In this document: one piece after another, positions 1-64,000 of the stretch
How the letters are laid out: the number at the start of each line of letters is the position of its first letter
Position numbering within the stretch: the stretch's first letter is position 1
Assembly: GCA_043732185.1 (NCBI GenBank)
Contig: JAYTHY010000136.1
Location: forward strand, 60,330-124,329
DNA: 64,000 nt
Reading direction: 5' to 3'
Source of the DNA: Fibrobacteria bacterium
GTDB taxonomy: Bacteria; Fibrobacterota; Fibrobacteria; UBA11236
Position numbers and translations under genes: made by a program
The notes under the pieces: model-generated
The model's input: only the letters and a program-made list of their open reading frames with translations
The model's database searches: none
What the model was told of the DNA's origin: nothing

Positions 1-930
1 AAGTTCAATCCTCTGCTCATCTACGGCGGCGTCGGACTGGGCAAAACCCACTTGATGCAAGCAATCGGCAATTATGCCGTGGCGCAAAACCTTGGTAAGA
101 AAGTGCGCTATGTCACCTCTGAAGCCTTCTATCGTGAATTCGTTGAATCGATTCAACACAATCGTATCAATGAGCTTTCCAATTATTATCGCAATGAAGT
201 TGACATCCTCCTCATGGACGATGTGCAATTTTTAAGCGGCAAGGACCGGACCCAAGAAGAGTTTTTTCACATCTTCAATTCTTTGCATCAAAGCCGGAAA
301 CAGATTGTGCTTACCAGTGATGCGCCTCCCGGTGACTTGAAGGGATTGGAAGACCGATTGGTGAGCCGATTCCAATGGGGACTTTTTGTCGATATTCAGC
401 CGCCGGATCGGGAAACCCGTGAAGCGATTCTAAATCACAAGGCGCTAGCGCTGAATCTGGATATTTCACCGGAAATTATCGCCTATTTGGCAGAGGCCAT
501 TGATTCCAATATTCGCATTCTGGAAGGCGCCATTCGTCAATTGTTATTGCAAGCCTCTATTAAGCATTCCGATATCACTATGGAACTTGCCAAGGAGATT
601 GTAAACCGTACTGGCTTGAATCGCCCCGCCAAAAAAATAACGGCGGAAGATATTACCACGGTCGTAGCCAATTATTTTGTGGTCGAGGTAGATAGGATAA
701 TTGAACAAGGCCGGGGCACAAAAGAAGTTGCGCAGGCTCGTCAGTTGGCCATGTTCATTATGAAGGAGCTGACTTCCGCTTCATTGAAATCTATAGGACA
801 ACGGTTTGGCGGCCGCGATCACAGTACTGTGGTGCATGCCATCAAGACCATTGAAAAGGCCATGGAGAAGGACGGGTCATTTAAGAAGAGTGTGGACGCG
901 ATACTGGGGAAACTTTCGCCTTCCCGTTGA
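1..930 (+). CDS. dnaA: Chromosomal replication initiator DnaA (5'-truncated by window edge)
   Basis: Frame 1 from base 1 reads KFNPLLIYGGVGLGKTHLMQ (Walker A), then LLMDDVQF (Walker B), QEEFFHIFN, RLVSRFQWGL and the domain IV motif FGGRDHSTVVHA. Confidence 0.97.
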   Translation, partial: KFNPLLIYGGVGLGKTHLMQAIGNYAVAQNLGKKVRYVTSEAFYREFVESIQHNRINELSNYYRNEVDILLMDDVQFLSGKDRTQEEFFHIFNSLHQSRKQIVLTSDAPPGDLKGLEDRLVSRFQWGLFVDIQPPDRETREAILNHKALALNLDISPEIIAYLAEAIDSNIRILEGAIRQLLLQASIKHSDITMELAKEIVNRTGLNRPAKKITAEDITTVVANYFVVEVDRIIEQGRGTKEVAQARQLAMFIMKELTSASLKSIGQRFGGRDHSTVVHAIKTIEKAMEKDGSFKKSVDAILGKLSPSR

Positions 931-941
931 ATCGACCTGCT

Positions 942-3221
942 TCAAGCTAATTGAACAGCCTCAAGAAATAATTCCAGCTGGGCCTTTACCTCTTCGGCCG
1001 AATGCAAATTGGCAATGTGGCGAAGTAGATTTTTGCAATCCTCCGTATCCAAGTTTCTAATCGCCATTCTGATTGCATCTGCGGATGCCGGTGCAATGGA
1101 AAGTTTGGAAATCCCTAGCGCCAGGAAAATGGGTAAAGCCTGAGGATCAGAAGCCATTTCTCCACAAACCGTGATGTCTTTGCCGCCCGCATTGGCTGCT
1201 GTGGTAATGCGCATCAAGGCCTGAATCAAGGCGGGGTGGAATGGCTGATAGTAGGAGGCGATTCTTTCGTTGCCGCGATCGATTGCAAACAGGTACTGGA
1301 TTAAATCGTTGGTGCCGATGCTGATGAAATCCGATTCTTGCACAAAATCTTTAATCTGCATCATGGCGGACGGGATTTCAATCATGGATCCGATTGGCGG
1401 CCGACGGAATTTTTTTCCGGTTTCCATTTCCAATTCCTGGAGGACGGAGTCGATTTCGCCCTTGATGGCCCTAAGTTCCGTAATCAAGGACAGCATGGGA
1501 ATAACCAGTCGGAATGGTCCGAGTTGGGCGGTTCGGAGCAATGCGCGCAGGTGTGGACGCAAAATGTCCGGTCGCTGCAAGAGCATGCGGATGGAGCGCC
1601 ACCCCAAGCTGGGATTCTCTTCCTTGCCCCAATCGAAATACTTTAGTGGCTTATCACCGCCGACATCCAGCAATCGAAAAGTGGCACCATGTTCGCCGCA
1701 TCGAGCCAAAACGCGGCTGTAAATTTCAAATTGGGTTTCCTCGTCCGGGAATTGGTTCCGGATCATGAAGAAAAATTCCGATCGGTACAGCCCCACGCCT
1801 TCAATGCCGTTTTGCTCCATGACTTCCAGGTCGGCAAAGAGCGAGAGATTGCCGGACAATTGCATTTTATGCCCGTCCCTGGTTTTGGCTTCAAAACCGG
1901 GAACGGACAATTGGCGGGTACCAAGGTCCTCCATGAGTCTGGCATATTCCCTCTGGACATGGACGTCAGGGTTGATATAGATGAGGCTGGAGTTGCCATC
2001 CATAATCACCCGGGTTCCATTTTCCAGGTAGGTGGTTAGACCGGGGATACCCATGAAGCAGGGGATACCCAAGGACCTGGCGAGAATCGCCGCATGGGAC
2101 GTGATGCCACCGGTTTCGCAGAGTATTCCCGTGATTTTGCGCGTTGAGAGATAAATGAGATCGGAAGGCAGCAGCTCTATAGCAGCTATGATATTTCCCT
2201 CTTCCGCCTCAGCTTCAACGTTGCGGTTTTCTTTTACCTCGCCAAGTGCGTTTAGAATTCTTAGGCCCACGTCTCTAAGGTCAGCCGCCCGGGAAGATAA
2301 CATGGCATTGCCGGATTCCACCATGGATTTCACAATTTCGCGGGTAGCTAATTTTACGGCAAACGGTGCGGCCATATTTTCCAGAATGTGGCCTTCGATG
2401 AGGCCGATATAATGGGGATCCGCTAGCATCAATTCATGCGTATCGAAAATCCGGGCATCGAGTTCGGCAAAAAGTTCTTTAGCTCTCCTTCTTAACCAGC
2501 GGCTTTCCTGCTTGGCAATTTCCAGGGCCTGGGCCAAGGTTTTCAGTTCGACTTGCGGATCCAGGCATTCTGTAAAAATGATCGTGTCCCAAACCTGATG
2601 GGTTTTGAGGATCATGGCGCGGCCATCGGCAATACCACCAACCGCCACATGGGCTCGGACAAAGGGCGGTGCGGCTTTCGGCACTTCTGGTTCGACCAAA
2701 GAAATGGGCCGCAGTGAATTTTTGAGGCTGCGGTTTTCCAGAAGGTTGCCGAGCTGGGCTGCCAAGGTATAGGCCAAGTCCTCGACCATGGGTGAAAAGG
2801 GATGGGCTTCCGTGGATTGCAAGGTGATGACACCGGCACCGTGCTTGGCCGCGGGAGGAATGGGAATACCCAGAAAATTTTTCAGGCGATCTTCACCCAG
2901 AGCCGGAAAATACTTATTGCGTGAATCGGCTTTGGGATTGGCAATGTTGACGATTTCACCGCTGCTGTAGGCAAAACCCGTCAAGCCTTCTCCCGGAACC
3001 ATGCTGACTTCCGAGTCTGCACCCCGGTTCAACCCCTCACTGGCGGACAACCGCAGTTTATTGGTTTCCGTATCAAAAAGGTAAATGGAACACACATCCA
3101 CTTCCATCATATCAGAAATAAGTTTGACTACCGCTTCCAAAGCTGGGCGCGTAGTCGCGGACTCCTGCATGGTTTGCGCCACGGAGCGAATGATTTCCAG
3201 GGCTGTGGAGGCATCAGACAT
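942..3221 (-). CDS. ptsP: GAF-domain PEP-protein phosphotransferase (PTS enzyme I, EI-Ntr-like)
   Basis: N-terminal GAF domain (DVCSIYL..LSASEGL..GEGLTG), phospho-His motif GGITSHAAIL, GVGLYRSEF, EENPSLGWRSIR, SIGTNDLIQY and VCGEMA. Start placed at ATG 3221 because the ORF-track start overlaps the next gene. Confidence 0.92.
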   Translation of the reverse strand: MSDASTALEIIRSVAQTMQESATTRPALEAVVKLISDMMEVDVCSIYLFDTETNKLRLSASEGLNRGADSEVSMVPGEGLTGFAYSSGEIVNIANPKADSRNKYFPALGEDRLKNFLGIPIPPAAKHGAGVITLQSTEAHPFSPMVEDLAYTLAAQLGNLLENRSLKNSLRPISLVEPEVPKAAPPFVRAHVAVGGIADGRAMILKTHQVWDTIIFTECLDPQVELKTLAQALEIAKQESRWLRRRAKELFAELDARIFDTHELMLADPHYIGLIEGHILENMAAPFAVKLATREIVKSMVESGNAMLSSRAADLRDVGLRILNALGEVKENRNVEAEAEEGNIIAAIELLPSDLIYLSTRKITGILCETGGITSHAAILARSLGIPCFMGIPGLTTYLENGTRVIMDGNSSLIYINPDVHVQREYARLMEDLGTRQLSVPGFEAKTRDGHKMQLSGNLSLFADLEVMEQNGIEGVGLYRSEFFFMIRNQFPDEETQFEIYSRVLARCGEHGATFRLLDVGGDKPLKYFDWGKEENPSLGWRSIRMLLQRPDILRPHLRALLRTAQLGPFRLVIPMLSLITELRAIKGEIDSVLQELEMETGKKFRRPPIGSMIEIPSAMMQIKDFVQESDFISIGTNDLIQYLFAIDRGNERIASYYQPFHPALIQALMRITTAANAGGKDITVCGEMASDPQALPIFLALGISKLSIAPASADAIRMAIRNLDTEDCKNLLRHIANLHSAEEVKAQLELFLEAVQLA

Positions 3222-3270
3222 ATTGACTTTGGAAGGAGTTACAGAGGGGATCGGGAATTGAGCCGGCGCA

Positions 3271-3564
3271 TCAATCCCATAGGATTCCCGGTTTTGCTTC
3301 GGGAAGTTTGTCCTTGTTCTTCTTGGCCCATTCAAACTTTTTATTCAGCAGATCCAGCCGGCCGTCTTCGATTTTCTTGGCTTCATCAAATTTGGAAGCC
3401 AAATCTTGCGAGCGGGTTTTGTCCAATTTCATGAACTGTTCCAAACTGGTAGGCGCTTCCTTATGGGGAAAAAATTTAATGACCCCGCCCGTCGCTGCGT
3501 CCAGGATCAATTCGGCTTTGCAACAGGGACAGTCGAGTTTTATTTCCTTCGCATCCATACTCAT
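3271..3564 (-). CDS. Small hypothetical protein with CPCC zinc-ribbon-like N-terminus and coiled-coil C-terminus
   Basis: IKLDCPCCKAELILD followed by a charged helical region. Co-oriented with and just upstream of ptsP. Start at 3564 or 3558. Confidence 0.7.
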   Translation of the reverse strand: MSMDAKEIKLDCPCCKAELILDAATGGVIKFFPHKEAPTSLEQFMKLDKTRSQDLASKFDEAKKIEDGRLDLLNKKFEWAKKNKDKLPEAKPGILWD

Positions 3565-3744
3565 GCCCTTTTTAAGCAAATTTTCGGTGTCTTTAAGGTT
3601 TTCCGACAGCCCCGTCCATTCCCAATATACCCTTTTATAACCTATTTCGCACCCGGCTTTGGACAAAAATTCAAGCATCGGTGGGTCAAAACTCCGGTCT
3701 TTGAATTAAGCTGGTGTGATATCTATCCCGCATATATTTAAAAA

Positions 3745-5550
3745 TCAAAACTTCTCAATTTTGAAAATATGTAGGACCTCTTTTTGAGGATTTAATTCTA
3801 CATAATTGTGACTGCCGGACCACACGAAACTCTCCTGCGTCAACAGATCAAAAACACCATAGATATTCTCCGCCTGCAGACCTATTTTTTGCAGATCAAC
3901 GCTGACGATTCCCGCTTGCTGCTGGTTCGGGTCCAGGTTCACGACAAATAAGAGAATATTTTCTTCCATGTGCTTGGAGTACACGAGGATATTGGCATTG
4001 TTGCAGGTATGAAAATTAAGGTTTTTCAAACCATGCAAGGCTTGATTGGCGCGGCGGATTTCATTGACTGTGCGGATGAAATCCTTGATATTGCCGGGAC
4101 GATTCCAATCCCATACCTTGTACTGATATTTTTCGGAATTGAGATATTCTTCCTTGCCTGGATACGGCACGTTTTCGCAAATTTCATATCCATTGTACAT
4201 GCCATAACACCCGGACAAAGTTGCCGCCAGTGCGAAACGGATTTTAAAGGCAGCGGGAGGCGCGTTTTGCAGATGCCAGGGAAGAATGTCCGGAGTGGTT
4301 GGAAAGAAAATGGGTTTCATAAAATGTTTCGAGGGGCCTTGGGTCAATTCCTCGCAGTATTCCTGCAATTCTTCCGCACTTGTTCGCCAAGTGAAATAGG
4401 TGTAGGAAAGGTCAAAACCCAATTTTGCCAATCGCTTCATTACTTTCGGCCTTGTGAAGGCTTCGGCTAGAAAGATGATATTCGGATTTTGTTTTTTGAT
4501 ATCCGCGATCATCCATTCCCAAAACGCAAAGGGTTTGGTGTGGGGGTTGTCTACCCGGAAAAGGGTCACACCCATTTCCATCCAGAATTCCACGATGGAT
4601 TTTATTTCAAGCCATAACGCCCGGCTATCCTTGCAAAAGAAATTTAGGGGATAAACATCTTCGTAACGCTTGGGCGGATTCTCGGCGCATTTTATGGTTC
4701 CGTCTTTTTCTCGATAAAACCAATCCGGATGCGCCTTGACATAAGGATGATCGGGTGAACAATTGAGAGCGAAATCGAGTGCGATATGAAAACCCATGGC
4801 CTTACAGCTTTTGAAAAATGCACGACATTGGCTAAGGGTTCCCAATTCCGGATCCACGGCTTTGTGACCACCGTGCGCATTACCGATGGCATACGGGCAA
4901 CCGGGTTCCCCAGGCTTGGCCGTGAGGCTGTTGTTGACGCCCTTGCGTTTGGTGACACCGATGGGGTGAATGGGCGGCAGGTAGAGGACGTCGAAACCCA
5001 AATCCTTGATGGCGGGAAGTCGGGCTGTCATTTCCTGAAAGGTGGCGCTTCGATTGGGATCGGTGCCTTGAGATTTTGCCCACATTTCGTACCAGGCACT
5101 GTACTGGGTCAAGGCCGAATCCACGCGCAGCGTTCCATAAGGACTAAAGACGCACGGGCTTTCCAGCTCCGGCTTGGATTTGCTGTCCGTGCTGGGCGCC
5201 GTGCTGGGTGCCGTTATAGCTTCGACGGTAAATTCATAATTGCCGGTGCCGGCTGCGGTAAACCGTCCGAGCCATGCATCGTTGTCGACAAAATGCATTG
5301 GAGTACGCTGCCAGGTATTCTGACCGACGCGCCGGTACAGGAGAGTCGCTACGCATTTTTCATGGCCACCGCGATAAATATCCGCCGTCACAGCAACGCT
5401 TTCTCCAGGTATGGCCTTGATGGGAAAGCGTCCGCCTTCAACCATAGGCTGAAGATTTTCCACAATCACATGAATGGTTTGAATCTCAGGAAGTGGGATG
5501 GCTGGACTTTTTGCGGATTTTTTTTTCACACTTTTTTTACTGGCGACCAT
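3745..5550 (-). CDS. glgE: Alpha-1,4-glucan:maltose-1-phosphate maltosyltransferase (GH13_3)
   Basis: LGFDVLYLPPIHPIG, RKG.NN, ALNCSPDHP, AENPPKRYEDVYP, catalytic FRVDNPHTKP / FLAEAF / TPDIL, SYTYFTWR and SEKYQ. Confidence 0.95.
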   Translation of the reverse strand: MVASKKSVKKKSAKSPAIPLPEIQTIHVIVENLQPMVEGGRFPIKAIPGESVAVTADIYRGGHEKCVATLLYRRVGQNTWQRTPMHFVDNDAWLGRFTAAGTGNYEFTVEAITAPSTAPSTDSKSKPELESPCVFSPYGTLRVDSALTQYSAWYEMWAKSQGTDPNRSATFQEMTARLPAIKDLGFDVLYLPPIHPIGVTKRKGVNNSLTAKPGEPGCPYAIGNAHGGHKAVDPELGTLSQCRAFFKSCKAMGFHIALDFALNCSPDHPYVKAHPDWFYREKDGTIKCAENPPKRYEDVYPLNFFCKDSRALWLEIKSIVEFWMEMGVTLFRVDNPHTKPFAFWEWMIADIKKQNPNIIFLAEAFTRPKVMKRLAKLGFDLSYTYFTWRTSAEELQEYCEELTQGPSKHFMKPIFFPTTPDILPWHLQNAPPAAFKIRFALAATLSGCYGMYNGYEICENVPYPGKEEYLNSEKYQYKVWDWNRPGNIKDFIRTVNEIRRANQALHGLKNLNFHTCNNANILVYSKHMEENILLFVVNLDPNQQQAGIVSVDLQKIGLQAENIYGVFDLLTQESFVWSGSHNYVELNPQKEVLHIFKIEKF

Positions 5551-6769
5551 GTTTTTCGATCAACTCCTGATAAAATTGGTAAGTCTGCTTGGCCACTTGA
5601 GACCATGCGAAATGATCTTCCACGCGCTTTCTGGATTTTTTCGCCATCGATTGTCTTAGGTCCGCATTATCCAAGAGGGAATTGGTGGCATCGGCAAGGT
5701 CGCGGGAAAATTTATTTGCATCTTGCGGTTCGAAATCATTCGGGCCTTTAGCTTTGAACGGGACGAGCAGTCCGGTCTCGCCGTGTTGGACCACTTCGGT
5801 AATGCCACCAACGGCTGATGCGACTACCGGAGTCTCACACGCCATGGCTTCCAAGTTGATAATCCCAAAGGGCTCATAGACGGATGGGCAAATGAAAACG
5901 GCTGCATGGGTATACAGGGAAATGATTTCCCTTTTGGGCAACATCTGGGGAATCCAGATGATTTCATGATCGGAATCCTGTCGACTCGCTTCGACCTGGT
6001 TTTTCATCTCCACGCCTATTTCGGGCGTATCCGGCGCACCTGCGCAAAGCACCACCTGGGTACCGGGACGCAAATGACGAATGGCTTTAATGAGGTGTAG
6101 GACGCCTTTTTGTCGCGTAATGCGCCCGACATAGAGAATAAAAGGCATCGCGGGATCGATGCCATAGGCGCCAAGCAAGGCAGGATCATAGGTTGGATGG
6201 TACTCTTCCAAGTCGATGCCATTGGGAATGACCTTGATGCGATCCTGTTCCACACCGTACAGGTCATGCACATCTTTGGCCATTGAATTGGAAACCGCTA
6301 TCACCCCGTCGGCGCTTTGATACGCCGTTCGCTCCAGCCAAGTTGAGACGTCGTAGCCTCTGCCAAGCTGCTCCACCTTCCAAGGGCGATGCGGTTCAAG
6401 GGAGTGGGTCGTTAGGACCAAGGGTATATTGAAAAGTTTTTGCAAGAGGCAACCGGCAAAATGCGTATACCACGTGTGGCAATGCACAATTTCCGATTGC
6501 GTAACCGTGCCGGACATCATGATATTGCGCGCCAACGTATCCATAACTTTTGCAAATCTGGCGTTCTGGCTGGGCAGGGTAAAATCAGGTTTGATGCCTT
6601 GGGCGGAAAGTGTACCCTCCGCGAATTGCTGATCCCCAAAACACAATACCTCGACTAGGTTTTTAAGCTGAGGCATAGTAGCCAAGGCCTTGGATAGGTA
6701 CTCTACATGCACCCCGGCGCCTCCGTATACGAGGGGGGGAAACTCATTGGAAAGCAAGGTGATTTTCAT
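5537..6769 (-). CDS. glgM: GT4 glycogen synthase of the Corynebacterium type / alpha-maltose-1-phosphate synthase (GlgM)
   Basis: EFPPLVYGGAGVHV, HCHTWY, HSLEPHRPWKVEQLG, GRITRQKG, CAGAPDT and YEPFGIINLEAMAC. Overlaps the glgE start by 14 nt. Confidence 0.88.
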   Translation of the reverse strand: MKITLLSNEFPPLVYGGAGVHVEYLSKALATMPQLKNLVEVLCFGDQQFAEGTLSAQGIKPDFTLPSQNARFAKVMDTLARNIMMSGTVTQSEIVHCHTWYTHFAGCLLQKLFNIPLVLTTHSLEPHRPWKVEQLGRGYDVSTWLERTAYQSADGVIAVSNSMAKDVHDLYGVEQDRIKVIPNGIDLEEYHPTYDPALLGAYGIDPAMPFILYVGRITRQKGVLHLIKAIRHLRPGTQVVLCAGAPDTPEIGVEMKNQVEASRQDSDHEIIWIPQMLPKREIISLYTHAAVFICPSVYEPFGIINLEAMACETPVVASAVGGITEVVQHGETGLLVPFKAKGPNDFEPQDANKFSRDLADATNSLLDNADLRQSMAKKSRKRVEDHFAWSQVAKQTYQFYQELIEKHGRQ

Positions 6770-6939
6770 TTACGGGCCCATCAAAATAAGAATCTTCTTC
6801 GATATTACCTAAAAAAAGCGCCGCTGATAAGGACTTTGTAACCGAGTTGGAACTATTGCGCGTGGAATCCCGGTATAAAATCGGAGAAGGATTGGATAGC
6901 GGGCGTGCTTTTTTAAGTTTAACGGTTGGGATACCATAT

Positions 6940-9174
6940 ATGGCCAACCAATTGGAATCAGAAATCGAACTTAAATGCCGCCAATTGCAGGCTCAGAATG
7001 AGCGGCTTGGCAAGCAATTGTCCACCTTGATGGATGTTTTCGCCAAATTGGAAATCGCGGATCTTGAACATTCCCTTTATTTTTCCAATCAAAAACGATT
7101 GATGGATTTTGTCCAGCGCATCACCATGCGACTGGATGACGATGACCTGATGGATGTGATTGTCGAGGAATTGCTGATTGAATTAAAAGCGGACCGCGTG
7201 TCCTGCATCCTTGTCGGTGATGGGCCTAAATCTACCTGGGCCGTATCCAATGAGGCCGTGGATCGGGGCATCAAGAGGCTGCCATTGCCCTATTTTGTCG
7301 ACACCTCTCCACCGGCACCCTTTGTCCAGTTTCTGGAAAAAACTAAGAAACACCCGGGTATGCCCACCGCCTGTGAATGGCCAGAAGCCGTGGCCATTGT
7401 TCCCGATGCGGAACTCAGCGCCTTGGAAGAAGAGTTTCACGCCGCGTTGGAAGACGAATTCGACCTAGCCAGCCGTGTGGATTGCCGAGCGGCCATGGCC
7501 TACCCGATTGAAACTACTTTGTCGGGAATATCGGTTTTTTGCGTACAAAGGATCAACAGCGACCGGAGTTGGACGCGCCAGCAAAAAGATCTTTTCCAAA
7601 ATATGTGCCGCTATGCCAGTTCACTCTTGGACCAAACCCAATTGTCTGAGCACATTCGCGACCTTAAGGATCAGTTGGGATCCCTGATTGAATCCATGCC
7701 TTCTGCAATTATCGGAATGGATCTTTTGGGCACCGTTACTACCTGGAACGGCAAAGCACAGGAATTTTTCACCATCGCAGAAGATGACGCATTGGGAAAT
7801 GTTTTTTGGGATTTGGTTCCGGAGTACAATTTCATATCCCACGCCCTTAAGAACGTGATGCAGGTGGAATCGGGTACGGGGATGGACTTTGAGCCGCAAC
7901 CGTATCGGCGCAAGGACGGAAGCGTCGTGTACTATCGGGCCAATCTTTTCACCATGTTCAGCCGGAACCGTGGGGAAGTGGCCCTCCGAATCGATGATGT
8001 CACCCGTACAGTGGAGTTGAACCACCAACTCTTTCATTCACAGCGCATGGAAACGGTGGGAACCCTAGCAGGCGGTTTGGCGCATGAGTTCAATAATGTA
8101 TTGGGCGGCATGGTCGGAACCGCGTCATTGATGAAGCAAAGAGTGACGAAGGGTGACCTCAATTCCAAAACCTTACTTGAGGATCTTGAGGTCATTGAAT
8201 CCTGCACCTCCCGAGCGACTGTTATGGTCAAAAGGCTTCTCGCCCTCTCTCGTCGTGCCGAGATTGTCATGGAGCCTGTGGATCTAAACTCTATCGTTAA
8301 AAACCTGGTTACTTTGTGCGGCCATTCCTTTGAAAGTCGCATTCAAGTCCTTGCCAAAGTTCCGGCAACCGAAACCTGGATCCTGGCCGATCGATCGCAG
8401 CTTGAGCAGGCCATCTTAAATATCTGTGTCAATGCGCGCGATGCCATGAAATCTGGCGGTACCCTGACTCTTTCCATCAATGCGTACAAAGTGGATGATG
8501 CCTTCCGCCATAGGCATACCGCCAGCACGGATAAAGACATGATTTGCCTTAATATACGTGATACTGGTGAAGGTATTCCATTATCTACTTTGGACCAGAT
8601 TTTTGAACCGTTCTTTACCACCAAACGCGAAAACGGATCTGGCCTTGGACTTACCATTGTCGATTCCATCATGAAGCACCATAGGGGCTTTGTTGAAGTG
8701 GACAGCGACCCCAAATCAGGTACCCATTTCCGGCTTTATTTTCAGCCAGCGGCCCGAGCCGAAGGCATCGAGCCTGTATCGATGCTGGAAGCCCCTATGG
8801 GCAAGGGCGAAGTGCTTTTTGTGGACGATGACGAAGTGATGCGGCAAACGGCGGCGCGCATTATGGGCGAACTTGGATACACCCCCGCTACGGCCGCAGA
8901 CGGTGCATCTGCCATCCGCATTTTGGAAAATGGACTGCATTTTGACCTGGTGATTTTGGATGTGGATATGCCTGTAATGAATGGGCTTGATACGGCCGAG
9001 GTGCTTAGGCGCATCCGCCCGGAATTAAAAATATTGTTCTGCACCGGCCGCCAACATCAGTACGACATGGGTGCTGTGCTGGCCAAACCCAATACCTGGT
9101 TGCTTCTTAAACCCTTTGATATGACCCTTTTGGCCACCAAAGTACGCGAAGTGCTTGCGGAAAAAAGCGCTTAG
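6940..9174 (+). CDS. Hybrid sensor histidine kinase (GAF-like, PAS, HisKA, HATPase, REC)
   Basis: PAS (LIESMPSAIIGMD..WN), H-box LAGGLAHEFNN, N-box NICVNARDAM, DTGEGI, FEPFFTTK, GSGLGL, and a receiver domain (VDDD..LDVDMPVMNG..KPF). Confidence 0.92.
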   Translation: MANQLESEIELKCRQLQAQNERLGKQLSTLMDVFAKLEIADLEHSLYFSNQKRLMDFVQRITMRLDDDDLMDVIVEELLIELKADRVSCILVGDGPKSTWAVSNEAVDRGIKRLPLPYFVDTSPPAPFVQFLEKTKKHPGMPTACEWPEAVAIVPDAELSALEEEFHAALEDEFDLASRVDCRAAMAYPIETTLSGISVFCVQRINSDRSWTRQQKDLFQNMCRYASSLLDQTQLSEHIRDLKDQLGSLIESMPSAIIGMDLLGTVTTWNGKAQEFFTIAEDDALGNVFWDLVPEYNFISHALKNVMQVESGTGMDFEPQPYRRKDGSVVYYRANLFTMFSRNRGEVALRIDDVTRTVELNHQLFHSQRMETVGTLAGGLAHEFNNVLGGMVGTASLMKQRVTKGDLNSKTLLEDLEVIESCTSRATVMVKRLLALSRRAEIVMEPVDLNSIVKNLVTLCGHSFESRIQVLAKVPATETWILADRSQLEQAILNICVNARDAMKSGGTLTLSINAYKVDDAFRHRHTASTDKDMICLNIRDTGEGIPLSTLDQIFEPFFTTKRENGSGLGLTIVDSIMKHHRGFVEVDSDPKSGTHFRLYFQPAARAEGIEPVSMLEAPMGKGEVLFVDDDEVMRQTAARIMGELGYTPATAADGASAIRILENGLHFDLVILDVDMPVMNGLDTAEVLRRIRPELKILFCTGRQHQYDMGAVLAKPNTWLLLKPFDMTLLATKVREVLAEKSA

Positions 9175-9276
9175 CGAAATCTACCGACTTAACCATCCCC
9201 AGACTTTTTAATAGATTGTGAGAGTTGAGCTAAGCCAGTAATGGGCGACTCTTACCACAAAATAGGGAATGGATGT

Positions 9277-9609
9277 ATGGGTCTATCGGAAGAGGAAAAA
9301 GACCTGGTTGCCCAGTCGCTGCAAATGTATGTGCAGCAGGCGGCCCAGCAGCTGCCACCAGCCTCCGTACAGCAATTGCTTGCCATTGCCAAAGGCATTA
9401 TCGCCAAACTGGATCAACTGGAAGTGGGCGGCGGTAAGAAGAAATCGGACGAACCTCCCCTCGGCATTTCTCAGGACTGGTTTGAAAAAGTGTGTCAGAC
9501 TTGCACCTTTTTAACCGCTGCCGGTTGCACGGATAAAATCACGGTTAAATTTCCAGGCAAATGCGATCCCATTCTAAAATACGAACGCGCCAAGGCCGGG
9601 GTAAAGTGA
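9277..9609 (+). CDS. Hypothetical protein with a C-terminal four-cysteine cluster
   Basis: Helical N-terminus, then CQTC...GC...KCDP. Lies just upstream of rnr on the same strand. Confidence 0.65.
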   Translation: MGLSEEEKDLVAQSLQMYVQQAAQQLPPASVQQLLAIAKGIIAKLDQLEVGGGKKKSDEPPLGISQDWFEKVCQTCTFLTAAGCTDKITVKFPGKCDPILKYERAKAGVK

Positions 9610-9631
9610 TCCTCCGGTTTTGCCACTGAGC

Positions 9632-11815
9632 ATGGGCAAGCCCAAGAAATCCGGATTCATTCCTAAAAGTCTGCCTGACAAGGGCGTGATATTAGCCCGC
9701 CTGCGTAGACAAGGGGCGCTTCCCTTAAGTCAATCGGAACTGGAAACGGAACTAAAGATTCCCCGTGAAAAATCCTCGGAATTCCGTCGAATCCTTGTCG
9801 CCCTGACAGATTCTGGCCAAGTTCGAAAAGTAAAAGGCAATAAGTACATCTCCGCAACCGCCGAAGGAAGCGGTGTTACGGATCTATTTGGAGCACGCGA
9901 CGAGGCCGATGCAGGTGTTCCCGCTACGGAAAACAAATTCAAATTTCCACGCAGTGCGGGCAGGCCAGAACCGAGAACGAGTGCCAATCGTGAGAATCGA
10001 CGGGATAGAAAGAGCCGCCGTGATCCGGTGGGCCGACGCGAACGACCGGATCGAAAAAGTGGCCCCGACCACGCCCACGACGCCAACTTGGTTAAAGGAA
10101 AATTGATCAAACAAGGTGGATTTCACTTTGTGCAACCCCAACAGCGTCCGGGAGAAAAAAAATCCTGGGGTTTCCACGATGGCATGATTCTAGTCCCTCG
10201 AAAGGCTCTGGGGCAGGCTCGTCCTGGAGATATCGTTTCCGTTCGCATTGTCGAGGCGGATGGCGATGAACGCATTGGAAAAATTGTAGCGACCTTAAGT
10301 CAGGACGTCGATTTTGAGGCTGTGTCGAAAGCCTTTTTCAAAGAGTATGGACTTCCCTTCAGTTATCCCAAAGCGGCCATGGAAGAAGCCGGTGCGTTTC
10401 CTGAACCCGTTTTCGAAGCCAATTCCCAACGGCTCGATTTGCGCGCCAAGCACATCATTACCATCGATCCTTCCACTGCCAAAGATCATGATGATGCGAT
10501 TTCTCTGGAACGGAAAAAGAATGGCAATTGGATTTTAGGGGTGCATATCGCCGACGTGGCCGAGTATGTTACCGAAGACAGTGAACTGGATGAGGAGTCG
10601 GTACAACGCGCCTTTACCCAGTATCTGCCCTGGATTGCTGCACCTATGCTTCCTCAGCGTCTCTCTTCCGACTTATGCAGTTTGCTCGAAAACCGGGACC
10701 GCTTGGCTTTTAGTTGCATGATGGAAGTGGACTCGCAAGGGGAGGTCAAGAGCTTCGATTTTGTGGAAACGTTTATTCGCGTGGCGCATTTTTATTCCTA
10801 CGAAGAAGCGCAGGAAGCCAAAGAAAAAGGCGATCCTTTTCTCATTCTGATGGATGAGTTCACCTCGCAGTTGTTGGCGCGCCGCCATCGCGATGGGTTT
10901 CTCAATTTTCAGTTTCCGGAACCCAAGGTGGAAATGGAAAATGGAATCCCGGTGCGCATCTATCCCAGCCAGCGTTTGGCCTCGCATTCCTGGATTGAAG
11001 AATGCATGTTGCTAGCCAATCGTGCTACAGCAAGATTTTTAATCAAGCACAAGCTGCCGGGCCTTTACCGCGTGCATGAACAACCAGATATCGAAGCCGT
11101 GTCCGAACTTTGGACCTCCCAGGGTCAGGTCCACCGGGACAAAGGCATGATCGATGCCTTTAAAGATATCAGTCAAACGGGAGGGTTCCTCAATCCTGCC
11201 ATACAACAATTTTTCATCCGATTGTTAAGCCAAGAAGGTGGCGCATTACCAGCCGCCGTGCAGCGAAAAATTTTGCAAAGCATGAAGAAAGCACAATATT
11301 CTTCTGAGGCGCACGGCCACTTTGCTTTGGGCTGGATGGACTATGCGCATTTCACTTCACCGATTCGCCGGTATGCGGATCTTTGGACGCACCGGGTTAT
11401 CAAAGCTTTTGTGCGCGGAGAAAAAGTCCCCAAAAGTATGAAAGCACAGGCGGAGGATGTCGCCCAGCGGATTTCCGAACGGGAAATTGCGGTGATGAAA
11501 GTGGAACGCAAAGGCATGAAGACCGCCACGGCCTGGGTGCTGCGGAATTTTATTGGCGAAGAGTTTATCGGAGAAATCAGCGGGCTTGAAAATTTCGGAA
11601 TATTCGTCTCCTTGACCGAACCTTTTGGAGAAGGCTTGATTCCTATTCGTCGTCTGCGCGACGATTTCTACTCCAAGGATGAGAGCACAGGTTTTCTGGT
11701 TGGAAAAAGAACGCGTAAGACGTTCCATCTTGGTGATAAAATCCGCGTCCGCCTAGAGCGTTCGGATCCGTTTACGGCCCAAGTCGACTTTGAATATTTA
11801 GGCGAACCGGAATGA
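9632..11815 (+). CDS. rnr: Ribonuclease R / RNB-family exoribonuclease
   Basis: N-terminal HTH-like region, catalytic ITIDPSTAKDHDDAIS, VHIADV, IEECMLLAN, YAHFTSPIRRYADL and a C-terminal S1 domain. Confidence 0.93.
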   Translation: MGKPKKSGFIPKSLPDKGVILARLRRQGALPLSQSELETELKIPREKSSEFRRILVALTDSGQVRKVKGNKYISATAEGSGVTDLFGARDEADAGVPATENKFKFPRSAGRPEPRTSANRENRRDRKSRRDPVGRRERPDRKSGPDHAHDANLVKGKLIKQGGFHFVQPQQRPGEKKSWGFHDGMILVPRKALGQARPGDIVSVRIVEADGDERIGKIVATLSQDVDFEAVSKAFFKEYGLPFSYPKAAMEEAGAFPEPVFEANSQRLDLRAKHIITIDPSTAKDHDDAISLERKKNGNWILGVHIADVAEYVTEDSELDEESVQRAFTQYLPWIAAPMLPQRLSSDLCSLLENRDRLAFSCMMEVDSQGEVKSFDFVETFIRVAHFYSYEEAQEAKEKGDPFLILMDEFTSQLLARRHRDGFLNFQFPEPKVEMENGIPVRIYPSQRLASHSWIEECMLLANRATARFLIKHKLPGLYRVHEQPDIEAVSELWTSQGQVHRDKGMIDAFKDISQTGGFLNPAIQQFFIRLLSQEGGALPAAVQRKILQSMKKAQYSSEAHGHFALGWMDYAHFTSPIRRYADLWTHRVIKAFVRGEKVPKSMKAQAEDVAQRISEREIAVMKVERKGMKTATAWVLRNFIGEEFIGEISGLENFGIFVSLTEPFGEGLIPIRRLRDDFYSKDESTGFLVGKRTRKTFHLGDKIRVRLERSDPFTAQVDFEYLGEPE

Positions 11816-12525
11816 GTCTCAGCAACGCCCTGAGTTATCTCACGGTGCTGCCAATCCCCTTCAAGAAGCACCTACCGCTTAGTCTATCGGTTCATCACTT
11901 CCCATTGGTTGGAGCGGGCATGGGCAGCCTGTTGGTGCTGGCCCTGCAGCTTTTCAAATCCCTTCTGCCACCTTATCTAGCCTGCGTGGCAACGGTTGCT
12001 ATTTGGGAAGCCATGACCGGTGGCATTCATTTACGCGCTGTGTCCGAATTGATCCAAGGTCGCCGCGTCTACGCAGGGTCCGGATTCGGTTCCAAGCCGG
12101 AATACCATTGGCAGGGAATCGCCGCCGTCTTTCTCCTGCTGACTCTAAAAGTAGAGTGCCTGGTGCATATTCGTGCGGATTGGCAGCCCTTTGCCGTTTT
12201 ACTGGCTCCCATCCTTGGCCGGGGTTCGCAGGCGCTAGGGATCATATTTAGCAAGCAACGCCTGGATTCGGCCAAGAGTGGAACCGATCCGGTCCTCAGG
12301 GGCAGGCAGATTCGAGCTTTGTTTTTTACCGCTGCGCTGCTGATGGCTATGGTTCTGTTCCCTTTAAAAATCGCCGGCATCCTCATAATCCAGTATTTTC
12401 TACTGATGATCGTGGCTTTCCGATTCCTCAATGCCAAGATGGAAGGCCTAACTGTGCAGACGCTCGGGTCTGTGGCGGAATTGATCGAAGCCACCTTCCT
12501 AATATTTTGTGCCGGCCTTTCCTAA
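11812..12525 (+). CDS. CobS-like polytopic membrane protein (cobalamin synthase family, motifs degenerate)
   Basis: ALSYLTVLPIP, FPLVG..G and TGGIH match the CobS layout, but the conserved Asp motifs are missing. ATGA overlap with rnr. Confidence 0.65.
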   Translation: MSLSNALSYLTVLPIPFKKHLPLSLSVHHFPLVGAGMGSLLVLALQLFKSLLPPYLACVATVAIWEAMTGGIHLRAVSELIQGRRVYAGSGFGSKPEYHWQGIAAVFLLLTLKVECLVHIRADWQPFAVLLAPILGRGSQALGIIFSKQRLDSAKSGTDPVLRGRQIRALFFTAALLMAMVLFPLKIAGILIIQYFLLMIVAFRFLNAKMEGLTVQTLGSVAELIEATFLIFCAGLS

Positions 12526-12531
12526 AAGCAC

Positions 12532-12828
12532 TTACTCCGAATCGTAAATTTTTACTTGTGTCCAGAGCATGGAGCAATTGTCGCGAAAGTCATCGTGTAA
12601 AGGATGACTTTGGTAGGCGTCATGGCCAGCCAAATCTTGAAAGACGACTACTAGGGCATAGGTGTAAGAGCTGTCGATAACGGGTCTGGACGTGGCCGCG
12701 GGTTTGCCGACCCAGCCATGCAGGACGCTTGGTATTTTTAACATGGCGTTGGATTTGTCTTCGAAGCGACGGATTTCTTCTGGCTTGGTTCCCGGTTTCA
12801 ACCAGAAATAGACGGTGTGAACGAACAT
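12532..12828 (-). CDS. Dabb family stress-responsive alpha/beta barrel protein
   Basis: FVHTVYFWLK..SYTYALVVVF..HDAYQSHPLH..VKIYD. Confidence 0.88.
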   Translation of the reverse strand: MFVHTVYFWLKPGTKPEEIRRFEDKSNAMLKIPSVLHGWVGKPAATSRPVIDSSYTYALVVVFQDLAGHDAYQSHPLHDDFRDNCSMLWTQVKIYDSE

Positions 12829-12839
12829 TAAAATTCCTT

Positions 12840-14165
12840 TCAACGGGGGTTAAGGTAATGCTGGCAATAGAAGTCCCAGAAGGCCAATGCCGCCCGGTCA
12901 TAGGTGAATAATAACGCACGTTCTCGCGCGTTGGTTTTAAAAAGTTTTAGCATTTCGGAATTCTCGACCAAGGTTAGGATTTTTTCTTCCAAATCACCGG
13001 CACGTTCCGGATCGAAAATAAGTCCGCATACTCCATCAACAATGATTTCACATGGGCCACCCTGGTTGGAAGTGATGCAGGGTATTCCCGAAGCTAAGGC
13101 TTCGACCACGCTGTTGCCAAAGGTATCCGTCAAGCTGGGAAAAACCAGAATATCTGCAGAAGCAAAAATTCCTGCCAGGTTTTCGCCATGCATCACCCCG
13201 GTAAAATGAACATTGGGATGCTTAGCTAGGTTGGCTTCCAACTCTTTGCGATAAGGGCCCTCACCCACAATTGTGAGACTTAAATCCGGCTGTGATTTGG
13301 CGATGTTGGTATAGGCTTCAGCCAGCCGCGCCAGATTTTTTTCGCGCGAAATGCGTCCCACATACAACAGTTTTATTCCTGAGGCAGGAAGGTTCAAGCT
13401 TTGCCAGACGCCGTTCTGGGCCTTGTCCGGATGGTAATTTTGAAAATCGACTCCGCGTGGCAGTTTAAAGATTCTCTCGGAGTGTACGCCCATCTCCTTG
13501 ACTTTGGCGCTGTAGGCGAGGGAAGGGGTAATCACGGGTCCAGCCCAATGGGTTACGATTTTGGTTGTGGTATTGATGCCCCAAACAGCGGCCCGATTGT
13601 CTACCAGTAGTTTTGAATAGGTGAGAATATCCGTACGGTAATGGCTCAGCGTTTGAATGCCGATAAACTTAGCTGCCAACAAGCAAAGAATGGATACGGG
13701 ACCCGGCGTTTGCAATTCGATCATGTCTATGGAATGTTCTTCCAAGAATCGCAGGAAATGACTAAAACGCATGAGCGCGACTTCACTGGCTGGATATCCG
13801 GCCTGGTCCATGGAATAGCGTCCCGGTGCCAGGATGACACTGTGGTCGTCCTCTTCCACGCGCGGTGCTCGCGTATGAAATGCAACGCCAAATAAGAAGA
13901 TGGCATGGCCTCGTGCGCGCATTTTTCGCAGCATGATACGGGAAGAAATGGCGATGCCATTGACCTCATCCAAATTATCGCCTACGCAGGCTACAACCGG
14001 CTCCGGGCCGCGTTTCCGATCCGTTCTCCGATAGGCTCGCCGCAACTTAATCAGTCTAGGGGTGTTTATCAGGACTTCCAGCACGAATAAGCAGAGAAAT
14101 CGAAGGATACCGGCTGGGGCCATTTGGCCGTGAGGCCGATAGTTCCGGGTTTCGCTGGGTTCCAT
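12840..14165 (-). CDS. GT4 glycosyltransferase (glycolipid synthase-like)
   Basis: EVNGIA, TPGPV, RGVD, YVGRISREKN and FPSLTDTFGNSVVEALASG. Confidence 0.88.
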   Translation of the reverse strand: MEPSETRNYRPHGQMAPAGILRFLCLFVLEVLINTPRLIKLRRAYRRTDRKRGPEPVVACVGDNLDEVNGIAISSRIMLRKMRARGHAIFLFGVAFHTRAPRVEEDDHSVILAPGRYSMDQAGYPASEVALMRFSHFLRFLEEHSIDMIELQTPGPVSILCLLAAKFIGIQTLSHYRTDILTYSKLLVDNRAAVWGINTTTKIVTHWAGPVITPSLAYSAKVKEMGVHSERIFKLPRGVDFQNYHPDKAQNGVWQSLNLPASGIKLLYVGRISREKNLARLAEAYTNIAKSQPDLSLTIVGEGPYRKELEANLAKHPNVHFTGVMHGENLAGIFASADILVFPSLTDTFGNSVVEALASGIPCITSNQGGPCEIIVDGVCGLIFDPERAGDLEEKILTLVENSEMLKLFKTNARERALLFTYDRAALAFWDFYCQHYLNPR

Positions 14166-14285
14166 GCAAAGGAAACATAAAAATAATCCCCAGCGAGTAT
14201 GGAGGTACCCGCTTTGTGGAGGGCTTTGCAGCCTGTCGAAGTGAGGGAGCGATTGCTAAATAGGTTCTGGAGGCGGAACCCAAAC

Positions 14286-15434
14286 GTGATCTTCCTGGAC
14301 ATCAACACTTTTTTTTCACCCAAAGCCGGCGGCATCCGTACGTATCACCAGGCCAAAATCGCTTGGTTTAAAAATCGTCCCGAACATCAATATTATTTGA
14401 TCTATCCGGGTTCCAAATATCGCGTCCTAGCTATAAGCCCACAGGTTCATTTGGTGGAAGTATTCGGACCAGCCGTAACAGCCGATCCTTCCGGGTATCG
14501 GATTTTGCTGGATTACTGGCGCATCTTCCAATGGATCCGGATATTGAAACCGGATGTTCTGGAAGCGGGAGATCCGTGGCTTACAGGTTTATTTTGCCTG
14601 GCACTCAAAAAATCAGGTTTTTATAAAGGCCTGCTGGTTTCCTTTTACCATAGTGATCCTGTTCCAAGTTACCTGGAACCCTGGGCGCGTCGTGGGCGAT
14701 TTAAATTCTTGAAGCGCATTCTGGTGCACTTGGGTGGGCGACTTTTTTATCAAATGCAAACCGGATATGATGTCACGGCCGTAGCGTCGCGAACCATGGA
14801 AGGCCGCTTGTCTAAAAGGGGAATTCCACATCTTGCGTACTTGCCCTTTGGAGTGCCAGCGCGGTTTTTAGACCCGCTTCCGATGCGGGAGAAAGAAAAT
14901 AGTCGCATTCTGTATGCCGGGCGCTTGGACAGGGAAAAGGGAATTGAACTGGTTCTAAATGCATTGCCCGAATTGCTGGCGGATGCTAACGTGGAAATAT
15001 CCGTAATGGGACGGGGCAGTTTTGCGGATCGCTTCCTGGCTTTTCAGCATCCGCGTTTTACCTTTCTCGGATTTTTAGAAGGACAGGACGAGGTGTGTCG
15101 CGTTTATGATGCGCACGATATTCTTATGGCTCCCGGCCCCTTTGAAACTTTTGGTCTGGGTGTACTGGAGGCCATGGCCCGGGGCCTGGTAGTCGTAGGA
15201 CCGGATGCCGCTGGCACTGGAGAAATGCTGCGCGAGGCCAAATCTCCCTATATTTTTAAGCAGGAGGATCTGGCCGATTTTTTACGTGCCCTGGGAGCGG
15301 CCAGGACCGCAGAGCGCGCCGTCGATTCCGCCAATGCTCGTGAATTGGCCCAAGGCTATGGCTCCTGGGACGATGCCGTGGAGCGAATGGTGACCTACTA
15401 TGCTAATATGGGAAAGCTCGCCGAGTACTTTTAA
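14286..15434 (+). CDS. GT4 glycosyltransferase
   Basis: FFSPKAGGIRTY, YAGRLDREKG and PFETFGLGVLEAMARG. GTG start at 14286 chosen, downstream of GGAGG. Confidence 0.87.
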   Translation: MIFLDINTFFSPKAGGIRTYHQAKIAWFKNRPEHQYYLIYPGSKYRVLAISPQVHLVEVFGPAVTADPSGYRILLDYWRIFQWIRILKPDVLEAGDPWLTGLFCLALKKSGFYKGLLVSFYHSDPVPSYLEPWARRGRFKFLKRILVHLGGRLFYQMQTGYDVTAVASRTMEGRLSKRGIPHLAYLPFGVPARFLDPLPMREKENSRILYAGRLDREKGIELVLNALPELLADANVEISVMGRGSFADRFLAFQHPRFTFLGFLEGQDEVCRVYDAHDILMAPGPFETFGLGVLEAMARGLVVVGPDAAGTGEMLREAKSPYIFKQEDLADFLRALGAARTAERAVDSANARELAQGYGSWDDAVERMVTYYANMGKLAEYF

Positions 15435-15453
15435 TGCCAGGGATATTGAAATC

Positions 15454-16218
15454 ATGCCTGTGACTCCGCCGCTTAAAATTCTGATTTCCATGCATGATGC
15501 TACGCCCTTTCATTTGTCGCGACTGCGAAAGGCTGAGGCTTTTTTTCTAGAACTGGGTCTGGAAAAGGTGACCTATCTATTCATCCCCGAGTACCATGGA
15601 AGTCACCTTGCTTCCAGCAGCCCAGAATTTATCGACTGGTGCAACAGCCCTAGGCCTTTTCAGGTACAGTGGCATCTACACGGCTACCAACATCTGGAGA
15701 CAAAGGTTCATTATAACAGCGCGCCAAAAAGCCCTTTCGCAAGGCAAGCTCTACAACGCACATTTATGACTGCTGGAGAAGGGGAATTCCTGGCGCTGGA
15801 TAAGCCTGCCATTGCAAAAAAACTTGAACAGGGTCGCCAGGTTTTTCGCAGCTGTTTGCAAGTGGACCCGCTGGGATTTGTCGCGCCCGCTTGGTTGTAC
15901 AATACCAATCTACCCGCCGCGCTCCTCCAACAAGGAATTCGCTACACGGAAAATCACCATACGCTTTTTGATTTGAATTCTGGCCACACTTTTCCCAGCC
16001 CTGTGATAACCTGGGCCACTCGTTCGCTTATGCGAAAATATGGATCCTTACTGGTTTGCCCCATACAAGCCAAGCTATGGCGATCCACTCCGGTATTGCG
16101 CGTTGCGATGCATCCATTTGATTTCGATCACTCGGCTACGGTGGCGAGCATTCGCTCTGTATTGAGTGGTTTGCTGCAATCCCGAGATCAAATTTTTTGT
16201 GATGAACTGAAGGTCTGA
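15454..16218 (+). CDS. DUF2334 / polysaccharide deacetylase-like protein
   Basis: ISMHDATP, LHGYQH, GEGEF, GFVAPAW and LRVAMHPFD. Confidence 0.85.
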   Translation: MPVTPPLKILISMHDATPFHLSRLRKAEAFFLELGLEKVTYLFIPEYHGSHLASSSPEFIDWCNSPRPFQVQWHLHGYQHLETKVHYNSAPKSPFARQALQRTFMTAGEGEFLALDKPAIAKKLEQGRQVFRSCLQVDPLGFVAPAWLYNTNLPAALLQQGIRYTENHHTLFDLNSGHTFPSPVITWATRSLMRKYGSLLVCPIQAKLWRSTPVLRVAMHPFDFDHSATVASIRSVLSGLLQSRDQIFCDELKV

Positions 16219-16262
16219 ACACGGATTCTAAGTGAGAGAATCCAATCTCGAGTTTAAAGAAT

Positions 16263-17213
16263 TTAAATTCCTTGGCTAATGACTTTATGCGCAAGCATGT
16301 GGAATAAAGTTGGCGAGCTGGAAAGTTTTCCCAGATTATCCCTGGTCAGGGTGGCCGCAAGATCCTTGTGATTGCTGGAACACCAATGGATGACAAAGGT
16401 CGAATCCGGTAGGGTGGCGGCTGGCCCATAAAAGAATCGAAAGGTCTGGCTGGGGGGGATGTTGTAAAAATAGCTGGAATCGAGTCGATGCATGTCCTGA
16501 CCCGGTGCCAGGTCCCAGGTTCGATTCATGAGAATGGGTCCCAGTGCGTATTTGACTGTAGGATTGGTGTCCGGTATCAAGGCGATGACTCGCGCAAAAA
16601 AAGCACTGCCGGCTTCACAACCTAAAACCGCATTGTTGAGTTTCTTGTCGCTCCAACCGCGCATCAGCAAGCGATTGAGGGCGTTTAATACGTATGAATC
16701 CCCGAGCATGCGGCAATTCCAAAGCGATAGTGCGTAACTAAGGCCAAAGAGTACGCCCGTCGGAATAATTGCCAGTTTAAATTTTCCCGAAACGCGGTCA
16801 TCATCATATCGAAAGACAGCCTCCTCGCCGATAAAGGCTGGATGGGACAGCAAGGGTTTAAAATCCCGGATGGTTATCGTGTCGAAATCGAGATAAATGC
16901 CCCCCTCTTTGAAAAGTATCAGGTAGCGCAGGATATTGCTGCGACCAGCCAGGTACCCGGAGGAAATGCCTTGCAGAACGGGAACTACCGAAGCCATGGA
17001 AGGCGGCAGCCCGGACAGTAGGCTATCCATGTCAATGGGCTGGAAAGTGACTTTTTTTTGCAACGCCAGCCAATCGGCATTGTCTGGTGGATCCTGGAAA
17101 TGGATGGTAATTTTGGCGCCTGGATTGGTTTGCAGAAGTGATTCCACCGCCAGCCGGTTTACAAAAGGGAAATGTCGACCAATCCAAATGAGATGGAAAT
17201 GATGTGGAATCAG
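16263..17213 (-). CDS. GT32 / DXD-motif glycosyltransferase, probable CTG start
   Basis: SNILRYLIL..EGGIYLDFD, LNNAVL, LGP and HW. The frame extends 22 codons upstream of the GTG at 17147 as (L)IPHHFHLIWIG, the typical GT32 N-terminus. Confidence 0.85.
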   Translation of the reverse strand: MIPHHFHLIWIGRHFPFVNRLAVESLLQTNPGAKITIHFQDPPDNADWLALQKKVTFQPIDMDSLLSGLPPSMASVVPVLQGISSGYLAGRSNILRYLILFKEGGIYLDFDTITIRDFKPLLSHPAFIGEEAVFRYDDDRVSGKFKLAIIPTGVLFGLSYALSLWNCRMLGDSYVLNALNRLLMRGWSDKKLNNAVLGCEAGSAFFARVIALIPDTNPTVKYALGPILMNRTWDLAPGQDMHRLDSSYFYNIPPSQTFRFFYGPAATLPDSTFVIHWCSSNHKDLAATLTRDNLGKLSSSPTLFHMLAHKVISQGI

Positions 17214-17328
17214 GAAAGCCTCCCAGAGCAGGGCCGGTTAGCCGCCTGGTGGCAAACCGCGTGGAGAGTATTGTAGTAAAAATTTTGTGATTTTATGGGA
17301 ATCAGTAGGTTACCATATCCTTGGAATC

Positions 17329-19404
17329 ATGCGTTTGCCCACTACATTGGTTTTATTGCTTTCCTCTTGCTGCTTGGCAACCGGAAACCCAACTGGAAAC
17401 CAGGCTGATATTAACCGCCCATTTTTGCTGGATGCTTGGCAGTACCGTGTGGACGCCAATCATGGCGTGCATGCATGGAATCGAAGCAATGACGGCATGC
17501 GGGTATTCCAGGAATGGATCACCTTGCTTACCAAAGCACGCTCCGGCACAAAGGAACAGCAGCGCCAAGTGGGTTTGGCTTTGCAAGCCTATGTGGTGGG
17601 GGGCAACATTGGGCCGCTGGGATTTATCGGCACCAGTCTGCCCGTGCCGGGTTATGATCAAGGGGACTTTGATATGTCCTTACTGGGGTGCTCTTCTTTG
17701 TTGGGTCTCTTTATCGAGGATCCTTTACTGCTCACCGATGCGACGCTTATCCACCTTCTACAAAAAGTGGTTCGCACTTGGGGTCAAATACCCAAAGCGT
17801 ACTTTGATGTATTGTTCGTCAGTGTCCCGGAAACCGAGAATCACCTCTTCATGACGGAATCCACACGCTTCCTGACCAATCAAATCCTATATGAAAATTC
17901 TCGGCACCTAACGAAACTTAAGACGTTACGGGATTCCCTCGTCTCAGCAGGTTTTGTCCTTGACAACCAAGAAGGCATGCTGAAACAACTTCTACTCAAG
18001 GCCATGCAGAAATCCATGTGCAAAGGATTTTTCGAATTCAATGCGCAAATCTACCAACGTTTTACAATCCATGCCCTCGATAATCTGTATTCCTTCGCCC
18101 ACGATTCAGCCATTAACAATGGGGCAGCTTGTTTACTCGATTACTTGGCAACGGTTTTCGCCTTTCAAAGTATTGGGTCCATTCGTTACGGACCTTACAG
18201 AAGGTCTTCGGAAGTTTTTTTAGATAGTGTATTAATGGCCAATGACGCGGCCGGAAGTTTTTTTGCCGTACAGTCTGGCGCCTTCAGCTCGTGTGTGGGA
18301 CTACGCCGAGATTTTTGGAAAACTCAAATTGCCCATGCATCCATGGGTTTATATTCCACGGTGCTCAAATACCGGGTGCCGGATCCCATTTTAAATTTTA
18401 TGCAAAACAGAATTGGGGAATATCGGGCGGAAATGCGCTCAGCTTATGCCGGTGAAGGCAATCGGGAACAGCTTACCGAGGTGTACCATGGCTCGCAGAA
18501 TTTCTTGCTCACTGCTGGCGGCCGCTACGAAAATAGTATAGGCCCAAATTTTCCCACCCTCCAAAATTGGTTTGGCGCAGCTCCCTGGGTGTACGACGTA
18601 ATTACTCGTTCCAGTACCTTGCTGCTCAATCCTGAAAAGGAAAATCCCCGGGTTCTTTTGGACATTTTGCATTTCCGCGGCTCACAATGGCGGGCCAACA
18701 ATCTGGCTATATATCGAAACTTTCTCTATGGGTACACGGCAGTCGATACCTATAAAAGTGCGGAATGGCCGCAGCATGTACCCGACAAATGGTTCAAAGC
18801 CGGAGAAACGTTAATCACTTATACCACCCGCGATTTTGATTTTCGTTTTGTGAACCGAAGTACTTCTGGCGTTTACATTGTTTTGGGGCGATTGCGGTCG
18901 TCGAATACTTTCTTGCACTGGCGCTACCAGAAATTTTTGCGCGGCACCATTGAAGTTGTAGACACTTCGAGAGTGGCTTCTGTTTCAGCGCTTAAGGACA
19001 GCATTCTCAAGTTAAATACGTCTAAAAATTACTGGACCTTGGGCAGGCATCGTTACGTCTACGTAAATTTTGATGGGGCGCGGATTCATTTGAATCCTCG
19101 CTATGATGATGAAAGGGACGGTATAGTCATGGTGGAGGAAAAGGAGCAGGCCTATGACACATTAAGTGCCAATATTGTCCTACCCTTCCAATGGCCGGCC
19201 TCTGTGGATTTTCCCTTATTTCAAGTGAACTTCTACACGCCCTGGAAAGGAAATGCGGCTGTATCTGATGGCAAGGGTAACATGTATGTCTTCAATCCAT
19301 CCACAGGTGGGTACCTGATGGAAAATTTTAATGAGTGGTGGAATCCCAGACGTAAATTAGGAGTCGGAAGCGATTCTTCCTCGGGTTTGACCCATCCGTT
19401 TTAG
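17329..19404 (+). CDS. Large secreted hypothetical protein
   Basis: About 690-aa ORF with a signal-peptide-like start (MRLPTTLVLLLSSCCLA). Helical N-terminal half and beta-rich C-terminal half. No family recognised. Confidence 0.75.
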   Translation: MRLPTTLVLLLSSCCLATGNPTGNQADINRPFLLDAWQYRVDANHGVHAWNRSNDGMRVFQEWITLLTKARSGTKEQQRQVGLALQAYVVGGNIGPLGFIGTSLPVPGYDQGDFDMSLLGCSSLLGLFIEDPLLLTDATLIHLLQKVVRTWGQIPKAYFDVLFVSVPETENHLFMTESTRFLTNQILYENSRHLTKLKTLRDSLVSAGFVLDNQEGMLKQLLLKAMQKSMCKGFFEFNAQIYQRFTIHALDNLYSFAHDSAINNGAACLLDYLATVFAFQSIGSIRYGPYRRSSEVFLDSVLMANDAAGSFFAVQSGAFSSCVGLRRDFWKTQIAHASMGLYSTVLKYRVPDPILNFMQNRIGEYRAEMRSAYAGEGNREQLTEVYHGSQNFLLTAGGRYENSIGPNFPTLQNWFGAAPWVYDVITRSSTLLLNPEKENPRVLLDILHFRGSQWRANNLAIYRNFLYGYTAVDTYKSAEWPQHVPDKWFKAGETLITYTTRDFDFRFVNRSTSGVYIVLGRLRSSNTFLHWRYQKFLRGTIEVVDTSRVASVSALKDSILKLNTSKNYWTLGRHRYVYVNFDGARIHLNPRYDDERDGIVMVEEKEQAYDTLSANIVLPFQWPASVDFPLFQVNFYTPWKGNAAVSDGKGNMYVFNPSTGGYLMENFNEWWNPRRKLGVGSDSSSGLTHPF

Positions 19405-19419
19405 TTACATTATTCTGAT

Positions 19420-20433
19420 ATGCGACCTGGTTGGACGTCCCTCTACTTTTGCTGCGTATTGTCCCTTTTTTCAGCAGGCCATCACTTGTTCGCGGCGGAT
19501 AGCCAAGTGCGCTGGGTCACCCATGATGTAAGTCGTTTGCCCGACCCTGAAATTACGGCCATGACCATGGATGATTTAGGGAACAAATGGTTCGGGACAC
19601 ACAAAGGTCTTGCCAAGCTTTCAAAGTTTGGCGATTGGCAATCCTTTACCGTGGAGAACTCTTCGGGAGGATTGAAGGGAAATCGAATAACCGCCTTGGC
19701 TGTTGGGCAGGATAGGGAGCTTTGGGTGGCTACAGACGGGGGTGGGGTGAGTTTGCTTGCGAACGGGTCTTGGAAAAGTTTTACGCGTGAGAATACCTCC
19801 GGTGGGCTTCCCGACAACGGCGTGACTTCGTTGGCCATCGGCAAAGATGAAAAATGGTTCGGTACCCGAAATGGTTTCGCCATGCTACGAGGCTCGGCTT
19901 GGACCACGTATGCAGGGGAAAAGATTTCGGGACGGTTGCCTCAAAAAATTGTTACAGCCATTGCATTGGATTCCTCCGGAAACAAATGGATTGGCACTAT
20001 AGCTGGGTTGGTTCGTTTTAACGGTTCAAGTTGGACGTTGATGACCAAGGAAACCACTCAAGGAGGATTGCCCCATAACAGCATCACTTGCCTGGGAATA
20101 GGTCCCAAAAGCGAAGTATGGGTTGGAACTCAAATAGGATTGGCACGGCTAGTATCTGGTGCTTGGACATCTTACCAAGGTGACGCGGATTTATCTGAAA
20201 TGGGTCAGGAATTGGTTTACAGTTTGCGCCTAGACCCTGCAGGTGTGCTTTGGGCTTGCATCAAAGGTGGCGCGGCACGCTACGGGGGCGGGTCATGGAC
20301 CTTGTTTACGAAAAATAATTCTTCCGGAATTCAGACTCGGTATATTTACTCGGTTATGCCCGGGGATGTGGATGACGTCTGGTTTGGAACCCAAAAAGGG
20401 GTAACACAGAGGATTCCCGTACTCGAGGAGTAA
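19420..20433 (+). CDS. Secreted beta-propeller protein (two-component regulator propeller repeats)
   Basis: Signal peptide, then about 7 repeats of GLP.N.IT.LA.D..G.KW.GT..GL. Confidence 0.85.
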   Translation: MRPGWTSLYFCCVLSLFSAGHHLFAADSQVRWVTHDVSRLPDPEITAMTMDDLGNKWFGTHKGLAKLSKFGDWQSFTVENSSGGLKGNRITALAVGQDRELWVATDGGGVSLLANGSWKSFTRENTSGGLPDNGVTSLAIGKDEKWFGTRNGFAMLRGSAWTTYAGEKISGRLPQKIVTAIALDSSGNKWIGTIAGLVRFNGSSWTLMTKETTQGGLPHNSITCLGIGPKSEVWVGTQIGLARLVSGAWTSYQGDADLSEMGQELVYSLRLDPAGVLWACIKGGAARYGGGSWTLFTKNNSSGIQTRYIYSVMPGDVDDVWFGTQKGVTQRIPVLEE

Positions 20434-20469
20434 TCAAGCCTACTCAGACCTGATTTGACTTACTCAGGC

Positions 20470-21546
20470 CTAATCTACAGCAAAAAAACTGTACGCCATG
20501 GGCTGACTGCCATTCAATGTGCCGATTCCCTTGAAGGTTAAGACTTCACCACCCATATACCTTTTGATTGCCATCTTCGTAAATCCACTGAATTCATGCA
20601 AGGTGGATTGCTGAAGACGATCCGCACTTCTTTGTAAAAGTGATTTCCCATTTTCCATATAATCGATTTCCAGCGCAGTTGGAACCTTTACTCCCATGGT
20701 GTTGGACGCTGAGATGGCTTTGATATGGACTGGTTTGAGAAGGACTAGACCAGTTGGTGTTTGCCTTAATCCGTAACCGATAGGTTTCGACTCAAAATTG
20801 GAATTTGGGTTGAGTAAATAGCCCACTTCCAGCGTACCGGATTGGGAGATGTACCGGTAACCGGATTCCACCAGGCCCGGTGCCATGTCGGTTTGAAAAG
20901 TATGGTCCATATAGGCGAGGCCGCTTACCTTCAGTGTATCCGCATTAATGGCTAGGGTACCCGTAAATTTTGCCCTTGGAATATGGATGAAAATACCCAC
21001 CCCATTTGAGGACCCAAATTTAAACATACCGTCCCCCCAAACTTTTCCTTGTTCAATTTCCGTAAATTGAAGGTCAAGCCAATAGGAAACATCCTTTTTG
21101 CTTGTGGCAAAATGAACATGATGCGTTTGCGGCAGGTTTCCTTCAAACCAGATTTTCTCGTGCACACGGAGCTGGGAATTGGAATCTGTGAAAATGAAAT
21201 TCTTTTTTTCATATTCCCGTGCCACCGAATAATTGCGGCCTTTGAAGCCAAGCACGGTCAGGTCTGCACCGCAAACCGGCGATTTAAATGAACCAAGATT
21301 AACGCGGGAAAAATTCAAGCTAACCTGGATATTCCCATCTAGAAAAAGGTGATAGGTCCAGAATTCATTATAAGTCTTACTGCCGCTCGGATGTGGTTTT
21401 AGGTCGGCCAGCGTCGCATCGCGCAAGCCCGCGGTGGGTAGGGAAATTTGTTCCGCTGCTTGGGATGGGCCGAGTAAAATTGAAATTAAGGTTAAACAAA
21501 GGGTAGCCAGCATAGTCAGTTTAGAGTCAAGGATTGGATATTTCAT
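20470..21546 (-). CDS. Secreted AttH/CrtC-like (lipocalin-like) hypothetical protein
   Basis: Signal peptide, NEFWTY and GLAYMDHTF motifs, beta-rich sequence. Start at ATG 21546. Confidence 0.6.
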   Translation of the reverse strand: MKYPILDSKLTMLATLCLTLISILLGPSQAAEQISLPTAGLRDATLADLKPHPSGSKTYNEFWTYHLFLDGNIQVSLNFSRVNLGSFKSPVCGADLTVLGFKGRNYSVAREYEKKNFIFTDSNSQLRVHEKIWFEGNLPQTHHVHFATSKKDVSYWLDLQFTEIEQGKVWGDGMFKFGSSNGVGIFIHIPRAKFTGTLAINADTLKVSGLAYMDHTFQTDMAPGLVESGYRYISQSGTLEVGYLLNPNSNFESKPIGYGLRQTPTGLVLLKPVHIKAISASNTMGVKVPTALEIDYMENGKSLLQRSADRLQQSTLHEFSGFTKMAIKRYMGGEVLTFKGIGTLNGSQPMAYSFFAVD

Positions 21547-21605
21547 TCTATACCTAATGATACAAGGGTTTCTGGACGTTTGCCAATCCGTTTGACAAAC
21601 ATTTG

Positions 21606-22352
21606 TCAGCGGGTCAGGTGGTGAATCATCCACGTCCAAATTTGAGGCAGAGAATGCCAGGCGTTGGACAGGGAGTCTCCAAACCAGTGAAGAGACATTA
21701 AACCGCGAACCTTTAGCACTATTCCGAGGCCCATTAGCAAGAAAATAAAAACACTTATTGTGGAAAAAAGGAAGCCGTAGATGTGCAGATCGGTTTGCCG
21801 CCACCGAAATTCCCTCGACAAACGGTATGTAAACAACCCCATCATGAAAAAGATGAGCTTATTCCAACTGGCTTGCATTCCTGGCTGTACCAGAATACCC
21901 ATAAGCATCAAGAGCGTACACCATAGCGGCAGAAAATAGGGTGCAAGTGCAGCGAGGGGATTGGAGCCTAGTAATTGCACTTCGCCCCCGGTTTTGAGAG
22001 AGGCGGATAAGGATTGGGGTGGGGCAAGGGTAAGGTATCCAACCAGGGCATGGGTCAATTCATGTTCAAGGGTATCCACAAATTCAAATGGATCGTCCTT
22101 ATGAATACGGCCCATCAAATATCGGAATGCTATTCGAAAGGTGATACCCGCGATACACGCCAGCGCAAGTGGATGCCAAAGCGAACCCAAACCAAACCCG
22201 TTCAACCGAGCCGCATGCCAGAATCCGTTGGCCAAGGCCACGGCCAGAATGGTCAGGAAGGGAAGCAGGGCCCAGCGCAAGGCCATGCCGAGGAGTTGCG
22301 GCATCCAGCAAAGGATAGAAATACCGACCAGTGTTGAATATCTTTTATCCAA
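21606..22352 (-). CDS. M50B-like membrane metallopeptidase
   Basis: Multiple transmembrane segments, HELTH (HExxH), LAPYFLP and a downstream QTD. Confidence 0.7.
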   Translation of the reverse strand: MDKRYSTLVGISILCWMPQLLGMALRWALLPFLTILAVALANGFWHAARLNGFGLGSLWHPLALACIAGITFRIAFRYLMGRIHKDDPFEFVDTLEHELTHALVGYLTLAPPQSLSASLKTGGEVQLLGSNPLAALAPYFLPLWCTLLMLMGILVQPGMQASWNKLIFFMMGLFTYRLSREFRWRQTDLHIYGFLFSTISVFIFLLMGLGIVLKVRGLMSLHWFGDSLSNAWHSLPQIWTWMIHHLTR

Positions 22353-22370
22353 ACACTAAGCCTGGAGTAG

Positions 22371-23660
<1,290 letters not shown>

Positions 23661-23734
23661 GGGTGGCTACTTCCCAAGTCTGGGAGACCTAAAACAGGGG
23701 ATGGAGAGCTAAAGCAGGGAATTGGAAAAGGCGG

Positions 23735-25726
23735 TTATTTCTTGCCGCCTTTATCCTCTGCTTCCTCTCGAATTTTTGTCTTACGTTCCACACGTTTGAC
23801 TGCGTATTTGGTCACAATAGTTCCGTTGGTACCTCTAGCTCGAACTTCAAAATCTTCGAAGTTGACGGGTACCTCGGTCTTAATTCTTGGCTGCGGGATC
23901 AAGTGGACGATGACCTTGTCGGCCTGTCCCTCCGGCTGGACTTCCAAGAACCACACCTTGCTTTGTGCGCTACCCTTGGTCAAATCATACTGTTTGTCAC
24001 GGGTGATACCGCCGATTTGAAAGCGCTTAGCTAGGATGGCGCCACCGCGGCCGTCACGATAAAGCATGTTGTAAATAGTCTTGTCATCGCTGCGATCAAA
24101 TTTTTGTGCGGAAAGTATTTTGTTGCCCACGTAGTTTTTTTCACCCACTTTGGTTACGGCAAAAGTTCCGTCTTCCTTGAAGGCTATGATTTCATCTAGC
24201 GTGGAAAAATTATCGCCGATAAGTTCGCCGTCGCGGACCGATGTGCCGACAAAGCCGTTTTCCCTATCCATGTAAACTTTTAGATTGGACAGGATAACGT
24301 CAGAGGCATCGATGGCATCGAAGCGGGAAATTTTTGTCTTGCGCTCGCGGCCCTTGCCGTATTTGGACAGCAGGTTTTCATAATAGGAGATGGCATAACG
24401 TGTCAGGCCTTTGAGGTTTTTTTCCGTTTCCGCGATTTCTTTTTGGAGAACGATCATTTCTTCATCAGCCTTGAAGCCGTCAAATCGGGAAATGCGCTTG
24501 ATGCGGATTTCGGTGAGGCGGGTTAAGTCTTCCACCGTCACATCCCGCACAAATTGCTTGCGGAATGGTTTTAGACCTTTTTCAATCGTGTCCAGAATGG
24601 CTTCCCAAGTCTCGCACTTTTCAATCTGACGATAGATTCTCTCTTCGATAAAAACCTTTTCCAAAGATTTGTAATGCCACTTTTCCGACAAGTCATGGTT
24701 ACGGATTTCAAGTTCAGTTTTAAGCAACTTGACGGTATTCTGAACGCTGAGTTCCAATAATTCTGTGACGCCCAAAAAGACTGGTTTGTTTTCAAATATG
24801 ACACAACAATTGGGAGAGATGGAAATTTCGCAATCCGTAAACGCGTACATGGCATCGATAGCCTTGTCTGCGTCCGCACCGGGAGGAAGATGGACGACGA
24901 TGTCCACATTTTTAGCGGTCTTGTCTTCAATGCGTTTGATTTTGATTTTGCCCTTGTCATTGGCTGTGACAATGGAATCCATCAAGCTGCCGGTTGTGGT
25001 TCCGAAGGGAATTTCTGTAATCGCAAGGGTCCGAGGGTCTACTTGCACGATACGGGCCCGTACTTTTAATTTCCCTCCGCTTTGCCCATCATTATAATTG
25101 GAAGCATCGACAATGCCGCCCGTGGGGAAGTCCGGTAGCAGTTTGTATTTCTCTTTTTTCAGCACGGCAATGCAGCATTTGATGAGTTCGATGAAATTAT
25201 GCGGCAGAATCTTGGTGGCCAATCCCACCGCAATGCCTTCCGCACCCTGGGCTAGCACCAGAGGGAATTTCATGGGAAGGATCACTGGTTCCAGATTTCG
25301 ACCGTCGTAAGAGCGTTGCCACAATGTGGTGGCGGGATTAAAGGCCACTTCCAGGGCGAATTTGCTCAACTTGGTTTCAATATACCGGGCGGCAGCGGCG
25401 CTGTCCCCGGTCATGGGATCGCCCCAGTTTCCTTGCGTGTCGATGAGCAGATTTTTCTGGCCAAGATTGACCAAGGCATCGCCAATGGCGGCATCCCCGT
25501 GGGGATGATACTTCATGGTTTGCCCAATGATATTTGCCACCTTGTGGTAACGGCCATCCTCTTCTTCCCGTAGGGAATGCAGGATGCGGCGTTGCACGGG
25601 TTTTAATCCGTCGGCTAAATGGGGGACGGCCCGGTCCGTGATAACATAGGACGCATAGTCCAGGAAGTACTCCTTGTACATGTCCTGAACATGGGGAATA
25701 TGATCTTTCAAAGTATTGGAAGCCAT
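23735..25726 (-). CDS. parC: Type IIA topoisomerase subunit A (topoisomerase IV-like, short C-terminal domain)
   Basis: DGLKPVQRRIL, YHPHGD and catalytic AAARYIE. 663 aa; no GyrA-box seen. Confidence 0.9.
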   Translation of the reverse strand: MASNTLKDHIPHVQDMYKEYFLDYASYVITDRAVPHLADGLKPVQRRILHSLREEEDGRYHKVANIIGQTMKYHPHGDAAIGDALVNLGQKNLLIDTQGNWGDPMTGDSAAAARYIETKLSKFALEVAFNPATTLWQRSYDGRNLEPVILPMKFPLVLAQGAEGIAVGLATKILPHNFIELIKCCIAVLKKEKYKLLPDFPTGGIVDASNYNDGQSGGKLKVRARIVQVDPRTLAITEIPFGTTTGSLMDSIVTANDKGKIKIKRIEDKTAKNVDIVVHLPPGADADKAIDAMYAFTDCEISISPNCCVIFENKPVFLGVTELLELSVQNTVKLLKTELEIRNHDLSEKWHYKSLEKVFIEERIYRQIEKCETWEAILDTIEKGLKPFRKQFVRDVTVEDLTRLTEIRIKRISRFDGFKADEEMIVLQKEIAETEKNLKGLTRYAISYYENLLSKYGKGRERKTKISRFDAIDASDVILSNLKVYMDRENGFVGTSVRDGELIGDNFSTLDEIIAFKEDGTFAVTKVGEKNYVGNKILSAQKFDRSDDKTIYNMLYRDGRGGAILAKRFQIGGITRDKQYDLTKGSAQSKVWFLEVQPEGQADKVIVHLIPQPRIKTEVPVNFEDFEVRARGTNGTIVTKYAVKRVERKTKIREEAEDKGGKK

Positions 25727-25728
25727 TT

Positions 25729-27699
25729 TTAGGTCTCTACCTTCTCTACCTTCTCGGCATTTTCTCTACCCGCGCGGCTTTCAGCCACCAGCAGGGCGGC
25801 GTCTTCAACCACATCTTCTTCCATGCGCAGATTTTCCATAATGAAATCGCGTCGGGCCGGGGTGTTTTTGCCCATATAGTATTCCAGGATTTCGCTTACC
25901 TTGGTATCGCCGTGGAGGACTACCGGTTCCAGCCGCATATCCTTACCGATAAAACCTTCGAACTCGCCCGGTGAGATTTCACCCAAGCCTTTAAAACGGG
26001 TGATTTCGGAATTGCGGCCGAGTTTATTCAGGGCCGATTCTTTTTCGACTTCACTGTAACAATACAGCGTTTCTTTTTTGGTGCGCACTCGGAACAAAGG
26101 CGTTTGTAACACATACACGTGACCACGCGCGATCAGTTCCGGAAAGAACTGCAATAAAAAAGTGAGCAGCAACAGACGAATATGGGCACCATCCACATCG
26201 GCATCCGTTGCCACGATAATTCGGTTATAGCGCAGTTCTTCTAAGCCTTCTTCGATATTGAGTGCATGCTGCAACAAGTTGAATTCTTCATTCTCGTAGA
26301 CAACTTTTTTCGACATACCATAGCAGTTCAGGGGTTTGCCCTTTAAGGAAAAAACCGCTTGCAGATTGACGTCGCGCGCTTTGGTAATTGAACCGGATGC
26401 CGAGTCGCCCTCGGTGATGAAAATCGAAGAGTCTTCCCGACGCTTGTGGTTGGTATTCCAATGGACATTGCAGTCGCGCAATTTTTTATTGTGCAGGCTG
26501 GCCTTCTTGGCGCGCTCGTTGGCCAAACGTCGGATGCCGGCCATGTCCTTGCGCTCGCGCTCGCTTTGTTGGATCTTGGCCAACATCTCCTTGGCGGTGT
26601 CCGGATTTTTATGGAGATATTGCTCCAAGTTTTTGCGTACGAATTCGACGATCCAAGTACGCAGCGGACTGCCTTTTTCATCATAGGTCGTTGAACCGAG
26701 TTTGGTTTTAGTCTGCGACTCAAAAATGGGCTCGTGCATGCGAATGGAAATGGCCCCGACAATAGAGGCGCGCACATCCGACGCTTCGAATTCTTTTTTA
26801 TAAAAATCTTTACACGCCCGAATAATGCCTTCCCGGAAGGCAGCGAGATGGGTTCCACCCTCGGTAGTGAATTGTCCATTGACAAAGGAGAAGTAGCGCT
26901 CGCCATAGGAGTTGTCATGGGTCAGGGACGCTTCCAAATCAGCATCCTTGAAATGGATGATTGGGTAGCGCTTGGTGGTGTCGGTATGCCGGGTGAGCAG
27001 GTCCAGCAGCCCATTCTTGGAAAGAAATTTTTGTCCGTTAAAATTAATGGTCAAACCGGCATTCAAGTAGACATAGTACCAGATGCGATCTTCAATGAAC
27101 TCGGATACCCAAGCAAACTTATGGAAAAGTTCCGGATCCGGCGTGAAACTCATCAACGTGCCGTTCGGTTCCTGGGTGGCTTTTTCTTTTTCTTCTATTT
27201 TGAGGGACCCCTTGGCAAAGGTTGCGCATTTGGTGCGACCGTCCCGAAAAGACTGCACTTTAAAATGCGCGGACAAGGCATTGACCGCTTTGGAGCCGAC
27301 GCCGTTTAGCCCCACCGATTTCTTGAATGCATCGCCATCGTATTTTCCGCCGGTATTGATTTTGGAAACGCAGTCGATGACTTTTCCTAGTGGAATACCT
27401 CGGCCATAGTCCCTGACCGTAATCGTCCCGTCGTCGGCAATGGAAATGTCGATTTGCTTTCCGGCCCCCATAACGTATTCGTCGATGGAGTTGTCGACGA
27501 TTTCCTTAAAAAGGACATAGATGCCGTCATCATGCGCGGAGCCATTGCCCAACTTGCCGATATACATGCCTGGCCGTAGCCGAATGTGCTCGATCCAATC
27601 GAGCGACTTGATGCTGTCATCGTCATATTTTCCGCGTGCGTCCGCTCCCTTTTCGCTGGGGTTTTCCTTTTTCGCTGCGCGAGCTGCGGGTTTGGCCAT
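25729..27699 (-). CDS. parE: Type IIA topoisomerase subunit B (topoisomerase IV-like)
   Basis: [40 protein letters not shown] and RFKGLGE. Confidence 0.92.
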
Positions 27700-27811
27700 T
27701 TCGGTAATTCCTCGTTCGTTCCTAATTACTGCTCAAATGAACAGCGCCATCCATTTAGGCATAATATCATACCACTTTAGCCTGGCTGTCAATTCTGGCA
27801 AAGAATGGGTA

Positions 27812-28543
27812 TTAGCGGCCAGCGGAAAATATCTGATATTGAAATTCCAGGCCGCCGCGTTCATTTCCATGCGAAGCCAGAATGTCCAAAACGGTGGCGC
27901 TGGTTAATTCCGGCAGGGGCGCATCGTCGTAAAAAACCACGAATTGGGCTGGAATCGCCTGTGTATTTTCAATTGTACCTGATGCGGACGTTTGATTCTT
28001 CAAACAAAAAACTGGTTTTGCGGATGCTTTCCCATAGGTCTGATCGACACTATTTTGCAAAAGCGGGACAACGTGTGCGTCCGGTCCACGACCATAAACA
28101 GCCATGATAACGACATGATACTGGCCAGAATCGCGAATGGAAATGGACAGGCTGTCTGCTGCTTGATATCCCGCGTCTAAATATCGCCAACCGTTTTTGG
28201 AATTGTACAGGAGTTCGATCGAGGAGCCGTTGCCACCACTCATGGTAAAAGTGGAGTTTTCACCGGGCCGCGAAAACCAGTGCCGGGTAACCATCAGTAC
28301 CACCATAAGCATCAGTAAGGCGGGCAGGAGAGTGGTATACCGGGTGCGACTGCCACGGCGCGTCTGCCGCTCCAGCAGGACTCTTTGCCACGTGGGTTTG
28401 CCGAGCACTTGGCTTTGGTTTTTCAGAACCTCCAAACGCGCTTGCATATCTGGATTTTTCGCCAATAGCTTTTCAACTTCTTCCGATTCCTTATCGGAAA
28501 GCATTCCTTCTAAATATTTGTGCAAGTGAAGGTCGGTTAACAT
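27812..28543 (-). CDS. Anti-sigma-factor-like single-pass membrane protein
   Basis: N-terminal LHKYLEGMLS..E..EVEKLL (anti-sigma-like), one transmembrane helix (LLPALLMLMVVLMV), then an extracytoplasmic domain. Confidence 0.6.
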   Translation of the reverse strand: MLTDLHLHKYLEGMLSDKESEEVEKLLAKNPDMQARLEVLKNQSQVLGKPTWQRVLLERQTRRGSRTRYTTLLPALLMLMVVLMVTRHWFSRPGENSTFTMSGGNGSSIELLYNSKNGWRYLDAGYQAADSLSISIRDSGQYHVVIMAVYGRGPDAHVVPLLQNSVDQTYGKASAKPVFCLKNQTSASGTIENTQAIPAQFVVFYDDAPLPELTSATVLDILASHGNERGGLEFQYQIFSAGR

Positions 28544-28546
28544 GGA

Positions 28547-29551
28547 TTAGGCCAGTCGTTCAGCAATTTCCATGGCCGCATAGGTTAGAATGGCATCAGC
28601 TCCGGCGCGATGGATGCAGATAAGGGATTCTAGCATGGCGGCATCGGCATCGAGCCAGCCCAGTTGGCCTGCGGCTTTGATCATGGCATATTCGCCACTA
28701 ACGTGATAGGCAGCCACCGGTACATTCACAGCGGCTTTGATCGCGGCGATGACATCGAGATAAGCCAGAGCCGGTTTCACCATCACCAGATCGGCTCCCT
28801 CTTGGACATCCAGTTCCGCCTCCAGCAAGGCCTCCCGCCGATTGGCCGGATCCATTTGATAGGTTTTTTTATCACCATGTTTCGGTGCGGAATCGAGTGC
28901 TTCGCGAAAGGGACCATAAAATGCGGATGCGTACTTGGCCGTGTAGGCTAGAATGCCAATTTCCGAAAACCCAGCACTATCCAAAGCGTCCCGGAGGTAG
29001 CCGACCCGGCCATCCATCATGTCCGAAGGGGCAACCATATCCGCTCCCGCCTTGGCTTGCGCTAAGGCCATCGCGGCAAGAATCGGCAGCGTGGCGTCAT
29101 TCAAAATTTTGCCTTTGACTACCAGTCCATCGTGGCCATCGCTGGAATACGGATCCATCGCAACGTCGGTGATTACTGTGAGTTCCGGCAAGGCCGATTT
29201 TAAATCAGAAATGGTTTTTTGCAGCAACCCATCTTGTTTTGCTGATGCCGACGCATAGGCGTCCTTGAGCTTTTCCGGAATCAGAGGAAAAAGGGCTACC
29301 GTGCTAATGCCTAGCGACAAGGCGTGTTTGGCCTCTTTGAGAATAAGGTCTCGGCTCAGTCTGGCGACACCGGGCATGGAGCGAATGGGTGTGCGCGCAT
29401 TTTTGCCCTCGGTTATAAAAAGAGGGAGGATAAAATGGGCCGGAGTCAATTCCGTTTCGCGCACCAGGGCTCGTAAAGCCGGGGAGCGGCGATTGCGTCG
29501 TGGCCGCCTAGGTAGGGAAACATCGGGTACCATTGGCTTTTTCGCGTTCAT
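28547..29551 (-). CDS. hemB: Porphobilinogen synthase (Cys-less, Mg-type)
   Basis: RRPRRNR, DPYSSDGHDG, SDMMDGR, YASAFYGPFR, MVKPA and AYHVSGEY. Confidence 0.97.
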   Translation of the reverse strand: MNAKKPMVPDVSLPRRPRRNRRSPALRALVRETELTPAHFILPLFITEGKNARTPIRSMPGVARLSRDLILKEAKHALSLGISTVALFPLIPEKLKDAYASASAKQDGLLQKTISDLKSALPELTVITDVAMDPYSSDGHDGLVVKGKILNDATLPILAAMALAQAKAGADMVAPSDMMDGRVGYLRDALDSAGFSEIGILAYTAKYASAFYGPFREALDSAPKHGDKKTYQMDPANRREALLEAELDVQEGADLVMVKPALAYLDVIAAIKAAVNVPVAAYHVSGEYAMIKAAGQLGWLDADAAMLESLICIHRAGADAILTYAAMEIAERLA

Positions 29552-29937
29552 AGGTTCTCCCTGATTTTCTGCGCAAGGGCGGTTTGTTCTATAGGATTAG
29601 CTGCCTGTGCTCGACTGAAGCTGAGTTCGCCTTCGCTCTGAATGGGTACCAGATGAAGATGGGCATGCGGCACTTCAAAACCGGCCACAAGTAGTCCGAT
29701 ACGCCGGCATGGGACACTTTTTTTTAGAGCACGTGCGATAATTTTTGCAAACGGTAATGCGGAGGCGAGAAGTTCATCACTCAGGGCAAACAATTCATCG
29801 ACTTCCAACTTAGGAACGACAAGTGTGTGCCCCGGATTAATGGGACGGATGTCGAGAAAGGCGAAGTATCGATCGTCCTCGAGGATTTTTTCGCAGGGGA
29901 TTTCCCCTTTGATGATACGGGAAAATAGGGATGGCAT
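29548..29937 (-). CDS. HIT family nucleotide hydrolase
   Basis: FSRIIKGEIP, FLDIRP..GHTLVVPK and EVPHAHLHLVP (histidine triad). Confidence 0.93.
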   Translation of the reverse strand: MPSLFSRIIKGEIPCEKILEDDRYFAFLDIRPINPGHTLVVPKLEVDELFALSDELLASALPFAKIIARALKKSVPCRRIGLLVAGFEVPHAHLHLVPIQSEGELSFSRAQAANPIEQTALAQKIRENL

Positions 29938-29951
29938 TTCGCCCCCTGGCT

Positions 29952-30134
29952 TTATTTCACTTCGCGGTGAAGCGTATGTTTCCGCATAAAGGGATTGTAC
30001 TTCTTCTTTTCAATGCGACCCGATTGCTTGGATTTGTTCTTAGTCGTCATATAGCGTGAAGGGGGAACGCCTGCGGCGCGGGCTTCGGTGCATTCGAGGG
30101 TGACTACGACCCTTTTTCCTTTAATCTGCGGCAT
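29952..30134 (-). CDS. rpmG: 50S ribosomal protein L33
   Basis: [26 protein letters not shown], with an AAGGAG Shine-Dalgarno upstream. Confidence 0.95.
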
Positions 30135-30224
30135 GGCTGAACTCCTTGGTGAGAATAAAAAAACCGTCTACGACACAGGTGTCCATTTGGCTTTATTCTC
30201 GAACGGGGGTTAAAATAGCTCGAA

Positions 30225-30253
30225 TTGACAGGTTTTCCAAGCAATTGTATAAG
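30225..30253 (+). promoter_or_regulatory. Sigma70-type promoter upstream of the panE-like gene
   Basis: TTGACA-N17-TATAAG, about 90 bp before the ATG. Confidence 0.65.
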
Positions 30254-30343
30254 AGTCGACCATTTTTTACGGGCTGCAGAAGGCTTTTCCTGTCCAAAAC
30301 CGGGTAAATATGCACTTTTTGTCCACTTTGAAAGAGGAGACAT

Positions 30344-31297
30344 ATGTCGAGGATTGCCATTTTAGGCACTGGCGCAGTTGGCGGGTATTACGGTGGACTG
30401 TTGGCGCGGTCCGGTCAAGATGTGCATTTCCTGCTCACGACGGACTATACCCATGTGAAAAACCATGGACTTCGAGTGGATTCCGTTCTTGGCAATTTCC
30501 ATTTGGACTTGGTTAATGCCTATCAGGATGCTCCATCCATGCCTAAATGTGATATAGCCGTTCTGGCTTGGAAAACCACGGACAATCCGCAGCTTAAAAA
30601 AATTCTGCCCCTGATTTTAAAACCAGGAGGAATGGTGCTGGTGCTCCAGAACGGTCTTAACCCGGAGCAGGACGTTGCCACTTTGGTTCCTGATGCGACC
30701 GTTATCGGAGGAATGTGCTTTTTGTGCGCACGCAAGGAAGGTCCGGGTTGGATCCGTCACTTGTCCAATGGCGCTATTACATTGGCAGAGTATGTCTCCG
30801 GAAACACTCCGGCGGCAGGAGTAACCGATGCGATGCGCGTCTTGCAGCAAGCCTTTGAACTAGCCGGTGTTGAGATCCGTTTGCAACCGGATTGGCGCGT
30901 AGCCAGATGGACAAAACTTGTTTGGAACATTCCTTTTAACGGGTTGTGCACAGTTCTGAATGCCAACACCTCGCAATTGCTACAGCATCCGCTTATGCGA
31001 AAATTGATTGCCCAATTAATGGGTGAAGTAACAATGGGTGCCAAGGCTTGCGGTGTTGTCCTGCCTGAAAATACCATTGAAAAAATGTTGGCCAATACAG
31101 ATGCGATGGATGCCTATGAACCCAGCATGAAATTGGATTTTTCTGCTGGCCGTCCCATGGAGCTAGAGGCTATTTACGCAAGGCCCTGCCAGGCTATTTT
31201 AAATGCTGGTGGAACGGCCCCGAGGATTGAAGCGTTGCTGGCGCAGTTACACTGTATGGAAGCTATTCGAATTTCAGTAAACGGCTATCGGGTTTAA
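30344..31297 (+). CDS. panE: 2-dehydropantoate 2-reductase family protein
   Basis: GTGAVGGYYG, LQNGL, WTKLVWNIPFN and PSMKLD...RPMELEAI. GAGGAG Shine-Dalgarno. Confidence 0.9.
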   Translation: MSRIAILGTGAVGGYYGGLLARSGQDVHFLLTTDYTHVKNHGLRVDSVLGNFHLDLVNAYQDAPSMPKCDIAVLAWKTTDNPQLKKILPLILKPGGMVLVLQNGLNPEQDVATLVPDATVIGGMCFLCARKEGPGWIRHLSNGAITLAEYVSGNTPAAGVTDAMRVLQQAFELAGVEIRLQPDWRVARWTKLVWNIPFNGLCTVLNANTSQLLQHPLMRKLIAQLMGEVTMGAKACGVVLPENTIEKMLANTDAMDAYEPSMKLDFSAGRPMELEAIYARPCQAILNAGGTAPRIEALLAQLHCMEAIRISVNGYRV

Positions 31298-32942
31298 GGT
31301 TTTCATAATTGAGTTTAAAGTACGCCGCGTCACGGGCGATTCCAGAGACTCTCGGTTCATCAATCCATCCGTCAAAGTGAGTGCCCGATGGGTATTCGTA
31401 GGTCCCGATCATAAGGGGTCGGCCGAAATCCGTTAGGCTTCCAGTGGCATAGCCTGCGTCCACTTCTACTCCGTTGATGTAGATACGCATGGCTTCTCCA
31501 TCATACGTTCCCGCTACATAAATCCAATTGCCCAGCGTCAAGGTCTGATTGGACCAAAGTTCATAATTGGTTCCTCCGAGGGTTAAAGTCAGCCGCAGAG
31601 TATTGCTGATATCACCCAAGGCCAAACCGTATTCGTAAAACGGGTATCCGCCTCCAGGCACGGCTTTGGCCAAGAAATTTCCATGCGCGATGAACGATTT
31701 AATCTGTACCCAGGACTCCAAAGTCAGAGCCTTATCGGAATGCAAAGTTGGCCCCGTGCCCACATTTATTCCAGTCGATGTACTGTCAAATTCCTGGCCG
31801 TAACTGGTTAAGGAGGGGATTCTGGGGAAGTGGGTCATCCCGACTCCGGTGCCATGATTCGAATTTCCCGTGGCGTCCTTGTATTGAAAAGGAGCATCAC
31901 TGGACATTTCGTTCAAGTGCCATGCGCCGCGGTAGCCGTATTGAGGGGAAAAGACTGCCGAACCCGAGGATTGGGAAGTCGCCAGGCTGTCACCAAAATA
32001 CATGCGAATATATTGGGTTGAATCGTTGCCGATCACGCTTTCCATGCTAATCCAGACCGCGGCTTTGCCATTGACGGGATCCCATGATTCCAACTCATAG
32101 ACCAAAGGTGTTCCATCAGGTTTCGCGAAGCGTAAATCATTGCCGTTTTTTTGGAGGAGGCTAAAATCGACGTCTGCTTTGCTGATGCATACCCGAAGTG
32201 GAAACCGGCCGGCTTTTGACATTAAGTTGGCTCCAGTAGCTGTGGTATTAAGGAAAATTCGCTTATTGTACCTGAAGGTGGAATAGACATCTGCCGGAAT
32301 CGTATCATCAGAACGGATGGGAACGTCTTTTACAAGGGGCTGCACATGGTAGGCTTCGGTCATATTGGAATAAACCACGGCTGGCATGCGTCCGGGGGGA
32401 AGCGAATCCAACAGCCCACGGTGCGATTCACTATTTCCGCGTTCCAAGGAGGATTTGAATGGAGTTCCTGGAATCCAGATAAAGCCCATTTTTTTCGATA
32501 AGGAATCCGGTACCAGGTAAGTCAGGGCACCGGTACGATTTAAGGGGTGGGTTCCCAAAGTTACGTCGATGGTGCCATCAACTAGGATGGTGCGTACCAT
32601 CGCTTTTTTTCCACTCTTGCCGTCTTCTGCTACAAAATTGTAGGTCCCAGAGTCCAGGTCTTCAATTTCAAATTTGCCTTCGGCATCCGTGGAGTCGAAA
32701 TGTTTGTGTACGGCATCCTGTCGGGTATCCAAAACAGGGTTGTAATCAATCGGGTAGGCGCGGACAACCACTCCAGGCATGGGTTTTCCGTTTTCATCTG
32801 AGAATAAACCAACGACGGTACTTTTGCCGGGAGGATTCAGGATTTCAGTGGACGTGACTTTTTCATTTTGTAAACATGCAACGACCACCAAGGCAATGGC
32901 CAGGGGAATCAACCCATGTAAAAGGCCTCCAAAATATTTCAC
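31263..32942 (-). CDS. Lipoprotein with carboxypeptidase-regulatory-like, DUF2341 and LamG domains
   Basis: Lipobox VVAC, TDAEGKFEI..L..GTY, DUF2341-like GNDLRF..LVYELESW..VWI, and LamG-like W.YVAGTYDG..IYING..DGWIDE. Confidence 0.82.
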   Translation of the reverse strand: MKYFGGLLHGLIPLAIALVVVACLQNEKVTSTEILNPPGKSTVVGLFSDENGKPMPGVVVRAYPIDYNPVLDTRQDAVHKHFDSTDAEGKFEIEDLDSGTYNFVAEDGKSGKKAMVRTILVDGTIDVTLGTHPLNRTGALTYLVPDSLSKKMGFIWIPGTPFKSSLERGNSESHRGLLDSLPPGRMPAVVYSNMTEAYHVQPLVKDVPIRSDDTIPADVYSTFRYNKRIFLNTTATGANLMSKAGRFPLRVCISKADVDFSLLQKNGNDLRFAKPDGTPLVYELESWDPVNGKAAVWISMESVIGNDSTQYIRMYFGDSLATSQSSGSAVFSPQYGYRGAWHLNEMSSDAPFQYKDATGNSNHGTGVGMTHFPRIPSLTSYGQEFDSTSTGINVGTGPTLHSDKALTLESWVQIKSFIAHGNFLAKAVPGGGYPFYEYGLALGDISNTLRLTLTLGGTNYELWSNQTLTLGNWIYVAGTYDGEAMRIYINGVEVDAGYATGSLTDFGRPLMIGTYEYPSGTHFDGWIDEPRVSGIARDAAYFKLNYENLKPDSRLLKFE

Positions 32943-33772
32943 CGGATCGCCTTCATTTGGATTTCACCCGTGGTTGGATATATCTGAAAGTTGAGATGAT
33001 ACACGCGTGACGCGCTTCCCATTTCATCGGTCAACCTGGCAATGCGTTGTCGACAGACCTGAATTTCCTTCTTGACTATTTCCAGACCCGGCTTAGAGAC
33101 GGCAACCACCAAACAGGATAGGTCACGTTCGTTGCGGGGTGTGGTATCAATGGAACGAGAAGCCAATACCATGTTCTTTTTGTGAAAATCCCTAAGTGCC
33201 ATAGCTTGTACATCTTCGCCAGAAGTAATCGCGCGGTTTCCTTGGCGATAGCCGACCTTGGTCTTTTCAATCAATCCCATGCGGATTAACAAGGCAATGG
33301 CTTTCTTGGCTTGTAATGCCGTTATGGGAGGGTTGAGCAATTTTCCGAGTTGTTCAAAATCACCTGTGAATCGAATGAGTGGCAGCAATTCTCGTAAGGT
33401 GCTGTAATACCATTTTGAGAAAAACTCATAATGGTCTTCCTGAATGCGTTGCGCGATACTGGGCGGATTGGCTTCCAGTAGCTTATGGAAAAAAAAAGCT
33501 TTTTCCTTGGGATCTTCGGCATTGCAATAGGCCACCATCTGCTGGAAATAGGCGAAAGCTTTATCGTCCAAGCGCATGGCTTGGGCAATTTTGAAAATGT
33601 TATTCTTGGATAAACTGCGTTTACCTGCGACTATTCGGTGTAAAACGCCTTTGGATTTGAATCCGGCCTGTCGGGCAAATACCCCATACGAAAAATTTGG
33701 GTTGTGCTCCTTGGTCTCAGAATAATAATCCTGAAGGAACAACCGGTAGTCAGTATGGTCGTAAATAGTCAT
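32939..33772 (-). CDS. TIGR02147-family protein (HTH plus DUF4423-like domain)
   Basis: IYDHTDYRLFLQDYY..FSY..FA..AG, FFSKWYY..REL, ERDLS and VYHLNFQIYP. Overlaps the downstream lipoprotein gene. Confidence 0.85.
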   Translation of the reverse strand: MTIYDHTDYRLFLQDYYSETKEHNPNFSYGVFARQAGFKSKGVLHRIVAGKRSLSKNNIFKIAQAMRLDDKAFAYFQQMVAYCNAEDPKEKAFFFHKLLEANPPSIAQRIQEDHYEFFSKWYYSTLRELLPLIRFTGDFEQLGKLLNPPITALQAKKAIALLIRMGLIEKTKVGYRQGNRAITSGEDVQAMALRDFHKKNMVLASRSIDTTPRNERDLSCLVVAVSKPGLEIVKKEIQVCRQRIARLTDEMGSASRVYHLNFQIYPTTGEIQMKAIR

Positions 33773-33922
33773 TCTTTTCAAAAATTCCTCCCCATAATTT
33801 AATCGATAAGTCATTTTCATGCATAAGGTTAATGACTAATGGGACCTGGTTAAGACCTGGCAACTATAATAGCCCAACTCGATATCCGCTAGGAGCGGTA
33901 CCCATGCATATGCGTTACCAGA

Positions 33923-35074
33923 TTGGTAACCATTTTTTGGCCGCATCCAGGGCTAAATCAGGCCCAACCGTCTAGAATTAACCCTAGACCCAATACCTTG
34001 CTTCGGGTCCGGATGTGTGCAGGTGGATGGAAACCATGCACCGAATCCAAAAGAAAGGCGGAGATGAGCGCATTGAAGTTGGAATTTAAGGAATTGGTTG
34101 GAACAAAAATGAGGAGCCGCCCGACTCTTCATGTGCCAATCCGAGTATCTGTTTCGGCTCCCGTCCTGGCATTTTCGCATGTCCGTAGAAACAACGACTT
34201 TTCGAACCTACGACGCATAGTCTCGGCAGATCCGAGAACCGAGCAGCCAAAAAAAATCGATAACGCAAGTTCCCTTGGCATACCGAACCGGGTTACCGTT
34301 TTCCATATGAACCGCGATTCCTTATTTGCCAAAAGAGACCAGAGCCATAATCGATTCATTTTAATAGCAAGCCTGCAAGGTACAGGGACCGTGGTTCTTC
34401 AAGATAAGGGTCTTCACTTGCTTCCTGGGGAAGCGGTGCTCCTTTTTCCAAATCAATTCCACCATTTCAAAATGGATGCCTCCTCTGATTTGCATTGGGT
34501 ACTTGTCACGTTTGGCTTTGAAAATCCAAATAAATTGGAAGTCCTGAGAAATAGGACCATTTCCATATCTCAGGCGGGCAACACGTACCTGACTCAGCTA
34601 ATCCACAACAGCAAAAATCCACCTCGATCGAATGAAATCGAAAGCTCGCAAAGTTTGTTAATCGGGCTGGTATTGCTGGAATTGTTGCCCAGTGAGGGCC
34701 ATACTAAGACGGATACATTTGGCACTCGGCAATCGCTCATTGATCAAGTCATCGATTTCATTCTGCAAAACTATGCTGATGAATTGAAAATGTCTTCGAT
34801 CACCAAACAATTTCCTTATTCCGAAAGCCACCTGCGCCTTATGTTTCGTAAACATACCGGCATGAGCATAGGTGGATATATTCAGAAAGTTAAAATCGAG
34901 AAAGCCTGCTCGTTACTTTTGGGATCCACCAGCAATATATCGGAAGTTGCCGACGCCTGCGGATTTGGCAGTTTGTATTCTTTCAGTCGGGCCTTTAAAA
35001 GGGTTACAGGGCTGTCGCCGCGAGGCTTTCGCAACAATAACGTGGCATACGCAGGTCATTCCCAGAAGCCCTGA
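33923..35074 (+). CDS. AraC family transcriptional regulator (true start probably further downstream)
   Basis: Cupin-like PGEAVLLFPNQFH and a C-terminal HTH (ISEVADACGFGSLYSFSRAFKRVTGLSP). Confidence 0.85.
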   Translation: MVTIFWPHPGLNQAQPSRINPRPNTLLRVRMCAGGWKPCTESKRKAEMSALKLEFKELVGTKMRSRPTLHVPIRVSVSAPVLAFSHVRRNNDFSNLRRIVSADPRTEQPKKIDNASSLGIPNRVTVFHMNRDSLFAKRDQSHNRFILIASLQGTGTVVLQDKGLHLLPGEAVLLFPNQFHHFKMDASSDLHWVLVTFGFENPNKLEVLRNRTISISQAGNTYLTQLIHNSKNPPRSNEIESSQSLLIGLVLLELLPSEGHTKTDTFGTRQSLIDQVIDFILQNYADELKMSSITKQFPYSESHLRLMFRKHTGMSIGGYIQKVKIEKACSLLLGSTSNISEVADACGFGSLYSFSRAFKRVTGLSPRGFRNNNVAYAGHSQKP

Positions 35075-35088
35075 GAGCGCTGCGAATC

Positions 35089-36141
35089 TCAATGGGTGGG
35101 ACGAAATCGATTCTTGTCCGCCGCCTTCATAAACGCAGCGTCCAAGGTGATTTTGCCGGTTTTAACCATTTCCATTAGGCAATCGTCCAACGTCTGCATG
35201 CCCATTTGACGGTTGGTCTGCATGACGGATCCGAGTTTGATGGTTTCTCCCGCCCTAATGATACCAGGCAAAGCCGAACTGGCGAGCAGAATTTCATGCG
35301 CGGCCCAGCGACGGGTGCCGTCTGCGCTTTTGAGTAGCTGCTGGGCGATGACACCTTTAAGGCTGTTGGCGAGCAGAGACCGAATTTGATTTTTTTTCAT
35401 GGCTGGGAAAACATCGATGATCCTATCAATAGTTTTCGCGGCCGAATTGGTATGCAACGTCCCGAATACCAAAATACCCATTTCCGCTGCAGTAAGCGCC
35501 AGCTCGACGGTTTCTCGATCACGCATTTCCCCGACAAGAATGATATTGACATCGCTTTTGAGTCCACCTTTGAGCCCTGCTTTGAAGGAATCGGTATCGG
35601 CGCCGACCTCTCTGTGGATGATAATTGATTTTTTGCTCACGTGGACAAATTCAACCGGCTCCTCGATGGTAATGATTTTCCGGCAATAATTGGTATTGAT
35701 ATAATCGATGATGGCTGCCAATGTTGTTGATTTTCCGCTACCTGTAGGGCCCGTTACCACAACCAAGCCCGAGGTCATGTCTCCGAAGTTTTTGAATACC
35801 TCTGGAGAACCTAAGTCCTCAAGGGAAAGCACCTTGCTTGGAATGATGCGAAAGACCGCTCCGTAACCGGTGAATTGCTTCAAATAATTGGCGCGAAAAC
35901 GAGCTTCATTTCCCATGGCGTAAGCAAAATCCAGATCGCCGCCGGCTAAAAATTTTTCCCAACGCTCAGGACCCGATATTTCTCCCAACATTTTTTCCAT
36001 TTGCAAATGGCTGAGCGCTTCGGCATCCATGTCCTTTAATTCACCGTGTATACGCGCCTTGGGTTTGCGCCCTTCTTCAAGATGGAGATCCGATCCTCCC
36101 ATGGCCGACATGGATCGAAACAATGCGTCTATTTGAGCCAT
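35089..36141 (-). CDS. pilT: Type IV pilus retraction ATPase PilT family
   Basis: GSDLHL, GPTGSGKSTT, TIEEPVE, LVGEMRD, FGTLHT and GMQTLD. Confidence 0.92.
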   Translation of the reverse strand: MAQIDALFRSMSAMGGSDLHLEEGRKPKARIHGELKDMDAEALSHLQMEKMLGEISGPERWEKFLAGGDLDFAYAMGNEARFRANYLKQFTGYGAVFRIIPSKVLSLEDLGSPEVFKNFGDMTSGLVVVTGPTGSGKSTTLAAIIDYINTNYCRKIITIEEPVEFVHVSKKSIIIHREVGADTDSFKAGLKGGLKSDVNIILVGEMRDRETVELALTAAEMGILVFGTLHTNSAAKTIDRIIDVFPAMKKNQIRSLLANSLKGVIAQQLLKSADGTRRWAAHEILLASSALPGIIRAGETIKLGSVMQTNRQMGMQTLDDCLMEMVKTGKITLDAAFMKAADKNRFRPTH

Positions 36142-36142
36142 G

Positions 36143-37657
36143 TCATCCTCGTCGTCCAATATATTTTTCGAAATCCTTGGGTGAAAATGCTCGAGACATC
36201 GCTTCTAAAGGATCGATGAGTCCTCTTTCTACCAGAGACCGCAAGGAGTCGTCCAATAGTACCATGCCTTGAGATTTTCCCGTAATCATGGCCGTACCCA
36301 GTTGATGTCCTTCATCTTTGCGAATCATGTTGGATACCGCTGATGTGATCAAAAGCAGTTCATAGGCGGGTACCATACCGGTTCCGTCTTTGCGCTGGAT
36401 GAGTTGCTGCGAGACGATGCCGCGCAGTGATTCTGAAATCATACTGCGGATAATCCCCTGTTCTTCAGGCGGAAAAGAATCGATCAATCGATAGATGGTG
36501 CGGGCGGCATTGGTGGTATTCATTGTGCCGAATACCAAGTGGCCGGTTTCAGCAGCTGAAATGGCCAGTCGGATGGTCTCCAAATCGCGCAATTCGGATA
36601 TGACGATGATATCCGGATCCTCGCGCATGGCGGCCCGCAAAGCGGCTTCTTGATTCAAGGTATGCAATCCAATTTCACGTTGCGTTATTCTACAGTTGGC
36701 AGGTGTGTACAGAATTTCAATCGGTTCTTCAATGGAGATGATATGGTCATGCCTCTCCTGATTCACTAACTCGACGAAAGTAGCCAAGGTGCTGGACTTG
36801 CCGCAGCCAACGGGGCCGGTAACAAGGACCAATCCCTGCGCCCAGCGTGTCAAATCCCGACACTGTTCCGGCAGTTCCGATTCTTCCATGGATCGAATGC
36901 GGGAGGGAATAACCCGTGCAGTCAATTCCCAGCCTCGGCGCTGTCTGCTGACCGTAACTCTATACCGCCCCCAACCCTTTAAAGTGTAAATGAATTCCAG
37001 ATCGCCACGCGACTCAAATGTCGCCAGCTGCTTAGGATCCAACGCCGTCTGTACCCAGGTGCGCAGCGTTTCTTGTTCCATCGGCTTTTCGGTGGCAGGC
37101 GTCAAAGAGCCGTACCGACGCAATAAAATGGGATTTCCTGCGGATAAATGAATATCCGATGCTTCAAATTCACGAGCATAGGCCAGGAGTTCCTGCCAGG
37201 TTACTGTAGGCCCCAGCGTTTTCGGGGCGAGCGTGATTGTATCCTGCGCCTGTCCTTTGGACTCTATGCCAACCACAGTGGGTTCTGATTGCGCCGGGGA
37301 CCAGGCTGCATCGGGCGATATGGGACTTGGCTCACGTCCGGTAGGATCTGGTTCTTCCATGTGCGAATGGAATTCGGTGCTGTATTTTTGAGGATACTCA
37401 ACGGGTGTATCCACCGAATTGGATGGGGAGTCAATGGCCTCCGATGCCTGCACATGTTCCACCGAGGTAGGGGGCTGCAGGGTTTGCATATATGCCAGTA
37501 ACTCTTCGTATGTTTGTCGGCTGAGTTGTGCCTTTTCGACAAGGATGGCAGCGACATCTTTTTCTTGGGTAATCAGCGGCCAAGAGGCCAAAATATCGGC
37601 CTCGGTGGCCAATTTATTTTCAAAAAGTATTTGTGCTACTAATTGATTGTCGATCAC
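36143..37657 (-). CDS. PilT/PilU family ATPase with a long N-terminal extension
   Basis: ASDIHL, GPVGCGKSST, REDPD..ELRD and AAETGHLVFGTMNT, preceded by roughly 140 extra residues including a Pro/Glu/Ser-rich linker. Confidence 0.9.
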   Translation of the reverse strand: MIDNQLVAQILFENKLATEADILASWPLITQEKDVAAILVEKAQLSRQTYEELLAYMQTLQPPTSVEHVQASEAIDSPSNSVDTPVEYPQKYSTEFHSHMEEPDPTGREPSPISPDAAWSPAQSEPTVVGIESKGQAQDTITLAPKTLGPTVTWQELLAYAREFEASDIHLSAGNPILLRRYGSLTPATEKPMEQETLRTWVQTALDPKQLATFESRGDLEFIYTLKGWGRYRVTVSRQRRGWELTARVIPSRIRSMEESELPEQCRDLTRWAQGLVLVTGPVGCGKSSTLATFVELVNQERHDHIISIEEPIEILYTPANCRITQREIGLHTLNQEAALRAAMREDPDIIVISELRDLETIRLAISAAETGHLVFGTMNTTNAARTIYRLIDSFPPEEQGIIRSMISESLRGIVSQQLIQRKDGTGMVPAYELLLITSAVSNMIRKDEGHQLGTAMITGKSQGMVLLDDSLRSLVERGLIDPLEAMSRAFSPKDFEKYIGRRG

Positions 37658-37760
37658 AGGGTTTATTGTACCAATAGGCGCTCAAATAGTCGGTCAAAAA
37701 TGCCACATAGAATTAATCTGGCCCTATTTTTGCTAATTTTGAGGGTATCAGCGGGGGACA

Positions 37761-39173
37761 ATGCGATTTCAAACCAAACTAATGTTGGTTTTCATACTGT
37801 TGCTCTTAACCGTAGTCGGTTTAATGGCGTTTTTTAATTACCAGAATGCCAAGCGCCTTTTAGGAGAAGTAGAGGCAAACCTCCAGGAAATCGTTAATAC
37901 CGTGCATTTTTCTACCCGGAAACTGTCTACGGAAAAGGGTCCGGACCGCGAGTACCTGGAAAAATTCATCGAGGAATTTAAAGGCAAGAAAGGCGTCAAA
38001 GAAGTTTCCATCGTCAGCAATCATCAAGAAGTGATCGCTTCGAGTAATCCTAAACGCATCGGCCATCAGGAGCGGGCCTTAAGCGGCAAGGAAATCGTGG
38101 TACAAGAGCAGTTTGGCGTTCCCGATTCCGGCAGCCGGAGAATTCGTTACGAGGTGCGCATGCCTTTAATTCGCGACGATCGTGTCATCGGCTTAGTTCA
38201 GACCTCCATTGCCCTGACGGATTTCCGATATCTTTTGCGCGAGGCCTATGTCAAAAATATCGCCATCGCCTTGGCAGCACTCTTGGTAGCATGTGGAGCA
38301 TCCTTTTTTATTCTGCATCGATTGAATAAACCGATTCGAGCCATAAGTGCCGCTGCTGAACAAGTGGCCTTGGGTGATTTGACGATTCAAATAGGGGATT
38401 TTGGTAAGGACGAAATGGGACGGTTAGCCCATTCTTTCAATGGCATGATTCAGAAGCTTGTCGAACAGAAATCCATGGAGGTCAGGCTTCGCCACTTGGA
38501 ACGCCAGGCGATACTTGCAGAAATGGCTTCGACGTTGGCCCATGAAATTCGCAATCCCCTGAATCTAATCAACTTGACGGCCGACCATTTGGGCGACCAT
38601 TTCCCTCCTGAGGACATAAAAAGGCGGGAAGATTATGCAAGCTTGATCGATTCGCTTAAGGCAGAAGTGAAACATTTAAATCTAGTGGTCGGTGATTTTC
38701 TTCACCTTGGTACTCCGCATAAATTAGAGAAAACCAAATTTCCGCTCAGTCTTTTAGCGCATCAAGTTGAAGTAATGGTTAAGCAACAATTGGCCACCAA
38801 GGGAATCGTATTCAAGATAATTTGCCGCGACGATTTGATTCTGAATGCCGATCAGGAGCAGATTCGACTCGTGTTGTTAAATATGCTGCTAAACGCCATT
38901 GAAGCTGTTGAGCCTGGCGGTGCCATCACAATACAATCCAATCTGGGCCAAGACAGCATGGTAGAGTTGTCCGTGGAGGACAATGGTAAAGGCGTGGCTC
39001 CGGAAAATTTAGAGTTGATTTTTGAACCCTATTTCACCAAACGTGAAGGGGGAACCGGCTTGGGCTTGGCTTTGGTGCGACGCATAGTTGAAGAACATGG
39101 CGGAACCGTAGTTGCCAAGCACAATGCCGGCGGTGGGCTCAAATTGGAACTACGCTTACCAACGGAAGTATAA
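37761..39173 (+). CDS. Membrane sensor histidine kinase (periplasmic sensor, HAMP, HisKA, HATPase)
   Basis: Two transmembrane helices, HAMP (DEMGRLAHSFN), LAHEIRNPL, NAIEA, DNGKG and GTGLGL. Confidence 0.94.
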   Translation: MRFQTKLMLVFILLLLTVVGLMAFFNYQNAKRLLGEVEANLQEIVNTVHFSTRKLSTEKGPDREYLEKFIEEFKGKKGVKEVSIVSNHQEVIASSNPKRIGHQERALSGKEIVVQEQFGVPDSGSRRIRYEVRMPLIRDDRVIGLVQTSIALTDFRYLLREAYVKNIAIALAALLVACGASFFILHRLNKPIRAISAAAEQVALGDLTIQIGDFGKDEMGRLAHSFNGMIQKLVEQKSMEVRLRHLERQAILAEMASTLAHEIRNPLNLINLTADHLGDHFPPEDIKRREDYASLIDSLKAEVKHLNLVVGDFLHLGTPHKLEKTKFPLSLLAHQVEVMVKQQLATKGIVFKIICRDDLILNADQEQIRLVLLNMLLNAIEAVEPGGAITIQSNLGQDSMVELSVEDNGKGVAPENLELIFEPYFTKREGGTGLGLALVRRIVEEHGGTVVAKHNAGGGLKLELRLPTEV

Positions 39174-39176
39174 CGA

Positions 39177-40535
39177 ATGGCCAAAATTCTTATCGTCGAT
39201 GATGAAGCGGCGCAAAGGCGCATTATGGGGGATATTTTAAAGGCCGTCGGCCATCAGATCGCCTTTGCGGCAAATGTGGATCAGGCGGAAGAAGCCATCG
39301 GCGATTTTCAGCCGGATGTCATTTTAACGGATATGAAAATGCCGGGTCGCGGAGGGTTAGCCCTGGTGGAAATGATTGGAAAGCTTCCCATGCCACCAGA
39401 AGTAGTGGTCATAACGGCATTTGGGAGCGTCGATACAGCGGTTAAAGCTATGCGACTTGGGGCATATGATTATTTGACTAAGCCGATGGAAAAAGTCGAA
39501 TTGCTTTTGATGGCCGAGAGAGCCGCCGAAAAATATGCACTAAGGGTGGAAAGTCGCCGTCTTCGCCAAGAGCTGAATCAAAAAATCGGTGAAGGTTTGG
39601 TTGCTAAATCGGAAATCATGAAGACCATTTTGGATACCGTTTCTCTCGTTTCCCAAAGCGACGCCACAGTTCTGATTCGCGGAGAAACTGGAACAGGTAA
39701 AGAACGAATTGCGCGACTTATTCACCAACAAGGATCTCGTGGGAATAAGCCTTTCATGGCCATTAATTGCGCGGCCTTTCCGGAAAATCTATTGGAGACT
39801 GAACTTTTCGGTTATGAAAAGGGTTCCTTTACTGGGGCCCAAGCGCGCAAAATAGGGCTGATTGAATCTGCCCAGAGCGGCACACTTTTTTTGGATGAAG
39901 TAGGGGATATGTCGCTCAGTACCCAGGCCAAGGTTTTGCGGGTGCTACAAGAACGTGAGATTCGGCGCGTAGGTGGAACAACAGTTTTACCCGTGGATAT
40001 TCGCGTGATTTCTGCGACGCACAAGGATCTCTCCGAAGGGATTAAGCAAGGGACTTTTAGGGAGGATTTATTCTATCGGTTAAACGTCATTCCTATTTTC
40101 CTTCCACCCTTACGGCAAAGGAAAGAAGATATTCCAGCGCTGGTGGAGCATTTCCTAAGCCAATCTCCCAGACCAAAAACGATCCATCCGGAGGCGCGAC
40201 AGCTCTTACTTGAATATGATTGGCCGGGCAACGTGCGCGAATTGCAGGCGGTTATGGAGCGGATTTCCGTACTGACCATTGGAGATGAAGTAACTGTTCA
40301 AAACCTTCCCTTGGAGCTTCAACCCGGTGCGCGCATGCAGGCCATAAGTCACACCGGCCCTGATGGAATTGAGCTTCCCAAAGATGGCCTGGTTTTCGAG
40401 GAGTGGGAAAAGAACATCCTAGCTCAGGCGCTGAACCGCTCCAGCGGCAACATGGCAGAGGCTGCAAAGTTACTGGGAATGACCTACCGAACTTTCCAAT
40501 ACCGTGCCCTCAAGTTCGGGCTTAAAGGAAATTGA
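39177..40535 (+). CDS. Sigma54-dependent response regulator (NtrC/ZraR family)
   Basis: REC domain, GETGTGKE, GSFTGA loop, LFLDEVG, WPGNVREL and a C-terminal Fis-type HTH. Confidence 0.95.
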   Translation: MAKILIVDDEAAQRRIMGDILKAVGHQIAFAANVDQAEEAIGDFQPDVILTDMKMPGRGGLALVEMIGKLPMPPEVVVITAFGSVDTAVKAMRLGAYDYLTKPMEKVELLLMAERAAEKYALRVESRRLRQELNQKIGEGLVAKSEIMKTILDTVSLVSQSDATVLIRGETGTGKERIARLIHQQGSRGNKPFMAINCAAFPENLLETELFGYEKGSFTGAQARKIGLIESAQSGTLFLDEVGDMSLSTQAKVLRVLQEREIRRVGGTTVLPVDIRVISATHKDLSEGIKQGTFREDLFYRLNVIPIFLPPLRQRKEDIPALVEHFLSQSPRPKTIHPEARQLLLEYDWPGNVRELQAVMERISVLTIGDEVTVQNLPLELQPGARMQAISHTGPDGIELPKDGLVFEEWEKNILAQALNRSSGNMAEAAKLLGMTYRTFQYRALKFGLKGN

Positions 40536-40569
40536 CCAAATGGGTTAGTGCGTTAACCCATTTGGGTTA
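40532..40569. promoter_or_regulatory. Tandem palindromic enhancer (UAS) candidate for the sigma54 activator
   Basis: TTGACCAAATGGGTTA (40532-40547) and TAACCCATTTGGGTTA (40554-40569), 22 bp apart and 80-117 bp upstream of the -24 element. Confidence 0.65.
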
Positions 40570-40648
40570 TAGCTGGGCGGAAACATTTTTTTTGTCGAAA
40601 AATATGGATAATCCTCATCGAATGGAAGCCCACATTCATCTTTAATAG

Positions 40649-40664
40649 TGGCACTGCTTTTGCT
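40649..40664 (+). promoter_or_regulatory. Sigma54 (-24/-12) promoter
   Basis: TGGCACTGCTTTTGCT matches TGGCAC-N5-TTGC(A/T) exactly. Confidence 0.85.
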
Positions 40665-40745
40665 CCCTACGCTTCTAGGGACCGATTCAAGTCAAAATTG
40701 AATGCAGGTACTCGGTTTAAAATCATATACACCAAGGAGTATTTT

Positions 40746-41204
40746 ATGAAGATGAATACCATTTCCAAACTCGCTATGTTTGCCAGCCTTTCATTGGCCG
40801 CCATGTCTTTCGCCGCCAGTAAAACGGCTGCGCCCACTACCCCTGCCGCAACTGCCACTGCAGCACCAACGGCAACCACCGCTCCCGCTACCACGGCACC
40901 TGCCACAGCCAAGGCCGCCAAAGCCATGAGCTTTTCAGGGTCAGTCGTCTCCACGGATGCCATTGCCAATACCATCGTGGTTAAAGGCGCCAAAGGCGAA
41001 GAGACGTTCAGCATCGCTGCCACTGGAAAAATCACCCAAGGCAAGAAAGATGTGAAATTGGCCGATATCACCAAGGATCAAAAAGTCACTGTCAAGTACA
41101 CGGAAGAAGCCGGTGCTAAAACCGCCTCCGCCGTTAAGGTCAGCGCTGCTGCCATGAAGAAGGAAGCAAAGACGTCAACTGCTGCAAGCACAACAACACC
41201 ATAA
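40746..41204 (+). CDS. Small secreted Ala/Thr/Lys-rich protein with an OB-fold-like domain
   Basis: AAGGAG Shine-Dalgarno, Sec signal peptide, APATT-type linker, then FSGSVVSTD..TIVV..LADI...QKVTVKY. Confidence 0.85.
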   Translation: MKMNTISKLAMFASLSLAAMSFAASKTAAPTTPAATATAAPTATTAPATTAPATAKAAKAMSFSGSVVSTDAIANTIVVKGAKGEETFSIAATGKITQGKKDVKLADITKDQKVTVKYTEEAGAKTASAVKVSAAAMKKEAKTSTAASTTTP

Positions 41205-41216
41205 TTAGGGTTCTTT

Positions 41217-41253
41217 AAAACCGTCGCTTCAGCTGGAGCGACGGTTTTTTTTT
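41217..41253 (+). terminator. Rho-independent terminator (possibly bidirectional)
   Basis: AAAACCGTCGCTTC-AGCT-GGAGCGACGGTTTTTTTTT between convergent genes. Confidence 0.9.
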
Positions 41254-41256
41254 CGT

Positions 41257-41505
41257 TTATTTTATGGCGGGAGGAGAAACGTCAGGACAATACAGCACCG
41301 AGTCCTGAATGGAAGCATTCCATCTACGCATACAACCATCCGGAACGCCTGGAGGGTTCGAGCTCGTCTGCTCTCTCATTGGCTTTGGCTCTATTGTAGG
41401 TAGGGGTTCCGGGTTGTTTGTGGTTTCATTTTGCGTTGGGTTGATTATGCACCCAAAAAAAAGTAGCAGGGCTGTCAACATCGCAATAGGCTGTAGCAAC
41501 TTCAT
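41257..41505 (-). CDS. Small putative lipoprotein
   Basis: MKLLQPIAMLTALLLFFGC lipobox-like start, a Pro-rich body and two further cysteines. Confidence 0.6.
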   Translation of the reverse strand: MKLLQPIAMLTALLLFFGCIINPTQNETTNNPEPLPTIEPKPMREQTSSNPPGVPDGCMRRWNASIQDSVLYCPDVSPPAIK

Positions 41506-41654
41506 AGGCTGAGAATACCACACGGTGTTTGAAATATCAAACAGCACCGAAATCATAAAACATCAATATTTTCGCAAAAATCGATTTAATCGTTGGGATT
41601 TCCTCGGATTACCCCGATGCTTGCAAACCGATTATCGGAACGATTACCCCCAAT

Positions 41655-44123
41655 TCACTCCATTGTCTCAAGCAATACAACTACGGAACTTGGATGGACT
41701 CCATAGTCGTCGCCCATGACATCGGCTTTTCCCCCCGGCCAATAATTGCCGAAAGGTTCCGCCCATGTAGCGGTATCGATTAACCGAATCCACCTTCTGC
41801 CATCTGCCGGTCGTGGGATAACAAAGGGTACAGCAACGGAATCCATATTAATGAGCACCAGAAAATCTTCTCCACCGATGCCGCTTCCGTCAATATGCCA
41901 GAAAATTCTGTTTTCTTGTCCTTGTAAATCCTGTATACCATCTTCTTTTTTGAAGATGAAGCTGACATCGCCACCGTGATTCAATTCCAAGTCTGCGAAT
42001 TTATTTTGACGCAGGCAGGCATTGTCTTTGCGCAAGCCTATGACATAGCGTAAAAAAAGAAACAATCCATTTTTTCCTGTGGTACCCGCATCCCGCCCGT
42101 AGTTGTCGTGGTAGGAACCGGAGCCGCCGGTATAGACTGTGTTGGGGGCTGGTGAAGCAATCATGGCGTAGTTTTGCCAAATGCCGATGCTGTCGAGTTT
42201 ATAGGGATTGTTATTTCCGTTTTGAGTGCGTGCGAATTCATCACCTCCGCAAGTCATCGGCACGCCCCGCGAGAAAAATTGCACTACGAAAAAATTCCTC
42301 AGGCGTTGGCGTCTAAGTGATTGATCGCCGCCAGAGTCCCAGGATAGGTTGTCATCGGAGCCACCATCCGATGGTCCAAAAGGCCAGTTGCCTAAATTGT
42401 TTTTCCCATTGTAGCTCACCAAATCCATCAAAGTGAAACCATCATGCGCCGTCAAAAAATTGACGGATTTATGCGGGCCGCCTTGATCGTTAAAATGCGC
42501 ATAATCGCCATTCAGCGATTCGATAAACGCTTTTGCATTGCCATCACCTTTTAAAAAACGCCTTACAGAATCACGGTAGACTCCGTTCCATTCCGCCCAA
42601 CCTTGAGGGAAATCCCCTACATGATATCCACCTAAGTCCCAGGCCTCCGCAATAATTTCAATGCGTTCTTTTTGCGCGAAAGTGGAAATGTCTTTCAATA
42701 AACCCGAGCTGGATTCAAAATCATGATTGGGACCTATCCGCCCTAACACCGTTGCCAAGTCGAAGCGGAAACCATCTACGCCCATGTCCATTGACCAATA
42801 GCGAAGCGAGTCCTTGATCAATTTTTGCACAATGGGTTTGGAAGCGTCAAAGTTGTTGCCGCATCCTGTGCTTTCCCAATAGAAACGATTGTTTCCGGTA
42901 AGCGCGTAATATTCGGCATTGTCAAAGCCTCGGAAAGAAAGAATCTCGGCGGTATCCCCGCTCCCATCCCAAAGGCCCCCTTCACCGGTATGGTTGTAGA
43001 CCACATCCAAATAGACTTCCAATCCTTGTTCGTGAAAAGTGTTGACCATGTTTTTGAACTCTCGCGTAGGCCCACCTGGGGACTTGTCATGGGAATAGCG
43101 CAGGTCTGGAGCGAAAAAACCATAGGTCATATAACCCCAGTAATTTCCGTGGGGTGGCTCATCGAAATTTCGGTCCCATCCTGGAAAGTCTTCCGGATTA
43201 AGGTCATTGGCAAATTCATGCACGGGTAAAAACTCAACCGCCGTGTAGCCCAGGGCCTTCAGATATTTGGCCATATAGGCCGCTCCTGCATAGGTACCTC
43301 GCAGCGCATCGGGAATATCAACAACCGATTCGAATCCCGGTATCCCCCGCAAAATATCACTCAGCCGAGTCACGGATGGATGCCGGGTCAGGCCCTTGAC
43401 ATGGGTTTCGTAAATGATGGCGTCCTGTTGGGCGACGTGAGGTTTTTTTTCAACAGCATCCTGTTTTTGGATTAAAACGGATTTCGGCGCCCAGGGACCA
43501 GTGTCAAACTCCCGTCTCGGAACTTCGGAAAGTCGATTCCCCACTCCGGAATATATACCGGGACCGGAACCATACATTGCCGCATCCTGATGAAAATGAT
43601 TTTTCATATCCGGGGTTTCTCGATCATGGGAGAATTCCCTGGCATAGGGATCGATTAGCAGCTTATTCGGATTAAAGCGATTGCCATTGGCATCTACATC
43701 ACATAAGAATCCGGCTCGACTATTTCCACGCTGCCACAGTGGGTCGAACGTCCAGTTGGGACCCCAACAGCGATACCCATAACAGGTTCCGGCTGGCACA
43801 TTTTCCAAATGAGCGCGCCAAATATCATCCGGGCCTTTGGCCATGGCGTAGTCATACTGGGCTTTTTCACCTAAGGGTTGCGCATACATTTCCAGGATAA
43901 TCAGGGTAGCGTGTTTTGAAAAAACCGAAAAAGTTGCGCTGCGTTTTCCAGCTTCGATTTTAATCTGCGCGCCCAGGCTAAAGTGCGCCTTAGCCCAGTT
44001 GCTAGGGTGCAGAGGAGAAAAAGTGCCTTGAGCTGGATGATTGGATCCCGGGCTACCGGCAATAACGGAAAGAGAATTATCGGAAAGGGAATTAATGGAA
44101 TGGGAAGCAGGTTGTTTTGGCAT
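41655..44123 (-). CDS. Isoamylase / glycogen debranching enzyme (GH13)
   Basis: NRFNPNKLLIDPYA, YETHV, NYWGY, DVVYNHTGEG, DGFRFDLA, IAEAWD and FLTAHDGFTL. Confidence 0.93.
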   Translation of the reverse strand: MPKQPASHSINSLSDNSLSVIAGSPGSNHPAQGTFSPLHPSNWAKAHFSLGAQIKIEAGKRSATFSVFSKHATLIILEMYAQPLGEKAQYDYAMAKGPDDIWRAHLENVPAGTCYGYRCWGPNWTFDPLWQRGNSRAGFLCDVDANGNRFNPNKLLIDPYAREFSHDRETPDMKNHFHQDAAMYGSGPGIYSGVGNRLSEVPRREFDTGPWAPKSVLIQKQDAVEKKPHVAQQDAIIYETHVKGLTRHPSVTRLSDILRGIPGFESVVDIPDALRGTYAGAAYMAKYLKALGYTAVEFLPVHEFANDLNPEDFPGWDRNFDEPPHGNYWGYMTYGFFAPDLRYSHDKSPGGPTREFKNMVNTFHEQGLEVYLDVVYNHTGEGGLWDGSGDTAEILSFRGFDNAEYYALTGNNRFYWESTGCGNNFDASKPIVQKLIKDSLRYWSMDMGVDGFRFDLATVLGRIGPNHDFESSSGLLKDISTFAQKERIEIIAEAWDLGGYHVGDFPQGWAEWNGVYRDSVRRFLKGDGNAKAFIESLNGDYAHFNDQGGPHKSVNFLTAHDGFTLMDLVSYNGKNNLGNWPFGPSDGGSDDNLSWDSGGDQSLRRQRLRNFFVVQFFSRGVPMTCGGDEFARTQNGNNNPYKLDSIGIWQNYAMIASPAPNTVYTGGSGSYHDNYGRDAGTTGKNGLFLFLRYVIGLRKDNACLRQNKFADLELNHGGDVSFIFKKEDGIQDLQGQENRIFWHIDGSGIGGEDFLVLINMDSVAVPFVIPRPADGRRWIRLIDTATWAEPFGNYWPGGKADVMGDDYGVHPSSVVVLLETME

Positions 44124-44146
44124 TTACCAATGGTAACCTCTGAGGA

Positions 44147-44860
44147 TTAAGGTTGGTAGGCTAGTAATCTTACCATGCGTTCGGACCGTCCTTCTAAATC
44201 CATGGAAGTTGGATAGATTTCTTCCCACAAAATATCGACCTCGGTTTTTGGAGCAAAGGGTCGGGAACTGTCCGCAATGAGGACCAGGCTACCATTTTTC
44301 CTGGCTAAACTCAACCACTGTAACATTGCCGCTGAAACGGTGCGATCATAGAATAGATCGCTGACCAGAATCACTTCGGCGGAGTGGGGTGGTGCAAGCT
44401 GCAAAAGATTTCCGTTTTCCACTGTCAAGTGGAGGTTATTTGCAATCGCATTGCGAAAAGAAATGTCCAACGCTATTGGATCGATATCATTTGCCGTTAC
44501 GGTTAGGGCGCCTGCATTTAGCGCTGCCAAGCTGGCAATGCCTCCACCACAGCCTAAATCCAACACCCTCTTATTTTTAACCAATCCAGGAGTGGCCAAT
44601 AAAAATTTACTCAAAAGCAGTGCGGCAGGCCAAACTGTAGCCCAATATGGCACGTCCTGTTTGACTCCGCTTTCCCGCTCCCAGGCCATCCAAAGGGCGA
44701 ATACGTCCTCAGCCTGATGGGCCACCATGGCCGGGCATCCCGGAACCGGGGTCAGGGGTGCCAAAGTGGTTAAAAGCGCCGTAGATGGTGAATGCGCGAA
44801 AAATTGCAACCGGGACTCCGTTTTGGGGTGCTCCCAAACCGGAAGTAATCCGGCTGACAA
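44147..44860 (-). CDS. Class I SAM-dependent methyltransferase (PrmA / lysine methyltransferase-like)
   Basis: PYWATVWPA, VLDLGCGGG, NDID and SDLFYD. Confidence 0.88.
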   Translation of the reverse strand: MSAGLLPVWEHPKTESRLQFFAHSPSTALLTTLAPLTPVPGCPAMVAHQAEDVFALWMAWERESGVKQDVPYWATVWPAALLLSKFLLATPGLVKNKRVLDLGCGGGIASLAALNAGALTVTANDIDPIALDISFRNAIANNLHLTVENGNLLQLAPPHSAEVILVSDLFYDRTVSAAMLQWLSLARKNGSLVLIADSSRPFAPKTEVDILWEEIYPTSMDLEGRSERMVRLLAYQP

Positions 44861-44933
44861 TATAACTCATCCAGGCCTAACTATATTTGTCTCGTCGGCG
44901 GGTTTCTGCGGACCACGTAATTAGGTAGAACGC

Positions 44934-47504
44934 ATGGAAATCAGTACGGCACTCAAACACGATTACACCTCCTGGTACGCCCTAAATTATCCCAAACTGA
45001 GCGGACATGGCCTTTGGCTGCGGGGTGGGGAATGGAATACCTTGCCTGCCGTGGAGTGGGAGCGACGCTCGACCAAGGTGATGGTGGCCCGCCTTTCCAC
45101 TTACCTGGACACATCCGAGTCCTTCACGCATCCATTGTTGTATCAAGTATTGGCGGATCTACCGGATATTTTTCCCGATATGGCATTTCTTCCCCCTCCG
45201 AAGGATGCAGAGGTCATGACAAAAAACCAGGTTCCCTGGTTGTTGGGAACGCAGTCGAAACGGGGAGTCTTGGCCTTTGACGTGGTGGCATTCAGTAATG
45301 CCATTGTACAAGAGCTGGTCAATCTGCCGTCACTATTGATTCATAGTGGAATACCCATGGCCTTGAAGGATAGGCTCGATCGGCAGGATATCCCTTTGCT
45401 GCTTCTGGGCGGGGCCAATGCCTATCATGCTTCCCTGCTGGATCACGACGATTCCCCTGTGGATGGAATTTTTACCGGCGAGCAAATCGAAGACATCCAA
45501 ATTTTGATGAACCTTTGCGCCAAGGCCAAGCAATTGGGCACGCCTAAGCGCGAATTGTTGGATCAGCTTTTGACTGTACCTGGTTTTGCACAACCTGGTA
45601 AAGCAAATCGTAGTCGCAAACGGAATAATGAAACCCTGGACTTGCGCAAAGTAGGCGCCGCCCGACCTGTGATTTATAAACTCGAAGGGTTAGGCAAGGA
45701 ACCGGTGGCCATTAGTCGCGGTTGTCCGGCATTTTGTTCCTTCTGTGCGGAAAGTTTTGACACCAAGCCTTACCGGGAAAACCCGATGGATGCGGTGGTG
45801 ACCAATGCCTTGAAGCTCAAGCGGGACATGGGTCTCGAAGGCATCGATTTGTTCAGCTTCAATTTCAATTTCTATCAGGATCTCTATCCATTGTTGGAAA
45901 AACTTTCGCCGCATTTCAGTGCCATCGGGCTCAAAAGCCAACGCTTTGACATGATAGCCCGTGACCCAGCCATTCTCGATTATTTGCGAGCCGTGGAAAA
46001 AGGAAGTTTGACTTTCGGAATGGAAGGCATTTCCCAACGCCTGCGCAGGTACTTGCAAAAAGGGTTGGATGAACCGGATTTGTGGAAGGCTTTAACGGCC
46101 GTGTTGAAACGGCCCTTGCGGGAGCTCAAGGTCTTTTTGATATGCACAGGCCTAGAAGCGGAAGAGGATTATGTCGAGTTTGCGGATTTTGTAAAACGCA
46201 TGCCGGATGTGATGCGTCAATCCGGTGGGACGCCGCGCGTGGTTTTTAGCGCCACACCGCTAGTGCGCTTTCCTTGGACGCCGTTGGAATTTGCTCCAGC
46301 CTTTACTCCGGAAGTCTATTCCAAAGTTGCCAGGAGAATCGGACACATTGCCCGAGCAGCTGGGTTTGAGTATCGTGGTGCCGCAGATGAAGCCGAGAAT
46401 TATGTCTCACAAGTTTTAGTACGCGCGGACAGACCCGCTTATTGGGCCGCGCTGCAAGCGGCCGTAGCGGAAACAGGTTTCCGTTATTTTAGGCAGATGG
46501 ATACGCATTTCATGAATGTCCTCCGTCGAAAATTATCCGATTTGGGAATTGACGATGAACAATCCCTAGGTGGATTTGATTTGGAAGCCAGCCGCAGCAA
46601 ACCCTGGACACGCTGGGAAACGGGAGTACGCCGCGAATTTTTGCATGTGCAGTATAAACGCGCCAGGCGCTTTGTGGATCCGGGTTATTGCCTGGGCACA
46701 ACGGAAGAGGAAGCGTCCTGCTTGGCCTGTACGGCTTGTGAAACCAAAGAAGAGATGGATTTCCTGACGGATAAGCGCAACAAGCATGTTCCCGATTCCA
46801 TTGGATTCGACAGCCGCAGGAAAATTTTCAGACACTCCGCGCAGCCAATCAGTTTGGGTGTGTGTTGGACAGAAAAAGTAATTGGACTTCCGAGGAAATA
46901 TCCCGCCCTGGTTTTAGCCAGTGCGCTGATGCGCGCCGACAAGGCGTTGACGCCCTATTTCTGGCGCTTCCGGGAAACCTGGGCACAAACCGGTAAGGAG
47001 ATATGTTGGTCAGCGGGCGAAGAAGGCGTGCTACTCGATTGGCTGCCCGAAGGATTGGCCTTGCTCCGTGAGCGGTTGACGGATGAAAACTTTCTCGGCG
47101 ACACCAATGCCGTCTTAGCGGAATGGGGCCAAGTCCTGGGTGAATATCCCTTAGTCAAACCTGCGGAATGGATGAGCGTCTATCAATTTGCCTCGCCCTA
47201 TCCCTTAAATCTGGATGTGTATGCTAAGGCGCATGGCCTGCGCTACACGCTGAGAAAAAATGCCGGACGGGTGACCTGCGATTGGAGCAAGGATTCGCTG
47301 AAGAAGCGGCTATTAACGGCCTTGACTGCGGAAGAGGTTTCCACTCCAACCGGTAATGAATGGATAGTGCGTGTAGACGCAGCCGTAAAATTCAATCCGG
47401 AAGAATTTTTGCGCGAAGCTTTTCGCATACCAACTGCGCAGGATTGGGTGCGGGTACGCGTCACCCAATCCATCCAATCTCCCGTGACCAGCCAGACTGG
47501 CTAG
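44934..47504 (+). CDS. Radical SAM protein (TIGR03960-like) with a long C-terminal extension
   Basis: SRGCPAFCSFC (CxxxCxxC), FDVVAFS, LLGG, GSLTFGMEG.SQRLR, and a C-terminal YC..SCLACTAC cluster. Confidence 0.85.
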   Translation: MEISTALKHDYTSWYALNYPKLSGHGLWLRGGEWNTLPAVEWERRSTKVMVARLSTYLDTSESFTHPLLYQVLADLPDIFPDMAFLPPPKDAEVMTKNQVPWLLGTQSKRGVLAFDVVAFSNAIVQELVNLPSLLIHSGIPMALKDRLDRQDIPLLLLGGANAYHASLLDHDDSPVDGIFTGEQIEDIQILMNLCAKAKQLGTPKRELLDQLLTVPGFAQPGKANRSRKRNNETLDLRKVGAARPVIYKLEGLGKEPVAISRGCPAFCSFCAESFDTKPYRENPMDAVVTNALKLKRDMGLEGIDLFSFNFNFYQDLYPLLEKLSPHFSAIGLKSQRFDMIARDPAILDYLRAVEKGSLTFGMEGISQRLRRYLQKGLDEPDLWKALTAVLKRPLRELKVFLICTGLEAEEDYVEFADFVKRMPDVMRQSGGTPRVVFSATPLVRFPWTPLEFAPAFTPEVYSKVARRIGHIARAAGFEYRGAADEAENYVSQVLVRADRPAYWAALQAAVAETGFRYFRQMDTHFMNVLRRKLSDLGIDDEQSLGGFDLEASRSKPWTRWETGVRREFLHVQYKRARRFVDPGYCLGTTEEEASCLACTACETKEEMDFLTDKRNKHVPDSIGFDSRRKIFRHSAQPISLGVCWTEKVIGLPRKYPALVLASALMRADKALTPYFWRFRETWAQTGKEICWSAGEEGVLLDWLPEGLALLRERLTDENFLGDTNAVLAEWGQVLGEYPLVKPAEWMSVYQFASPYPLNLDVYAKAHGLRYTLRKNAGRVTCDWSKDSLKKRLLTALTAEEVSTPTGNEWIVRVDAAVKFNPEEFLREAFRIPTAQDWVRVRVTQSIQSPVTSQTG

Positions 47505-47513
47505 GCCCTCCCA

Positions 47514-48368
47514 TTACACATCCAATAAAGTGACGGCTTCCTGCAGACCCTGCATCACATCACGTGTGGCGATGTATTCCAATCCCACATAACCTTTATA
47601 ACCGCTGTCTACAAATGCCCGCATGACGGCCGGATAGTTTACTTCTTGGGTAGCATCCATTTCACCGCGACCGGGGTTTCCAGCCACCTGTACATGGCCG
47701 ATCAGGTCCACGCAAGAGCGTATGCGCCGGATAATATCGCCGTCCATAATTTGCACATGGTAGACATCAAAGAGCAACTTTAGAGCCGGTGAGCCGACCT
47801 TATTTACGATTTCAATGCAATAGTCCAAATGATCGCCCTGATATCCCGGATGACCTTTCATATCGGCCCCATCACGCGTGTTCAAAGGCTCAATGCAGAT
47901 GACGCAATTCTTCTTTTCGGCCTGCCCGACGATTTTCTTATACCCTTCCACACAATTTTTCATGCCCTGTTCGGGGCTGACATAGCTGCCCTTTTCCGCG
48001 CCCGTGGTATCCGCGAATCCGGTAAAGGTGATGAGATTGTTAAAACCGAACTCGGCATTGGCGTCAATGGATTGGCGCATGAGTGTCAGGCATTCATCCC
48101 AGTGTAGGGGATTGTTCATACCGCGAATAAACATATGCGACGTGGTCAAGGCAGAAACCAGGCCATACTTTTTTAACGTTGGGAAATCTTCCGGGCTCAC
48201 CACTTCAATGGCTGGCACGCGAAGTTCATTCGCCACTTGGCATATTTTTTCCAATGACCATTTATCACCCAAATCGTGCAAACACCATTTGGTCAGCGCC
48301 TGATTGATACGACCCTTGACCACTTTTCCAAAATCTTTTTCACTCACAGTATTTTCCTGTTTGGACAT
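47514..48368 (-). CDS. hyi: Hydroxypyruvate isomerase / xylose-isomerase-like TIM barrel
   Basis: IEPLN, LLFDVYHVQIMDGD, HVQVAGNPGRGE and YVGLEY. ATG at 48368 with a GGAG Shine-Dalgarno. Confidence 0.82.
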   Translation of the reverse strand: MSKQENTVSEKDFGKVVKGRINQALTKWCLHDLGDKWSLEKICQVANELRVPAIEVVSPEDFPTLKKYGLVSALTTSHMFIRGMNNPLHWDECLTLMRQSIDANAEFGFNNLITFTGFADTTGAEKGSYVSPEQGMKNCVEGYKKIVGQAEKKNCVICIEPLNTRDGADMKGHPGYQGDHLDYCIEIVNKVGSPALKLLFDVYHVQIMDGDIIRRIRSCVDLIGHVQVAGNPGRGEMDATQEVNYPAVMRAFVDSGYKGYVGLEYIATRDVMQGLQEAVTLLDV

Positions 48369-48499
48369 TGTTTCTCCGTTATGCATTCCCTTTCCCAAAT
48401 ATATTTATCTTTCTAAAAAATTCCCCACAAAAGGTGAAAAACGGCATGATACTTCTCGTTGTCCGAGTGTAAATTTATGCTGGAGAGGAATTCAGCCCT

Positions 48500-49255
48500 A
48501 TGCTGCCCGTAATCCCAGACGCAGAAAAAAAAAGAACCCAGTTCCTGACTGAAATCGGTTCGAATTCGCATTTTAATTGCCTTTTTGACCATATTCCCGG
48601 CATTCTTTTCTTTGTGAAGAATAGCGATGGGCATATTTTGTTCGCCAACTTAGGGCTGGTACAGCTGTATGGATTTGAGAGCGAAAAGGATTTTATCGGC
48701 AGAACCGATTTTGAACTTTTACCACGCCGACTCGCGGAAAAATTTCGCAATGACGACCTAAAAATCCTCGGCACCGGCAAGCCACTCTTAGGAATGGTGG
48801 AGCTCTTTTTAAACTCACAAGGCATACCCGAATGGTATCTCACCAATAAGCTGCCCATCTTGTCCAATACGGGCCGTCCAATCGGTGTGATGGGAACGAT
48901 ACAAGAATACCGGGGCCCCGATCCGCGCAGTGAACCGCTGGTGAGTATCGGACCCGCTGTCGAGTATCTAAAAACGAATTACAAGGAGAATGTTCCCGTG
49001 GCCTTCTTAGCCGGTCTCACGGATCTCTCCTTGCGCCAATTCGAACGCAAGTTCAAGATCGCCTTCAATACCACGCCGCATCAGTACATCATAAAAATGC
49101 GCATCCACCAAGCCTGTGATTTGCTTCGGGCTCGCAACTTGCCAATTTCGGATATTGCCTCCGACTTGGGCTTTACGGACCAGAGCGCTTTTGCAACGCA
49201 TTTCAAAAAGAACATGGGGTTTTCGCCGTTGCAGTACCGGAATCGGTTTTTGTAG
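48500..49255 (+). CDS. PAS-domain AraC family regulator, divergent from hyi
   Basis: PAS (LFDHIPGILFFVKN..IGRTD) and AraC HTH (ISDIA..LGFTDQSAF). Confidence 0.92.
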   Translation: MLPVIPDAEKKRTQFLTEIGSNSHFNCLFDHIPGILFFVKNSDGHILFANLGLVQLYGFESEKDFIGRTDFELLPRRLAEKFRNDDLKILGTGKPLLGMVELFLNSQGIPEWYLTNKLPILSNTGRPIGVMGTIQEYRGPDPRSEPLVSIGPAVEYLKTNYKENVPVAFLAGLTDLSLRQFERKFKIAFNTTPHQYIIKMRIHQACDLLRARNLPISDIASDLGFTDQSAFATHFKKNMGFSPLQYRNRFL

Positions 49256-49299
49256 GCTTTCACACCTGACAATTCTTTTCAAACCAAAGACAATTCTTT

Positions 49300-49995
49300 T
49301 TAAGCCAAAAGCCTCTCCAACTTCATTTTCCATTTTTCCCAATCCCGCATTGTCTTGGATTGCAGTTCGATGAATTTTTGGGTGTGATCGTGATGGATGA
49401 GGTGGCAGAGTTCGTGGATGATGACATATTCAATGCAGCCTTTTGGTGCTTTGACGAGTTCTGGGTTAAGAATGATTTTTCCCTTGGCGGTACAGCTCCC
49501 CCAACGCGTTGGCATCTCTTGAAGGGTAAACCTCGGTGGATTCAGCTTAAACTTGGCAAAGCGCTTCAGCAGCGGTTTGGAAATTTCTAGGAATTTTTCT
49601 TCGGCCTTTTGTCGATACCATTTTCTGAGTAAGGCACCCGCATTAGACTTTTCGTGGGTAGTGATTTGGAGAATTCGCCCTATCCTTTTGACTTGATCTG
49701 GAGTACCGACTTTAATTTTGAGCATGTACTGTCGGCCTAAGAATAAGTGCGTCTCGCCGCTGACATATTTTCTTCTTGGCGTTTTGGGATGATAGGTTAG
49801 AAAAAAGCTTTGCTGTTTTAGAATCCAAGCGGCTTTACTTTTGACCTTCGCTTTCACCTTTTCCAATGTAGAGTCGAGTGGCGCGATGACCCTTACATTC
49901 ATGTCGGGAGTGATGGTGATGCCTAAGGTCTTCCGGGGAGAAAAGCTTAGATGGAAGGAAATTTTCTTTGAGCCAAATTGAATGGACTCCATCAT
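49300..49995 (-). CDS. YgjP/DUF45 M48-family metallopeptidase-like protein
   Basis: YVSGETH.FLG, RWGSC and IEYVIIHELCH..H..KF. Coupled to hsdR by an ATGA overlap. Confidence 0.92.
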   Translation of the reverse strand: MMESIQFGSKKISFHLSFSPRKTLGITITPDMNVRVIAPLDSTLEKVKAKVKSKAAWILKQQSFFLTYHPKTPRRKYVSGETHLFLGRQYMLKIKVGTPDQVKRIGRILQITTHEKSNAGALLRKWYRQKAEEKFLEISKPLLKRFAKFKLNPPRFTLQEMPTRWGSCTAKGKIILNPELVKAPKGCIEYVIIHELCHLIHHDHTQKFIELQSKTMRDWEKWKMKLERLLA

Positions 49996-52900
49996 TGCTT
50001 ATATCTTATTTTTGCCACCTCGACGATTCGCTCCGCAATGGCATCGATTTCTTCGAAACTGAGGGTAATGGCATATTTATCGCGAACCTCATCAATCAGA
50101 TAATCGCCGATAAGGTGGATCATCTTTTTTTGGATATCGATATTACTGGGCGAATGCCAGTCGACTTTTATGAACTTTTGAATGATAGCATCGGTCATTA
50201 TGGCGATGTCGGCGGAAACACTTTTCAATGTTTCTTCCGACGTGAATTTGAGGCTCAAGCCATCCCGAGCAATGCCGTAAAAAGCCTTGGCTACATCCCT
50301 TTCCTTAAGTGACTCGGGTATATCCGAATCCGATTTCGAGAGCACGCTTTCCATGATGCTTTTGGCCTTGGCTAAATACTGCGATTCCGTGAGGCGGGCA
50401 TCTTCGTAAGCCTTAATGGTGTCTTTCAGCATGGTGGAAAACTTCTTGTAGAAAGCCGGATCTTCGTCCATCTTCACACTAATATGCTTGGCCGTTCTTG
50501 AGGCAATTTTATCGGCTTTTGCTGCCTCCCCTTCGGTTTTTTCCACTTCCCGTTGGAACTCCGTTTTGTCGAATATATTGACCAAGGCCGTGATGGGTTT
50601 AACCTCATCGGTTTGGACATGGGTATCAATAAGCTTTTGGATCTGCCCTTCATATTGCTTATAGTCGATGGCATCGGAAAACCGCAGGACCACGGCACTT
50701 CGCAATTTTATGAAAAAGGCCAAGTCATCGGTGTAGCGATTAATGGCTTTTTCATCGTGGTCTTTATGGAACTGAATTGAGGAAAGCGCGAGCTTTAAAA
50801 TTCGTGCGAAGGCGGCCAATTTATCGTAGAACTCCACGCGAACGGCTTCATCCCTTAGAAATTGTTGGTAGGCTTCGGCATCCCGCTTGTTCTTCACCGT
50901 TTTAAAGACATCCCAGAGTTCGGAATGCTTTTGGGGTAGCTTTTTGATTTCATCGATAATACTGGTCAAGGTGCATTCCAGATCGGATTCGTCGAATTCC
51001 TCAAAGGAGGAATACAATTCCAAGGCATCATCCAAGGCACCGAGTACGCCATAGTAATCGATGATATATCCGAAATCCTTATCTGGAAAAATGCGGTTCA
51101 CACGGGCAATGGCCTGCAAGAGCGAATGGCCTTGCAACTTACGCGTTAGGTACAAAACCGTATTTTTCGGCTCGTCAAATCCAGTCAGGAGCTTGTCTAC
51201 TACAATGATGATTTCCGGATGCGGCTGGTTCTTGAATCGGTTGATGATATTCTTGTCGTAACTTTTGGGGTTACCATGCTCATCCATCATTTTTTTCCAG
51301 AAGGCTTTCACCTTATCTGGCGTTTCCCCAAAGGCGCTGTCCTCGCCTTCTCGCTCGTCTGGGGGTGAGATAACCACATCGGAAGTGATGATTCCAATTT
51401 CATCCAAAAAGTGTTTGTACTTGATGGCTGCTTCTTTAGTCTGGGTAACCAATTGGCCTTTGAAAGGCGTACGGCCTTGAAAATTATCCCGGAAATGTTG
51501 GCTGATGTCCCAGCAAATGGCATAGATTTTTTGTTCGGCAATATTCAGCTGATCGGCTCGACTGAATTTCTTTTTTAGATCCGCTTTGAGGTAATCGGGC
51601 AATGGCTCGGAAACTAAGCTGAAATAATTGTCGATGGGTTTTTCGTTGACGTACTGATAGGCATGGCGGCCTTCATAAAGCAACGGCACCACGGCTTTGT
51701 CTTTAACTGCCTTATCCACGGTATAATCGTCAATTACTTTTCCAAATTTACTAAGGGTGCTTTTATCTTTTTTGAATAGGGGCGTTCCCGTGAAAGCAAT
51801 AAAGCAGGCATTGGGCATGCTTTTCTGCATTTCAATATTAAAGGTGCCATGTTGGGTACGATGGCCTTCATCCACTAAAACGAAAATATTAGGGCTCTCC
51901 AATATTTCCATTTTTCTCACCGCTGTTTCAAACTTATTGATGACGGTAGTGACCACGGCATCGCTTTTACTTTGTAAGAGGTCTACCAAACGTTGACCGG
52001 TGGAAGCATTTTCCACCACCATGCCGCATTTGCGAAAGGTGCCGGTGATTTGCACGTCCAGGTCGGTCCGATCCGTGACCAAAACGATTTTCGGATTGAG
52101 AATATCATTATGAATCGCAATTGCTTGGGCCAAGAGAACCATGGTGAGAGACTTGCCACTACCCTGCGTATGCCAAATAACTCCGCCTTTACGCTTTCCG
52201 CCCTCTAACTTAAGAAGTTGGGTCATGGCCTTTTTAACCGCAAAGAACTGCTGATAACGAGCGACCTTTTTTTCGCCATCATCAAACAACACAAAGTTAT
52301 GGGTAAAATCCAGCAAGCGCTCGGGCCTGCATAAGCCTTGCAGGTATTCATCTTGAACGGTTGATAATATCGGTGCCTGCTCTAATGCATCGAAATATCC
52401 GCGGGCATATTTAAAGTGATCGCCAAAGAGGGCCTGTTTTTGCGCCGCATCTAAGGGCGCGTTGATGAGTGCCGTGAGTTGCTTGCGACTATCCTTTTCT
52501 GCCTCGCTACTGCTAAATTTTTCTTCCCAATGAGCCCAATATTCGCCCTTGGTGCCCGCAGTCGCATAACGGGCTTGATTGCCTGCAAGGCCTACGACCA
52601 ACTGGGCATAGGCATAAAGGTTTCGGATGCCATCCTCTTGCTGATTGCGTAAATGTTGGGATACGGCTTGGTTCAGAGAATCTTTGATATCGGGCCTTTT
52701 GCATTCAAGAATGCAAAGCGGGATGCCGTTCACGAATAAAACAATATCCGGCCGATAATGCTCTTTGCTGGTGCTGCGCATCACGGCATATTCATCGGTT
52801 ACGTGGTAAAGATTATTGCCCAGGTCTTGCCAGTCGATATACTGGAGGGTGAAACTCTTTTTATCCCCGTCGACATTTTGCTCCAAGGCCTTGCCCAAGG

Positions 52901-53207
52901 TGATGAGGTTATAGGCCGTTTCACAGGCGGAAATGTATCCCTCGTTCATGGGCAAATCTTTGAGTGCCTGGATGCCGTTCTCGATATTGGCATCGCTGAA
53001 AAAAGTGGATCGAGTGGAGCTGACTCGGGGCGAATTGATGGCTTTGAGCTGCTTGCGGAGGATGGTTTCGAGCAGAACTTGGGTGGTTTTCCCACCTCGG
53101 GCCGCTAAGGCTTGGTCAGGGGAGAGGTAGGTAAACCCCAGCTTTTGCAATAATTGCAGGGCCGGGATTTGGCTGATCTGGTCTTCTTTGAAGCTGGGCG
53201 TTTCCAT
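49992..53207 (-). CDS. hsdR: Type I restriction endonuclease subunit R
   Basis: Nuclease motif RPDIVLFVNGIP..ECK, Walker A HTQGSGKS, DEGHR, FTGTP, LLTGFD and LQAIARVNR. Confidence 0.97.
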   Translation of the reverse strand: METPSFKEDQISQIPALQLLQKLGFTYLSPDQALAARGGKTTQVLLETILRKQLKAINSPRVSSTRSTFFSDANIENGIQALKDLPMNEGYISACETAYNLITLGKALEQNVDGDKKSFTLQYIDWQDLGNNLYHVTDEYAVMRSTSKEHYRPDIVLFVNGIPLCILECKRPDIKDSLNQAVSQHLRNQQEDGIRNLYAYAQLVVGLAGNQARYATAGTKGEYWAHWEEKFSSSEAEKDSRKQLTALINAPLDAAQKQALFGDHFKYARGYFDALEQAPILSTVQDEYLQGLCRPERLLDFTHNFVLFDDGEKKVARYQQFFAVKKAMTQLLKLEGGKRKGGVIWHTQGSGKSLTMVLLAQAIAIHNDILNPKIVLVTDRTDLDVQITGTFRKCGMVVENASTGQRLVDLLQSKSDAVVTTVINKFETAVRKMEILESPNIFVLVDEGHRTQHGTFNIEMQKSMPNACFIAFTGTPLFKKDKSTLSKFGKVIDDYTVDKAVKDKAVVPLLYEGRHAYQYVNEKPIDNYFSLVSEPLPDYLKADLKKKFSRADQLNIAEQKIYAICWDISQHFRDNFQGRTPFKGQLVTQTKEAAIKYKHFLDEIGIITSDVVISPPDEREGEDSAFGETPDKVKAFWKKMMDEHGNPKSYDKNIINRFKNQPHPEIIIVVDKLLTGFDEPKNTVLYLTRKLQGHSLLQAIARVNRIFPDKDFGYIIDYYGVLGALDDALELYSSFEEFDESDLECTLTSIIDEIKKLPQKHSELWDVFKTVKNKRDAEAYQQFLRDEAVRVEFYDKLAAFARILKLALSSIQFHKDHDEKAINRYTDDLAFFIKLRSAVVLRFSDAIDYKQYEGQIQKLIDTHVQTDEVKPITALVNIFDKTEFQREVEKTEGEAAKADKIASRTAKHISVKMDEDPAFYKKFSTMLKDTIKAYEDARLTESQYLAKAKSIMESVLSKSDSDIPESLKERDVAKAFYGIARDGLSLKFTSEETLKSVSADIAIMTDAIIQKFIKVDWHSPSNIDIQKKMIHLIGDYLIDEVRDKYAITLSFEEIDAIAERIVEVAKIRYKQ

Positions 53208-53240
53208 TATTTCCCCAAAAACGGCAAAAGACATGTATAG

Positions 53241-53336
53241 TTTCTTTGCATATACCCATGGTCATGTAAAGAAAATACCGTATTTCTTTGCATGATAACC
53301 CTAATATGAGTCAAAAAGTGTGGTTTTCTTGTCATG
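53241..53336. repeat. Periodic operator-like repeat array between fic and hsdR
   Basis: TTTCTTTGCATA (53241), TTTCTTTGCATG (53283) and TTTCTTGTCATG (53325) at 42-bp spacing, plus an inverted copy CATGTAAAGAAA (53263). Confidence 0.7.
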
Positions 53337-54414
53337 AGGGACTGGCACCATTTAAAAGAAGCTGATAGAGGTCATCGTTGATGTAAAAGTTGTCCTTGCC
53401 GATTTTGTGCCGGGTGAGATGGCCGATTCTAACCAGCTCATCCAAATAACGCGTCGCCGTGGGTCGACTCACCCCCAAATCGCGAATGATGAAGTCAATT
53501 TTGGTATAGGGATGCCGGAAAATATTATTCAGAAGATCTTGGCTATAAATTTTCGGAAGCTCGGTTCGCATTTTAAGTTTGTGCTTTTGCATCAATAGTC
53601 TGATGCCATGAATTTGTTGGATGGATTGCAAAGCCGTTTGTTCCACGCCGTCCAATATGTACAAGACCCATTCCTGCCAAGCATTGTCCGTCCGCACTTT
53701 TTGCAAAAGCTGATAGTACTGGGCTTTGTTTTGATTGATATATCGGCTCAGATACAAGATTGGAATTTTAAGCAGACCTTCCTTGACCAAATAAAGAATG
53801 TTAATGATTCTCCCTGTGCGCCCATTGCCATCATAAAAAGGGTGAATGCTTTCAAACTGATGATGAATAACAGCCATTTTCACTAAGGGATCCCAATCCG
53901 ATAGGCTATTGTCATTCATGAAATTCTCGAGATTGCGCATTAGGCCCAGAATTTCATCCGGATGCTGAGGCGGAGTATAAACGATTTCCTGGGTGAGTTC
54001 ATTCTTCAAAGCCGTCCCAGGGAGTTGGCGATATCCAGCCTGATTTTCCTCAATAAGAGCCTGAACTTGGAGGATATCGTTATTAGAAATGATGCCGGTC
54101 CTTTTAACGGTCTCAAAGCCATTCCGCAAGGCCGTGGCATAGCTATGAACTTCCTTAGCCGCCACACTTGCAAATTGCATGGCAATCACATCGGCGCGAT
54201 AAATTTCGTCCTGGGTGGTGATAATATTTTCAATGGCGGAACTGTCTTTGGCTTCTTGCAAGGAAAGTGTGCTGATAAGGATGGTTTCATTGGGAATAGC
54301 ATCTGCGGCCCCTTTTAATTCGGCCAGGGCTTGATGGGCTTTGGCTACTTTTTTTAAGACGGCCTTGGTTTCGAGGTCAGTGGCGAAGGGAAGATGGGTT
54401 AGTTTATGTGTCAT
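53332..54414 (-). CDS. fic: Fic family AMP-transferase (class II, with C-terminal HTH)
   Basis: HPFYDGNGRTGR, inhibitory motif SSAIEN, and a C-terminal HTH (LGVSRPTATRYLDEL). Confidence 0.95.
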   Translation of the reverse strand: MTHKLTHLPFATDLETKAVLKKVAKAHQALAELKGAADAIPNETILISTLSLQEAKDSSAIENIITTQDEIYRADVIAMQFASVAAKEVHSYATALRNGFETVKRTGIISNNDILQVQALIEENQAGYRQLPGTALKNELTQEIVYTPPQHPDEILGLMRNLENFMNDNSLSDWDPLVKMAVIHHQFESIHPFYDGNGRTGRIINILYLVKEGLLKIPILYLSRYINQNKAQYYQLLQKVRTDNAWQEWVLYILDGVEQTALQSIQQIHGIRLLMQKHKLKMRTELPKIYSQDLLNNIFRHPYTKIDFIIRDLGVSRPTATRYLDELVRIGHLTRHKIGKDNFYINDDLYQLLLNGASPS

Positions 54415-55477
54415 GTTTTTTCCCCGTTTTGGGCTTTGTGATTCGGTCTTCAAGCAGTCGTTGCTCACGATCCAGTTCCTGACGAAGCTCTTCTTCCGTT
54501 GGTAAAATCAGTCTGTATTTGCTGGCAAAAAGCCGTTTGTTTTCATGCATTACCGAGAACCGTACAACGGATGCATCCTTCTGGGCGCAAAGCACAACTC
54601 CTACAGTAGGATTGTCTCCTTTTACCCTCTGCTGATGATCAAACATGCGGACATACATATCCATTTGACCTACGTCCTGATGCGTGAGCTCACCAGTTTT
54701 GAGGTCAAAGAGCACGAAGCATTTGAGTAGGTAATTGTAAAAAACCAAATCGACGAAAAAATCTTTGGACTCCGTACTAAGGCGTTGCTGGCGCTCTACA
54801 AAAGCGAAGCCCTTTCCAAGTTCCAAAAGGAATTGCTTGAGGTTGTCGATTAGCGCTTGTTCTAAGTTGGATTCTAACAAACGACCCGTCCCCGGCAGAC
54901 CAAGAAATTCAAGTAGAACAGGATCCCGGATAAAGTCGCGAGGATTTTCTTTTAGGCTTTTGATTTTTGTAGTTGCCTCTTTGCGCAATGGCTTACGATC
55001 TTTGCTGGATAATAAACGCTCGTAATAAAGCGTTCCAATTTGCCGTTCCAATACGCGGGTGGTCCAGTTTTGCTCAACCGCTTCATTCATGTACCAAAGG
55101 CGGGCATGCGAATCTTCAACTCGAAGTAAGGTCCGAAAATGTGTCCAGCCCAATTCGGTACGCACTGCGTTCCAAATTGGGAATGTCTGATAAAAGACCC
55201 GCATATTACGAAGATTACGTTCGTCAAAACCTTTTCCGAATTCGGCCGTTAGGGTATCTGCCAATCGAGAAAGAAGCTTCGCGCCGTATTGGGCACGTGC
55301 AACGCCATGTTGCTCAAACTCCACGATATGACGGCCTATTTCCCAGCAGGTTAGCACCTGAACGGAATCGACCGCACGCAATACTTGCTTTCTGCCCGCA
55401 AGAATCAGTTCACGAAGCTCGCCCAGTAATTGGACTACACTGGTTTTTTTAGTGGCTTTCTTCACTAATTTTTTCAT
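54404..55477 (-). CDS. YhcG/DUF1016 PD-(D/E)xK nuclease-family protein
   Basis: WEIGRHIVE, GF..RNL..MR.FY, LGWTHF, FLLELGKGFAF, DLVFYN..DLK and GQMDMY. Confidence 0.93.
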   Translation of the reverse strand: MKKLVKKATKKTSVVQLLGELRELILAGRKQVLRAVDSVQVLTCWEIGRHIVEFEQHGVARAQYGAKLLSRLADTLTAEFGKGFDERNLRNMRVFYQTFPIWNAVRTELGWTHFRTLLRVEDSHARLWYMNEAVEQNWTTRVLERQIGTLYYERLLSSKDRKPLRKEATTKIKSLKENPRDFIRDPVLLEFLGLPGTGRLLESNLEQALIDNLKQFLLELGKGFAFVERQQRLSTESKDFFVDLVFYNYLLKCFVLFDLKTGELTHQDVGQMDMYVRMFDHQQRVKGDNPTVGVVLCAQKDASVVRFSVMHENKRLFASKYRLILPTEEELRQELDREQRLLEDRITKPKTGKKHDT

Positions 55478-56274
55478 AGTATTCGGATTTTCCGTTGCAA
55501 CTTTTTCACATCTTCTGCGGGTGGTAGTGACTCGGGGATAATTCCTCTCTCTAAAAGCATAGTCCGTACCGCACCGCTATTGTCGAGATGTTCTCTTTCA
55601 ATAGGACTGTGCCCGGTCAGGTCTTTACTTTGAACATTCAAGCTGGTCATTTCGGCTGCTAAGTCTTTGGCCTTGATGCTGATGGTGGGAAGAAAATCCG
55701 CTAAGGGGCGATTTTCCGGGACTCCCAATTTTCGCTTGAGCATATGGGTGGATAGATGGAAAAGGGCCTGATCGCCCTTGGAGCGGATGATGGCGAAGCC
55801 TTTATCGTCTACCCCACGCTCGTAGAGAATACCGGAAAGCTGCTTTTCTGTTTGGCTCAGTTTTTCCCTCGCTTTGACCCTCTCGAATTCTAATAGGCGC
55901 TGTTCGATAAGTTCCGCACGCCGGGTCTGGACGGCGAAATAGGTTTGGGCGAAGGCTATTTCGGGCTTGCGGCTATCTCCATTCTGGGCAAGGAGATAGC
56001 ACGCATAACGAGTTAGAGCGATGTCTTCAATTGGTCTTTCCGCCTCCGACCCTATGGTGACCATTTTCCTGACGTCAGGAAAATGGTTATCCGTATTCTC
56101 CCCTGAATGCCTACAAGAATCCTTGGCTTTTTCAATGATTTTCAAGAAATTTTCCCATTTACTATAGCCGAGTAAAGGTTGCAGTTCACGTCCGCTCCAA
56201 CATTCAATTTCGTCTATTTCGGATTTAGCATTCTCAAATTGTGCGAGAAGCTGTTTGATCTCATCGGTTTTCAT
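55474..56274 (-). CDS. dinD: DNA-damage-inducible protein D family (copy 1)
   Basis: ECWSGRELQPLLGYSKW.NF, LTRYACYLLAQNGDSRK..IAFAQTYFAVQTRR and PESLPPAEDVKK. Confidence 0.9.
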   Translation of the reverse strand: MKTDEIKQLLAQFENAKSEIDEIECWSGRELQPLLGYSKWENFLKIIEKAKDSCRHSGENTDNHFPDVRKMVTIGSEAERPIEDIALTRYACYLLAQNGDSRKPEIAFAQTYFAVQTRRAELIEQRLLEFERVKAREKLSQTEKQLSGILYERGVDDKGFAIIRSKGDQALFHLSTHMLKRKLGVPENRPLADFLPTISIKAKDLAAEMTSLNVQSKDLTGHSPIEREHLDNSGAVRTMLLERGIIPESLPPAEDVKKLQRKIRIL

Positions 56275-57515
56275 GGTTTGAATCCTTTCAATCTTTTTTT
56301 TCCGGTTAACAAAACTTGCATCATTCCCTTTTTTTGCTCTTTTAGTTTCGCTCCTTTGGCTTTGAGGAGTTGGATTTCTTTGTCGGCGGATTGTAGTACT
56401 TTGGCAATCGCCACTTGCTCCTGTTTAGGGGGAAAAGGGACTCTTAGTTTAAAAAAATCGTCTGAATCAACATTTAAAAGACCATCACCTCTTGCACCCG
56501 AAGAAATAATCCTCCTGAGTTGCCGATCAAGCCCATGCGCGAAAAACCATTGTTTATAAAATGTGGAATGAACTTTCTCGGTTGGGCTAAAACAGATATA
56601 CACAAAGGGTACGAGCGCGCTTTCTTTTTCTTCCAGCTGAAAGACGCAACCCATTTGATAGGTCTTTGAATTGCCTTTGTTATAAGCGAAATCGCCTCGT
56701 TTGAGCTGTGTGTATTTTTTCAAGCTATCACCGGCTATGACCCGGTCGAATTTGTCTTCTTGTGAGATTAGCCCTAACCTTGAGGAGATGGTCATGATGG
56801 AATGGCTATCACCACCGTCATTTGTGGCAGTAATTTCATTGAAGGCTTCACCAAGCCGAACGGTTTTCCACTCCCCTCCAAATCCCTTCAACCTTTTCTT
56901 CCCCGTCAGCAATTGTTGCATCAAGGCTTTTTTCTGCAATTCTTTTTGGGTAATCAACTGGTTGGTTTTGTTGATGGCGGAATCCATCAGGCTGAGGACG
57001 GCGGCGATGGCTTTTTGTTCGGTATACTTCGGGATAAATAGTTTTATCTTCCTTAACTCTTCCAATGAAATCTCTTGGAAAGTACTGCCCTTTGCTACTT
57101 CACTAATTTTTTTTGTGACGGCCTGGGATTGCAAAGACTGCTTCACAAATTCAATATCACAAATAGATTCATTGACAGAAATTCTCGCCGTTCCCTGTGT
57201 TAAATTTGCAGTATTCAAATTCGATGGAACTAAGCTTAACTCGCCAATATTTCCTCGCAATGAAAACACAATGTCTCCGGGATGCACCTCAGATCTGCTA
57301 TATTTATTTGCGATTTCAAGTGAGGTTTTACTTAGCGTACTTACAACTATATCCCCTCCAACGTCAGAGCTTTTAATATAAGGTATGCCATCAACTACTT
57401 CGGGTCCTGCTTGGACAATACCATACACTATTGGCTTTTTTGAGACCTCCTGAAGCTCTAGGATATCCCAGTCAGAAGGAGTTAAATAAATCGGCACAGG
57501 AATTTTAGTGGTCAT
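56271..57515 (-). CDS. hsdS: Type I R-M specificity subunit S (two target recognition domains)
   Basis: PSDW start, and two conserved regions EQ.AIA.VL...K..MQ.LLTGKKRLKGF. Confidence 0.95.
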   Translation of the reverse strand: MTTKIPVPIYLTPSDWDILELQEVSKKPIVYGIVQAGPEVVDGIPYIKSSDVGGDIVVSTLSKTSLEIANKYSRSEVHPGDIVFSLRGNIGELSLVPSNLNTANLTQGTARISVNESICDIEFVKQSLQSQAVTKKISEVAKGSTFQEISLEELRKIKLFIPKYTEQKAIAAVLSLMDSAINKTNQLITQKELQKKALMQQLLTGKKRLKGFGGEWKTVRLGEAFNEITATNDGGDSHSIMTISSRLGLISQEDKFDRVIAGDSLKKYTQLKRGDFAYNKGNSKTYQMGCVFQLEEKESALVPFVYICFSPTEKVHSTFYKQWFFAHGLDRQLRRIISSGARGDGLLNVDSDDFFKLRVPFPPKQEQVAIAKVLQSADKEIQLLKAKGAKLKEQKKGMMQVLLTGKKRLKGFKP

Positions 57516-57541
57516 TATGCAACCAGGTGGGTATAGATATA

Positions 57542-57653
57542 GTGTGAGGGATGGTAAGGGTGGCGCAGCCAGTGCGCGTCGCGCGCACCGGAGCGAAGCG
57601 GAGCCCTGCACAGCCCGACCGCGTTGCGACCTTGGCGCGGCGTGGGCACGCCC
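57542..57653. repeat. GC-rich palindromic mini-element (REP/MITE-like) upstream of hsdS
   Basis: 112-bp GC-rich segment in AT-rich flanks. Hairpins GTGCGCG-TCG-CGCGCAC and CCGCG..CGCGG, and an imperfect outer stem GGGATGGTAAGGG / CCCTGCACAGCCC. Confidence 0.6.
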
Positions 57654-57677
57654 GAATCATTCTGCCGGTTATACGCT

Positions 57678-58535
57678 TCATTTTGTCTTCTCACCTTTAA
57701 TCGATTTCGAGGGTTCCTTTTTATCCAACTTCTTAACACTTTCAACCACAGGCAGATTTTCAGGCATAGTGCCACCGATTTCCTCGATGGTCTTGCGAAC
57801 TTTTTTACCGATCTCGAAGTGCGTTTGGTTCGCTAGTTTTTTGCCTTGAATATTGTCCCGCTGCAACTTGTCTTCGGTTTGCGTGGCGCGAAAAAGATTG
57901 GCCGCCAATTCTGTGCTACCCATATGGTCCAGAATCTGTTCGCTTTTCTTCAAACCTTTTTTGGTGTGAATTCCCTTGGCATCCAAACCACCGTAGAGAC
58001 CTTTATATCCGAAATTCTGGAAGATGGCATAGTCGATGGGGTCGATAACGCCGGCCCCACGGGCTACGTCGGCCAATTGTTTATTGTGGACGGCCATTTC
58101 CTTACGAAGAAATATGCGTTTCTCATCCTCCGTGCTTAATTTTCCATATGCCTCCATTTGCTGAATTTCTTGCAAACGGGTTTGGACTGCAAAATAGGTT
58201 TGACCGAAGGCCACCACTTCTTTACCCGGATCAGCATTTTGTACGATCAAATAGCATGCATATCGGCTGAGTTTTACGTTTTCGACCTCACGTCGGGCTC
58301 CCTTCCCAATTTCGATCATATCGAGGAGATCCTCGAAATGATCCGGCGCTGACTGGCCGCTATTTTTACAAGCTTCCCTAGCCTTTTCCATTGCTGGGAT
58401 GAAGTGCCTGTATTCGGAATATTCTAAAACTTTACTGAGTTCGCGGGCGGACCAGAATTCGTCACCATTTTCATCGATGCGCTTTATTTGTTCAAAGACT
58501 AGCGGCTGATTCGGTTTGGAAATTTCTTTGGTCAT
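57678..58535 (-). CDS. dinD: DNA-damage-inducible protein D family (copy 2)
   Basis: FEQIK..EFWSAREL..LEY, LSRYACYLIVQNADP.K, FQNFGYKGLYGG and ILDHMGSTELAANLFRATQT. Confidence 0.93.
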   Translation of the reverse strand: MTKEISKPNQPLVFEQIKRIDENGDEFWSARELSKVLEYSEYRHFIPAMEKAREACKNSGQSAPDHFEDLLDMIEIGKGARREVENVKLSRYACYLIVQNADPGKEVVAFGQTYFAVQTRLQEIQQMEAYGKLSTEDEKRIFLRKEMAVHNKQLADVARGAGVIDPIDYAIFQNFGYKGLYGGLDAKGIHTKKGLKKSEQILDHMGSTELAANLFRATQTEDKLQRDNIQGKKLANQTHFEIGKKVRKTIEEIGGTMPENLPVVESVKKLDKKEPSKSIKGEKTK

Positions 58536-58536
58536 A

Positions 58537-60120
58537 TTAGTTTGACTCCGTCAGCTCTTTGAGATACTTCCCCAACTCCGCCTGCACAACCTTCAGTTCC
58601 TTTTCCAACTTTTCAATCTCCACCTGCACGGCCCCGATATCCACCTCTGCCTCTTCCTCAAACGTATCCACATACCGAGGAATATTCAGATTGAAATCAT
58701 TTTCAGCGATTTGCTCCACCGTCGCCACAAAGCTGAATTTCTCTTCCACCACACCCGCTTGCATTTTACCCGCATTGAACTTCCGATACGTTTCCACAAT
58801 ATGCGCCAGATCCTGTTCTCGCAGCTTATTCTGATTCTTGCCGTTTTCAAATGCCTGACTGGCATCGATGAAAAGCACGTTCTTGTTTTCGCCTTTTCCC
58901 TTATTGAAAATGAGGATGGCCGCGGGAATTCCGGTGCCGAAAAACAAGTTGGCTGGCAATCCAATCACGGCTTCTAGGATATTTTCTTCGATGGTCTTTT
59001 GCCGGATTTTACCTTCGCTGCTGCCTCGGAATAAAACGCCATGCGGCACCACAACGCCCACCTTGCCCTTGCCCTCATAGGTGGTTTCGATCATATGGCT
59101 GATGAAAGCCCAATCGCCCTTGCTCTTGGGGGGCACGCCGCGCCAGAAGCGATTGTAGGGATCGGAGTCGGGGTCAAAACTTTTGGCGGCTTTGTTTTCT
59201 TCCTTATCCTTGTCGTCGACCTTGCCCCATTTGTCGAGGGAGAAGGGCGGGTTCGCCACCACGGTGTCGAACTTCATTAGGGCATCGCCTTCCTTCAGCT
59301 TGGGATTGCGGATGGTATCGCCCCAGCGGATATTGGCATTGTCGAAACCGTGCAGGAACATATTCATGACCGCCAGAGCCCAGGTGCTGCCATTGGCTTC
59401 TTGTCCGTAGAGGGAGAAATTATCCGAGCCCACTTCTTTACCAGCTTTAATGAGCAAGGAGGCAGAGCCGCAAGTGGGATCGCAGATGCGCGCACCGGGT
59501 TTGCTTTTGGTGAGCCGGGCCAGCAAGGTGGAGACTTCGCTGGGAGTGTAGAATTCACCGGCTTTTTTTCCTGCATCGCTGGCGAAGTTGGAAATGAGGT
59601 ATTCATAGGCATCGCCGATGATGTCATTCCGTTCCAAGTGGGAGGGCGTGAGATCCATTTTGCTGAAATCGAGGAGCAGGTTTTTCAAGCGGCTATTTTT
59701 TTCTTTTGCATCGCCGAGATTATTGCTGTTGAAACTGATATTGCGGAAAATGCTGCCGTCTTCGCTGCTGAGTTTTTCACGATTGGCTTCTTCTAAATCC
59801 GCCAAAGCAATGTCGATGACCTCGCCAATATTGGTAGCATTGCGGTTTTCATGGAGATAGTCGAAAGTGCTGGTAGCAGGGACTACGAAGCGCTCCATCT
59901 TCATGGCGCGTTCGGTTCTATTGGCGTCGCCTTTGTATTTGGCCAAGTGGGTTTGATACATCTCCTTATGCACATCGCTCACATACTTGAGAAAAAGCAT
60001 GGTGAGGATATAATCTTTATACTGGCTGGGATCGATTACACCTCGAAAGGTATCGCAGGCTTTCCAGACGATATTGTTGATTTCTTTTTGGGTGATTTTT
60101 GGGATTTGACTTTGGCTCAT
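58537..60120 (-). CDS. hsdM: Type I R-M N6-adenine methyltransferase subunit M
   Basis: WKACDTFRG, GEFYTP, DPTCGS, ANPPF (motif IV), HGVLFRG and FNLNIPRYV. Confidence 0.97.
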   Translation of the reverse strand: MSQSQIPKITQKEINNIVWKACDTFRGVIDPSQYKDYILTMLFLKYVSDVHKEMYQTHLAKYKGDANRTERAMKMERFVVPATSTFDYLHENRNATNIGEVIDIALADLEEANREKLSSEDGSIFRNISFNSNNLGDAKEKNSRLKNLLLDFSKMDLTPSHLERNDIIGDAYEYLISNFASDAGKKAGEFYTPSEVSTLLARLTKSKPGARICDPTCGSASLLIKAGKEVGSDNFSLYGQEANGSTWALAVMNMFLHGFDNANIRWGDTIRNPKLKEGDALMKFDTVVANPPFSLDKWGKVDDKDKEENKAAKSFDPDSDPYNRFWRGVPPKSKGDWAFISHMIETTYEGKGKVGVVVPHGVLFRGSSEGKIRQKTIEENILEAVIGLPANLFFGTGIPAAILIFNKGKGENKNVLFIDASQAFENGKNQNKLREQDLAHIVETYRKFNAGKMQAGVVEEKFSFVATVEQIAENDFNLNIPRYVDTFEEEAEVDIGAVQVEIEKLEKELKVVQAELGKYLKELTESN

Positions 60121-60131
60121 GATAGACTCGC

Positions 60132-60692
60132 TCAGTTGATGGCTTGTAGGAGGATTTGTTGATTTTGATTTTCGCGTAAAGTATGAATCTGCTGCAAGAT
60201 GGCTTTTTCTTTTTTCATCAGTGCCGTTGCCGCTACAATCTTGATCTGCTTTTGCAGGGACGGGATGGCGACGTCAAGATTTTCCAGAACTTCTTGGGTA
60301 ATCGAGGGTAGGTTTGTGCCGCGCGCTACACGGGAACACCAAGCTTGGGTTTGCGGATGATTGAAATACCACTGAAGATATTCGGGCAAAATCATTTGCT
60401 TATTTCTGATCCGAATAACCATGAAGACCGAGGACGCGACGGCCTTGGCCATATGGCTTTGGTATAGAACAGCTCGGTTTTTATTTCCCTTAACTGCGAA
60501 TAAAATATCGCCGGATTGCAAAAGGTGTTTTTTGCTTTTACCCTCTAATTTTAGGTCGGGTTTGGTGCTTGGATCAAAATTTCCGGCTTCATCAAAGTGG
60601 CGGACTTGGACATAGAGGACGTCACCGGATGGATCCGGTTTGGCATAAATGCCGGAGTTGAGGTCTGCGATTTCCTTGAGGCAGGTTTTCAA
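60132..60692 (-). CDS. Half-size, single-TRD HsdS-like protein
   Basis: LKEIADLNSG, LQSGDILF, PEYLQWYFN, GT.LPSI and IPSLQKQ. TTG start at 60692 behind GAGGA. Confidence 0.85.
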   Translation of the reverse strand: MKTCLKEIADLNSGIYAKPDPSGDVLYVQVRHFDEAGNFDPSTKPDLKLEGKSKKHLLQSGDILFAVKGNKNRAVLYQSHMAKAVASSVFMVIRIRNKQMILPEYLQWYFNHPQTQAWCSRVARGTNLPSITQEVLENLDVAIPSLQKQIKIVAATALMKKEKAILQQIHTLRENQNQQILLQAIN

Positions 60693-60807
60693 ATTATCCT
60701 CGGTACCTGGACTACAATATAATATCAACGGTTAAAATTGGCAATATATATTTAAGTAATGGCTCTACAAAAGTTTTATGGCCATAAAAGAAGCATTTTA
60801 GGACTGC

Positions 60808-60845
60808 GCTTTGAATATTCAGTCGGGCTTTGAATATTCCGTCGG
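60808..60845. repeat. Tandem 19-bp direct repeat with an internal palindrome
   Basis: GCTTTGAATATTCAGTCGG followed by GCTTTGAATATTCCGTCGG (18/19 identical). Each copy contains GAATATTC. Confidence 0.8.
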
Positions 60846-60951
60846 CAAAGGAGGTTGGCCGGAAGGCAGTCGCATTGTGCGCTCCATCACATCGCAAAAT
60901 CTCGAAGTTGGTATTCTTTGCACCATGAAGTTCGATCACTCCGCCAATCCC

Positions 60952-63549
60952 ATGTCAGACCCATTCAAGTCATGGGACGCGTTTAATCCCAAAGCCCCTG
61001 AGGACATTTTTACAAAACCCAATCCAAAGGCTGGTGCCAAAGGCAGAATGGGTGGTGTCGGCGGCGGTGGGGGAGGTAGCCGTGCCCGCCAACCAGAGCC
61101 AGAACCCGAGTTAGAACCACTCGACATTCCAGTTGAACCTATAGCCCCCGCGCCGGAAAAGCCTGAGCCCTCGGTCACGCTGCGCAACCCAAAATGGGAA
61201 ATCGAAAAAGTTGGGTTTAATGAGAATACGGATATTTCCATTGAAGTAGACCTGCCGGAAAAAATCGCCCATAGAACCAAAATTACCTTTGAACTTTTCG
61301 CCAAAACTCCGGATGGACCATGCCGCATCGTACAAGGCGAAGCCCATGCCAAGGAGGGTAAGGCCCTATGCTGCATTCCCGTCTACATCCCCAGTTATAA
61401 GGATGCCAAAGGCAATCGATTACAAAAGGTCGATTATTATTTCACTGCCAAGCATACGGAATCAGCGCTTCTAGACGGATCAAAAAAAACCAAGTTGGTC
61501 GATGAGATGGCCGAACGCCTGATCGAAACCCACATCGTGCCTAACCAGATCTTTGCTTCTGGAAAAAGTTTTTTACATCCCAAGTACGCGACCGAGTTGA
61601 AGGATATGTGCGCGAAGATCAAAGTCTGGCGGGACAAGCATCCGGATGAGAAGCTGGCGGTATTTGGACACACGAATACAGTAGGCAAGGACGTATCCAA
61701 TAAGGCTTTATCTGAGCGCAACGCGAAATCGGTTCATGGTTTTCTGATGAAGGATGCGAGTGTGTGGTGCGAATTGGATAAAGAGGAAAAGTGGGGATTG
61801 TCTGAAGTCCAAGAGTTGCTGAATCATTTAGGGCATGATGCGGGGGCATCGGATGGGCATGACGGGCCTAAGACACAAGCTGCGGTGAAGGCCTTTCAGA
61901 CCAAGCAGGGTTTACTGGTTGATGGGCAAGCCGGGGCAAATACGCGTGAGGTTTTGTATCAAGCTTTTATGGAGGATTGTAACACCTTGAACTTGAAAGC
62001 CAAAGCCTTTGATTCTATTAACGGACATCCTACGGCCGGTTGCAGCGAGTTTAATCTGGTGGAGAAATCAGACGGGGCAAGTGAGGCGAATCATCGGGTA
62101 GCGGTGTTATTTGTGAAGTCCAACAAGAATTTTCCGATTCATTATCCATGTGCCAAAGGCGATGTAGGTGCGTGTAAAAGCCAAGTGGCGCAAGAGGGCC
62201 ATCGGAGGACGGCTGGTTTTGGCTGTAAGTTTTATGATGAGTTGGTGAAGGAAAAGCCTACGCATGGTGGCAAGAGCGCGGATAAACCAAAGGATGAAAT
62301 AATCCATGTGGGGATTTTCTTCGATGGTACGGATAACAATCGAGACCGGGACCGGCCTTTGAAACACGATACCAATGTGTCCAAACTATTCGACCTTTAT
62401 CAGCAAGACGATAAATCGCGCTATAAGTTTTATCTCGAAGGGGTTGGTACTGGCAATTGGCTAAAATCGGATAAATTTTCAGGCGGATTTTCTGGCCGAG
62501 GCATTTATGATCGCATCGTAAGAGCCACGAAAAGTTTAAAAGATGTCACAGACAAACATCCGGAAAGTGAAATACGTCTTTCCGTATTTGGATTTAGTCG
62601 GGGAGCTGCCACTGCGCTGGCCTTTATAAACTATCTATTTGATAAAGGGGCTACGACACCCGTTCAAAGTTCGGCTTCTGCTGGGTCCAACATTAGTTTC
62701 GGCTTGCCATCGCAGCCAACACATTCTACAACCCCAGAAGAAAATGCTAAAAAATTGGGTTTTGAAAAGGTCTGGTTTGTGGGCCTTTTCGACACTGTAG
62801 CCTCGGTTGGAATGCCCGGAGATGATAAGGAATACACGCATGATGTATCGGTTAAGCATTCGAAAATCCGTCGACTCACCCATTATGTAGCCAGGGATGA
62901 GCGACGCGGTCTGTTCCCATCCACAAGTATCCATACCGGTTCCGGATCAGCGCTTCCATCCGGGTGGGAGGAAAAAATCTTTCCGGGCGCGCATTCGGAT
63001 GTTGGGGGTGGATACGAGGAGCAATTAGAAGATATGGCCAATGCATCCCATGACCAAGGACAAGATCATACGAAGGTTGTGAACCACACCAAAAAGGGAG
63101 ACCATTTGTCCCGGGTGGCAGGCTGGGCGATGTACGATGCAGCTCTAAAAGCGGATGTTCCGATGTACGGTATTAATTTTGATAGTCCGACTTCAAGCCC
63201 TGCCCAACACGCTTTCGACAATATTATGATGGGTAAAACAGTTGAGGAAATTCCTGAAAATGGCTGGACGACTTTTAAGCTACCAGATGGAACCGAAAAT
63301 TCACATGAGAAAACAAAAGACGCTTTAAAATTGCTCTCAATTCCATTTCACCTCGGTCCCCTATGGAAATCGCGGAATTCAGAATCTACCTTTAATGGTT
63401 TAGTATCAATTCATGACCCCGATTTCAAAGACAATATTTATCCTTATATCCATGATTCCCTTGGTTTGATGGACCCCAAAGGTATTGGCGAATCTGTAGG
63501 TATAAATGCCAGCCCACGAACAACCATATATCGAGGTGTACCAAAATGA
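60952..63549 (+). CDS. OmpA-like / peptidoglycan-binding / DUF2235 (Tle1-like phospholipase) fusion protein, putative toxin
   Basis: FASGKSFL..FGHTN..N.ALSERNA.SV..NHRV (OmpA-like), VQELL..LG..DG..GPKT..AVKAFQ...GL..DG.AG..T (PG_binding_1), and GIFFDGT..TNV..GFSRG..GLFDTV..FPGAHSDVGGGY (DUF2235). Start uncertain (60925 or 60952). Confidence 0.88.
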   Translation: MSDPFKSWDAFNPKAPEDIFTKPNPKAGAKGRMGGVGGGGGGSRARQPEPEPELEPLDIPVEPIAPAPEKPEPSVTLRNPKWEIEKVGFNENTDISIEVDLPEKIAHRTKITFELFAKTPDGPCRIVQGEAHAKEGKALCCIPVYIPSYKDAKGNRLQKVDYYFTAKHTESALLDGSKKTKLVDEMAERLIETHIVPNQIFASGKSFLHPKYATELKDMCAKIKVWRDKHPDEKLAVFGHTNTVGKDVSNKALSERNAKSVHGFLMKDASVWCELDKEEKWGLSEVQELLNHLGHDAGASDGHDGPKTQAAVKAFQTKQGLLVDGQAGANTREVLYQAFMEDCNTLNLKAKAFDSINGHPTAGCSEFNLVEKSDGASEANHRVAVLFVKSNKNFPIHYPCAKGDVGACKSQVAQEGHRRTAGFGCKFYDELVKEKPTHGGKSADKPKDEIIHVGIFFDGTDNNRDRDRPLKHDTNVSKLFDLYQQDDKSRYKFYLEGVGTGNWLKSDKFSGGFSGRGIYDRIVRATKSLKDVTDKHPESEIRLSVFGFSRGAATALAFINYLFDKGATTPVQSSASAGSNISFGLPSQPTHSTTPEENAKKLGFEKVWFVGLFDTVASVGMPGDDKEYTHDVSVKHSKIRRLTHYVARDERRGLFPSTSIHTGSGSALPSGWEEKIFPGAHSDVGGGYEEQLEDMANASHDQGQDHTKVVNHTKKGDHLSRVAGWAMYDAALKADVPMYGINFDSPTSSPAQHAFDNIMMGKTVEEIPENGWTTFKLPDGTENSHEKTKDALKLLSIPFHLGPLWKSRNSESTFNGLVSIHDPDFKDNIYPYIHDSLGLMDPKGIGESVGINASPRTTIYRGVPK

Positions 63550-64000
63550 AAAATAAAAGGCCGCTCCTAATTACCCTAATCTTCACTTTGATAGTGAGTG
63601 GTTTGTGGCTATTTCGCTATGATATTTCCTTCGGAAAATATTATGCGATTTATGACATCACTGTCACTGATACGTTGAAACGGAGTCACAGTGCGTCACT
63701 CCAGTTTGGCACGCATTCTTTTTCGGCAGGTGGATTCACTGGTAATGCTGTAAACATCGGAGTGTCGGCGCCTATCCCAGATTCTGCGGTGCAAGAATTT
63801 TTTGAATATGCAAAACGAGATCCAAAATACATGACTACTGATTCGCTTGGATATGGTGTCTATAGTGGCCCCCCTGTCGAGGATCCACCGTCACGTTACG
63901 TAAAAATCCCCGTACTCTCCCGCCTTCCCAAGCGGACGATGTTTCAAAAATACGCCTTCCATTTCACCATCTATCCCCACGACAGTGTGGCTTTAGAAAT
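63546..64000 (+). CDS. Putative immunity protein, N-terminally anchored (3'-truncated by window edge)
   Basis: ATG overlaps the toxin's TGA. Reads MKNKRPLLITLIFTLIVSGLWLFRYD... and stays open to the window end. Not in the ORF track because it has no stop codon. Confidence 0.65.
   Translation, partial: MKNKRPLLITLIFTLIVSGLWLFRYDISFGKYYAIYDITVTDTLKRSHSASLQFGTHSFSAGGFTGNAVNIGVSAPIPDSAVQEFFEYAKRDPKYMTTDSLGYGVYSGPPVEDPPSRYVKIPVLSRLPKRTMFQKYAFHFTIYPHDSVALE

Follow-up and report, generated by a model that had tools for sequence, protein, structure and literature searches.

To our knowledge, no signal is common to all T6SS cargo effectors, and with every further marker domain (MIX, FIX, RIX, PIX, WHIX) a pool of unknown toxins has opened up. 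As far as the accessible text of the corresponding reports describes them, MIX, FIX, RIX (PMC10435454), PIX (10.1101/2023.07.16.549128) and WHIX (PMC12135965) are conserved N-terminal domains followed by diverse C-terminal toxins and restricted to T6SS genomes, and RIX also comprises adaptor-like members that carry no toxin domain and stand ahead of a separate cargo gene (PMC10435454). These properties recur in the family described here, one member of which lies at the end of the window, i.e. the whole 64,000-nucleotide stretch of DNA, from an uncultured Fibrobacteria bacterium, that was analysed. It appears to differ from the five marker families in that it has an unnamed Ig domain and an optional split OmpA::PG_binding_1-Cys4 module, occurs in Fibrobacterota and is interchangeable with an Hcp-like fusion. 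Its leader is Pro/Gly-rich, whereas RIX is Arg-rich in the accessible part of PMC10435454. No MIX, FIX or Rhs match was obtained for the window protein with Pfam and NCBIfam, libraries that may not include every model.

Other described systems resemble parts of this protein, again according to the accessible portions of their sources. Tle1/Tli1 pairs (PF09994; P. aeruginosa Tle1, PMC13133936) share the GxSxG lipase with its Ser-Asp-His motifs, the lack of a signal peptide and one or more adjacent downstream genes, in some cases duplicated, whose products bear a signal for export or anchoring; here, in contrast, the lipase is fused to a 445-aa carrier and no vgrG or DUF4123 adaptor gene was seen upstream within the window. 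Specialised Hcp effectors (Hcp-ET/extended Hcp; 10.1101/2021.10.07.463556, PMC13323088) are matched by homologues in G018, G021, G034 and Chitinispirillaceae, which are made of an Hcp-like domain and a long extension with a variable tip. They differ in that the window protein has a short leader where Hcp would be, while the Hcp-like domains of the homologues are only 17-26% identical to the genome's Hcp and are separated from the tip by the Ig and OmpA::PG_binding_1 domains. The N-terminal domain of BtaeB, from the Bacteroides fragilis VgrG cargo complex (9jdh/9jg8; cited in PMC13699834), is likewise an Ig-like fold at an effector N-terminus. Finally, the OmpA-C fold is shared with TagL, TssL-OmpA and the Tox-OmpA of PVC toxins (PMC3482391), but here it lies inside the chain of a toxin-bearing protein that has no signal peptide, with PG_binding_1 dividing it and four invariant cysteines at its close. 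Our literature search found no description of the carrier; subscription papers were mostly outside its reach, and the supplements of PMC3482391 and 10.1101/2021.10.07.463556 might list such architectures.

The window gene probably belongs to a so far undescribed class of antibacterial toxins that are delivered by injection. The reading that we favour, with moderate confidence, is that a Tle1 lipase borne by a leader, Ig and split-OmpA/PG_binding_1 carrier would be a T6SS-injected antibacterial effector, probably loaded on Hcp, with its partner as immunity protein.

The carrier-lipase gene and its overlapping neighbour

The features of the locus are collected in Table 1. The true start of the gene may be the ATG at 60925, which fits the leader of the homologues more closely. 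In the window protein, Pfam detected OmpA (residues 201-267), PG_binding_1 (284-335) and PF09994, the Tle1-like catalytic domain (455-697; E 2.6e-31, 109.5 bits against a cut-off of 27). The preliminary description had reported intact DUF2235/Tle1 catalytic motifs, and these start exactly where it placed them (GFSRG 62590, GLFDTV 62782, GAHSD 62986). The lipase domain matches the solved Tle1 proteins 9j3f, 6sjl and 4o5p, with which the triad motifs align. A mis-assembly at the carrier/lipase junction was rejected because contigs from two studies span it (X1 covers 59500-62777 and X6 covers 61636-62928) and because four database proteins have the same architecture. A promoter scan returned a single minus-strand site, at chance level, and inspection by eye of the ORFs listed for the adjacent restriction islands revealed no recognisable integrase. 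Contig X1 perhaps comes from the window's own source sample.

Table 1. Coordinates of the features of the locus in the window
Feature	Position	Strand	Basis
Carrier-Tle1 gene, 865 aa (874 aa with ATG 60925 start)	60952..63549	+	ORF and Pfam
Leader with DPF..FNP..DIF motif, then Gly/Pro/Glu-rich linker; signal peptide absent	60952..61167	+	Sequence, homologues
Unnamed Ig-like beta-sandwich, proposed T6SS delivery marker	61168..61512	+	Predicted structure, profiles
OmpA-like fold in two halves	61519..62115	+	Pfam, predicted structure
PG_binding_1 helical domain, inserted in the OmpA fold	61801..61956	+	Pfam, predicted structure
Four cysteines C364, C400, C408, C425; end of conserved carrier	62041..62244	+	Alignment
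Short variable junction, C-terminal domains exchanged behind it	62245..62301	+	Homologue comparison
Tle1-type lipase, predicted triad S549 (GFSRG), D614 (GLFDTV), H681 (GAHSD)	62302..63546	+	Profile, motifs
Candidate immunity gene with ATGA overlap; membrane anchor at the N-terminus, beta-sandwich predicted	63546..64000	+	Sequence, homologues, model

The N-terminus, previously described as Gly/Pro/Glu-rich and without signal peptide, is indeed so: its first 70 residues are rich in Pro, Gly, Ala and Glu and contain no hydrophobic stretch, the best 11-residue hydropathy within the first 60 being 0.19. Among 101 database carriers, 70 display a DPF/NPF-type leader motif and none a hydrophobic N-terminus; the leader position is taken by an Hcp-like domain in some homologues. 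The beta-rich domain that follows is an Ig-like beta-sandwich in the AlphaFold model (residues 70-438, pLDDT 91.9). No Pfam family matched the Ig domain of the window's member at E<=1, its profile matched no PDB sequence, the ESM Atlas gave no usable match for it, and Foldseek returned only generic Ig and OmpA matches for the carrier.

An OmpA-like domain interrupted by PG_binding_1 had been proposed. In a fold search, the model aligned with the OmpA domain of TagL over 111 residues (Z 13.3, rmsd 2.1) drawn from both halves, and the split-OmpA reading is therefore right. TagL, like TssL, is a structural membrane protein. The conserved Asp and Arg of OmpA domains, which we take to be the residues of the diaminopimelate site, are present in 103 and 112 of the 114 family cores, respectively, at positions that align with solved OmpA domains; the window copy has Asn at both, in place of the family's Asp (GHxD) and Arg (LSxxR). 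All 114 carrier cores possess the four cysteines. The Cys-containing linker first reported is not a loose one, since a fold is predicted for this stretch (pLDDT about 89-92), whose first cysteine still belongs to the second half of the OmpA fold. Judged from the homologues, the unit common to all forms is the leader and Ig domain, OmpA::PG_binding_1 being an optional second module. The N-terminal ~450 residues, once taken as a whole for the conserved carrier, are conserved under exchanged tips in proteins such as this one, but only their leader and Ig part is general.

The downstream gene overlaps the lipase gene at 63546, and its product has the expected hydrophobic anchor at residues 7-25 (hydropathy 1.94 over 19 residues). 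It is cut by the contig end, full homologues having 179 residues. The family adjoins a Tle1 match in 10 of the 12 loci checked. The window's partner matched neither DUF3304 nor any other Pfam family over cut-off, and the DUF3304 profile matched none of 8 members of its family at E<=1; in contrast to the described Tle1/Tli1 pairs, its anchor is a plain hydrophobic one, and a lipobox is not obvious. Its model (pLDDT 73.6) gave no clear match in a fold search (best Z 6.2), and the ESM Atlas returned unnamed clusters only (<=0.90). A complex prediction for the Tle1 domain and partner, using the complete pair of G002, scored 0.00 and gave no answer either way. The overlapping gene likely encodes the immunity protein (antidote) of the lipase.

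Exchange of C-terminal tips and partner genes

The idea that variable C-terminal toxins are swapped on a conserved carrier was borne out. The 111 distinct carrier cores bear 29 classes of C-terminal tips, an approximate number because the classes were obtained by clustering the last 130 residues and some database proteins are perhaps contig-cut. On the carrier tree, after dropping three rows in two contig-cut tip classes, the tip classes need 51 changes against a minimum of 28. For instance, the carriers of loci L068 and L069 are 94% identical and their tips unrelated. In this genome, the OmpA::PG_binding_1 proteins that match the carrier strongly and have a complete C-terminal region number four (window, C124, C47 and C36), and they carry three C-terminal classes. 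The tips that could be named were Tle1, CHAP, BPSL0067, TIGR02594, SLT, glucosaminidase, C39, pesticin and Het-C.

When C-terminal domains and downstream genes were tabulated together, the partner was found to change with the tip: among the 666 pairs formed by 37 loci, 49 shared both tip and partner family, 39 the tip only and none the partner only. Of 40 partner genes, 19 lacked a clear hydrophobic N-terminus. Some members are adaptor-like: they have no toxin domain and precede a separate cargo gene. On these sequence comparisons, the front end is a polymorphic carrier. Used as a marker, it reveals effector loci, mostly orphan, that are scattered over a phylum on which hardly any work exists; several of them have tips of no known family and new partner families.

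Association with the T6SS and possible routes of loading

The genome encodes a T6SS (TssA, C, F, G, L, M, two Hcp, VgrG, PAAR). Among 201 genomes of the phylum, which are kin and not independent, TssC was present in all 45 genomes with a carrier or Ig domain, and neither module was found in the 114 genomes without TssC or in 42 of the 87 TssC-positive ones. The preliminary description saw no delivery marker, and this holds for the window protein, in which Pfam and NCBIfam detected no Hcp, PAAR or VgrG domain, but not for its homologues. In G018, an Hcp domain over the Pfam cut-off precedes the carrier in frame in 4 of 4 copies, and all 11 long database proteins tested have an Hcp domain before the Ig domain. 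The same order was seen in G021 in 2 ORFs; both are contig-cut, and "Hcp and Ig only" was not treated as an arrangement of its own. Divergence is marked among the fused Hcp-like domains: most score 25-33 bits where the Pfam cut-off is 23.5, the score for NCBIfam TssD is 33.8 bits where 58.9 would be needed, and the two fusion types are mutually only 17-26% identical. A PAAR-LysM-OmpA module protein, P0217, was also found. The genome's only PAAR protein sits in a VgrG-DUF2169-PAAR operon; its C-terminal tip is 73% identical to that of carrier L072, and the lipoproteins encoded downstream of the two are 62% identical. VgrG, PAAR or DUF2169 occurred in the flanks of just 2 of the 67 fetched loci, many of their contigs being short. 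The Hcp-like and PAAR fusions and the strict co-occurrence with TssC argue for a class of T6SS effectors and not a new secretion route, and we regard delivery by the T6SS, whichever the route, as most likely.

Loading on Hcp specifically seems to us a reasonable but much less secure assignment. Stacked Hcp rings can enclose a two-domain effector, according to the accessible text of PMC13323088. Against this route, the present cargo, with 865 residues and four domains, far exceeds that 39-kDa example, and the best fold match of the Ig domain is a spike-bound cargo. The same toxin-immunity pair could instead be loaded on the T6SS spike, the Ig domain docking on transthyretin-like/Ig extensions of PAAR or VgrG, perhaps in a cargo chain as in Bacteroides BtpeA-BtaeB-BtapC. 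We hold this to be possible but rather unlikely. The best Ig-fold matches are the BtaeB N-terminal domain 9jdh (Z 10.8, rmsd 2.8, 108 residues aligned) and the VgrG-bound cargo complex 9jg8 (Z 10.3), but identity is 9-10% with no sequence match, and with Z values of 10.0, 9.9 and 9.7 generic Ig domains come within about 1 unit of BtaeB, which makes the match a tie. Spike loading is also favoured by the PAAR fusion P0217, by a leader-Ig-tip gene upstream of vgrG in G005, by the wider OmpA::PG_binding_1 module, which at 4 of the 11 distant loci that were inspected has VgrG, PAAR or DUF2169 as a neighbour, and by the tip association proposed for large effectors in the accessible part of PMC13323088. 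However, the T6SS parts fused directly before the Ig domain were Hcp-like wherever found, and in this genome at least seven carrier or Ig genes stand against a single VgrG and a single PAAR. The natural interchange of leader and Hcp-like domain offers a direct test of how large cargo is loaded.

Two further explanations appear very improbable. The proteins could be envelope enzymes anchored in the producer's own wall, e.g. remodellers for its T6SS, with regulators as partners: both OmpA and PG_binding_1 are well known for anchoring proteins to the cell wall, the fold search placed TagL, a T6SS anchor, first, and many tips are peptidoglycan hydrolases. However, none of the 101 carriers has the hydrophobic N-terminus needed for export to the own periplasm, the tips include lipase, Het-C and protease-like domains, and tip exchange, tip-specific and duplicated partners and headless cassettes are hallmarks of conflict systems. 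Cargo of the genome's own eCIS (an eCIS-type locus on C42, with sheath, gp19 tube, Pvc16_N, AAA ATPase, gp25 and baseplate J), or exit by another non-T6SS route, is equally improbable: OmpA domains do occur in PVC-delivered toxins, but always C-terminally in the accessible text of PMC3482391, the observed fusions are to Hcp and PAAR, and the gp19-type tube gene is present in just 16 of the 45 module-positive genomes (against TssC in 45). It went undetected in G018 (100% complete) and in G013 (98%), and 12 genomes that have neither TssC nor module possess it.

Proposed mode of action and orphan cassettes

Under Hcp loading, the carrier-Tle1 protein would be made in the cytoplasm, since it has no signal peptide, and its leader and Ig domain would dock it on the T6SS. 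Hcp is the most likely docking site, as two divergent lineages have an Hcp-like domain instead of the leader. After firing, OmpA::PG_binding_1 would bind prey peptidoglycan and hold the enzyme in the periplasm, where phospholipids of the membrane would be hydrolysed by the lipase; lipase arriving from kin would meet the membrane-anchored partner, which would neutralise it. Periplasmic retention cannot hold for every member, because the window copy lacks the Asp and Arg and 19 of the 40 partners lack a clear anchor. More speculatively, and with considerable doubt on our part, the aromatic/proline leader and Ig domain may be a phylum-wide non-covalent stand-in for an Hcp subunit that threads multi-domain toxins of 60-150 kDa through the tube like beads, the split OmpA::PG_binding_1-Cys4 module being a clamp that fixes the injected toxin to the prey wall; the carrier would then have two addresses, the secretion apparatus and the target. 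This raises the possibility that OmpA-type domains serve as target-side anchors, beyond anchoring the secretion machine.

Recombination at the junction behind the cysteines, fed by orphan cassettes downstream, would renew the tip. Standalone toxin/immunity cassettes were found in C7 and L088. Contig C7 has the last 98 nt of the window's contig in common, and from such shared contig ends we infer the order C136-C7-C2. On C7, a headless tip shares 83% identity with that of carrier L080, and an ankyrin lipoprotein shares 63% with the partner of L080; a headless Tle1 piece and a second copy of the window's partner lie there as well.

The carrier gene and its support

The window forms the end of contig C136 of the 4.46-Mb source assembly, and its ORF at 60952-63549 encodes 865 aa (see table). 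The preliminary description had placed the lipase motifs GFSRG, GLFDTV and GAHSD at 62590, 62782 and 62986; all three were found exactly there, and so was the ATGA overlap with the next gene. The interrupted OmpA domain that it had proposed was also recovered: an AlphaFold model of residues 70-438, built from 33 homologues (pLDDT 91.9), consists of a beta-sandwich followed by an OmpA fold with a helical insert between its halves, both of which align to TagL (Z 13.3, rmsd 2.1, 111 residues).

The carrier/lipase junction is spanned by contigs from two studies, of which data set X1 may be the source sample. The window stretch is present in sediment metagenomes, its carrier-lipase architecture recurs in 4 further database proteins, and the record titles of relatives with the full carrier are Fibrobacteria or Fibrobacterota. 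No clear Shine-Dalgarno sequence was found at window 60900-60930 or upstream of the copies on contigs C124, C80 and C28. Given the pyrimidine-rich stretch immediately 5' of the ATG in these four copies, initiation may be leaderless or atypical.

Features with their positions (G000, source genome; L, fetched loci)
Feature	Position	Strand	Basis or content
OmpA	aa 201-267 of 865-aa protein	+	Pfam
PG_binding_1	aa 284-335 of 865-aa protein	+	Pfam
Tle1 catalytic domain	aa 455-697 of 865-aa protein	+	Pfam, E 2.6e-31
Type I restriction-modification island	window 49300-60728	-	hsdR, hsdS, hsdM, short hsdS-like gene
Further genes of this island	window 49300-60728	-	Fic-like, DinD-like and others, named by eye
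Second island region, G000	C80 1-450 (-), C124 whole, C47 1-3225
VgrG-DUF2169-PAAR operon	L037 3218-11363 (G000 C98)		PAAR with BPSL0067 tip
eCIS-type cluster	L038 (C42 21000-40900)		sheath, tube, Pvc16_N, ATPase, spike, baseplate
Short leader + Ig gene loci	L043 (G000 C28 81-3036), L044 (C115 5556-8359)		short leader + Ig gene, predicted lipoprotein, separate Lipase_3 gene

Tips, partners and flanking islands

The source genome holds further carrier copies: those on C124 and C47 bear HExxH tips of two classes, that on C36 has the OmpA fold with inserted PG_binding_1 (OmpA::PGB) without the Ig domain, and that on C126 is distant. Contigs C80 and C124 contain 5' halves of carrier genes, and C28 and C115 one short leader + Ig gene each. 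For tip classification, 281 proteins were pooled from the fetched loci and database searches; 133 of them, a redundant count, have the complete Ig + OmpA::PGB core and, when grouped on the final 130 aa, form 31 clusters. De-duplication left 114 cores, and removing 3 rows in two contig-cut classes left 111. The suggested swapping of C-terminal toxins on a conserved carrier was borne out, with 29 tip classes tabulated among these 111 cores. These classes need 51 changes on a FastTree carrier tree, where the minimum would be 28 and shuffling gives a mean of 79; the tips are therefore inherited in part but have also been exchanged many times. Unrelated tips occur on carriers with 94% identity, and the front end is, on these alignments, a polymorphic carrier. 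The unpublished genome G011 (loci L052, L053, L075 and L082) is counted in the tip-cluster, partner-pair, tip-change tree and 201-genome tallies; no claim depends on it alone.

Tips matching named families over cut-off include Tle1, CHAP, SLT, glucosaminidase, peptidase C39, pesticin, Het-C, BPSL0067 and TIGR02594; GH19 and Hydrolase_2 matches fall below it, and the large HExxH classes have weak Pfam matches only. The C-termini of loci L058 and L069 have no Pfam match, carry the His/Cys motifs HHQSSHG and ANCC, look caspase/CHAT-like by eye, and are followed by a small signal-less gene.

A same-strand gene lies behind 40 of the 47 carrier ORFs in the fetched loci, overlapping the carrier by 4 nt in half of the cases (20/40). 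A hydrophobic N-terminus is found in 21/40 of these partner proteins versus 0/101 carriers. The proposed coupling held in that the partner changes with the tip: among 666 pairs of 37 classified loci, tip and partner family agree together in 49, only the tip agrees in 39, and only the partner family in none. The family of the window partner, with a length of 179 aa and 18 members in the database, occurs in 6/61 genomes, adjoins a Tle1 match in 10/12 loci checked, has a predicted beta-sandwich fold, and matched no Pfam family; the partner is also without a match to DUF3304.

Contigs C136 and C7 end in the same 98 nt, and C7 and C2 begin with the same 99 nt, a stretch coding for the C-terminal end of the partner. 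Because of these shared ends the order C136-C7-C2 is likely; a doubled depth and a loose end in metagenome run X1 agree with it. On C7, one headless tip matches the tip of carrier L080 at 83% identity, and an ankyrin lipoprotein matches that carrier's partner at 63%; a headless Tle1 piece (73%) and a second partner copy lie there too. A similar array is found at locus L088. The layout of carrier, partner and orphan cassettes is that of polymorphic toxin systems as presented in PMC3482391. At loci L049/L039 an HExxH class is followed by a pair of partner genes that look alike, only one of which has a signal peptide.

Just upstream of the carrier lies a divergent type I restriction-modification island, and type I genes flank 6/67 other fetched loci, three of which are one orthologous island; carrier effector genes may therefore gather at defence-island borders. 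The 20.8-kb contig C124 contains a second such island, and both of its ends lie inside carrier genes. By synteny with genome G008, the arrangement is carrier-tip1-partners, island, carrier-tip2-partner. The first of these carriers, intact in G008, is interrupted by two in-frame stops in the source assembly.

Route of delivery

The source genome encodes a T6SS core cluster (C112), one VgrG-DUF2169-PAAR operon and an eCIS-type cluster. Four lines of evidence point to the T6SS. In the first, an Hcp domain scoring above its Pfam cut-off stands in place of the leader in 4/4 carriers of genome G018, in 2 contig-cut ORFs of G021 and in 11/11 of the long database proteins that were tested, several of them with the label Chitinispirillaceae. 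As a point against, the Hcp-like domain tested scores below the NCBIfam TssD cut-off. The two Hcp-like types are only 17-26% identical, which suggests separate fusions or one old fusion. Hcp is by a modest preference the favoured dock, in view of these fusions and of the finding that a stack of Hcp rings can house different domains of a single effector; for such stacks, one extended Hcp per ring is proposed (PMC13323088). Loading of the carrier on the spike, the main rival, is a possible but clearly less probable reading.

The second line for the T6SS is that the BPSL0067 tip at the end of the source genome's PAAR protein shares 73% identity with the tip of carrier L072, and the lipoproteins downstream of both genes are 62% identical; therefore PAAR and carrier draw on one cassette pool. 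In the third line, protein P0217 is a PAAR fused to the OmpA module, and VgrG, PAAR or DUF2169 adjoin 4/11 distant loci inspected. Against the T6SS, spike genes are in the flanks of only 2/67 loci. Downstream of the VgrG-DUF2169-PAAR operon lies a PG_binding_1 + HExxH protein with partner genes.

For the fourth line, 201 phylum genomes were compared, which are related and not independent; 34 have carrier matches (E<=1e-15) and 36 have matches to the Ig domain (E<=1e-5), so that 45 genomes contain at least one of the two. Co-occurrence with T6SS, which the preliminary description had put up for testing, was found: TssC is present in 45/45 module-positive genomes, and the module in 0/114 TssC-negative ones. 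As a point against, both modules are absent from 42/87 TssC genomes. A gp19-type tube gene is present in 16/45 module-positive genomes, and delivery by eCIS is improbable. TssC occurs in 87/201 genomes but only 3/78 of the largest family sampled, 12 genomes of which have gp19-type tube genes instead.

For delivery by the T6SS we infer the following mechanism, from synthesis to partner protection. The window protein would most likely be made in the cytoplasm, dock on the T6SS by its leader and Ig domain and be fired into a neighbour cell, where OmpA::PGB would hold it near the wall, the Ser-Asp-His triad of the lipase would attack phospholipids, and the anchored partner would shield the producer from its kin. 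P. aeruginosa Tle1 acts on phospholipids in the periplasm, according to PMC13133936.

Four cysteines are invariant in 114/114 cores. The OmpA Asp and Arg, which bind diaminopimelate, are kept in 103/114 and 112/114, and both are Asn in the window copy. The loss of this pair, together with partner genes without export signals, shows that wall anchoring cannot be general among carriers. A non-toxic, wall-anchored role of the proteins is unlikely.

Layouts and related systems

Four layouts were found for the Ig domain with its aromatic/proline leader: leader-Ig-tip, where the tip is phage lysozyme, M23 or HExxH; leader-Ig-short beta domain, with the cargo encoded by a separate gene behind it; leader-Ig-OmpA::PGB-tip, as in the window; and Hcp-Ig-OmpA::PGB-tip. 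The OmpA::PGB-Cys4 module is also found behind LysM, PAAR or prealbumin-like domains. These arrangements make leader + Ig the candidate delivery marker and OmpA::PGB an optional module. Partial matches to OmpA::PGB-Cys4 come from Planctomycetota, Ignavibacteria and Myxococcota records; in database proteins P0127, P0135, P0139-P0142, P0217 and others it follows a LysM-like N-terminal domain and precedes varied C-termini.

The window's Ig domain matched no Pfam family. Its best fold match, the N-terminal domain of the Bacteroides T6SS effector BtaeB (Z 10.8), is tied with generic Ig folds at Z 10.0-9.7. The carrier would work like MIX, FIX, RIX (PMC10435454), PIX (10.1101/2023.07.16.549128) and WHIX (PMC12135965), adaptor-like members included, but it matches none of them by the profiles available. 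Its tip is a member of the Tle1 family. Tox-OmpA, as described in PMC3482391, is C-terminal and PVC-delivered, unlike the carrier's OmpA. No description of the carrier was found in the main texts of the openly accessible literature searched. Finally, the short leader + Ig genes of loci L043 and L044 are candidate adaptors acting in trans.
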